DNA of 38,989 nucleotides from Clostridia bacterium (GCA_017960845.1 JAGCYK010000033.1:1-38989), one strand, 5' to 3'; counted from the first letter of the stretch, positions 1 to 38,989 are shown. Numbers and translations are program-made. Notes: generated from the letters alone by a model not told the origin.

Positions 1-357
1 AAGCAGAACCTCGTCGCAGTAAGGAAGCATTGTTCTATACATCATCGCTCCGCCTATGACAAAAACCTCTATGTCTTTGATTTCCTTGATTCTCCAGAAA
101 AACTCCTCTAAGGTTTCATACATGTCGTAGCCCATCTCGGCCGCTCTATTCTTATCTCCGCCCGGCCAAAGCACAATATTCAGCCTGTTTTTAAGCGGCT
201 TTCCTCCGGGAAAGGATAGAAGCGTATTAGAACCCATAATAACGGCATTCCCTAGGGTTGTCTTTCTAAAGAACGCCATATCCTGCGGAAGTTCAAACAT
301 TAAGTCGTTTTTCTTTCCTATTCCCCATTTGCTGTCGCAGTGAAGTATTGCTTTCAT
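1..357 (-). CDS. folA: Dihydrofolate reductase, truncated by the window edge (C-terminus missing)
   Basis: Not in the ORF track because it is cut by the edge. My minus-strand translation from ATG at 355-357 gives MKAILHCDSKWGIGKKNDLMFELPQDMAFFRKTTLGNAVIMGSNTLLSFPGGKPLKNRLNIVL...VFVIGGAMMY. This shows the DHFR-type GIG..N.L and VIGG..Y motifs. It lies directly downstream of thyA, 11 nt away. Confidence 0.8.
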   Translation of the reverse strand, partial: MKAILHCDSKWGIGKKNDLMFELPQDMAFFRKTTLGNAVIMGSNTLLSFPGGKPLKNRLNIVLWPGGDKNRAAEMGYDMYETLEEFFWRIKEIKDIEVFVIGGAMMYRTMLPYCDEVLL

Positions 358-368
358 TTTTTATTTCC

Positions 369-1199
369 TTATATCGCTACTTCTATTTTTTTATCTAAAG
401 TATTGTATTTATAGTTTTCGAGTTTAAAATCGGATACCTTAAACTCATAAAAGTCTTTAATGTCTTTATTCATGATAAACTCAGGCGCATCGAACTGCTC
501 CTTTTCGATTATCTCCTCTACAATCGGAACGTGCCTGTCATAGATATGCGCGTCGGCAATGACGTGAACTAACTCACCCGCTTTAAGTCCGCTAACCTGC
601 GCCATCATATGAACGAGCACTGCGTATTGAACCACGTTCCAGTTATTTGCGGTAAGCATGTCCTGAGAGCGCTGATTTAAAATGCCATTAAGAGTGTCTC
701 CCGAAACATTGAAAGTCATTGAATAGGCGCACGGATAAAGATGCATTTCGCTTAGATCTGCAAAATTATAAATGTTTGTCATGATTCTACGCGACTGAGG
801 ATTGTTCTTTAGGTCATAAAGAACCCTGTCTACCTGATCGAAATACCCTTCTGTATATTTCTGCTTTACTCCTAGCTGATAGCCGTATGCCTTGCCAATA
901 GAGCCTGTTTCATCCGCCCAGCTGTCCCAAACATGCGAGCCTAGTTCATGGATGTCGTTGGACTTTTTTTGCCAGATCCATAAAAGCTCGTCTATGGCGG
1001 ACTTTAAAAAAGTCTTTCTAACCGTAATTATGGGAAACTCCTCTTGAAGGTTATATCTATTAATAAGCCCAAATTTCTTTATAGTATGCGCGGGAGTTCC
1101 ATCTTCCCAGCGCGGCCTAACTTCTAGCTTTTCATCAGAAAAGCCGGTCGAAAGAATTTCCTTTAAATTTGAAACAAAAATTTTATCTGCTTTGCTCAT
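369..1199 (-). CDS. thyA: Thymidylate synthase (ThyA type)
   Basis: 276 aa ORF with ThyA hallmarks: LWIWQKK, RRIMTNIYN, the catalytic-Cys context LYPCAYSMTF, NQRSQDM and DAHIYDRH. It is followed by folA. Confidence 0.9.
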   Translation of the reverse strand: MSKADKIFVSNLKEILSTGFSDEKLEVRPRWEDGTPAHTIKKFGLINRYNLQEEFPIITVRKTFLKSAIDELLWIWQKKSNDIHELGSHVWDSWADETGSIGKAYGYQLGVKQKYTEGYFDQVDRVLYDLKNNPQSRRIMTNIYNFADLSEMHLYPCAYSMTFNVSGDTLNGILNQRSQDMLTANNWNVVQYAVLVHMMAQVSGLKAGELVHVIADAHIYDRHVPIVEEIIEKEQFDAPEFIMNKDIKDFYEFKVSDFKLENYKYNTLDKKIEVAI

Positions 1200-1578
1200 C
1201 GGTTTCCTCCATAGCTCTATGCTGAATATATTTTAGTCTTTCCGTTTTGCCGGATAAGTGCAAATAGCCGATTAATGCTTCTAAAGCGGTTGCGTTCATG
1301 TAATCGGCCGCTGTTGCATTTTTTGCTTTGTTTGCCGGATGCGAGTTTCTTGCCCTATGCGCAATATTTTTTTCATCTTCGGTCAGCTCGCCCTCTATTT
1401 TGCGATAAGCCTTTGCCTGGGCGGTTGCACACACATAACCCTTGCAATAGTTGTTTATTTTATTGGGCTTTGCGTCCATAATTTCAAGCGCTCTTTCTCT
1501 AACAAATAATGTGTAAACACTATCCCCAATAAATGCTAGCGTTAGGGCGCTAAGCTGTATAACTTTACTCTCTTCCAT
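1183..1578 (-). CDS. mrnC: Mini-ribonuclease III (RNase III-domain protein)
   Basis: 131 aa. It has LAFIGDSVYTLFVRE (RNase III signature-like) and ATALEALIGYL, and the size is typical of Mini-III. It overlaps the thyA start by 17 nt. Confidence 0.75.
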   Translation of the reverse strand: MEESKVIQLSALTLAFIGDSVYTLFVRERALEIMDAKPNKINNYCKGYVCATAQAKAYRKIEGELTEDEKNIAHRARNSHPANKAKNATAADYMNATALEALIGYLHLSGKTERLKYIQHRAMEETDEQSR

Positions 1579-1772
1579 TCTTAAAAGAGTATATCAAAAG
1601 CAAGGGTGTTTTGCAATGCTTAAGGTAAAAACCAAGGCTGAAAGCTATTTGTTTTTTTGTTATGTGAAAATATAAATATATATGAAAAAATATTTCAATC
1701 GTCTTGCACTTTGCCTTGCGTTTGAATATAATTTTTATAAACAATAAAATGCACAAAAATGGAGGAGAAAAA

Positions 1773-2138
1773 ATGAAAAAGGCTATTAGAATTTCAGCTG
1801 CAGTTTTGCTTGTGGTTCTCGCACTTTCTCTTATCGCTTGCGGAAGCGTTTCAAAAGACTATGCAGACAAAATCAACAATGCGGCTAAAAACAAAGAACA
1901 TCTTACCTATTCTGCTGTTATTGGCGATTTAGGCGATCCCGCAGTAAATGGTGTTGCTACTCTTGGCGGCTCCGGAGAAAGCGGCGTATGCATTTGGTAC
2001 AAAGGATGCAAGACAGTTAGTGAGGCAAAAGAGAAGAAAGATAAGGGCGAGAAAATTGAGTCAATCACTATCACCTTCCTTGACGGAAAGGCTACCGCTG
2101 CAGTATACCTTGCTGATGCAGACCCTGATGCAAAGTAA
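1773..2138 (+). CDS. Small secreted lipoprotein, function unknown
   Basis: The internal ATG at 1773 is preceded by GGAGGAG (1761-1767). The N-terminus MKKAIRISAAVLLVVLALSLIACGS carries a lipobox (LIAC). The longer track ORF from 1704 lacks an RBS. Confidence 0.7.
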   Translation: MKKAIRISAAVLLVVLALSLIACGSVSKDYADKINNAAKNKEHLTYSAVIGDLGDPAVNGVATLGGSGESGVCIWYKGCKTVSEAKEKKDKGEKIESITITFLDGKATAAVYLADADPDAK

Positions 2139-2167
2139 TAATTAACTTTAATAGTATCTAGAAAAAA

Positions 2168-2196
2168 GGACTTCTACTCAGGAAGTTCTTTTTTTT
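2168..2196 (+). terminator. Rho-independent terminator after the lipoprotein gene
   Basis: Stem GGACTTC/GAAGTTC (7 bp, one G-U pair) with a 7 nt loop, followed by T8. Confidence 0.6.
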
Positions 2197-2226
2197 ATTT
2201 TTTTTCTTGCATATATTTTCTTTTGT

Positions 2227-2256
2227 TTGACTTGCTTTTTTTATTTATGATATTAT
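2227..2256 (+). promoter_or_regulatory. Sigma-A-like promoter (TTGACT, 18 nt spacer, TATTAT)
   Basis: The -35 box TTGACT is at 2227-2232 and the -10 box TATTAT at 2251-2256. It sits upstream of the leader of the J-domain gene. Confidence 0.45.
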
Positions 2257-2332
2257 GAATTTGCAAATGAGAGAAACATATTTTCTCTGTCATCTTGCAT
2301 CATTTGTTTGAATACATTTTCCCCCTTATCAT

Positions 2333-2380
2333 ACGAATCCGTTGTGTGGCGTAGATCCCACGGTGGATTCGTTGTTTTTC
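2333..2380 (+). promoter_or_regulatory. Strong plus-strand-specific hairpin plus U-tract (terminator/attenuator) in the 5' leader of the J-domain gene
   Basis: ACGAATCCGTTGTG (2333-2346) pairs with CACGGTGGATTCGT (2359-2372). The stem includes three consecutive G-U pairs, so it forms only in the plus-strand RNA. It is followed by TGTTTTTC and ends 16 nt before the ATG at 2396. Confidence 0.5.
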
Positions 2381-2395
2381 TAGAGGTATCCCAAG

Positions 2396-2842
2396 ATGAA
2401 AAACTACTACAAGGTTCTTAATGTAAAAGAAACAGCTACCGAAAGCGAAATTCGCAAGGCTTATTTTACTCTGGCTAAAGAGTATCATCCTGATTTAAAT
2501 TCAAATGATGAAGAAAAAATAAAGCGCTTCGATGAAATAACTAAGGCTTTCCATTTTTTACAAAGCCCACTTAACAGAATGGGCCTTGACGCAGAGCTTC
2601 GCGCAGCAAGAAAAAGCGAGCCCGCTCCTAATAAAAATGTGGAAAGCGCTCCGCCTAGTAGCAATGCAAGTCTAGCCGAGATAAATAGTATTTATGCAAA
2701 TCAACTAAATGAATATGAGCTGCTTTTAAAAAACCTGCTTAAAGAAGCCTCTGGCGGGGCAATTCCAATTACAACCGAGAAAGAAAAAGAAATACTTAAA
2801 ACTATCCGGAAGAATAAAATAAAAAGATCAAAACTTAATTAA
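2396..2842 (+). CDS. J-domain (DnaJ-like) protein without Zn-finger or C-terminal DnaJ domains
   Basis: 148 aa. The N-terminus YYKVLNVKETATESEIRKAYFTLAKEYHPDLN contains the HPD motif. The rest is low-complexity and Lys-rich. Confidence 0.75.
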   Translation: MKNYYKVLNVKETATESEIRKAYFTLAKEYHPDLNSNDEEKIKRFDEITKAFHFLQSPLNRMGLDAELRAARKSEPAPNKNVESAPPSSNASLAEINSIYANQLNEYELLLKNLLKEASGGAIPITTEKEKEILKTIRKNKIKRSKLN

Positions 2843-2845
2843 TTA

Positions 2846-2887
2846 GAAAGCTCCCTTCTTTTGCGATTAAATCGAGGGAGCTTTTTT
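2846..2887 (+). terminator. Rho-independent terminator after the J-domain gene
   Basis: AAAGCTCCCT...AGGGAGCTTT inverted repeat followed by TTTTT. Confidence 0.6.
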
Positions 2888-2891
2888 AGAC

Positions 2892-2931
2892 AAAAAACAA
2901 AAGAGCGACTTTCCTTAAAAAAGCCGCTCTT
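2892..2931 (-). terminator. Rho-independent terminator after tuf
   Basis: The minus strand reads AAGAGCGGC-loop-GTCGCTCTT followed by TTGTTTTTT, just downstream of the tuf stop. Confidence 0.6.
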
Positions 2932-2951
2932 TATTACTAATTCACTTTAAA

Positions 2952-4151
2952 TTACTTTGTGATCTTAGAAACGACACCTGAACCGATTGTTCTGCCGCCT
3001 TCACGGATAGCGAAACGAAGTTTCTCTGCCATAGCAACAGGAGCAATAAGCTGAACCTTGATGGTTACGTTGTCGCCAGGCATTGCCATTTCACGTCCGT
3101 CAGGGAACTCGATTGTTCCGGTAACGTCTGTGGTTCTGAAATAGAACTGAGGACGATATCCCTTGAAGAAAGGAGTCTTTCTTCCACCCTCGTCAGCTTT
3201 AAGAACGTAAATCTGTCCTTCGAACTCTGAGTGAGGAGTAACTGAACCGGGCTTTGCGATAACCTGTCCACGCTCAACGTCTTTACGATCGATACCACGA
3301 AGAAGGATACCAGCGTTGTCTCCGGCCTGAGCGAAGTCAAGTGACTTTCTGAACATTTCGATACCTGTTACAACAGATGTCTTTGTTGCTTTAAGTCCAA
3401 CGATTTCGATAGGATCCTGGATCTTGCAGACACCGCGCTCTACTCTACCAGTAACAACGGTTCCACGACCAGTGATTGTGAATACGTCTTCAACAGGCAT
3501 AAGGAAAGGTTTGTCTGTGTCACGAGTGGGCTCAGGGATATAGCTGTCAACAGCATCCATAAGTTCGAAGATGCACTTGCAAGCGTCGCTGTCAACATTA
3601 CCTGCTGTAGCTGCTTCAAGAGCTTTAAGAGCGGAACCCTTAACGATAGGGCAATCATCGCCAAAGCCATTTGCATCAAGAAGATCACGGATTTCCATTT
3701 CTACGAGCTCAAGAAGCTCGGGATCATCCATCTGATCGCACTTGTTAAGGAATACAACGATCTTGGGAACGCCTACCTGGCGAGCAAGAAGGATGTGCTC
3801 CTTTGTCTGGGGCATTGCACCGTCTGTAGCAGCAACAACAAGGATTGCGCCGTCCATCTGTGCAGCACCAGTAATCATGTTCTTTACGTAATCGGCATGG
3901 CCCGGGCAGTCAACGTGTGCATAGTGACGCTTTGCGGTCTCATACTCAACGTGTGCAGTATTAATTGTTATACCTCTTGCCTTCTCCTCGGGAGCCTTGT
4001 CGATATCTTCATATCTCATCTTCTGAGAAAGTCCCTTAGCTGCAAGAGTCATGGTTATAGCAGCGGTAAGGGTAGTCTTACCATGGTCAACGTGACCGAT
4101 GGTTCCGATATTGACGTGCGGTTTGCTACGGTCAAATTTAGCCTTTGCCAT
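2952..4151 (-). CDS. tuf: Elongation factor Tu
   Basis: 399 aa with an unmistakable EF-Tu sequence ([27 protein letters not shown]). TAA stop. Confidence 0.98.
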
Positions 4152-4310
4152 TTTTAAATTCCTCCAAACAATTTTTCAATAAAATATTTATTCTGTGAGT
4201 CTCTACATTATATATTAAGATTTTATATCTTGTAAAGGATTTTTAGTTAGATATTAGCATGGTCGATGCTTAAAAAGTCTCATTTTAAGCGATTTTCAGC
4301 AAACTAACTA

Positions 4311-6410
4311 TTACTTTTTAGCTCTCTCTCCGATAATCTTCTCGGCGATGTTTCTAGGTACCTCTGAGTAGTGGTCAAACTCCATTGTGTAGTTTCCTCT
4401 TCCCTGAGTATTAGAACGAAGGTCTGTTGCGTAACCAAACATTTCTGAAAGGGGCACTTCTGCCTTTATTTCATGAGTTCCGTTAACGATTTCAGTTCCC
4501 TGAAGATTTCCACGGCGGCGAACGATGTCACCCTGAACCGCTCCGAGATAATCCTCCGGAATTGTAACTTCAACCTTCATGATCGGCTCAAGAATAACGG
4601 GGTTAGCCTTGATGATTCCCTCTTTAAATGCCATAGATCCAGCGATGTGGAATGCCATTTCTGAAGAGTCTACCTCGTGGTAACTTCCGTCGTAAACGGT
4701 TGCCTTGAAGTCAACTGTCTCGTATCCTGCAAGAACACCGCTCATGCGAGCTTCTGCAATACCTTCGTTAACAGGCTGAATGAATTCTTTAGGAATTGAT
4801 CCACCAACTGTTTCGTCTGCAAACTGATATCCGCTGCCCGGCTCGAGAGGTTCGAAACGTACTTTACAATGTCCGTACTGACCTTTACCACCAGACTGCT
4901 TGATATATTTTCCTTCTGCTTCGATTGCTTTTCTGAATGTCTCGCGGTATGCAACCTGAGGCTTACCTACGTTTGCTTCTACTTTGAATTCTCTTAAAAG
5001 TCTGTCGACTATAATTTCAAGGTGAAGCTCGCCCATTCCGGCAATGATTGTCTGGCCTGTTTCCTGGTCTGTGTATGTCTTGAATGTAGGGTCTTCTTCT
5101 GCAAGTTTTGCAAGCGCAAGTCCCATTTTCTCCATTCCGGCCTTTGTCTTAGGCTCGATAGCAACTCTAATAACCGGATCGGGGAAGTCCATAGACTCGA
5201 GCACGATAGGCTTGCTCTCGTCGCAAAGCGTATCGCCTGTTGTAGTATCCTTAAGTCCAACGATTGCGCAGATGTCACCTGAGCAAATCTGTCCGATTTC
5301 CTGTCTTGAGTTAGCGTGCATCAAAACGATACGTGAAACTCTTTCCTTTCTGCCCTTTGTTGAGTTAAGAACGTATGAACCTGTTGAAAGGGTTCCAGAG
5401 TAGCAACGGAAGAATGCAAGCTTTCCTACGAACGGGTCTGTCATGATCTTGAATGCTAGACCTGAGAAAGGTGCGGAGTCGCTTGTCTCGCGGCTTTCTT
5501 CCTCACCGCTATCAGGATTCTGTCCCTTTACAGGGGGAACGTCTACAGGGCTGGGAAGATAATCGATGATAGCATCAAGAAGAGGCTGAACGCCCTTGTT
5601 CTTGTAGGAAGAACCGCAAAGAACGGGGTTGATTGTCATATTGATTGTTCCCTTTCTTATTGCTGCCTTTATTTCCTCTTCGGTGAAAGATGCGCCTTCG
5701 TCTTCGAAGAATCTTTCCATGAGGTCATCATCCTGCTCTGCAACTGCTTCTAAAAGCTTTGCGCGGTATTCGTTTGCGATATCTACCATGTCTGCGGGAA
5801 TATCTTCATCGCGAACATCTTTTCCAAGATCGTCATAGTAAACTTCAGCTCTCATTTTAACGAGGTCGACGATTCCTTTAAATCCGTCCTCTTTTCCGAT
5901 GGGAAGCTCGATAGCTACGGGATTTGCGTGAAGTCTCTCTACCATCATCTTTATAACGTTTAAAAAGTTTGCTCCGTCTCTATCCATTTTGTTGACGTAT
6001 GCGATTCTAGGAACGTTGTACTTTGTTGCCTGGCGCCAAACTGTTTCAGACTGAGGCTGAACTCCGCCCTTAGCACAAAATACTGCAACGGCTCCATCAA
6101 GAACTTTAAGAGATCTTTCTACTTCAACGGTAAAGTCAACGTGTCCCGGAGTATCTATAATATTGATACGGGTCATCGGGCTTGTCTTTGTTTTCCAGAA
6201 TGTGGTTGTAGCAGCGGAAGTAATAGTAATTCCTCTTTCCTGCTCCTGCTCCATCCAGTCCATGGTTGCAGCGCCTTCGTGAACCTCTCCGATTTTATGA
6301 ACTTTTCCGGTATAGAAAAGGATACGCTCAGTAGTCGTTGTTTTTCCGGCGTCAATGTGCGCCATGATTCCTATATTTCTTGTATTTTCAAGTGAATATT
6401 CTCTTGCCAT
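4311..6410 (-). CDS. fusA: Elongation factor G
   Basis: 699 aa with [23 protein letters not shown] and NKMD. It holds the str-operon position between rpsG and tuf. Confidence 0.98.
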
Positions 6411-6425
6411 TGAGGTCTTCTCCTA

Positions 6426-6896
6426 TCACCAACGGAAATGAGCAAAAGCTTTGTTTGCCTCTGCCATTCTATGCATCTCTTCCTTGCGCTTAAATGCAGC
6501 ACCGGTAGAATTGTATGCGTCCAAAAGCTCTGCTGCGAGCTTTTCTTTCATTGTCTTTTCGCCGCGCTTGCGTGAAAAAGAAACAAGCCAACGAATCCCG
6601 AGCGTCTGACGACGTGCAGGAGCAATTTCAAGGGGCACCTGGTAAGTAGAACCACCTACTCTGCGCGCCTTAACTTCAAGCTGGGGCTTAACGTTTTCAA
6701 GTGCTTTGTTGAAAACATCCATAGCCTCCGCGCCTGTCTTTTCTTTTAATATATCGAAAGCATCGTAAACAATTTGCTGAGCGATGCCTTTTTTACCGTC
6801 AAGCATAACCTGGTTTATAAGCTTGGTAACAACCTTGCTTCCATAAACAGGATCCGGTAATACGTCCCTCTTGGGAACGCCACTTCTTCTGGGCAT
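6426..6896 (-). CDS. rpsG: 30S ribosomal protein S7
   Basis: [20 protein letters not shown]... gives 156 aa from the internal ATG at 6896. The track ORF's 21-aa N-terminal extension is not S7-like. Confidence 0.95.
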
Positions 6897-7028
6897 GATT
6901 CTTGTCCTCCTTATAAAAAATAGTGTTTTTGTCGGATAATTAACCGACCTTTGAGGCATCTTTTTATTAGGAGAATAAGTCCAAAGAAAAATCTGCCTTT
7001 GCTTAATGATTCCCTTCTAAATAATCGC

Positions 7029-7400
7029 TTATTTAGGGCGCTTAGCGCCATACTTCGAGCGGGCTTGCATGCGTTTAGCCACACCGTTGGTGTCGAATGC
7101 ACCGCGGATAATGTGATACCTTACGCCTGGCAAATCCTTCACTCTGCCGCCACGAACTAGCACGACGCTGTGTTCCTGCAAGTTGTGTCCTATTCCGGGA
7201 ATATAAACAGTACCTTCCATCTTGTTTACAAGACGTACACGCGCAATCTTTCTGAGTGCGGAGTTAGGCTTCTTGGGGGTCGCCGTTTTAACGCTGAGAC
7301 AAACTCCGCGCTTTTGGGGACAAGAATCGAGAAGAGGGGAAACCGACTTCTTAACGCTAGCCTCACGGCCCTTACGAATTAACTGGTTTATAGTGGGCAT
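7029..7400 (-). CDS. rpsL: 30S ribosomal protein S12
   Basis: [13 protein letters not shown]...[10 protein letters not shown]...[15 protein letters not shown], 123 aa. Confidence 0.97.
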
Positions 7401-7494
7401 GTTACTCTACCTCCTTTGATAGTATTGCCGTCTTTGCCCGCCGGCTTGAAACCGATGCAAAGACAAACCTGTGCCTAAAAGCACAGGCTAGTTG

Positions 7495-7524
7495 ATTATA
7501 TTTAATCGTCAAGGGTATTGTCAA
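7495..7524 (-). promoter_or_regulatory. str-operon promoter (TTGACA, 18 nt spacer, TATAAT) ahead of a structured leader
   Basis: Minus strand: -35 TTGACA at 7519-7524 and -10 TATAAT at 7495-7500. The leader contains a perfect hairpin CCTGTGC/GCACAGG (7468-7487) and a longer GTCTTTGC...GCAAAGAC stem. Confidence 0.55.
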
Positions 7525-7595
7525 GCAAATTTTAGTTTGATGCAAAATTAGAATGTTCTTTTTCTCACCTTAAAATAGCTACTATATATTATTTA

Positions 7596-8339
7596 TTACG
7601 AAAATATAACATAAAACCTGCGTCGGCACCAAGGCCCAGTGCCACTAGCGCCGAAATGACTATAAATGTTTTGACTAGCGCCCAGATTATTCCAAAAAGT
7701 TAGTTTCACGGCAAGATGCATTTTTTCTCCGCTCCCAAGCAGCACCTCTCCGCCGTAAAGCATAACGGCCTCACGTCGCACCTGCCCTCCGGAGCCTTCT
7801 GCTAGAAAAACACCTTCCCCGTCGCTGTAATCAAAGGCGCTAGAAAAATCTGCGCTTGTTACAGAGTCGCCAGCCGTAGAGATTTGTTTGGCTAGAACTT
7901 TTATTTGCGTAGACAGCCAGTACTCATCTCCGCCAACTAAAATCGATGTTTCTTCTATCTCGCTTGGCCTATCTAAACCAATGGAAGAAATGCTAATCGT
8001 TCTATCCGACGCATTGAAAACCTCGAGAATTATGGTCTCGCTAGCCCCCGGCAGGTCAAAGAAAAACGGCACCGTTCCTACCTCTGTCATGTCTCCAAGC
8101 CCTACTACGCTATTATCTCTCATTGCGTAGCCACTAACAAGTATTTCCTTTTTTGGCGCGCTTAAATTGATTCCGCCGCCATGTGTTTGATGGTTTGACG
8201 AGAACCAGCCAAGACCACTGCCAAACAGCAAAAAGCCACTTAGCAGCATTGCGCAAAATAATGTCGCAATGGAGATTAAACTAAAAAGCGCGCCTTTAAA
8301 TAGTCCTTTCTCGCTACTCTTATCGTTGCCCTTTTTCAT
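7596..8339 (-). CDS. Small secreted/anchored protein with a TasA/SipW-type N-terminal motif (GLGWFSSN); possible TasA/camelysin-like subunit
   Basis: 247 aa. It has one N-terminal hydrophobic helix followed by GSGLGWFSSN. The mature part is beta-rich (LPGASETIILEVFNASDRTISISS, KLTFWNNLGASQN). It is the last gene of the cluster. Confidence 0.5.
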   Translation of the reverse strand: MKKGNDKSSEKGLFKGALFSLISIATLFCAMLLSGFLLFGSGLGWFSSNHQTHGGGINLSAPKKEILVSGYAMRDNSVVGLGDMTEVGTVPFFFDLPGASETIILEVFNASDRTISISSIGLDRPSEIEETSILVGGDEYWLSTQIKVLAKQISTAGDSVTSADFSSAFDYSDGEGVFLAEGSGGQVRREAVMLYGGEVLLGSGEKMHLAVKLTFWNNLGASQNIYSHFGASGTGPWCRRRFYVIFS

Positions 8340-8363
8340 TCCACTTTTCCCCTATTATTCACG

Positions 8364-11024
8364 CTAACTGCTATCATTTGTCCCGCCGGTCACATCGGTT
8401 ATATCATCGCCCATATTCGGACTTTGACGAATGATAGAAAGGTGAGCATTGTCCGTTCCTGCGAATATAACTTTGAATGTGCCCGTAGCATCCGTAACCG
8501 ACGTAATATAGCGCCTTACGTTAATTGTAAACTGGCCTATTTTAACGAACTCTTCGCCGTCTTTATCATTATTTCTTGTGTATAAAATTGTCAGCGAAGG
8601 AATATAGTAATTAAGCGACGTGTCTATATCAGAAGAATCTTTTACTGTCACTATTTTCCCGGAGAGATTATCGTAAACAAAATCTATTGACCCAAGCGTT
8701 GAGGTCGTGCTTGCCGCACTTGAGCCTATATCTAAGTAGCATAAATATGCGCCGTATCTACCCGAAACTGAGCCTAAAGCATACTCTCCATGATTAACCG
8801 GAATCTCGAAATAATACATTGCGTTCATAACAAGGCCGTTAGTGTCTCCGGGCGACTCTATCCAGTTTAAGTCGAATAGCTCTATGTAGCCAGCATATCC
8901 GTTTGACGCGTTTGGCGCATCTATTAGCCCACTTATTGAATACGTTCCATCTGCATATAGATAGATGTACGGCTTTTTCTCACTACTAGGGTCTCCATAA
9001 ATCTTTAAGATTCTCTTTATGTCCGTTATTTTGTTTTCTTCGTTTCTAAAAATCTTGCTCAAAGAAAAGAAACTGTCGTTTTCGTATCCGGCATTGTCAT
9101 AGTATGTTGCGGCAAAGAAATTCACATATCCTTTGGTTTTCAGGTTAAAATCTATACAGTCTTCTGGCAGTTCGTAGTTGTAATAAACCTGCCTATTTAC
9201 TGTCACCTTGTCTGCGACGATAAGGTGGTTTTTGCTTATTACCGCATCCATAAAGTGAAGTCCGTACACCTGCGTAGGATTAGCGTCTAACGTTTCATGG
9301 AGCTGGTCTCTTGAGGCGTCATATTTTTGCAGCGCTAGGTCAGCGGGTGCTTCTTTTGAAGAGTAGGCACTAAGCGCGCTAGAGACGAACGTATTAGAAG
9401 AATTATATGAGTCTGAAACTCTAGCCCAGCCTGATGACTCAAAGGTGCGCGTTAGCACCTCCAGTCTTCCCTGATTATTCCTATATGTGCTTACTCCGGA
9501 TAGTGAGTTGCCAAGTTTGTTCATAGGATAATATGCGACTCGAACGTCACCCCACGCCGACTGGTAGCTTGCATATGACCCGCCCACAACGTATCCGGTA
9601 TTTTTAGCGCTTGCCGCAAAAGGAGAAGTATCGTCTGCTACAAGCGGAAAATATGTGGCATAACCGGAAGCTTCGCTTGTAACAGCTTTTAAAACGATTT
9701 GCCGGTCTTTCGAGTTAATACCAAGCGTGCATCCCTGATCTTCTTCTAGAATGTTTAAAACGCTAGAGTCCGGGCTTATCTGGGTGCTTATTAGGTCAAG
9801 TGTTTCTGTTTTTCCTATCACGTAGGTGCTATAGTACTGATGCCCGTTAACCAAAGAGAGCGAAACTGTTGCGGCAGAAAAAGAGACAGGGGTTCGACTT
9901 AAAGCCATTGATGAGCCAACTGACCATGCTCCGCTAGCGTAGCGAAGATAATTTGATGAATATGTGCGATTTTGCAGATAATTATAGTTCGTCCACCGCC
10001 AGTTTTGCGTTGAGCCAAGCTCAAGCGAGTAAGTATACGGCCATGAAGACCTACTCACTGTTAAATATCTCGTAGTGCCAGAGCTCAAAGTAGAAACCGT
10101 AGTATTCGTTCCCGCCGTTATAATGGAAAACTCCCATAAAACGGCATCGTCAATATTAGAGTTAACAAAACTATTGCCCTGCATTGAAAGATAGTTTGAG
10201 CTCGATTCGATTGTATAATATGCCTTTGCCGTATTAACCATTTTCAAAGCGCCCCTATCTAAAACAAGCGAATATGTCGCGCCTGTTACATTCGCCGGGG
10301 TGCATATGAGCTGGCCGCCGTTAGTAGAAAAGACTGTTCCGTCCGCTTCGTTTGAGACAATTTTTAGGTTCGTCGACGACCTTTTGTTGTTCTCTTCGGC
10401 TTCAGCTCTTAAATAATAATTAATGCCGTTTTTAACAACATATATTTTTCCGCTTACGCTGTCATAAATCCATATAGTGGCTTCTGCCCCATCCGTTCCT
10501 GTACTTATGATTCCGTCCGATTCGTTTAAATAATAATTAGACGTGCCCTGGGTAACCGAAATAATACGGCCTTGTCCGCTTATGGTTCGATTCACTGTCC
10601 AGGCCCCGTTATAGATCAAATAATAGTCGTTGCCATTTTGTCTAAAAAACAGTCTGTTGTTTGTTCCGTCATAGGTAAAGACCGCGGCGTTCATTACGCT
10701 TGCGCTTAAAGAAATACCGCTGCTAGATGCTTGCAAATAATACACGCTAGCGCCCACATAGGTATAAATATGGTTTGACGCGTCCCAGTGCCACCGAGTC
10801 AAAGCGCTCGAGCCGTTAGATAGAAGCGTTCCTTCAGCGCATAGATAATTTTCGCCGTCTGTTATTTCTATATAATTAGTCTCCCTAACTACTCGCCACT
10901 GCTCATCGCATGTTAAATACCACTCTACTAGGTATTGGTCTTTAGCCGTAAATCTATTTCCGGTTTTTGTCCAAGTAGTAGAGGCGGATGCATCAAGAGT
11001 TAAAGCTCCGTTTGTAACATTCAA
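8364..11024 (-). CDS. C-terminal continuation of the giant adhesin-like protein; same frame as 11070..13232, with no signal peptide or SD of its own
   Basis: The track ORF starts at a TTG with no RBS. The 15 codons upstream (11025-11069) are open and in frame with the preceding ORF. The YL...W modules continue from the upstream ORF. The C-terminal half of about 500 aa has no domain I recognise and no LPXTG. Confidence 0.6.
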   Translation of the reverse strand: MNVTNGALTLDASASTTWTKTGNRFTAKDQYLVEWYLTCDEQWRVVRETNYIEITDGENYLCAEGTLLSNGSSALTRWHWDASNHIYTYVGASVYYLQASSSGISLSASVMNAAVFTYDGTNNRLFFRQNGNDYYLIYNGAWTVNRTISGQGRIISVTQGTSNYYLNESDGIISTGTDGAEATIWIYDSVSGKIYVVKNGINYYLRAEAEENNKRSSTNLKIVSNEADGTVFSTNGGQLICTPANVTGATYSLVLDRGALKMVNTAKAYYTIESSSNYLSMQGNSFVNSNIDDAVLWEFSIITAGTNTTVSTLSSGTTRYLTVSRSSWPYTYSLELGSTQNWRWTNYNYLQNRTYSSNYLRYASGAWSVGSSMALSRTPVSFSAATVSLSLVNGHQYYSTYVIGKTETLDLISTQISPDSSVLNILEEDQGCTLGINSKDRQIVLKAVTSEASGYATYFPLVADDTSPFAASAKNTGYVVGGSYASYQSAWGDVRVAYYPMNKLGNSLSGVSTYRNNQGRLEVLTRTFESSGWARVSDSYNSSNTFVSSALSAYSSKEAPADLALQKYDASRDQLHETLDANPTQVYGLHFMDAVISKNHLIVADKVTVNRQVYYNYELPEDCIDFNLKTKGYVNFFAATYYDNAGYENDSFFSLSKIFRNEENKITDIKRILKIYGDPSSEKKPYIYLYADGTYSISGLIDAPNASNGYAGYIELFDLNWIESPGDTNGLVMNAMYYFEIPVNHGEYALGSVSGRYGAYLCYLDIGSSAASTTSTLGSIDFVYDNLSGKIVTVKDSSDIDTSLNYYIPSLTILYTRNNDKDGEEFVKIGQFTINVRRYITSVTDATGTFKVIFAGTDNAHLSIIRQSPNMGDDITDVTGGTNDSS

Positions 11025-11768
11025 AAAGCGAATGCCCTGGCTTGTTGCTGTCTTTAACTCTCCGGTCGCTTAGAGCGCGAATAAAAGTGCATCGCCTAGG
11101 TCCGTTTTTGCTATGGCTGAATTAGTATAACCCAGGTACTGAGCTTCACTTGAAATTGTAAAAGCCGCGCTTAGAGGGCTCGCTCTCCACTTTCCGCCAA
11201 CAAGGCAAAGTTTCCAAGTATTGCCAGCTTGGTCAGTATGCGTTAGTGCGCTAGCCGACTTTGTCCATATAGTCAGCGGACTAGAGTCGAAAGAAAGATC
11301 CGTGCCGCGAGCGTTTAGATAATAAATGCTGCTGCCAATAAGCGTTGCTAAATATCCGCCCTCATGGCTAAACAGCTGCTCGCTCCCTGACGAAACGGAA
11401 AAGACGCTTCCTCCGCTCTCTCCTACATAATAAGTGCCGCTTCTACTTATACTAAATGCTGACTGGAATGGATAAACTCCCCAGCCGCTATTATATCTTA
11501 AGTACCAGTTCCTATTTCCATTTTGGTACGTTAATATGCTTCCGTTCCTAGCCCAAACGGTAGCTCCGGCTTTTGTATTGGTTAGAGATAGATTTACGCC
11601 CGAAGCAACTAAGTAATATGGCCTTATTTCATCGTCCGTTTCCACTCTTGCACTTAAGTGGCCATCTAGATCTAAAACCCAGACCGTTGCGTCCAGCTGA
11701 TTGGTTTCGTCAAGAATTCCATATCTATTTGCGTTTAGATAATGCGCTCCGTTTCCTATAGTAAATCC
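9900..11768 (-). repeat. Protein-level array of about 15-20 degenerate YL...W modules (ricin-B/beta-trefoil-like lectin subrepeats, inferred)
   Basis: Recurring 30-45 aa units, for example HYLNANRYGILDETNQLDATVW, YYLVASGVNLSLTNTKAGATVW, YYLNARGTDLSFDSSPLTIW, YYLNESDGIISTGTDGAEATIW and NYLSMQGNSFVNSNIDDAVLW. The array spans the in-frame stop. Confidence 0.5.
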
Positions 11769-13232
11769 GCTTTCGGTCTCGGTGGTATAAGTATATGTCG
11801 TAACTGTCTTTGGGAAATACACCTCAGAAGTTCCGTGGAAGAGATTGTACCTTTGAGAAGTGGTGGCACTTGACGAGTCTGCAAAGACAAGGCTTCCTCC
11901 GTCTTGTGACCTATACGTCCTAATTATCGCCCCGTCGCCCGGGGAAACATAATTTCCGTAAAACTGCTCAATTGAAATGGTAGGATTTCCTTCTCCGTCA
12001 AGAATATCCTCCCTTATTGTTATGGTTTCTGCGTTTACGTAAAGCTCTTCGCTGTTTTGTTTCGCTACCCCAAGGATTGTTTGCAATCTTGAGTGAAGTG
12101 CCAGCATATCAATCGAACCGCCCCACTCTTCTCCTGCTCCGGATATTAGCCCGGCTATCGTTGCTCCAGACCCAGAGCCTATAGTCGTTCCGCTCTTATC
12201 TGGATTAAGGTTGTAAACAAACCCTATTATTCCGGAGTCCGAATGGTAATTTGCTCCTGCGTGCTGAACGTCTATTGCGTCAGTTGTGGCAGCGCCGTTT
12301 TCTCCTTCGGTGTAATAGACGCTTATTTTCGTTATTTGAGAATATTCGATGTGGCCGGCTAGTATTCCTATATGGTGATCCTCTTCGTATTCGGTAAGAG
12401 CGTTTGCATCACTGCCCCAAATATGCGAGGCAAGCCGCTCCAGCACGCTCTGAGAGCGCACTTCCACTTTAATATCACATAGAAGCAGGTCTGTTATCGT
12501 AGAAACAACCCCTTCAAAATAATTTTCTTCATCAATGATTGTATAATCACTCTCGCTGCCCAGGTATCCCACTTTACCAAAAAGCCCAACATCAGGTTCG
12601 TTGTCTGTAGATGAAACCACAAAGTTCGCTATGATGGAAGAGTCGCTGCTCATGTCGTTATATTCCGCGTTTCCTGTTTTCGGGGCGCCGCCGACATATC
12701 CAATGAAAGGATACCTTTCCGTACCTATTGGGTTTATAACCTTTCCGGCCCCATCAATGCTTACCGGATTGCCGAAAGTATCACAAACCAAAAAGTACGG
12801 CATGGACTCTCCGCCGTTATACTCTCCTTCGCTATAATTCTTTGAAATATATTTCTCGTAAAAATATCCGGAACGCTGGAGTGCATATAGATTCATCATA
12901 TGCCTAGGATACGAAATTATATACGGATTCGCTTTTGTTCCCCAGTCCGTCGTAGGATCAAAAAGAACTTCCTCTGTGGTGTTTTCTTCGTTCTCTCTTC
13001 CGCTTAGATAGCTAATGTTTCCCGAATACCCGCCGCTGTTCGGGTTTAACCGCTCAAATAATAAGTTTATTCTCATACCTATGTGTGCTATACGCCCTGC
13101 GTCGCCATCCGAAGTATATACTCTCGGCAAACTGCTATAGTACGCATGTGTTGCAGCCGATAAAATGCCGGCCAGCACGCCTAGCATAATAAAAAGAGTA
13201 ATAAATAATACTTTGTTTCTTCCTTTAAACAT
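11070..13232 (-). CDS. N-terminal part of the giant adhesin-like surface protein (SipW-type signal motif, GLUG/beta-helix-like region, start of the lectin-like repeats)
   Basis: 720 aa. RBS AAAGAGG lies upstream. The N-terminus is MFKGRNKVLFITLFIMLGVLAGILSAATHAYYSS. It has NPIGTERYPFIGY...DVGLFGKVG, HIGILAGHI and SGIIGFVYN (GLUG-like G-h-h-G motifs typical of beta-helix adhesins). It ends at TAA 11070-11072. Confidence 0.65.
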   Translation of the reverse strand: MFKGRNKVLFITLFIMLGVLAGILSAATHAYYSSLPRVYTSDGDAGRIAHIGMRINLLFERLNPNSGGYSGNISYLSGRENEENTTEEVLFDPTTDWGTKANPYIISYPRHMMNLYALQRSGYFYEKYISKNYSEGEYNGGESMPYFLVCDTFGNPVSIDGAGKVINPIGTERYPFIGYVGGAPKTGNAEYNDMSSDSSIIANFVVSSTDNEPDVGLFGKVGYLGSESDYTIIDEENYFEGVVSTITDLLLCDIKVEVRSQSVLERLASHIWGSDANALTEYEEDHHIGILAGHIEYSQITKISVYYTEGENGAATTDAIDVQHAGANYHSDSGIIGFVYNLNPDKSGTTIGSGSGATIAGLISGAGEEWGGSIDMLALHSRLQTILGVAKQNSEELYVNAETITIREDILDGEGNPTISIEQFYGNYVSPGDGAIIRTYRSQDGGSLVFADSSSATTSQRYNLFHGTSEVYFPKTVTTYTYTTETESGFTIGNGAHYLNANRYGILDETNQLDATVWVLDLDGHLSARVETDDEIRPYYLVASGVNLSLTNTKAGATVWARNGSILTYQNGNRNWYLRYNSGWGVYPFQSAFSISRSGTYYVGESGGSVFSVSSGSEQLFSHEGGYLATLIGSSIYYLNARGTDLSFDSSPLTIWTKSASALTHTDQAGNTWKLCLVGGKWRASPLSAAFTISSEAQYLGYTNSAIAKTDLGDALLFAL

Positions 13233-13256
13233 TTTCTACCTCTTTTTACATATCGG

Positions 13257-14120
13257 TTAAACGTATATTCCGTAAAACTCTATTTCAAAAACGAGCCCCA
13301 AAAGGAGCTGACACGGCATAAACCTAGTGATCGTTTCGGTAATAGCAATGCATCCTTCTAGGTCCGGCGCTATTCGAACAAAAAGATAATATGGCGAATC
13401 CTTTTCTCCGCTAAAAACATCCGCAAACTCATCTCCGTTTTGTAGCGAGACGTATCCGCTTTGGTTTGATGTGTTAAATAGGCTTAAAATGCTTTCTTCC
13501 GCGGTGGACGGAGCGAAGCCTAGCGCGCTAACCGCACACTCTATTTGAATAAGGTCAGAAAAGAGCGAAAAGTCTATTCCAACTCCGTTTGATCTAAAAT
13601 GCTCTACCCCTTCCGCATCAAAAAATCTTATATTCTCCTCAATTAGCGAAAATCTTGCCCTAGCCCTTCGCCCATGACGCGCGATATCAGTTAAATCAAA
13701 GCGCAGCAAAAAATAGTTATCGCTATTAAGCGACAAAAGATTATCAATGGTTCCTAAGTGAAGCGAAGTGAAAGTTAGTTTCTCACGGAGCCCTGCGTTG
13801 TTTTTCCCTGACGAGCCTACCGGAAGGTCTGCGTCAACCGTTGATTTTGCTACCACGTAGGTGCTTGAACCAGATGCGACTGCCCGCCACTGGCCGTTGG
13901 TTTTATCTGTTGTTTCTCCGGAAGTTTCTCCGGCTAGGTCATAAACCCAGGCGCTCATGTTTGGATACGTAGCTCCGCCCGTGCTTAAGTCCGGGTTCTT
14001 TTCACCGTGCCAGGAACTACTAAACCAAGCGTACGTAAAAACTGACGCCATAATTATCGTAGATAAAAATAACGCCAAGAATGCTGTTATAACGTTCTTT
14101 GTGTTCCTGCTGTCAATCAT
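13257..14120 (-). CDS. Secreted/anchored protein with a TasA/SipW-type N-terminal motif (TYAWFSSS); possible TasA/camelysin-like subunit
   Basis: The start is preferred at ATG 14120, which has GGAG 5 nt upstream. The N-terminus is MIDSRNTKNVITAFLALFLSTIIMASVFTYAWFSSS. The mature part has LTFTSLHLGTIDNLLSLNSDNYFLLRFDL. 287 aa. Confidence 0.5.
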   Translation of the reverse strand: MIDSRNTKNVITAFLALFLSTIIMASVFTYAWFSSSWHGEKNPDLSTGGATYPNMSAWVYDLAGETSGETTDKTNGQWRAVASGSSTYVVAKSTVDADLPVGSSGKNNAGLREKLTFTSLHLGTIDNLLSLNSDNYFLLRFDLTDIARHGRRARARFSLIEENIRFFDAEGVEHFRSNGVGIDFSLFSDLIQIECAVSALGFAPSTAEESILSLFNTSNQSGYVSLQNGDEFADVFSGEKDSPYYLFVRIAPDLEGCIAITETITRFMPCQLLLGLVFEIEFYGIYV

Positions 14121-14169
14121 CGTGTCTCCATTCCCCTTTCTCTTTATGTGGAGGCATTTATATTGATGT

Positions 14170-14207
14170 AAAACAAAAGCCAGTTGCATTAATATTAAGC
14201 AGCTGGC
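14170..14207 (-). terminator. Terminator-like hairpin between the ABC gene and the first TasA-like gene
   Basis: The minus strand reads GCCAGCTGC-11 nt loop-GCAACTGGC (8 of 9 bp) followed by TTTTGTTTT. Confidence 0.45.
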
Positions 14208-14281
14208 TACCTTGAGTTTAAGACAAGGTTGTTTGTGTGTAGCCGTTTAGCAAAGGTGCCAAAGGGTATTTTGTTAGAAGC

Positions 14282-14310
14282 ATTTTATCATTAATATGGG
14301 TTTCTGTCAA
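14282..14310 (-). promoter_or_regulatory. Promoter-like element (TTGACA, 17 nt spacer, TAAAAT) just downstream of the ABC stop codon
   Basis: Minus strand: -35 at 14305-14310 and -10 at 14282-14287. It lies upstream of the hairpin at 14170-14207. Confidence 0.4.
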
Positions 14311-14340
14311 CCGAAGAAACAACCTAATGCTAGTGAAGCC

Positions 14341-17154
14341 TTACTCCGTTCTAAGTGCAACAACAGGGTCTTGGCGAGCCGCGGCCGATGCAGGGATAAG
14401 CCCTGAAAGAAGCGTTAGACCAACTGAGATTGCTATCATGATGCCTGCTGTCGGCAATGTTAGGTTTGCTATCGTATAGATTCCGAAATTAAGTCCGAGC
14501 GCTATGTTGAATATAAAGCAAATGACGTATGTTGCTAGCACGCCTATTATGCCGGCAATAAGCCCTATTATAAAGGTTTCGGCATTGAATAGATTCTTTA
14601 CGTCTCTTTTCCTTCCGCCCATTGCCCTTATAATACCTATTTCTTTCGTTCTTTCAACAACGGAAACATAAGTAATAATTCCTATCATTACGGTCGATAC
14701 GACCAAAGAAACGGATGTGAATGCCACAAGTCCTATTGTGACTATCATGATAAGCATATCTACAAGGTCCATAACAAGACCCAGCGTGTCGGTATAATTT
14801 ATTTTATCTGCCGGTTCATCATGAGTTTCATTCCATTTGTCAAGATAGTGAAGTAGTTCTGTTTTCTTTTCAAAATCCACAGAATAGAATCTTATGCTTG
14901 ACGGCACATTATTTCCTCCGAGAGCGCTTAGCGTAACAACCTTATTTGATGAACTGTAATATGTACTTACTAGCATATCTAATAGTCCGTCTAATTGAGC
15001 TTCCGGCGTCGGGCCAAAACGCATAAGCATAGTTCTTATTAAATTCTTAAAAGTTTCTTTAGATAAAGTTGATGCCCACGTGCTTATGACATCCGATGAA
15101 CTTGCCGCTCCGGATGTTGAGGAAGATACATTAGCACCAAACTCTTCGTTGTTTTTGTCCGCGCCTTGCTTATTGTATACTATGGTTCCACCTTCTTCGA
15201 CGTCGTAATAGTAAGTGTAGCCGTATTTAATATTGTTTGCCTGGTCATTATTTCTCATAGCATATTTAACGACTTCGGACCTAGAGGCCTCATTTGACTC
15301 AAGGCTCAAAGCATATTGAGTTAGCGCCTCGCTATAATAAAGGCCGGCAGAAAGCGAGCCGTATAAAATGGAGTCTTTTGGCTTTAAAACGCAGGCAATT
15401 TTCATGGGAACCGCTTTTGATGCGTCTAAATCGTCCGAATACGTCTGATAGCGAAAGGCATTAGGATTGCCTGAAGTATCGGTGTCTGATACTTTATAAA
15501 CCTCACTGTTAGGATAATACGCAAAAGCCTTTGAGCCTTCTCCGCAAAATGCCGTGTAATCAAACTCAAGTGGGATTACGGGATCAGAAGGTCGGTAGAA
15601 AGAATTGTCCTCAACTAAGCTGTAAGCATAGTTTAAAAATGCGCGCTGTGAAATATATCCGAACTGAGCAAGCAAGATATCGTTAATCTCAGAATCTTTG
15701 CTTAGAACGAGCACCATATTTTCTTTTTCGTTTTCAGGGTACTCTCCTGCTAAAACCTCATATTGACGAAGCACGTACTCTTTATTGTTCGGAAGCTCGG
15801 AAAATGTTCCAACCGTGTTTATAATGGGAGCAAGTTGCGAATAATCTTCCGTTTTTTCAAGAACTGTTCCATACATTGAGCGGATTCCGGTAATGGAAAT
15901 ATTTACATCCTGAACGCCCTCTATTCCATAAGAAAAGTCCGTATAGATGTTATGTGCAAAATTGATTCCGTAAGATTTTTTTACTACTTCTACGCAGCCT
16001 TCTGGAAGGTCGTCTAAATAGTCAACGTATTCCTGCGTGATTTCGTTTGTAGAAATGGAGTTGTTAAGCTTAGCGACTGTTTCTATGATTGTATTTACAT
16101 AGACCTTATCCGCCATTCGCCCTTTGTTTTCATCTTTATTCCGGTATTGGTCGGCTAGAGACGAAAGCGCCGAGAAATCAAAGGCTGTTTGAGAAACAGT
16201 AACCGGAAAACCTGACAGCATATCGCTTTGCATGCTGTCTATATAATTTCTTATTCCGGCAGAAAAAGCTAGGACTATAGCTACGCCTATTATTCCTATA
16301 GACCCGGCAAAGCCAACCATAATGGTTCTGCCTTTTTTTGCAAGAAGGTTTCTCCAGGAAAGAGCAAAAGCGGTCCAAAAGCCCATCTTGGTCTTTCTTC
16401 TTCCTTTTCTTTTTTCCTGGTCAATCGTCTTTTCGTCTAATACAGCGCCTTCTCTTTCTTTTGTCTCTTCTTCGCTATCAAATGGATTTGAGTCTCCGGT
16501 AATCTTACCGTCAAGAAGGTTGATAATTCTATTTGAGTATTCTTCAGCGAGCTCCGGGTTGTGCGTAACCATTATTACGAGTTTTTCTCCGGCAATCTCG
16601 CGCATTAGATTCATTATTTGAACACTTGTCTTTGTGTCGAGCGCTCCGGTAGGCTCGTCAGCAAGAAGAATATCCGGATCGTTTACAAGAGCTCGCGCAA
16701 TAGCAACTCTTTGGCACTGTCCGCCGGAGAGCTGATTCGGGCGCTTATATAGTTGATCTCCAAGTCCTACTTTAATAAGCGCGGTTTTAGCCTTCTCGCG
16801 ACGCTGCTCAAGACTTAGTCCGGCAATGGTAAGAGCCAGTTCAACGTTTCCGAGAACTGTTTGGTGCGGAATGAGGTTGTAGCTTTGGAAAATAAAACCA
16901 ATTCTATGGTTTCTGTATACGTCCCAGTCCCTATCGTTATATTTTTTTGTGGACCGTCCCTCAATTACTAAATCTCCGCTAGTATACTTGTCTAGACCGC
17001 CTATAATATTAAGAAGAGTTGTTTTTCCGCAACCTGAAGGACCGAGAATTGACACAAATTCGTTCTTGCGAAAATTTAACGAAATCCCTCTTAATGCGTG
17101 AACGTCTCCGGATGCTATTTTATATGTTTTGTCTATGTTAACTAACTTAAGCAT
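14341..17154 (-). CDS. Fused ABC ATPase / FtsX-family permease (MacB-type, type VII ABC) with a large extracytoplasmic domain
   Basis: 937 aa. It has Walker [10 protein letters not shown], signature LSGGQ and Walker [11 protein letters not shown]1 is around aa 265-300, followed by a soluble insert of about 500 aa. The C-terminal FtsX module has three TM helices ([14 protein letters not shown]...). Confidence 0.85.
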
Positions 17155-17176
17155 GATTAACCAACCTTATTAACAA

Positions 17177-17206
17177 ATTATAATTAATGGTTTTTTCCTT
17201 TGTCAA
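17177..17206 (-). promoter_or_regulatory. Promoter of the ABC gene (TTGACA, 18 nt spacer, TATAAT)
   Basis: Minus strand: -35 at 17201-17206 and -10 at 17177-17182, about 22 nt upstream of the ATG at 17154. Confidence 0.5.
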
Positions 17207-17410
17207 TTTTTAAATGCGCCATTTGTTCGGCAAACTAACATTTTTGTTGGCTATGTTTTTCAAAAGCAAGCTTCATGGTAGATTTTAATGAGCACATAAA
17301 AAAATGAGTAAAGAGCCTAGCCTTACTCATCAAATCTATGTGCTTTAATTTGCTCAATGAATACTACTTCGAAGCCGCCGCGCGCATGCTTTCTTGCATT
17401 ACATATTTAG

Positions 17411-17439
17411 TTGACAAAGAAATTCTTTTTTTCTATACT
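17411..17439 (+). promoter_or_regulatory. Promoter (TTGACA, 17 nt spacer, TATACT) giving a near-leaderless mRNA
   Basis: -35 at 17411-17416 and -10 at 17434-17439. The ATG at 17450 is only 10 nt past the -10 box and has no SD. Confidence 0.5.
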
Positions 17440-17449
17440 TTTTTTTGCT

Positions 17450-17962
17450 ATGGAACAGAAATCTTTGGGAATAGGCAAACTCAACATACTGGCAAGCTCT
17501 CTTGCTTTTTTGTTTGTCACATATATTTTGGTTATCTATATCACGCTAATGGTAGGAGATTCCCCGAACACAATAGCTTTTGAGATTGTTTCGGATTATG
17601 CCATTAACTGGGTTTACAGATTTATTCTTGTCTTGCTCGTATATCTTTGCGTTCTTTCTTTATTTATCTCAATTCCTGGATATCTTGTTCTTAAGGCAAA
17701 GAAGATTAAAAATTCAGCTAGAAGAGTTTTTGCTATAACCCAGGTTGCCGCTACCTTAGTGATGCTGCTTTGCGTTATTCTTTTCTGGTCAACTTTTGGA
17801 GTTCTGTTCAATGCGGATATGTCAACACCGTTTGCCACCCCTTATAGAATTCTCGAAGTTATATTTGTTCCAATCGTTCTTGGTCTTTTGATGTTCTCTA
17901 TTTTCTATGCTCCTTCTTCGGACATTCTAAAGAAACTCAAAAAACAGAAAAACAAGATTTAA
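17450..17962 (+). CDS. Polytopic membrane protein, function unknown
   Basis: About 170 aa with 4-5 hydrophobic helices. The track ORF's TTG start at 17411 coincides with the -35 box, so the ATG at 17450 is preferred. Confidence 0.55.
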   Translation: MEQKSLGIGKLNILASSLAFLFVTYILVIYITLMVGDSPNTIAFEIVSDYAINWVYRFILVLLVYLCVLSLFISIPGYLVLKAKKIKNSARRVFAITQVAATLVMLLCVILFWSTFGVLFNADMSTPFATPYRILEVIFVPIVLGLLMFSIFYAPSSDILKKLKKQKNKI

Positions 17963-17976
17963 TTAAACTAACACTT

Positions 17977-18007
17977 AAAAACCTCGGATTCGCTCCGAGG
18001 TTTTTTT
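17977..18007. terminator. Bidirectional terminator between convergent genes
   Basis: AAAA-CCTCGGA-ttcgc-TCCGAGG-TTTTTTT. Confidence 0.7.
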
Positions 18008-18029
18008 GATGCGTCCAACTGCTGGCTAG

Positions 18030-18860
18030 CTATATTCCTTTTATGTACGTTCTAGGAGAACTTCCGTTCAGGATATTTTTTATATCGTGCGTAGCGCTGC
18101 CTATTATAACTTCCATGCCCAGTTTAACGCAGGGCTTGATATACTCAAGTTTTGCAAAAGCTCCGTTTGCGCCAGATCTTGAGGCGCCGTTGCAGCCCTT
18201 TTGATACATCGTGATTTTGTTTATAACGTCTTCTTTTGTTCCGGTTATTTCCGTTATGAGCGAGCTCTTGTCCGAGATGTCTTTATATATTCCATCTAGC
18301 GTGGTTAGAATAAGCAAAGTTTTTGCACCTACTAGACATGCCGTCTGAGCTGCCGTTTCGTCGTTATCTACAAGCTCTACAACATTTTTGGATTGCTTTT
18401 CTTCGGAGATTTTGTTTATCTCCATTTTGCGAAGCTCTTCTACGGTAACCGCGTCGTTATAGTTTATAATAGGGATTGCGCCCTGGTCGGAAGCGCGCTG
18501 AAGAAGCTTTTTTATGTGATTCTTAGAAACGTCGTTGTTAAAGTGCTCATGCTGAACGAGAACTTGACGAACGGAATATCTTTGGTCTATGAATCTCCGG
18601 TACATCTCCATCAAAATGGTTTGTCCCTGAGCGGCATAGTCAGTTTTAACTTCCTCTTCCGAGCCTTCGACTTCGCATCCATTTCTACGCATATAGTCTA
18701 AGCGGCCAATCTCAACGGCTCCGGATGTTACCCAGGCAATCCCGGGGCGAAGCCAGTGGCCTATCATTGCAAATTTGTTGTAGTCTAGGTCTCCATGTTT
18801 TTTATCTACAAGCGCCATGCTACCTATTTTTCCAACTATTTCTATCATCTTAGCCCCCAA
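18030..18860 (-). CDS. Amino-acid kinase family protein, divergent glutamate-5-kinase (ProB)-like, no PUA domain
   Basis: 276 aa. Its motifs can be set against the canonical ProB pattern: VGKIGSMAL versus VKxGSS, WVTSGAVEIGR versus VSSGA.a.G, PIINYNDAV, and DNDETAAQTACLVGAKTLLILTTLDGIY versus GDNDxLSA...LLiLTDvdGly. There is an insertion of about 20 aa before the DND motif. Confidence 0.6.
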   Translation of the reverse strand: MGAKMIEIVGKIGSMALVDKKHGDLDYNKFAMIGHWLRPGIAWVTSGAVEIGRLDYMRRNGCEVEGSEEEVKTDYAAQGQTILMEMYRRFIDQRYSVRQVLVQHEHFNNDVSKNHIKKLLQRASDQGAIPIINYNDAVTVEELRKMEINKISEEKQSKNVVELVDNDETAAQTACLVGAKTLLILTTLDGIYKDISDKSSLITEITGTKEDVINKITMYQKGCNGASRSGANGAFAKLEYIKPCVKLGMEVIIGSATHDIKNILNGSSPRTYIKGI

Positions 18861-19584
18861 ACCCTAGCTCTGCTTCAATACTTGCAAGCTGAGAGAGCTT
18901 TTCTTTGAGCTCTAATGACTGATGCGCGGTATTCAGTGTGTTTATAAAACCGATGGAAAGAATTCTATATCTTCTACCGTCTCCGGCCTGAGCATAGTCT
19001 ATCATTCCGCTTGATACCGAAATGAGCTCGCTCTTTTTGTCCTGCATAATGGCGCCGGACATTGAAATAAGCCCACGGATTTGGCTGAGAATGGTGACAA
19101 GCTCTTTTATCTTCTCTTCCGGCTTTGCCTTTTCTGTTTCAACATCATTATCGCTATCAGGACTGCATACTTTAGCGAAAGCGTTCGCCATATTAAGCAC
19201 TATCGTGTCAAGGAACAGCTTGCACTCTTTCCCCTCTCCGAACGGACTATAAAAATAGTTGTCTAGCAAATCTTTGCAGCTTACCCGGCCTGTCACAATA
19301 GAATAAACGAGATTAACCGAAAAAGGAATGACGTCTTTTTCGGGTATCATTAGTGATAATTTTTCTCCGGTAGCAACTTTTGATTGTTCGAAACTTTCAG
19401 GAAAATCGTATCCGGCAGAATATGTTTGAAGAATCTTTGATAGTAGAGGCGACTCTGCTATTACCTTTAGTATCTCTTTTAGGTGCTCTTTAAGATCCTG
19501 GATTGTTTCCGGGCGGTTTTTTGTGGCTACGCCGTAGAAGCGCGATATTTCTTCGTTTTCTATTTCAATTCCATTATATTCCAT
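18850..19584 (-). CDS. Hypothetical cytoplasmic protein, no recognisable domain
   Basis: 244 aa with no TM helix or signal peptide. GGAG lies 11 nt upstream of the ATG. Its 3' end overlaps the kinase gene by 11 nt. Confidence 0.5.
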   Translation of the reverse strand: MEYNGIEIENEEISRFYGVATKNRPETIQDLKEHLKEILKVIAESPLLSKILQTYSAGYDFPESFEQSKVATGEKLSLMIPEKDVIPFSVNLVYSIVTGRVSCKDLLDNYFYSPFGEGKECKLFLDTIVLNMANAFAKVCSPDSDNDVETEKAKPEEKIKELVTILSQIRGLISMSGAIMQDKKSELISVSSGMIDYAQAGDGRRYRILSIGFINTLNTAHQSLELKEKLSQLASIEAELGFGG

Positions 19585-19605
19585 TTCTACAGTCTCCGTG
19601 CTTAA

Positions 19606-19634
19606 AGTATAGCAAACACTTTTGCCGATTGCAA
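19606..19634 (-). promoter_or_regulatory. Promoter of the two-gene unit (TTGCAA, 17 nt spacer, TATACT)
   Basis: Minus strand: -35 at 19629-19634 and -10 at 19606-19611. Confidence 0.45.
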
Positions 19635-19680
19635 TTTATTCTTTATTTTTTATATCAGATGAAATTTAGCTCTGCAAAAT

Positions 19681-19709
19681 AAAAAGCCTGCTTTCTTTCA
19701 AAAGCAAGC
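19681..19709 (-). terminator. Terminator after the small membrane protein gene
   Basis: The minus strand reads GCTTGCTTT-loop-AAAGCAGGC followed by TTTTT. Confidence 0.55.
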
Positions 19710-19734
19710 TTCTCTCTTTTTTTATTAGCCTTAA

Positions 19735-20058
19735 TTACTTTCCAACAAAATAGAAAGGAATGGTAATTATAGAGGTTATTGCTCCGCCGATTACGGTGCA
19801 CTCAAAAATTGTCACTATGTCATAGCCGGTAAGGGCAATCGGAAGCCAGGTTCCGAAAAAGACCACTATAAGCGCGCCAACGGCAACAAGGCCCCAAAGG
19901 GAAACCTTACGGCAATAATTAAACACAACAAAGGCAAACCAAAGCAGTGCGACTCCTAGAAGAATATATCCGGGAATATACCAGCGGAAAATCGCAGATA
20001 CGATGCATACTGCAGCGATTGCGCCGCTTAATATAGAAAGAAAAATGTTTTTTACCAT
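19735..20058 (-). CDS. Small membrane protein (3-4 TM), function unknown
   Basis: 107 aa, almost entirely hydrophobic helices. Confidence 0.5.
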   Translation of the reverse strand: MVKNIFLSILSGAIAAVCIVSAIFRWYIPGYILLGVALLWFAFVVFNYCRKVSLWGLVAVGALIVVFFGTWLPIALTGYDIVTIFECTVIGGAITSIITIPFYFVGK

Positions 20059-20175
20059 TTGCCTATCAACTCCTACTTACCAAAAAGCAATAACATTTTA
20101 TAGTAATCCCTTCTTAAAGTCAACAAATCTATCTTGTGTTTCCGCTTGTGCTTTTGCCTCCCCTGTCTAAAACAT

Positions 20176-20205
20176 TTGACAAATCGCTTAATTCGGGCAT
20201 ATAAC
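20176..20205 (+). promoter_or_regulatory. Promoter (TTGACA, 18 nt spacer, TATAAC) positioned for a leaderless transcript
   Basis: The -10 box ends at 20205 and the ATG is at 20212, only 6 nt later. There is no SD. Confidence 0.45.
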
Positions 20206-20211
20206 AAACAC

Positions 20212-21447
20212 ATGAAAACAATACCTATAACACTTATAACAGGTTACCTCGGAAGCGGAAAAACAACGCTTATAAATCACCTTCTTAAAAATACCGAGGG
20301 ATATAAAATGGCGGTTATCGTCAATGACATCGGCGAGGTCAATATTGACGCAAGCCTTATAGAAAACGGTGGAATAGTAACCGAAACGGATGAAAACCTC
20401 GTTGCCCTTCAAAACGGCTGCATATGCTGCACTCTTAGAAAAGACCTTATAGAGCAACTTGCAGAGCTTTGCAAAAGCGGTCGCTTTGACCATATAATGA
20501 TTGAAGCTTCCGGAATCTGCGAGCCTATTCCTATCGCTCAGACTATTACCTGGCTTGAAGACGAGTTCGCTCGAAACAAAATGCCAAAATACTGCAAGCT
20601 TGACGCCGTTATTTCAGTTACAGATGCGCTTAGACTAGCAGACGAATTTGGTTGCGGAGAAACCTTGCAGCAGGCTAAAAGAGGCGAAGAAGACATTGAA
20701 AACCTTGTCATTCAGCAAATAGAGTTTTGCGATATCATCCTATTAAACAAGGCTAGCGAAGTGTCAGCTAAACAGCTTAGTAAAATCAAGTCCATAATAA
20801 AGGCTATTCAGCCCTCTGCGGAAATAATAGAAACTGACTACTGCGATATCGAGATTAGTCGTCTTTTAGACACGAATCTTTTTGATTTCGAAAAGGCTGC
20901 TACTTCTGCCGGCTGGATGGAAAAGTTCGATAGTATGGATAATGAAATAGATGCTGATGATCACGACCATCACCATGACGACGATGACGATGATGACGAT
21001 GACGACCATGTAGAACACGAAGGCGCGCACCACCATCACCACCATCATCACGAGGTAAACGAAAACGACGAAGAAGGAACCGCAGACGAATACGATATCG
21101 GAACTTTTGTATATTTCAGGCGTCGTCCGTTTGATAGAAAAAAATTCGAGCGCTTTGCTAGCAAAAACTTTGGACGGATGATTATACGTACCAAAGGCCT
21201 AGTGTTCTTTTCAGATGATATGAGAATGAGCTACATTTACGAGCAAGCCGGAAAGCAAAAAGTGCTTTCAGAAAACGGAGAGTGGTATGCGACATTGCCT
21301 CAGCGGGATATTGATCACCTACTTAAAACCGATGCTCGCTTTGCTCATGACTGGGATGAAAAGTACGGCGACCGTATGATAAAACTTGTGTTCATCGGTC
21401 AAAACATAGATAGAGCAATGATAAAGAAGGCTCTAGACGAAATTTAA
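20212..21447 (+). CDS. COG0523/CobW-family GTPase metallochaperone with Asp- and His-rich insert
   Basis: MKTIPITLITGYLGSGKTTLINHLL (P-loop) and the NGCICCTLR (CxCC) motif. The linker DADDHDHHHDDDDDDDDDDHVEHEGAHHHHHHHHE is followed by a CobW_C-like C-terminus. The track ORF's TTG-initiated extension is rejected. Confidence 0.85.
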   Translation: MKTIPITLITGYLGSGKTTLINHLLKNTEGYKMAVIVNDIGEVNIDASLIENGGIVTETDENLVALQNGCICCTLRKDLIEQLAELCKSGRFDHIMIEASGICEPIPIAQTITWLEDEFARNKMPKYCKLDAVISVTDALRLADEFGCGETLQQAKRGEEDIENLVIQQIEFCDIILLNKASEVSAKQLSKIKSIIKAIQPSAEIIETDYCDIEISRLLDTNLFDFEKAATSAGWMEKFDSMDNEIDADDHDHHHDDDDDDDDDDHVEHEGAHHHHHHHHEVNENDEEGTADEYDIGTFVYFRRRPFDRKKFERFASKNFGRMIIRTKGLVFFSDDMRMSYIYEQAGKQKVLSENGEWYATLPQRDIDHLLKTDARFAHDWDEKYGDRMIKLVFIGQNIDRAMIKKALDEI

Positions 21448-21460
21448 TAAAAGACAATAA

Positions 21461-21499
21461 AAAAAGCGGGACCTATATATAAAAGGCTCCGCTTTTTTC
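21461..21499. terminator. Bidirectional terminator between the COG0523 gene and upp
   Basis: AAAAAGCGGGACC...GGCTCCGCTTTTTT. Confidence 0.6.
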
Positions 21500-21516
21500 A
21501 TGCGCTTTAGCTTTTA

Positions 21517-22146
21517 TTATTTTGTTCCGAAGAGTCTATCCCCTGCGTCTCCTAGGCCAGGAAGAATGTAATTAACCGAGTTTAGCTCGCGGTCTACTGT
21601 AGCAACGAAAATATCCACATCCGGGTGCGTTTCAGTCACTTTTTTAACGCCTTCCGGGCAACCTATTATTGCCATGAATTTTATGTTCGTTACTCCCCTT
21701 TTCTTTAGGAGCGATATTGCGTCGCACGCAGAGCCACCAGTAGCAAGCATAGGATCAAGCAATATAACATTCATGTTTGCTATGCCGTTAGGAAGTTTGC
21801 AGTAATACTCATGCGGAATTGCCGTTTCTTCGTCGCGGTACATTCCGATGTGTCCTACGCGCGCATTCGGGAAAATTTTATGAACTCCGTTTACCATTCC
21901 GAGCCCGGCTCTTAAAATGGGAACTATCGCCACGGTTTTTTCATCAATCATTTGCTGTTCGCATTTTTCAAGAGGCGTCTCTACAATAACGGTTTTAGTG
22001 GGAAGAAATTGAAAAGCCTGGTAACTCATAACGAGCGTAATTTCTTCAATAAGTTCCCTGAACTCCTTCATTGAGGTTTTTTTGTTTCTTAAAATTGCTA
22101 CTTTATGCCTAATAAGTGGATGATGATCTAATACCGATACAGACAT
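21517..22146 (-). CDS. upp: Uracil phosphoribosyltransferase
   Basis: 209 aa with ILRAGLGM, the LLDPMLATGGS PRPP-binding motif and YILPGLGDAGDRLFGT at the C-terminus. Confidence 0.93.
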   Translation of the reverse strand: MSVSVLDHHPLIRHKVAILRNKKTSMKEFRELIEEITLVMSYQAFQFLPTKTVIVETPLEKCEQQMIDEKTVAIVPILRAGLGMVNGVHKIFPNARVGHIGMYRDEETAIPHEYYCKLPNGIANMNVILLDPMLATGGSACDAISLLKKRGVTNIKFMAIIGCPEGVKKVTETHPDVDIFVATVDRELNSVNYILPGLGDAGDRLFGTK

Positions 22147-22167
22147 CTTTTTATTCTCCTTTTTGTT

Positions 22168-23721
22168 TTATTCTTCAGCCTCTTCTTCGGGCTCTAGACT
22201 CTCGCTTGCCCCGTCCTCTTCAAAAGGCTCTTCTTCGTCATCTACGCCGCTCGGCGCCGCTTCTGCTTTTGCGCCTTCACTATTTTTCTTATCGATAAGA
22301 TTTACAATAAGATTCGTTACAATGCCGAGGATAAGCGCTGTTGCAACAGCGGTAACAGTAATTGTCTTTTCTACAGCACCTGAATTTGCTACAGCATATG
22401 GAATTTGAACTGTAAGTCCGCCGATTCCGGCAATAAGTATTGCGGATACAACAAAGAGGTTTTTGTTCTGATTTAAGTCTAGGTCTTTAAACATTTTAAG
22501 TCCGGAAACCGCAATGAATCCATAGAGAGTTAAGCATACGCCGCCCATTACGCAAGAAGGAATTGTTTCAAGCACAACCATCACGGGGCGAAGGAAAGAC
22601 AGAACTATGCACATTAGCGCAGCAACAAAGATGGATCTAATCGAAGCGTTTTTCGTTATGGCAACGCAGCCTACAGATTCTCCATATGTTGTGTTCGGGC
22701 ATATTCCAAATACAGTACCCGCAATAGAACCAACGCCGTCTCCGAGAAGTGTTCTAGAAAGGCCTGGCTCATCATTAATGAGGTCTCTGCCGATAACTGA
22801 ACCAAGGTTTTTGTGGTCAGCGATGTGCTCAGCAAAAACAACGAACGCAACCGGAACGAATGCGATGGCAACTTCTAATACTCCGCTCCAGCTTATAGCG
22901 CTAGCCCCCGCTATAGGGTTAGCCTGGGCAAAGCCGCCGAGCTCTTGTATAGCTTCGATTAAGGCAAAATCCGGATAATTCAAAATTGCTGTAAAGCCGA
23001 CGAACTCTCCGCCCGAAACAAAGTTATTTAATATAGGTGAAAAGTCAATAATCTTTAAGTAGTCTAGGTTAGCAGCAATTCCGATGAACGTAAAGATCAT
23101 CGCACAAACATATCCTGCAGCTATTCCGAGAACGAACGGAATAAGGTTGAACATCTTTGTCTTTTTCTGGCACGAGCAAATAACTACCGTAAAGAAAGTT
23201 ACAAGTCCGCAAAGGAAAGCTACTAAGTTGTATCCTCCGTTTATTGCGTCTGCATTTGCTTTTACGATGTCTCCCATTGCGTTCCCGGCAAGAGAAAGTC
23301 CGATGATAGCAACTGTCGGGCCTATAACTACAGGCGGAAGCAGTTTGTTAACCCAAGCCGTTCCGGCAAAGTGAATTACAATTGCTATAATAACATACAC
23401 AAGTCCGGCAAGAATAGAACCAATGATTATTCCGCAGTAGCCATATGCAAGTGCAACAAAAAGCGAGTTTAGAAACGCAAACGAACTTCCAAGAAATACC
23501 GGGCTTTTAAACTTAGTAAAGAGAAGATATACTATCGTTCCTATTCCTGCGCCAAGAAGTGCGGCCGGAATTTGTGTAGGCAGACCTATTATTGCGGGAA
23601 CCGCTATGGTAGCTGCCATAATCGCCAAAACTTGCTGAAGTGCAAAGATAAGTAGCAAGCTGGTTTTGGGCTTGTCTTCTACGTCGTAGACTAGCCCGTT
23701 CTTTTTTACTGTGTCTTCCAT
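22168..23721 (-). CDS. pyrP: NCS2-family nucleobase (probably uracil) permease with an acidic C-terminal tail
   Basis: 517 aa, polytopic and NCS2-like. It lies directly upstream of upp, 21 nt away. The extra C-terminus is ...GVDDEEEPFEEDGASESLEPEEEAEE. Confidence 0.75.
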   Translation of the reverse strand: MEDTVKKNGLVYDVEDKPKTSLLLIFALQQVLAIMAATIAVPAIIGLPTQIPAALLGAGIGTIVYLLFTKFKSPVFLGSSFAFLNSLFVALAYGYCGIIIGSILAGLVYVIIAIVIHFAGTAWVNKLLPPVVIGPTVAIIGLSLAGNAMGDIVKANADAINGGYNLVAFLCGLVTFFTVVICSCQKKTKMFNLIPFVLGIAAGYVCAMIFTFIGIAANLDYLKIIDFSPILNNFVSGGEFVGFTAILNYPDFALIEAIQELGGFAQANPIAGASAISWSGVLEVAIAFVPVAFVVFAEHIADHKNLGSVIGRDLINDEPGLSRTLLGDGVGSIAGTVFGICPNTTYGESVGCVAITKNASIRSIFVAALMCIVLSFLRPVMVVLETIPSCVMGGVCLTLYGFIAVSGLKMFKDLDLNQNKNLFVVSAILIAGIGGLTVQIPYAVANSGAVEKTITVTAVATALILGIVTNLIVNLIDKKNSEGAKAEAAPSGVDDEEEPFEEDGASESLEPEEEAEE

Positions 23722-23754
23722 ATGTTGTTTCCTCCAAAAGGTGGTTTTATTGCA

Positions 23755-23785
23755 TAAAAAAAAGAAAATCCTGTACCGATTTTCT
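23755..23785 (-). terminator. Intrinsic terminator inside the permease leader (attenuator)
   Basis: The minus strand reads AGAAAATC-GGTACAG-GATTTTCT followed by T8, about 35 nt upstream of the RBS/ATG at 23721. Confidence 0.5.
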
Positions 23786-23904
23786 CTTAATTTCTAAAAT
23801 TGGGATTGTTATATAGGTCGGAAAAAATTCCGTTTTTATGTGCGCCCTGGGTGTAAACTATTGATGTGACCAAGCAAAACATTTTGTCTCTCCTAACCGC
23901 GAAA

Positions 23905-23933
23905 ATTATACCATTTTTTCGGGTTTGTGTAAA
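23905..23933 (-). promoter_or_regulatory. Promoter of the permease-upp unit (TTTACA, 17 nt spacer, TATAAT)
   Basis: Minus strand: -35 at 23928-23933 and -10 at 23905-23910. This predicts a leader of about 175 nt. Confidence 0.5.
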
Positions 23934-24007
23934 GGGGGTACAAAAAAAATACTCCATTATTTTTTGATGTTTCGCTCCTTGTTTTTGCCATTTATTCTTT
24001 AGCTTTT

Positions 24008-24964
24008 TTAGCCGCCAAACTCGCTTCGAACAGCCTCGCTTTTTAGCATAGATATAGCCTTAAAATCTATTTTCCACTCGCTAGCAAAATCCATATAATC
24101 AACTCTTTTTACTCCGCTGTCCTTAAGATTGTCCCAGCGCACTTGCTTTTGTTTTGCGTGCTTGTTTCTATACTCTTCGAAAGAAAGGAAAATGTCGCAC
24201 CTGCCCTTTCCTTTGTAAATCTCTCCGCCCATGTCGATTATGGCCATAACAAGTAGAAGATAGCCTTCAGTTTTATTGTTTGCTAGCGCCTCGTCTATGC
24301 AAATAATCTTTCCGCTAAGTTCTCCCGGCCCCGCTTTTTTCTTTGCGTAGTTTGTGGCTATTTTTTGAAGTATTCCTTTTGGGGCCATTGACAGCGTGCT
24401 GCTTAGCTCATCCTTTTCGCCTTCCTTTCCGGTTAAAAGAACATAGCCTTTGTCTTTAACGAGTTTTTTAAGAACTATCATGGACGCATATGCATCTTCG
24501 TCGCTTCGGTGGAATGAGATTTTCTCAACATCTTCATCTAATAGGCAAAGCGCTTTATCCAGCGAAACGGGCTGCTCTAACCCTAAATGCTTTTGAAAAA
24601 TCTGCTGAATGTCTCTTGCTTTGTAACGAAGAAGAGGCTTTTTATATCTAAAACATTCAGATAGAAGATATCCCATATCTGTTTTTACGTTGTAGCCGAA
24701 AATAATTCTATCCTCTTCTTCTAAAAGTGTTTTGATTTGTTCGTATTTTTCTATAAAATCCGGGCTGGCATTAATTTGCTTTACGGGATAAGCCAAAATC
24801 TTCTTTGCGACATATGCTTCGAATTTTGCGTTTGGACGAATAAGGATATCTTCTTTTTTAAGCACTTTAAAATGCACATCGGTAATAACATAACCAAATG
24901 TGCATATTTTTCCCATGCCATCATCGCAATTGGCGCATTCGATGTCAAAAAAGAGATAGTCCAT
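24008..24964 (-). CDS. DEDDh (DnaQ-like) 3'-5' exonuclease with a BRCT-like C-terminal domain
   Basis: 318 aa with ExoI FFDIECAN, ExoII-like IIFGYNVKTDMGYL and ExoIII HRSDEDAYA. The C-terminus LSGKIICIDE...MGGEIYKGKGRCDIFLSFE...GVKRVDYMDF fits the BRCT pattern. Confidence 0.65.
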   Translation of the reverse strand: MDYLFFDIECANCDDGMGKICTFGYVITDVHFKVLKKEDILIRPNAKFEAYVAKKILAYPVKQINASPDFIEKYEQIKTLLEEEDRIIFGYNVKTDMGYLLSECFRYKKPLLRYKARDIQQIFQKHLGLEQPVSLDKALCLLDEDVEKISFHRSDEDAYASMIVLKKLVKDKGYVLLTGKEGEKDELSSTLSMAPKGILQKIATNYAKKKAGPGELSGKIICIDEALANNKTEGYLLLVMAIIDMGGEIYKGKGRCDIFLSFEEYRNKHAKQKQVRWDNLKDSGVKRVDYMDFASEWKIDFKAISMLKSEAVRSEFGG

Positions 24965-24974
24965 AGCCCCCGCT

Positions 24975-26582
24975 TTAATCTAGTTTATCCGGATCGACTA
25001 ACGGCAATTCAAACCAGAAATCACTGCCCTTACCCTTGATGCTTTTAACACCGTAACGCACATTGTGCAATTCTAAGATGGATTTAACAATAGATAGGCC
25101 TAAGCCACTTCCTAGCACCTTTCTTTTGTCTTGAATAAGCCTATAGTATTTTCCCCAAACCTCTGCCATTTCTTCTTCTGTCATTCCCTTGCCGGTATCT
25201 ATAATGTCTACGCAGGCTACATTAGCTGTCTTTCTGCATTTAATGCGTATCAATTTATCCGGACCGGTATAGTTCATTGCGTTTCCTATAAGGTTATATA
25301 GCACTCTCTCTATTCTTTCAGAATCTGCAAAAACAAAGGCCTGGTCTACAATATCCGTCTCTATGTTATATCCTTTTGCGTCTTCCATTATGGAAAAGTG
25401 CCCTACCGTCTCTTTAATAACAGAAGATAGATCAAAGATTGCCGGATGCATTTCGAACACTCCAGACTCGAGTTTGCTTAGCTCAATAACTTCGCTTATA
25501 AGCGTGGACATTCTATCCGTTTCAGAAATTATTATGCTTGCATTTTTAGCGCTCTTTTCCTGGTTTCCGCCGGTAATATCTCTTATCATCTCTGCGTATG
25601 CCCGAATCATTGTTAGAGGCGTTTTCATATCGTGCGACACGTTTGCAAGAAGCTCCCTGCGGAATTTGTTGTTTCTTTCGGCGCGCTCAATAGCGTCATT
25701 AAACGCAGCTGACAGCTCGTTTATCTCTGCAAGATCTGTGTCTGTTGGAAGCGGATCTTCCTTTTTTCCTTTCGTTCTTTCTCCAACGCGCATAGTCAGC
25801 TCGCGCATAGGCCGCGCCGCAGACCCAGAGCCGACATAAGCAACAGCAACGGCGATAATAAAGAGAACGACAGAAACGACTAGCATCTGGCTGGAAAAAC
25901 TATTTCTTGCAGAATAAATCGGCGATATTTCAGTGGACACATAGACATAATGGTTTTGCCCGCCAAGCACTGTCCAATAGCCATATATTACCAGCTGCTC
26001 GGTAAAAGAAGCCTGGTTTGTATTAAACACATACGCGGTGTCCTTTTTTGACACTTCGTTGTAATATGCTTGTTTTATTTCTGTTGTCAGCGCACGTGGA
26101 ATCGTTCCTGTTCCAAAAACTGAAGAATACCTTATGTTGTTCGCTTCATCAAAAATAACGACAGTAACTCTATTCTTTAATGTTTGTTCGGCAATATAAT
26201 CGTTAAAAGCATCGCTAAACCCGGCGCCCGAGCCAATGTTTCGATCCTCTTTCATCACCTCAACAATTTCATTTCCTATTCTTGCGATTGTAGACTCTTC
26301 TATGTTGATGCTTATAATCGAATAGTAAATAAGCTCATAAACCCACATGATTGCAATGGTAAAGAAAGTCATTATAGTAAAAATTGTCCATAGACGGAAA
26401 CGAATGGACTTAAGCTTGGGAATGACTATTATAGGGTCATCCCTCTTCTTTCCTTTCCTTTGCGGTTTGTCTGATTCTGTTTGAATCGTCGATGGCGAAA
26501 AGACAATCTCAGAAACATTTTCTTCGGGATTGTCTTCTTTTTCCACTACGGGACTATCTTGTTTTTTCATCCATCCAAACAT
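24975..26582 (-). CDS. Sensor histidine kinase (HisKA/HATPase_c)
   Basis: 535 aa with two TM segments flanking an extracytoplasmic loop. It has the H-box LANVSHDMKTPLTMI, the N-box LYNLIGNAMNYT and the G-boxes DTGKGM and GSGLGLSIV. Confidence 0.88.
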   Translation of the reverse strand: MFGWMKKQDSPVVEKEDNPEENVSEIVFSPSTIQTESDKPQRKGKKRDDPIIVIPKLKSIRFRLWTIFTIMTFFTIAIMWVYELIYYSIISINIEESTIARIGNEIVEVMKEDRNIGSGAGFSDAFNDYIAEQTLKNRVTVVIFDEANNIRYSSVFGTGTIPRALTTEIKQAYYNEVSKKDTAYVFNTNQASFTEQLVIYGYWTVLGGQNHYVYVSTEISPIYSARNSFSSQMLVVSVVLFIIAVAVAYVGSGSAARPMRELTMRVGERTKGKKEDPLPTDTDLAEINELSAAFNDAIERAERNNKFRRELLANVSHDMKTPLTMIRAYAEMIRDITGGNQEKSAKNASIIISETDRMSTLISEVIELSKLESGVFEMHPAIFDLSSVIKETVGHFSIMEDAKGYNIETDIVDQAFVFADSERIERVLYNLIGNAMNYTGPDKLIRIKCRKTANVACVDIIDTGKGMTEEEMAEVWGKYYRLIQDKRKVLGSGLGLSIVKSILELHNVRYGVKSIKGKGSDFWFELPLVDPDKLD

Positions 26583-26590
26583 TCTACTTT

Positions 26591-27250
26591 TTAGAGAACC
26601 AGTTTATATCCGCTACCTCTAAGCGTAACTATTTTATCTCTATACTTTCCAAGGTTTGCTCTGAGCATTTTAATATGCGTGTCTACCGTGCGAGCGTCTC
26701 CTATGAAGTCGTACCCCCATACATCCTGAACAAGAGTCTCTCTAGTTACCACTACGCCCTCGTTTCTAACAAGATAGAAAAACAAATCGTATTCTCTAGG
26801 CGTGAGGAAAACTTTCTTCCCGTCAACCTTAAGGCTTCTTCCTGCTATATCTATTTCAAGTCCATCGGATACAATCTTATTTGGAGCTGCTTTTCCACGG
26901 CGAAGAACCGCTGCTATTCTTGCAACTACCTCTTTCGGAGAGAAAGGCTTTGTAACATAGTCATCCGCACCTATTTCAAAACCGAAAAGTTTATCGTACT
27001 CTTCCGTTCTGGCAGAGAGCATTATTACAGGTATGTTTTTGTCTTTTTTTATTTCTTTGACGGCTGAATATCCGTCGAGCTTTGGCATCATTACATCCAT
27101 AAGAATCAAATCGGGGTCTGTTTCTTTAGCCTTTCTGATTGCATCCATGCCATCAACGGCTTCCTCAACAGTGTTTCCGTCGAGTTCTAGGTACTCACGC
27201 ATAACGTCGCGAATGCCCTGTTCGTCATCAACCACAAGAATCTTAGCCAT
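26591..27250 (-). CDS. OmpR/PhoB-family response regulator
   Basis: 219 aa with a receiver domain (VVDDE...DLILMDVMMPKLDG) and a winged-helix C-terminus (LTPREYDLFFYL...VDTHIKMLR). Confidence 0.9.
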   Translation of the reverse strand: MAKILVVDDEQGIRDVMREYLELDGNTVEEAVDGMDAIRKAKETDPDLILMDVMMPKLDGYSAVKEIKKDKNIPVIMLSARTEEYDKLFGFEIGADDYVTKPFSPKEVVARIAAVLRRGKAAPNKIVSDGLEIDIAGRSLKVDGKKVFLTPREYDLFFYLVRNEGVVVTRETLVQDVWGYDFIGDARTVDTHIKMLRANLGKYRDKIVTLRGSGYKLVL

Positions 27251-27252
27251 AA

Positions 27253-28218
27253 TTATCCTCCTAATGTCATCACCACCGTTATAATATATCCGGTGATTAG
27301 TGCATATGCGATTAATCCAAAGATAATCGCGATATTTTCTTTTATATTTTTGTTTTCTTTAATTAAAACAGCCATGCCTACGCCTGCGTTTACCGCAAGT
27401 CCGGCTATTGTTGCGCCAAGCGAAAGCGTTCCGCCTATAAACATTTCGGTTATAAGCACACTTGCTGCGCAGTTTGGAATGAGCCCTACGATGCTGGCAA
27501 GCAATGGTTGCAGCCATACGCTGCCGCTCATAAAGGCTTCAAAAGCGCCCTCTCCGGCAAAAGTATCTATTAAATAGATTGCCGTTCCTAGCAAAATGTT
27601 AATTGCCAAAATATATGCCGTTATTATTAGCGTGTGCTTTAAAGGGTGTTTGAAATATGTGTGCCATATGTGTTTGCCCCGGCTTTCATCATCATGATCG
27701 TGGTCACCAGCATCACTGTTTTGAACGCATTCTTTTGGCGCGCCGGCAACGGCGTGTCCGCAGCAACCATATTCGCTAGACGACTCGTCTCCTTCTGAAA
27801 AAGAAGAAAGTTCGCGTTTTCTTAAAATAGCATTGAGAAGATATCCGGCAAGAAGCGCCATAACAATTTTTATTCCGAGAAGTAGCGCCAGATCTATCCA
27901 TTTTTCCGGCTGTAATGTTGCCCGGCCGAGAAGAATCGGAATGGCCTCGTCGCTCGTTGCAATGAATACAGCAATTAGCGTTCCCAGGCGTATTCTCTTT
28001 TTTGAATAAAGCTCGCTTGCAATTACCGAAAAACCGCATTGTGGAAGTAGAGCTACACCCGTGCCTAATAGAGGCGCGATCGGTCCGACAAGATGGCGAC
28101 TGACCCTAAGCTTTTTCATGTTGCCAACTTCAAAAAAACTAATTAGAAGATGAGCGACCAAAAGCCATGGGAGCAGCAATAACGTATCAAGCAAAGCATC
28201 CAGTAAAACTTCTGCCAT
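27253..28218 (-). CDS. Polytopic membrane protein with duplicated Cys motifs (PQCGFS / PNCAAS) and a His/Asp loop; putative metal-ion permease (ArsP_2/DUF2899-like, from memory)
   Basis: 321 aa in two homologous halves, each with a P-x-C-[GA]-[FA]-S motif. The central loop is CCGHAVAGAP...DAGDHDHDDESRGKH. The start abuts the stop of the upstream gene. Confidence 0.5.
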   Translation of the reverse strand: MAEVLLDALLDTLLLLPWLLVAHLLISFFEVGNMKKLRVSRHLVGPIAPLLGTGVALLPQCGFSVIASELYSKKRIRLGTLIAVFIATSDEAIPILLGRATLQPEKWIDLALLLGIKIVMALLAGYLLNAILRKRELSSFSEGDESSSEYGCCGHAVAGAPKECVQNSDAGDHDHDDESRGKHIWHTYFKHPLKHTLIITAYILAINILLGTAIYLIDTFAGEGAFEAFMSGSVWLQPLLASIVGLIPNCAASVLITEMFIGGTLSLGATIAGLAVNAGVGMAVLIKENKNIKENIAIIFGLIAYALITGYIITVVMTLGG

Positions 28219-29916
28219 TTATTGCTCCTGAGACATAAATGCATACGCCTCTTTTTGAGAACCGGTAATGGAGCGTATTGAAAAGGCAATATTAACCAGA
28301 TGGTCTCCGACTCTTTCGAGAGCTTCTATTGCTGAATAAAAATATGTTCCTGTCTCTATATCGCAACCACCGCTGTTAAGCCTGTCTACATGATTGTTTG
28401 AAAAATCTTTTTTCATTTTGTCAATGGCGTTTTCCATATCGGTGATTCCGGGAAGGCGCTTATCGTCTTCGCTTTCGAATATTTCGAGTGTGCTTTCTGC
28501 CATTTTCAGCACACTCTCTCTCATCTGCTTTAGTTCCTCTATTGCGGCATCTGAAAAATGAATGCCCTCTCTCTTCATCTTTTCTGCCTGCTCGCCAAAA
28601 TTTTCGGCATGGTCGCCGATTCGCTCCATATCGTCTATAACGTGGTGGAATGCACCGACCTGTCTTTCCATTTTAGCAGACAGCTCTAGTCCGGCCAGAC
28701 TAACCAGATAATTGGATACTTTCTTTGTGATGAAATCTATTTGTTCTTCCTGATGAGAAAGCTGGCTTAACTCCGAAAAATCTCCGTCTATAAGTGCGTT
28801 TAAGCCTCTAGATAGGTTTTCTGTTGCCATCCTTCCCATATTCCAGATTTCCTTTTTTACCTGCATTGCCGCAAGCGCAGGCGTTTTGAAGAGCCTGTCA
28901 TCTATATAATATGTTCTAAGAACGGCAACTTCTCCGGGTTTGTCCGGAATAATTTTTCTAGATAATGCGGCTATAGGGGTTGTAAAAGGAAGCACTGCAA
29001 GCGCCGCAACAAGATTGTAAACAAAACCAAAGATAGAAAGAGACCAGGTCGGGGATTCTATGAGTCCAAACACATAGTTGATTACCCCCTTGTCTCCCAC
29101 TAAAAACAAAGAATTGCTCGCCCAGATTATTCCGCCTAAAACTAGTGCCGTAGAGGCGGCATCCAGCGTGTTCATTACGGCAAGTCTAATTGCGTCTTTT
29201 GACGCCCCAATCGAGGCAAGAACGCCCGTAATGCAAGTGCCCACCGATGCGCCAACTAAAATAAACATTCCGGCATCAAAAGTGATAGCGTTTGCGCTTA
29301 TTAGGGCAATTAGCATTACGCTGACAGTAGAAGAAGACTGCAGCAGCGCCGTAACAACTATTCCGATTAAAACCAAAAGAGGCGGAATGTTAATTGCCTG
29401 AAACATCGCCTGGAACGAATTCATTATGTCTTCATTGCTACTGATTGCCGATTTTACGAGATACATTCCCGCAAAAAGGGTTCCGAACCCCGCAATGATA
29501 TATCCTATTTGAACTATGCTGTCTTTTTTACCGAATAAAATTAAGCAAACCCCAACCAGTCCTATTGCACAAAATACAGATGAAAGAGGAAGAGAGGAAA
29601 GGGATGCCAGTAAACCGGTAGCCGTAGTTCCGACCTTTGCTCCCAAACATACAGCTAGCGCTACCGGAAGCGACATAAGTCCGGCATTTACTAGACCCAT
29701 CGCAACAACGGTTGTTGCGCCGGAAGCCTGAACAACGGTTGTTACTCCCATGCCAATTCCAAAAGAAACTATCTTTCTGTTGTTTAAATGATCAAATAGT
29801 GTCTTAAGGCTCTTCCCTGCGCTTTTTCTAAGCCCATCGCCCATAAGGTGCATTCCTAGAAGAAAGACCCCGAGCCCGGCAAGGATATAACAAACATCTT
29901 GAAACAGTTCCATCAA
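28219..29916 (-). CDS. Na+/phosphate cotransporter family protein with a PhoU-like C-terminal domain
   Basis: 565 aa. It has two Na_Pi_cotrans-like membrane repeats. The cytoplasmic helical C-terminus has duplicated ...ERIGDHAEN... / ...ERVGDHLVN... PhoU motifs. Confidence 0.8.
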   Translation of the reverse strand: MMELFQDVCYILAGLGVFLLGMHLMGDGLRKSAGKSLKTLFDHLNNRKIVSFGIGMGVTTVVQASGATTVVAMGLVNAGLMSLPVALAVCLGAKVGTTATGLLASLSSLPLSSVFCAIGLVGVCLILFGKKDSIVQIGYIIAGFGTLFAGMYLVKSAISSNEDIMNSFQAMFQAINIPPLLVLIGIVVTALLQSSSTVSVMLIALISANAITFDAGMFILVGASVGTCITGVLASIGASKDAIRLAVMNTLDAASTALVLGGIIWASNSLFLVGDKGVINYVFGLIESPTWSLSIFGFVYNLVAALAVLPFTTPIAALSRKIIPDKPGEVAVLRTYYIDDRLFKTPALAAMQVKKEIWNMGRMATENLSRGLNALIDGDFSELSQLSHQEEQIDFITKKVSNYLVSLAGLELSAKMERQVGAFHHVIDDMERIGDHAENFGEQAEKMKREGIHFSDAAIEELKQMRESVLKMAESTLEIFESEDDKRLPGITDMENAIDKMKKDFSNNHVDRLNSGGCDIETGTYFYSAIEALERVGDHLVNIAFSIRSITGSQKEAYAFMSQEQ

Positions 29917-29959
29917 CTCTCCTTAGTTCAACGCCCGCACCTAAACGGCGCTTACTTGA

Positions 29960-29988
29960 ATAATAGTACAATAATCTTGTTGTGTCAA
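29960..29988 (-). promoter_or_regulatory. Promoter of the five-gene operon (TTGACA, 17 nt spacer, TATTAT)
   Basis: Minus strand: -35 at 29983-29988 and -10 at 29960-29965. AAGGAG lies upstream of the ATG at 29916. Confidence 0.5.
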
Positions 29989-30194
29989 TAAATATCTTCA
30001 CGCGCTTAACACATTCTATGCACTTAACTTGCTTTGTTTTCACATAATCAACACTATTTGACTCGCATTGCCATTATTTTTCCACAAAGTGTCCCTTTTT
30101 AGTTCTATTTCTTCAAATAAATATGTGCGCAATGCGCGCGTTTGTGCTATTATGGAATAGAAATACGTTCGCTAGTGGCGCAAAGGAGGATCTT

Positions 30195-31901
30195 ATGCAA
30201 AGAATTAAAAACTTCTACAAAGTCATTACTTCTATTCTTCTTTCTGTATTGTTTCTTTTCATTATAGCCTTCTCTTCTTGCTCTATAACAATAGACGGGC
30301 GCACTTACTTTAATTTAAGCAACATAGAGTATGAAACTTTTGATGATACAAAACTGGTCGATACTCTTGATGCGGCCGAGGCGTTATCCAAAAAACTTGC
30401 CACGATGACCGAAGAGGACGCGAATGGTGCGACCGGAATTGCGCAAACAACTCTTTTTATAAGCTTTTTAAACACGCTGACCTCTGAGCTTAACAGTTTT
30501 GCAAATGCTTTCGTGATAGCGCGAATAACATATTTCAAAGATGCCGCTGACATGGAAATGGCAAACACTTATTCTTCTTTATTGGAAAAATATACATCTT
30601 ATTACAACCGATATCTTTCTATTCTCGGCAATATCGTAGACTCGCCGTTTGGAACGCTGCTTTCAAAAGAAGATATAGATTTTATAAATAAAAAGGCTGC
30701 TCTATCTAACAACGAACAGTTTGTTGCCAAGCAAAAAGAATTGAACCAGCTAGCAAACGAATATATTCGTGCTTACAACGGAAAAGCCTATAATACCTAT
30801 ACGCAGGCGGATGCGCTTGACGTTGCCGCCAGATTAATACAGTTCGCTAAAGTTGCGAACGAATCGATTGCCGAAACGAGTTATACTTCGTATGCTGAAT
30901 ATGCTTATGCTGAAGTTTTTGAACGTGGTTTTTCTCCTCAGCAGGCCTCCGTTATGACAAGCTACGTAAAAGAATATCTTTCGGATCTTTATTATATGTT
31001 GCCGAACATTAATGAACAAGAGGAATTGATAGCGCTTTCTTCTATTAACACAAAGATAGACAGGGCTTACTCGGCAAAAAAACAAACCGTTAATCTACTC
31101 TTTAAAGACAAGATAAAAGAATATGCAAACGAGATTGGCGGCACTATGCCAAAGGCTTTTGATTACTTAAATGCCTGCGAATTGTATCAGGTGGGAGACA
31201 AGGCCACCTCTTATAACGGAGCACACACATCGATGCTTCCGTTATATAACTCCCCCTATATTTATGCCAAATTAAAAAACAATTATTCTGATTTAACTAC
31301 TTTTATTCACGAGTTCGGCCACTTTAACGCCTATTATGCCGACGCCCCGAATACAAGCAATTACGATATTGCGGAAATACATTCTCAGGGAAATGAATTC
31401 CTCTTTATGGATGTTTATGAAAAAATGGGCGGGTCGACACTTAAAAAGGGAATGCTGAAAGCCAGCTTAAAATCAAACATTGTTTATGCTTTGAATATGG
31501 GCTGCTTAATGGATGAACTTCAGCAATATGTCTATGAAAATGCGGACACGCTTACTCCCCAAGACGTTTGCAACAAGCAGAATCAATTACTGGAAGAGTA
31601 CTCACTGACAGCAAAAGTAATTGGGGATCCCTCCTTCAGATATTTTTGGGCGGCTATTCCCCACACCTTTGAAGATCCGTTTTATTATATAAGTTATGCC
31701 GCTTCTCTTATCCCCGCACTTGAACTTTTTGAACTCTCCGAATCCGGCCATAGAGCTGATGCTATCGCAGCATACAACTATATTGTTAGTTCAGACGAGA
31801 AGGACTATGGCGCTCTATTTAGAGGCGCCGGACTCAGTGGACCTTTTTCCGAGGCGGTATATCCTAACATTAGAGACACCCTTCTCCTCCGTACGGTCTA
31901 A
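30195..31901 (+). CDS. Lipoprotein-anchored zinc metallopeptidase (HEFGH; M3B/oligoendopeptidase-F-like)
   Basis: The ATG at 30195 is preceded by AAAGGAGG. The N-terminus MQRIKNFYKVITSILLSVLFLFIIAFSSC looks like a lipoprotein signal. The zinc motif is FIHEFGHFNAYY. 568 aa. Confidence 0.6.
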   Translation: MQRIKNFYKVITSILLSVLFLFIIAFSSCSITIDGRTYFNLSNIEYETFDDTKLVDTLDAAEALSKKLATMTEEDANGATGIAQTTLFISFLNTLTSELNSFANAFVIARITYFKDAADMEMANTYSSLLEKYTSYYNRYLSILGNIVDSPFGTLLSKEDIDFINKKAALSNNEQFVAKQKELNQLANEYIRAYNGKAYNTYTQADALDVAARLIQFAKVANESIAETSYTSYAEYAYAEVFERGFSPQQASVMTSYVKEYLSDLYYMLPNINEQEELIALSSINTKIDRAYSAKKQTVNLLFKDKIKEYANEIGGTMPKAFDYLNACELYQVGDKATSYNGAHTSMLPLYNSPYIYAKLKNNYSDLTTFIHEFGHFNAYYADAPNTSNYDIAEIHSQGNEFLFMDVYEKMGGSTLKKGMLKASLKSNIVYALNMGCLMDELQQYVYENADTLTPQDVCNKQNQLLEEYSLTAKVIGDPSFRYFWAAIPHTFEDPFYYISYAASLIPALELFELSESGHRADAIAAYNYIVSSDEKDYGALFRGAGLSGPFSEAVYPNIRDTLLLRTV

Positions 31902-31939
31902 ATCCGCTTTGAGTTTAAAGAAAATACACAAAAACAAAA

Positions 31940-31976
31940 AGTGCCTTCCTTCGAAAAAAACAGAAAGCACTTTTTT
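31940..31976. terminator. Bidirectional terminator between the peptidase gene and the ABC-F gene
   Basis: AGTGCCTTC...GAAAGCACT flanked by an A-run and a T-run. Confidence 0.55.
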
Positions 31977-31996
31977 AACGACTTGTGCGGTTCAGT

Positions 31997-33577
31997 TTAT
32001 TTTGTCGACGCTATAAATTCGTCATAATCGCAATCTTTATCAAAAGATTTTTCTCCATTTTTTATCTCAATGATTCTTGTGCATGTCGTTTCAACGAGTT
32101 CCTGATCGTGTGAAACAAGTAAAAGCGGGCCCTTAAAGTTTATAAGCCCCTTATTCAATGAGGTGATGGACTCTAAGTCTAGGTGGTTTGTCGGTTCGTC
32201 CAAAATTAGGAAATTCCCCTGTGCCAACATCATTTTGGCAAGCATACATCTTACTTTCTCACCACCGGAGATTACCTTTGCTTTCTTAAGCGCCTCTTCT
32301 TTGGAAAAGAGCATTCTGCCCAGCCACCCTCTTAAGTATTCTTCGTCGTGTTGTTTTGAGTATTGATCCAGCCACCTGACAAGAGTAAGGTCAACTCCGT
32401 CGAAATAATTGTCATAGTTCTGCGGCATATATGCGGGGATTACCGAGCCTCCCCACTTAACGGTTCCTTTGTCTTGTTTTTCAATGCCTATGAGTATGTC
32501 AAACAGCATAGATAAAACGTTGCCGTTTTCGGCAATAAAGCCTATTTTATCTTCCGGTTTAACGGTGAAATATAAATCTTTAAAGAAGCCTTCTTTAGAC
32601 AGCCCTTCAACTTTGAGAATTTCTGCACCTAATGTTTTTTCGTATTTAAAGTCTACATATGGATATTTTCTTGAAGAGGGCTTGATGTCCGAGATTTCCA
32701 GTTTTTCCAGCTCTTTTTTTCTAGATGTAGCCGACTTTGCTCTCTTTGCATTGGCCGAGAACCTAGCGATAAATTCTTTAAGCTCTTTTGCTCGCGCTTC
32801 TGCTTTTTTATTTGCTTCTTTTTGCTGTCTTAGCATTAGCTGGCTGGTTTCATACCAGAAGTCGTAGTTTCCTACATACATCGTTATTTGTCTAAAGTCC
32901 ACATCGCAAATATGCGTGCATACGCTATTTAAAAAGTGACGGTTGTGAGATACGATTATTATGCATGTCTCTTCAAGTGACATTAAATAATCTTCTAGCC
33001 ATCTTGATGTGTGTGCGTCTAGGTTGTTTGTGGGCTCGTCAAGAACTAAAATATCCGGGTTTCCAAAAAGCGCCTGAGCCAAAAGAATTTTAACTTTAAT
33101 TTTGGGATCTACTTCGCTCATTAAAACATCAAATAGCTCCGAAGGAACGTTAAGTGAGTTAAGAAGCTGTTCTGCGTTCGCCTCGGCTTCGTATCCGCCT
33201 AAATCTCCAAATTCAGCCTCGTATTCTGCAACCAGTATTCCGTCTTCTTCCGAAAAATCTTCTTTGCAATAAAGAGCCGTTTTCTTTTCGTTGAGCTCCA
33301 TTAAGTGCCGATGTCCCCACATAACGCAGTCTCGAACGCTAACGTGGTCCCAGGCATTCTGGTTCTGCTCTAAAACACTCATTCTCTCGTTTTTGGATAT
33401 AGAAACGTCTCCCTTGTTTGGCTCAAGTTTTCCGCAAAGGATTTTAAGAAAAGTGGATTTTCCCGCTCCGTTTGCGCCGATTATCCCATAACAGTTTCCC
33501 TTAGTAAATTTTAAATTCACATTTTCAAACAATATTCTTTGTCCGAACTGAAGTGATACGTCTGTAACTTGAAGCAT
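31997..33577 (-). CDS. ABC-F family ATPase (two ABC domains, no TM domain)
   Basis: 526 aa with GANGAGKST plus LVLDEPTN, then LSGGEK plus ILDEPTNHLD. A charged inter-domain linker (QQKEANKKAEARAKELKEF) is typical of ABC-F translation factors. Confidence 0.85.
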   Translation of the reverse strand: MLQVTDVSLQFGQRILFENVNLKFTKGNCYGIIGANGAGKSTFLKILCGKLEPNKGDVSISKNERMSVLEQNQNAWDHVSVRDCVMWGHRHLMELNEKKTALYCKEDFSEEDGILVAEYEAEFGDLGGYEAEANAEQLLNSLNVPSELFDVLMSEVDPKIKVKILLAQALFGNPDILVLDEPTNNLDAHTSRWLEDYLMSLEETCIIIVSHNRHFLNSVCTHICDVDFRQITMYVGNYDFWYETSQLMLRQQKEANKKAEARAKELKEFIARFSANAKRAKSATSRKKELEKLEISDIKPSSRKYPYVDFKYEKTLGAEILKVEGLSKEGFFKDLYFTVKPEDKIGFIAENGNVLSMLFDILIGIEKQDKGTVKWGGSVIPAYMPQNYDNYFDGVDLTLVRWLDQYSKQHDEEYLRGWLGRMLFSKEEALKKAKVISGGEKVRCMLAKMMLAQGNFLILDEPTNHLDLESITSLNKGLINFKGPLLLVSHDQELVETTCTRIIEIKNGEKSFDKDCDYDEFIASTK

Positions 33578-33682
33578 TGTGCGTCTCCTATTTTTTTTGA
33601 ATTATAGCATATGGACTGGGGCAAAGACAAACAAATATATTTTTAACTTGTGCCCGGGGACGGCAAATGATATAATTAAAAC

Positions 33683-34345
33683 ATGAAAAAACAAGACATC
33701 AAAGAAAACTATGTCCTTGATTTATCTGAGGAAAGCCTCGCCGCTGCAAACAAAAAATGCAAGCGTCTGGCAATTCTAGCTGCGCTTGTATATATTCCGG
33801 TAGCCGTTTTATTTATTTACCCGGGTTTTTCCTCTTTAACCTGGCTGGTTGAAATATATGAGGCAAATATTGCTTTTGTTTTTTTGTTTATTCTCTACCT
33901 TATAGCTATCTGCTGGAACGCTGTTCAAAGCTATTTTTCTTATAAAATACGCCCTGTCGTTCCGAAAAAACAGGCTCCGCTTTTCGGTTTTGAAAAGATG
34001 TCCTATGTTGGCATTCTGCTCGCCTGCTTTATGGGACTAGCCTACTCTATTTATTTTGCCGTAATAATAGTCGGCTATTTGATCGCTTCTGGTATATTTG
34101 ATTATATTGGACTGATTGCTTTTGTTTCCATTACCGCTTCTTCTATTTTTTCTCTCTATTATTACATAACAACGTTCAATATAAACAAACATGCTCGCCT
34201 TGAAAAAGAAGAAGAAAAAAGAGACGAGTCTGAGCCTATTTTAAAAGAGCAAAGCACGCGCCTTTTCCATACATATGGGCTAACAGAAGAAGAAAAGGAA
34301 CTTGGAAAACAGGAGTTTGAGCCTGAAGATAAAAATGAACAATAG
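33683..34345 (+). CDS. Membrane protein with an acidic C-terminal tail, function unknown
   Basis: 220 aa with four predicted TM helices followed by EKEEEKRDESEP... Confidence 0.5.
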   Translation: MKKQDIKENYVLDLSEESLAAANKKCKRLAILAALVYIPVAVLFIYPGFSSLTWLVEIYEANIAFVFLFILYLIAICWNAVQSYFSYKIRPVVPKKQAPLFGFEKMSYVGILLACFMGLAYSIYFAVIIVGYLIASGIFDYIGLIAFVSITASSIFSLYYYITTFNINKHARLEKEEEKRDESEPILKEQSTRLFHTYGLTEEEKELGKQEFEPEDKNEQ

Positions 34346-34415
34346 TTAAGTTTGTCTTTTTTATATTTTGATTTGACTTTTATTTTTTTGCTGTGTTATT
34401 ATCTATCTACTTTTT

Positions 34416-34504
34416 GGAGAGGTATCGAAGTGGTCACAACGAGGCGGTCTTGAAAACCGTTTGGGGGCAACTCCACGCAGGTTCGAATCCTGTCCTCTCC
34501 GCCA
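34416..34504 (+). tRNA. tRNA-Ser (anticodon UGA), CCA encoded
   Basis: The acceptor stem is GGAGAGG/CCTCTCC and the anticodon loop is CTTGAAA. It has a long variable arm and the T-loop GGTTCGAATCC. A promoter (TTGACT 34373-34378 / TATTAT 34397-34402) lies upstream and a hairpin plus T-tract downstream (34509-34552). Confidence 0.9.
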
Positions 34505-34664
34505 AAATCACCCAACTTGAGCTTTAATGGCTTAAACTGGGTGTTTTCTTTATTCTCCACGCTTTTTGTTTTTTCTTCTCGTGGAACTAATGCCGATTCA
34601 ATGATTTACTGCTTTAACAATAAAAACAATTCTTTTTTACCGCTTGGTTTTTTTAAAAAAATAG

Positions 34665-34693
34665 TTGCTTATCAATTTTTTATTTGTTATAAT
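34665..34693 (+). promoter_or_regulatory. Promoter of the tRNA Met-Glu-Val cluster (TTGCTT, 17 nt spacer, TATAAT)
   Basis: -35 at 34665-34670 and -10 at 34688-34693. Confidence 0.5.
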
Positions 34694-34732
34694 GACAAGG
34701 CTTTCGGAAAAAAGGAAGATTCTAATTCCTGC

Positions 34733-34809
34733 GGCGGCGTAGCTCAGTTGGCTAGAGTACTCGGTTCATACCCGATTGGTCGGCGGTTCGAATCCACCCG
34801 CCGCTACCA
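34733..34809 (+). tRNA. tRNA with anticodon CAU (elongator Met or Ile2/lysidine type; not an initiator)
   Basis: It has TAGCTCAGTTGGCTAGAGT, the anticodon loop TTCATAC, GGTTCGAATCC and an encoded CCA. The anticodon stem lacks the initiator GGG/CCC. It has a G1-U72 pair and one T-stem mismatch. Confidence 0.8.
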
Positions 34810-34812
34810 CGA

Positions 34813-34887
34813 GTCACCATGGTCTAATGGTTAGGACACTAGCCTTTCACGCTGGCAATACGGGTTCGAATCCCGTTGGTGATACCA
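34813..34887 (+). tRNA. tRNA-Glu (anticodon UUC), CCA encoded
   Basis: GTCACCATGGTCTAATGGTTAGGACACTAGCCTTTCACGCTGG...GGTTCGAATCCCGT...ACCA. Confidence 0.88.
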
Positions 34888-34890
34888 TTT

Positions 34891-34966
34891 GGAAGTTTAG
34901 CTCAGTTGGGAGAGCATCTGCCCTACAAGCAGAGGGTCATAGGTTCGAGCCCTATAACTTCCACCA
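34891..34966 (+). tRNA. tRNA-Val (anticodon UAC) with C at position 33
   Basis: GGAAGTTTAGCTCAGTTGGGAGAGCATCTGC-CCTACAA-GCAGAGGGTCATAGGTTCGAGCCCTATAACTTCCACCA, with a perfect 5-bp anticodon stem. Confidence 0.85.
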
Positions 34967-34972
34967 CAATAG

Positions 34973-35002
34973 AAAAAGACGAGCTCTTTGGTTCGTCTTT
35001 TT
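34973..35002 (+). terminator. Terminator after the tRNA cluster
   Basis: AAGACGAGC-tctttg-GTTCGTCTT followed by TTT. Confidence 0.6.
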
Positions 35003-35016
35003 CTATTTTAAAGAGT

Positions 35017-35058
35017 AAAATAGCGACAAGGTTTTTTAAGCCCTGTCGCTATTTTTTT
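35017..35058. terminator. Bidirectional terminator (serves the minus-strand gene ending at 35077)
   Basis: ATAGCGACAAGG-loop-CCCTGTCGCTAT flanked by AAAA and TTTTTTT. Confidence 0.6.
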
Positions 35059-35076
35059 GCTTTGCCTTTTTTATAT

Positions 35077-36090
35077 TTATGCTGCCTGCTTGCTAGTGAT
35101 TAACGTAAGATATCCGTTCGTTTCACTTCCTTCATCCGCACCTTTAATGCCGCTGTTACCTAGGTTTATATCCCCAGTAACAACATTGCTTGAATTAACG
35201 GCGGCCGTACCTACTCTTCCGAGTTTAGCTATAGAGCCGGTAACTACCCCGCCAATCATCGAGTTCATCGTGGCTGTCTCGTCCGTTGTTCCCTCGTCAA
35301 TTGCATGCGCAAGTGCTTTAATGATTACCTCTGACATCTGTGAGTCTTTGCCGTTAATATTAAATGCTTTTGACGCTGTGCTGAGCACCCCTTCGTTTGT
35401 TGCGGTTAAAGTCATTTGGCTGACAACATACAAGTTGCTTGGAATGATGTTTGAAATAAAGCCCGGAACGTCTTTAAATAGTTCTTCCTTGATTCCAGCA
35501 ATGTTAAAGCTTGCAACAACTTTTAATGTAACGCTATCCTGCTCTACCTCATCAACTGTTATTTTATCGTTATAAAGCGATACTTCGTTTATAACTATTT
35601 TGAATTGGCCGAGCGGTCCAAGATCGCTGTTCTCTCTTTCTTTATCCTGAGTTTCTTTTAGCGCCTGGTTAAAGATGTATCCTAGTGTATGGTCGTCATA
35701 TCTTAAAAGATATTCCTGATCATAGAGTATAGGTCCGCCCTCGGTTGAAAGCAAATCTGCATATGAAATTACTGTTTCCCCATCAACCACAGAGCTGATT
35801 GCTGAGTTACGTAAGTTGTTTTCTGCTTTCGGAGCCTCTGTTTCATCATCGAATCCGTTTGTAACAATGTCTTCTTCTTTTGGTTCTTTGAACACATCCA
35901 TTAGGTCTGTGAATAGAGTCGCAAAGTTTTTGTCCGCTAATCCCAGTTCCTCAAGCGTTCCAAAGCCTAAATCTACTCCGCCAAGCCCGAACGTATTCGG
36001 CGTGCAGGCGAAGGCTAAAATAGCAACAATTCCGACCACAACCGCCAAAGAAACGAGGGAAGAAATTATCATTTTTAATAAGCAGCCCAT
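35077..36090 (-). CDS. Membrane-anchored extracytoplasmic protein, function unknown
   Basis: 337 aa with a single N-terminal helix (IISSLVSLAVVVGIVAILAFAC) followed by an acidic soluble region. I recognise no motif. Confidence 0.5.
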   Translation of the reverse strand: MGCLLKMIISSLVSLAVVVGIVAILAFACTPNTFGLGGVDLGFGTLEELGLADKNFATLFTDLMDVFKEPKEEDIVTNGFDDETEAPKAENNLRNSAISSVVDGETVISYADLLSTEGGPILYDQEYLLRYDDHTLGYIFNQALKETQDKERENSDLGPLGQFKIVINEVSLYNDKITVDEVEQDSVTLKVVASFNIAGIKEELFKDVPGFISNIIPSNLYVVSQMTLTATNEGVLSTASKAFNINGKDSQMSEVIIKALAHAIDEGTTDETATMNSMIGGVVTGSIAKLGRVGTAAVNSSNVVTGDINLGNSGIKGADEGSETNGYLTLITSKQAA

Positions 36091-36188
36091 AATATTCTCT
36101 CCTTTTTTACTATATCTACGCTTTCATTATAATCCTAACAATTATTGTTATTCAATATGATTTTCATTAGCGTTTTCTTAACAAATGA

Positions 36189-36217
36189 TTAAAAGGCGCT
36201 CTTTTAAAGCGCCTTCT
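36189..36217 (-). terminator. Terminator after tpiA
   Basis: AAGGCGCT/AGCGCCTT 8-bp stem with a flanking T-run on the minus strand. Confidence 0.6.
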
Positions 36218-36232
36218 TTAATCCTAAAATAA

Positions 36233-36991
36233 TTATTTGTCGAAATTAACAACCAAAGAAAAGTCTTCTGCTTTTAAGGATGCCCCGCCAATGAGTCCCC
36301 CGTCTATATTTGGCATTGCCATTAACTCTTTGACGTTTTTGGGATTCATTGACCCGCCATATTGAATTCGAACTTTGTTTGCTATCTTGCGAGTATACAT
36401 CTTTGCGATGACACCACGAATAAACTTGATCGTTTCTTCGGCCTGCTCGCTTGTTGCGGTCTTTCCTGTTCCGATTGCCCAAACAGGCTCATACGCAATT
36501 ACTGTGTTTAAGATATCTTCCTCTGAAAGATCTGCTAACCCTAAGGTAACCTGCTTACGAATAACGCTCTTTGTTCTATTCTTTTCGCGCTGCTCAAGCG
36601 TCTCACCCACGCAAACAATCGGCTTAAGACCTTTCGCTACGGCTGTTTTAAGACGAGCGTTTACGGAGCTGTCTGTTTCTCCAAAATACTGTCTTCTTTC
36701 GCTGTGCCCAATAATAACGTACTCTGTTCCAAGCTCAAGTAACATATCTGCGGAAATCTCTCCCGTAAATGCGCCCTTCTCTGCCCAAGCTACGTTTTCT
36801 GCGCCAACCTTAATGTTTGATCCCGCGCAAAGAGAAACAGCTGTTGCTATATCTGTATAGGGAACGCAAATAACGACCTCTGTCTTCTTTGCGTCTTTTA
36901 CAAGCGGTTTAAGTCCTTCTATAAGAACTTTTGCCTGCTCGTTTGTCATGTTCATTTTCCAGTTCCCGGCTATAATGGGTTTTCTTGCCAT
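36233..36991 (-). CDS. tpiA: Triosephosphate isomerase
   Basis: 252 aa with IIAGNWKMN, IIGHSERR, AYEPVWAIGTG and GGASL. Confidence 0.96.
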   Translation of the reverse strand: MARKPIIAGNWKMNMTNEQAKVLIEGLKPLVKDAKKTEVVICVPYTDIATAVSLCAGSNIKVGAENVAWAEKGAFTGEISADMLLELGTEYVIIGHSERRQYFGETDSSVNARLKTAVAKGLKPIVCVGETLEQREKNRTKSVIRKQVTLGLADLSEEDILNTVIAYEPVWAIGTGKTATSEQAEETIKFIRGVIAKMYTRKIANKVRIQYGGSMNPKNVKELMAMPNIDGGLIGGASLKAEDFSLVVNFDK

Positions 36992-37013
36992 ATGTGTTGA
37001 ATCTCCTTTTTGG

Positions 37014-37889
37014 TTATTCTTGTGTGTTTTTTACTATAAATGATGTGCTTGACGGAATCTCAATATTGTTCTTTGCAAAGGCGATTAGTATTTTCTCACT
37101 AAGTGAATTATATACATCCCAGTAATCTGCAATGTCCGTCCAAAGTTTGAGTACTACTTCCACTGAATATTCTTTTAGTGCATTAACATGAATAACTGGT
37201 AGCTTCTCTTTTGTTATTCTCGGCTCGCCGTCCACTATTTCGTTTAAAACCTTCTTTACAAGTTCAATATCAGAATTATATGCAACATTGACTGTATAAA
37301 CTATTCTTCTGAGCTTTTCTTTTGAGAAGTTTGTCAGGTTAGATTTGATGATGTTTCCGTTTGGAACGAAAACCATTTGATTATCAAAGGTATTAAGTTG
37401 CGTTGTCATTATTGAAACTTTTACAACTGTTCCCTCAACCTTTCCGTATGCATTGGATATTTCGACATAGTCCCCGCTTATAAAAAGCTTTTGGTTTAAA
37501 ATCAAAACCCCTGCAGCAAAGGTCGCGATTACATCTTGCAGAGCAAGTCCTAAGGCCACTGTTATTGCTGAAAGAATTCCCGCGAACGATGTTATATCGA
37601 CGCCTAGTACGTTTAAAACCAAGAACGCAACGAATATCCAAAGCAGCGTTTTAACTACAGACACAATAAATGATTTTGCGCTTTTATCTATGTTGTTTGT
37701 TTTGTTTATTCTAAATATTTTTCTCAAAATAAAGCAGATAAACCGAATTAAAAACCACGCTGCTAAAACAATGAATACTGCTAATAATATTCTACCAAGT
37801 AGAGGTGTTGTGCCGTCTTCATTGCTAACGAATTGATTTCCTAAGTTCGTGAAAAAATCTGCAAACCATTGTCCCATTGTTTCTAACAT
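37014..37889 (-). CDS. MscS-family mechanosensitive channel
   Basis: Three TM helices plus the MscS beta-domain (GDYVEISNAYGKVEGTVVKVSIMTTQLNTFDNQMVFVPNGNIIKSNLTNFS). The start is preferred at the third codon (ATG 37889, 8 nt from GGAG). The first ATG at 37895 is only 2 nt from the SD. Confidence 0.8.
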   Translation of the reverse strand: MLETMGQWFADFFTNLGNQFVSNEDGTTPLLGRILLAVFIVLAAWFLIRFICFILRKIFRINKTNNIDKSAKSFIVSVVKTLLWIFVAFLVLNVLGVDITSFAGILSAITVALGLALQDVIATFAAGVLILNQKLFISGDYVEISNAYGKVEGTVVKVSIMTTQLNTFDNQMVFVPNGNIIKSNLTNFSKEKLRRIVYTVNVAYNSDIELVKKVLNEIVDGEPRITKEKLPVIHVNALKEYSVEVVLKLWTDIADYWDVYNSLSEKILIAFAKNNIEIPSSTSFIVKNTQE

Positions 37890-38050
37890 TGGCATTACTC
37901 CTTATTTTCTAAATTATATCATAGGGCAAAATAACTGTCACTTAATTTTATTTCTTGCAGCGCGTTATTTTATAGCGAATATTTGCTTTTTTCTCTATTT
38001 GGTGTAAAATACTAACATGCTAATATAAAACAAATACTAGGAGAACAACT

Positions 38051-38989
38051 ATGGGTGCAGAAAATAAAATTGCTCGTTTTATGCAAGGCTCTCGCGCTTT
38101 AAGATTCTTATTGCCTCTTTCTTTAATTCTTATAGCTTTAGGCGTGATTTTGCTATTTTTCAATGCGGCTACTGCTAATTATGTTGAAACAACAGCGACC
38201 GTGACGGGCGTTGTTGAAATTGATACAACAGATATAACAGAATACGAAACAAGCTTCTCGTTTACGGTTGGCGGGACGAATTACACTGGAAGCTTTTCTA
38301 TAAACGAAAGAAAAAACATTGGGGATACAATAACTGTTTATTACAATCCGGACAATCCTTCAGAAGTTACAAACTCTAAAGATAACCTTCTTTTTGCTAT
38401 CATCAGTCTCGTTCTTGGCGGAGGTCTTCTTGTATTATCTATAGTCATTACCGTTCGTAATTTCAGTAAATATAAAAAGCTGGATAATCAAGTACTTGAT
38501 GACGCTGTTTTGGAAGAATATCGAAATAGACCCTTAAGCGAGGAAGAAGTTGAATATTATTGCTCTCTCTCCGGACCCATGTTAAAACCGGGATATTTAG
38601 TTGAAGATAAAAATAGACGCCTTGTATTTGAGGCAATTAATACAAAAAATGTTCCAGTTGTTCCAAGAGAATTTCAGTTTGTAAATCACTATTCAGGAAA
38701 AACAACTACTCACAAGGTGACTCGCCCAGCTGATGTCGGCGACAATTCTGTTTTCTCTACAACCTCAACTATTAAGTTTGACGGCGTGAATATTTGGGAT
38801 TACCTTCACAAGGCAGGAATCAGAATTAAAACTGATCTTACCAGCATCCTTCCAAAAATACGTTACACAATACTTTTAGCTGGCGAACAAATAGCAAGAG
38901 TTGAAACATCTAGTAAATATGTTCATGAAGAAGATGAAGAAAACAAAACAATTAAAATTCCCGTTGAAAGATATTATTATAGAATTTGG
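38051..38989 (+). CDS. DUF3592-like membrane protein with an extended C-terminal domain, truncated by the window edge
   Basis: Not in the track because it remains open to the window end. AGGAGAA lies upstream of the ATG at 38051. It has a TM helix, then TATVTGVVEI...FSFTVGGTNYTGSF...IGDTITVYYNPDNP (DUF3592 pattern), then a second TM helix and more than 160 aa of unknown domain. Confidence 0.6.
   Translation, partial: MGAENKIARFMQGSRALRFLLPLSLILIALGVILLFFNAATANYVETTATVTGVVEIDTTDITEYETSFSFTVGGTNYTGSFSINERKNIGDTITVYYNPDNPSEVTNSKDNLLFAIISLVLGGGLLVLSIVITVRNFSKYKKLDNQVLDDAVLEEYRNRPLSEEEVEYYCSLSGPMLKPGYLVEDKNRRLVFEAINTKNVPVVPREFQFVNHYSGKTTTHKVTRPADVGDNSVFSTTSTIKFDGVNIWDYLHKAGIRIKTDLTSILPKIRYTILLAGEQIARVETSSKYVHEEDEENKTIKIPVERYYYRIW

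Follow-up and report, generated by a model that had tools for sequence, protein, structure and literature searches.

A candidate adhesin module with a SipW-class signal, partial and damaged in an uncultured gut Clostridia bacterium

By calling ORFs in DNA of an uncultured gut Clostridia bacterium, we identified four co-directional minus-strand genes: a gene coding for an ABC/FtsX protein, followed by three genes that we labeled B, C and D. Our analysis of the window (the whole stretch of DNA, 38,989 nucleotides) suggests that B, C and D constitute an undescribed candidate adhesin module of the SipW class, which appears to be both partial and damaged in this genome. We consider it reasonably probable that B-C-D is a conserved operon of exported surface proteins that share a SipW-class signal, and that this operon is separate from the upstream ABC gene. 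The relevant features, all on the minus strand, are the following.

14341-17154, minus strand: ABC/FtsX gene, 937 aa (Pfam and NCBIfam matches, topology); a neighbor judged to lie outside the module
14282-14310, minus strand: promoter-like site in the gap between the ABC gene and B (TTGACA, 17-nt spacer, TG-TAAAAT); a consensus match only
13257-14120, minus strand: gene B, 287 aa (start at the ATG at 14120; longest ORF from 14189)
14016-14036, minus strand: motif TYAWFSS of B (ORF translation, motif scan, alignment of the B family)
8364-13232, minus strand: gene C as a whole, about 1622 aa on readthrough, one internal stop
11070-13232, minus strand: 5' part of C, 720 codons plus TAA (ORF, alignment of homologs)
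13131-13151, minus strand: motif THAYYSS of C (ORF translation, motif scan, homologs)
11070-11072, minus strand: in-frame TAA, codon 721 of C (GAA in the near-identical strain L068)
8364-11069, minus strand: 3' part of C, frame unchanged relative to the 5' part; ORF of 886 aa with a TTG start at 11024
7596-8339, minus strand: gene D, 247 aa (ORF; small unannotated family)
8196-8216, minus strand: motif GLGWFSS of D (ORF translation)

The initial annotation of this region had noticed that three consecutive minus-strand genes each encode a single N-terminal hydrophobic segment followed by [AG][WY][FY]SS. We could confirm this observation, and the positions given for the motifs are exact for the seven-residue cores TYAWFSS, THAYYSS and GLGWFSS. 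The presence of the motif in B, C and D is not due to chance. Across 1.1 Mb of unrelated loci, a strict pattern (a hydrophobic run and then [AG][WY][FY]) is matched by a single ORF out of 1393. Within the window, the same pattern matches B and D, and it misses C only because a histidine interrupts the hydrophobic run of the latter. A looser scan of the whole window detects the motif in B, C and D only. Among the B-family representatives, the tryptophan at position +1 is invariant (34 of 34), position -1 is always occupied by A, G or S (34 of 34) and position -3 always by a small residue, namely T, S, A, V or C (34 of 34). The aromatic pair is kept in all the homologs of C and D; the motif is present in 11 homologs of C, 6 of D and 9 of the pilin-like proteins. 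Conservation in orthologs, one of the checks that had been proposed, extends to [AG][WY][FYL], while the 'SS' is not the conserved part. The -3/-1/+1 pattern fits cleavage just before the aromatic pair, and in B the predicted cleavage site (A31|W32) follows the N-terminal signal/anchor helix. Could the motif simply reflect common descent of the three genes? BLASTP and hhalign with signal-trimmed alignments ruled out paralogy between B and D, and between either of them and the pilin-like proteins. Since the trimmed B, D and pilin-like families display no mutual profile similarity, the motif represents a shared signal rather than paralogy.

The signal has the layout of SipW-cognate signals: its N-terminus is charged, the h-region is long, and positions -3 and -1 hold small residues ahead of an aromatic-F motif. 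Around the predicted site, the pattern is small-aromatic-[A/G] and then [W/Y][F/Y]. The cleavage position in the analogous signal of TasA is fixed by the TasA fiber chain 8aur_A, which starts at precursor residue 28, directly after TWA. The corresponding NCBIfam model, TIGR04088 (cut-off 19 bits), matched neither full-length B, C and D nor their N-terminal 62-72 residues at E<=10. However, a protein encoded in the related locus L075 (17753-18643, motif TFAWFTSN) does pass this model, scoring 20.3 bits against the cut-off of 19. Inspection of B, C, D and their homologs revealed no class III signal of type IV pilins (G|F-T-L-x-E) before the helix; unlike in the type IV pilin signal, the conserved aromatic motif stands after the helix. 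The SipW-type signal assumed in the initial annotation is therefore upheld by the conservation of the motif in three protein families that share nothing else, by the -3/-1 rule and by peptidase neighbors in relatives, but not by TIGR04088, below which B, C and D remain. Overall, the sequence data support the view that the shared motif behaves as a SipW-class signal for export and processing.

The gene order is conserved as well. In each of the 13 related loci whose sequence continues downstream of B (L068, L069, L070, L071, L073, L074, L075, L076, L077, L078, L079, L080 and L081), C comes directly after B. Six loci have a D-family gene beside C or B: the window, L073, L075, L077, L079 and L081. 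L081 also has B-C-D standing alone, there with an intact C of 1770 aa, so the stand-alone arrangement is a conserved form in its own right. Downstream of C, an archaeal-type (SipW-like) signal peptidase I is encoded in L075, L076 (two copies), L078 (two copies) and L080. Five of these six peptidases score 60-104 bits on TIGR02228 (cut-off 51.85), and the one in L080 was detected only by a local HMM built from the other five. In the distant relatives that have the peptidase, several small proteins share the N-terminal motif. In L076, L078 and L079, the locus is bordered by genes for EAL or GGDEF proteins, and relatives also carry a membrane protein of ~525 aa and a DUF2357 protein. The 39-kb window itself codes for no SipW-type peptidase according to profile and local HMM searches, as had been stated before, nor does one occur in L069 and L081, the two closest relatives, whose contigs are short. 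The window has no pilin-like genes either.

These data bear on whether the N-terminal helices are removed at all. If they were not, B, C and D would be type II signal-anchor proteins, in which the interfacial aromatic motif packs the helices together and the resulting complex displays C. The length of the hydrophobic segment, ~19-22 residues, is that of a transmembrane helix. In the AlphaFold2 model of B, residues 4-37 form one continuous helix (pLDDT 95-97 over most of the hydrophobic segment), and the motif is modeled as an extension of the membrane helix, an arrangement that would equally suit an uncleaved anchor. The missing SipW in the window, L069 and L081 and the failure of the window proteins to match TIGR04088 point in the same direction. 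Nevertheless, A, G or S at -1 together with a small residue at -3, without exception in the 34 representatives, is a signature of signal peptidase I that an anchor would not need. Moreover, one or two dedicated SipW-type peptidases are encoded inside the locus in four relatives, and the similarly long helix of TasA is cut at the equivalent position. Uncleaved anchors thus seem unlikely to us, and processing of a SipW-class signal remains our preferred interpretation.

Immediately upstream of B lies the gene for the 937-aa protein. It is indeed a fused ABC ATPase/FtsX protein, as described initially (Pfam ABC_tran and FtsX, topology). As TM1 spans residues 278-296 and TM2-4 fall within residues 801-923, the extracytoplasmic domain comprises ~504 aa; no Pfam match was obtained for this domain. 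The match to the MacB equivalog model is partial (274 bits, with the cut-off of 966 not reached). This protein had been proposed to act as a MacB-type partner of B, C and D, but the comparison of genomes does not bear this out. Out of 57 loci coding for homologs of the ABC protein, none has B- or C-like genes, and no ABC/FtsX gene is located next to B in L069, L073, L074, L075, L076, L077, L078, L079, L080 and L081. The ABC-B arrangement of the window is repeated only in the near-identical strain L068. In other words, the synteny suggested at the outset holds across relatives for B, C and D and breaks down for the ABC gene. The promoter-like site in the ABC-B gap matches the extended -10 consensus at 11 of 12 positions and is a candidate for B-C-D's own promoter. 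Rfam matched no RNA element, riboswitch or otherwise, in the sequence upstream of B. We found no terminator between the ABC gene and B, so some read-through transcription from the ABC gene may occur. On the basis of these comparisons, we judge the ABC gene to be separate from the B-C-D module.

B founds an unannotated protein family. An exhaustive phmmer search produced 58 representatives (E<=1e-3), characterized by the motifs YAW(F/L), SLHLGTVDNL, YYLYxRxxPDL and YMPC. The family surfaced only in this exhaustive search, word-seeded homology searches being insufficient: those with B, D and the D alignment returned solely near-identical copies and the D homolog of L075. A metagenome scan with the B alignment yielded only two loci. 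Neither Pfam (at E<=1) nor NCBIfam has a family for B or D, and no Pfam family was detected among 34 B-family members at E<=0.1. Searching PDB sequences with the profiles of B and C and with one pilin-like protein gave nothing meaningful; we consider the matches to uL18 and to an antibody as chance. In D, the signal helix and the motif GLG|WFSSN are accompanied by a PGxS...N strand motif and a C-terminal motif, SQNxY..FG..C(K/R)R(R/K). The AlphaFold2 model of B (pLDDT 83.5, pTM 0.76) has a predicted mixed alpha/beta fold. The model of D, built with five sequences only, is mostly beta and weak (pLDDT 65). Of the 'TasA-like size' and 'beta-rich' composition attributed to these proteins, the size is appropriate for both B and D, whereas the mixed alpha/beta model of B disagrees with a simple beta-rich protein.

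The initial annotation had gone further and viewed B and D as donor-strand fiber subunits of the TasA/camelysin fold, with C decorating the fiber and the MacB-type ABC protein driving export or assembly. Such a view could draw on the adjacent and co-directional genes, on the resemblance of the signal motif to TWA|AF of TasA, and on B and D being of TasA-like size, D additionally having the PGxS...N motif and the mostly beta model. However, neither Peptidase_M73 (PF12389) nor any other family matches B, D or 33 members of the B family. Comparison of B and D with verified TasA by hhalign resulted in a probability of at most 0.2%. A Foldseek search of the PDB with the B model found no match below E=0.066, and the TasA fiber chain 8aur_A ranked only 41st (E=0.46, TM 0.22). 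For the D model, the top matches are CBM3 modules (E about 1e-3, TM at most 0.37) and no TasA chain occurs in the top 50, a result that weighs less because the model has low confidence. As the ABC gene never occurs beside B, C and D outside the strain pair, the ABC link is largely refuted. By sequence and predicted structure, B, C and D appear not to be detectably related to TasA, and we regard the TasA-type fiber with its ABC partner as highly improbable.

C had been described as a giant protein of about 1600 aa. This is not true of a single ORF here, as the TAA at codon 721 splits C into ORFs of 720 and 886 aa, but the readthrough product has 1622 aa with this single stop, and the homologs are continuous proteins of about 1156-1770 aa. 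The 5' part, which is 32% identical to a continuous 1479-aa protein of L075, encodes the signal helix, THA|YYSS, a conserved N-terminal domain (~residues 35-460) with many invariant residues in the alignment of homologs, and the start of a repeat array. The remainder of the array and a C-terminal domain, conserved in the same alignment, are encoded by the 3' part, and the repeats align across the TAA. In C, a variable array of repeats is thus flanked by two conserved domains, of which the N-terminal one is strongly conserved. It has no significant Pfam match (the sole one, with an E-value of 0.16, is at chance level), and no known adhesin domain was matched in Pfam, NCBIfam or a profile search of PDB sequences. 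The N-terminal domain may resemble GLUG-type beta-helices, a likeness that finds no support in Pfam at E<=1. The earlier label 'lectin-like' is likewise unsupported, as no family matches C or its repeats. Phage tail-fiber origin was rejected because a search of PHROGs gave no match.

The status of the TAA deserves separate consideration. The near-identical strain L068 has GAA at this codon, making the TAA either a nonsense mutation or a sequence error. We could rule out stop-codon reassignment, because the sister strain has GAA and because EF-G, S7 and S12 encoded in the window are full-length under the standard bacterial code. It might be argued that the module in this genome is a non-functional remnant, detached from the peptidase and pilin-like genes and with its main gene inactivated. 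Besides the stop itself, this is consistent with the lack of SipW and pilin-like genes in the window and with the in-frame stop in a second homolog, that of L080. Also, inspection revealed no Shine-Dalgarno-like GGAGG just upstream of the TTG at 11024, suggesting that the 3' part of C is probably not translated. On the other hand, B and D are intact in the window, and near-identical copies of both (98-99% identity) occur in other samples. C of L068 is free of stops through at least 959 codons, and L081 retains the stand-alone module with the intact 1770-aa C. The stop could also be a consensus or assembly error in metagenome-derived sequence. Taken together, a dead remnant is possible but rather doubtful, and we return to the interpretation of B-C-D as a module of exported proteins.

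According to this interpretation, cleavage after A31 in B, A30 in C and G44 in D would be carried out by an archaeal-type signal peptidase I whose gene would lie elsewhere in the genome, and the mature proteins would begin with WF or YY. C, a giant adhesin-like protein, would be the functional core. B and D may be small subunits that partner with C and have their own folds; most probably they would serve to anchor C on the cell surface, to assemble it there or to adapt it. The fuller loci of other gut Clostridia have the same genes next to those for several small pilin-like proteins with the same signal, one or two dedicated SipW-like peptidases and enzymes of c-di-GMP turnover. Given this gene content, the whole system looks like a c-di-GMP-associated surface fiber or adhesin apparatus. 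The window holds a stand-alone copy of B-C-D with C truncated by a nonsense codon. More tentatively still, an unrecognized class of Gram-positive surface filaments might be built from B-C-D, the small (T)(Y/F)AW(F) proteins, the SipW-type peptidases, the ~525-aa membrane protein and the DUF2357 protein, a speculative proposal to which we assign a rather low likelihood. Subunits with novel folds would then be released by the archaeal-type peptidase and assembled with neither sortase nor type IV machinery; C would act as a giant adhesin at the tip or on the side, and the filaments of these gut and rumen Clostridia would be under c-di-GMP control.

Our analysis indicates that uncultured Clostridia of the gut and rumen apply the same logic of signal and peptidase to unrelated, unannotated protein families, one of them a conserved giant adhesin-like protein. 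Should the fuller loci build a surface fiber, they would provide a new adhesion apparatus for abundant, poorly known gut anaerobes, and four or more new protein families would gain a testable role. There are also consequences for annotation. TIGR04088 misses the [AG][WY][FY] variant of the signal, the MacB-like neighbor should not be counted as part of the system, and C should be recorded as interrupted in this strain.

How do these genes compare with known systems? The 937-aa neighbor resembles MacB-type transporters in combining ABC_tran with FtsX and in having the MacB topology, with a domain between TM1 and TM2. However, its extracytoplasmic domain of ~504 aa is without a Pfam match, while that of E. 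coli MacB has roughly 200 aa. SipW-dependent secretion is known mainly from TasA-type fibers of Bacillus and from BsaA of C. perfringens. No genes resembling B, C or D are known from the BsaA locus. In the outline given by its published descriptions, the sipW-bsaA system of Clostridium perfringens produces a matrix polymer, BsaA (PMC7395162; bioRxiv 10.1101/2024.11.04.621531). At the level of those descriptions, the likeness lies in clostridial secreted matrix or pilin-type proteins linked to SipW; the NCBIfam families of SipW-exported proteins gave no match. Pam pili share with the loci analyzed here Sec-signal pilins, an operon with several small paralogous subunits and the lack of an envelope-spanning machine, and Pam pilins are reported to be exclusive to bacteria of the Candidate Phyla Radiation (CPR) (bioRxiv 10.64898/2026.03.03.709456). 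The Pam pilin C-domain model NF058581 (cut-off 55 bits) matches none of B, C and D and is matched only faintly (16.4 bits) by the pilin-like protein P0087, 1 of 10 members. Unlike Pam pili, the related loci called here show no genes for PapD-like chaperones. A further parallel is offered by tapA-sipW-tasA of B. subtilis, even though B, C, D and the pilin-like proteins are without similarity to TasA in sequence, profile or predicted fold, the Asp at +4 of the FSD/FND motif is absent here, and the window lacks sipW and its B, C and D fall short of TIGR04088. In addition, a giant protein of 1150-1770 aa, C, is a core component only of the present system. The features held in common are a charged N-terminus, a long hydrophobic helix and T-aromatic-A followed by aromatic-F; a dedicated archaeal-type signal peptidase I in the locus, here in relatives only; and a single signal common to several secreted proteins.

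Four co-directional genes lie on the minus strand at 7596-17154, with rpsL, rpsG, fusA and tuf downstream and housekeeping genes on the upstream side. The first codes for an ABC/FtsX (MacB-type) protein, hereafter ABC, and the following three (B, C and D) for proteins with a single hydrophobic segment, N-terminal in all of them. The N-terminal helix and the motif behind it, which the initial annotation had read in B, C and D, were found in each protein:

14341-17154, minus strand: ABC/FtsX fusion, 937 aa
13257-14120, minus strand: B, 287 aa counted from the ATG at 14120
8364-13232, minus strand: C, interrupted by an in-frame TAA
7596-8339, minus strand: D, 247 aa
14016-14036, minus strand: TYAWFSS of B, after the N-terminal hydrophobic segment
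13131-13151, minus strand: THAYYSS of C, after the N-terminal hydrophobic segment
8196-8216, minus strand: GLGWFSS of D, after the N-terminal hydrophobic segment

Elsewhere in the window there are a cluster of four tRNA genes (34416-34963), ORFs without a Pfam match (592 aa at 30123-31901, plus strand; 337 aa at 35077-36090, minus strand) and perfect (12/12) sigma-70-type promoter-like sites on the minus strand upstream of rpsL (7495-7524) and of the ABC gene (17177-17206). A stem-loop (7466-7489, minus strand) separates rpsL from its promoter-like site.

The shared N-terminal motif of B, C and D is real. A strict pattern, [AG][WY][FY] directly behind a hydrophobic run, occurred in 1 of 1393 ORFs in unrelated loci (1.1 Mb scanned). 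In the window it is matched by B and D; C falls outside only because a histidine breaks its hydrophobic run, and a looser motif scan of the whole window returned B, C and D as the only matches. Large proteins encoded 4-8 kb from the ABC gene in some Bacilli-type ABC loci (L061 10102-14035, L054 19214-20503, L021 17055-18740, L024 16482-18965) carry a different post-helix motif (GYSAFTTNLxIxGT, GYAVLSSNLTIDGT, GYAAYNATxNIYG), which may be another variant of the SipW signal class.

The motif's W is invariant across the 34 aligned B-family members; every one of them has A, G or S directly ahead of it, and T, S, A, V or C occupies position -3. Judged from this alignment, the pattern is that of the classic -3/-1 rule of signal peptidase I, just ahead of the aromatic pair. 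In TasA, whose reference sequence we checked against structures 8aur_A and 5of1_A, the fibre chain begins at precursor residue 28, immediately past TWA; by analogy, the predicted cuts fall before W32 of B, Y31 of C and W45 of D. A main rival reading takes the three N-terminal helices as uncleaved membrane anchors. Single N-terminal hydrophobic segments are consistent with it; the -3/-1 pattern, along with peptidase genes beside the module in relatives, points to cleavage.

The B-C order is strongly conserved: C directly follows B in all 13 loci with sequence downstream of B (L068, L069, L070, L071, L073, L074, L075, L076, L077, L078, L079, L080 and L081). A D-family gene flanks the pair in the window and five relatives, either after C (window, L073, L075, L079, L081) or ahead of B (L077), so the synteny of B, C and D held up. 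Right behind C, L076 and L078 have a SipW-like peptidase gene in place of D; L075 and L080 also have such a gene, no more than a few kb beyond the end of C. The peptidases of L075, L076 and L078 score 60-104 bits against the archaeal-type model TIGR02228 (cut-off 51.85) and also partially match the Bacillus SipW model; that of L080 emerged only from a search with a local HMM of the other five. SipW-carrying loci additionally encode several small (236-324 aa) pilin-like proteins. Their signal helix is followed by (T)(Y/F)AW(F), and their C-terminus has a (W/Y)(L/I)EGxDxxC motif; one of these proteins passes the cut-off of TIGR04088, the SipW-cognate signal model. Other recurring members of these fuller loci are EAL or GGDEF proteins, a second S26 peptidase, a DUF2357 protein and a ~525-aa membrane protein. 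Downstream of C in L076 (4642-20574), L078 (521-13991) and L080 (9742-13610), the EAL, ~525-aa membrane protein (without family), DUF2357 and second S26/SipW-like peptidase genes look like a conserved larger gene set. On a rumen-type contig (L074 96-4425), the neighbours of B-C are a serine recombinase, a group II intron reverse transcriptase and an opposite-strand pilin-like gene, a hint that mobile or rearranged DNA can host the module.

The giant protein of ~1600 aa initially ascribed to C is not a single ORF in the window because of an in-frame TAA at 11070-11072 (codon 721), which yields 720 aa and 886 aa; its homologues are continuous proteins of 1156-1770 aa. This stop could suggest a second main rival, that the window copy of B-C-D is a decaying remnant. 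The repeat array of C continues on both sides of the TAA, and codon 721 is GAA in the 99%-identical strain L068; the latter, together with the uninterrupted homologues, marks the stop as either a nonsense change specific to this strain or an error in the sequence. Independently, the L080 homologue of C has an in-frame TAG at 7050-7052, inside the repeat region. Giant repeat-rich adhesin genes may possibly undergo recurrent inactivation, or these stops may be assembly artefacts.

The third main rival, the proposal that a TasA-like fibre of B and D works with the ABC protein as export or assembly partner, was largely refuted. A genome scan yielded 57 loci with full-length ABC relatives (38-48% identity, gut Firmicutes MAGs); their neighbours vary, and none has a B- or C-like gene downstream. 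Conversely, no ABC/FtsX gene precedes B in relatives except in the near-identical L068. The genes found upstream of B include rsmF (L069, L081), a D-like gene (L077), an HTH regulator (L079), a PNP gene (L073) and, in L075, L076 and L078, a pilin-like gene or Wzy_C. The ABC-B gap (150-220 nt) contains a promoter-like site (TTGACA-17-TG-TAAAAT) and no predicted terminator, so that read-through transcription from ABC into B is possible. The ABC protein, with Pfam ABC_tran and FtsX domains, is a widespread stand-alone transporter. Its topology (TM1 278-296, TM2-4 801-923) implies an extracytoplasmic domain of ~504 aa; in the window protein (14341-17154; relatives among L001-L063) this domain has no Pfam match.

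The likeness of B and D to TasA fared no better. Peptidase_M73 matched neither B and D nor the 34 B-family members, and hhalign against TasA gave probabilities of 0.1-0.2%. For B, AlphaFold2 gave a good model (pLDDT 83.5, pTM 0.76) that combines a long N-terminal helix with a mixed alpha/beta domain; no PDB match by Foldseek has an E-value below 0.066, and the TasA fibre ranks 41st (TM 0.22). On these grounds B is not detectably TasA-like. The D model is weaker (pLDDT 65, pTM 0.60), since only 5 sequences were available. It is mostly beta, with CBM3 modules (E about 1e-3, low TM) and no TasA among its best matches, suggesting a beta-sandwich-like protein of uncertain affinity.

Neither Pfam and NCBIfam (significant matches) nor PHROG assigned B, C or D to a family, and word-seeded searches returned near-identical copies only. 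By exhaustive phmmer, the B family comprises 58 representatives (E<=1e-3), mostly of 250-330 aa; SLHLGTVDNL, YYLYxRxxPDL and YMPC are further conserved motifs in the 34-member alignment. C homologues are strongly conserved in their N-terminal domain, vary in the repeat region and are conserved again in the C-terminal domain; they gave no meaningful match to PDB sequences. The small D family has invariant W45 and N49, a PGxS motif and C-terminal SQNxY..FG..C(K/R)R(R/K). Once the signal is trimmed, profile-profile comparison finds no similarity among B, D, the pilin-like family and TasA, indicating that the families have the signal in common rather than the ancestry of their mature parts. Each family also has a conserved cysteine: in YMPC of B (residues 268-270, window about 13311-13319), at residue 238 of D (about 7626-7628; C(K/R)R(R/K) near the C-terminus) and in EGxDxDC at most pilin-like C-termini (L075/L076). 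These may be cross-linking or metal-binding sites.

We favor a reading in which B-C-D would be an operon for surface proteins exported by means of a SipW-class signal. Their mature forms, starting with WF or YY, would be released by a SipW-type peptidase whose gene lies elsewhere in the genome, C would serve as an adhesin-like core, and B and D as its small partners. In the fuller loci, B-C-D would be part of a surface fibre or adhesin system associated with c-di-GMP. For the module, we infer where the proteins are cut, that they lie at the surface, that they act in adhesion and that they might polymerise. The window module is partial, with its main gene C interrupted, and the claim that stood out most, the MacB partner, fails; the B, C and D families and their SipW link are testable.

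No description of the module's protein families was found in the literature. Of the known systems, tapA-sipW-tasA comes closest, and clostridial sipW-bsaA second. Common to these is the signal type with a dedicated peptidase, present in relatives of the window locus. The module departs from them in its cargo families, in its giant core protein and in lacking the Asp of the FSD motif, BsaA being compared by description. Window B, C and D also do not match the TIGR04088 model. Among ten pilin-like members, one (P0087, L078 2207-2917) faintly matches, below threshold, the C-terminal domain model of the Pam pilins recently reported from CPR bacteria (16.4 bits, cut-off 55). The B-C-D families and their link to SipW appear to be new.
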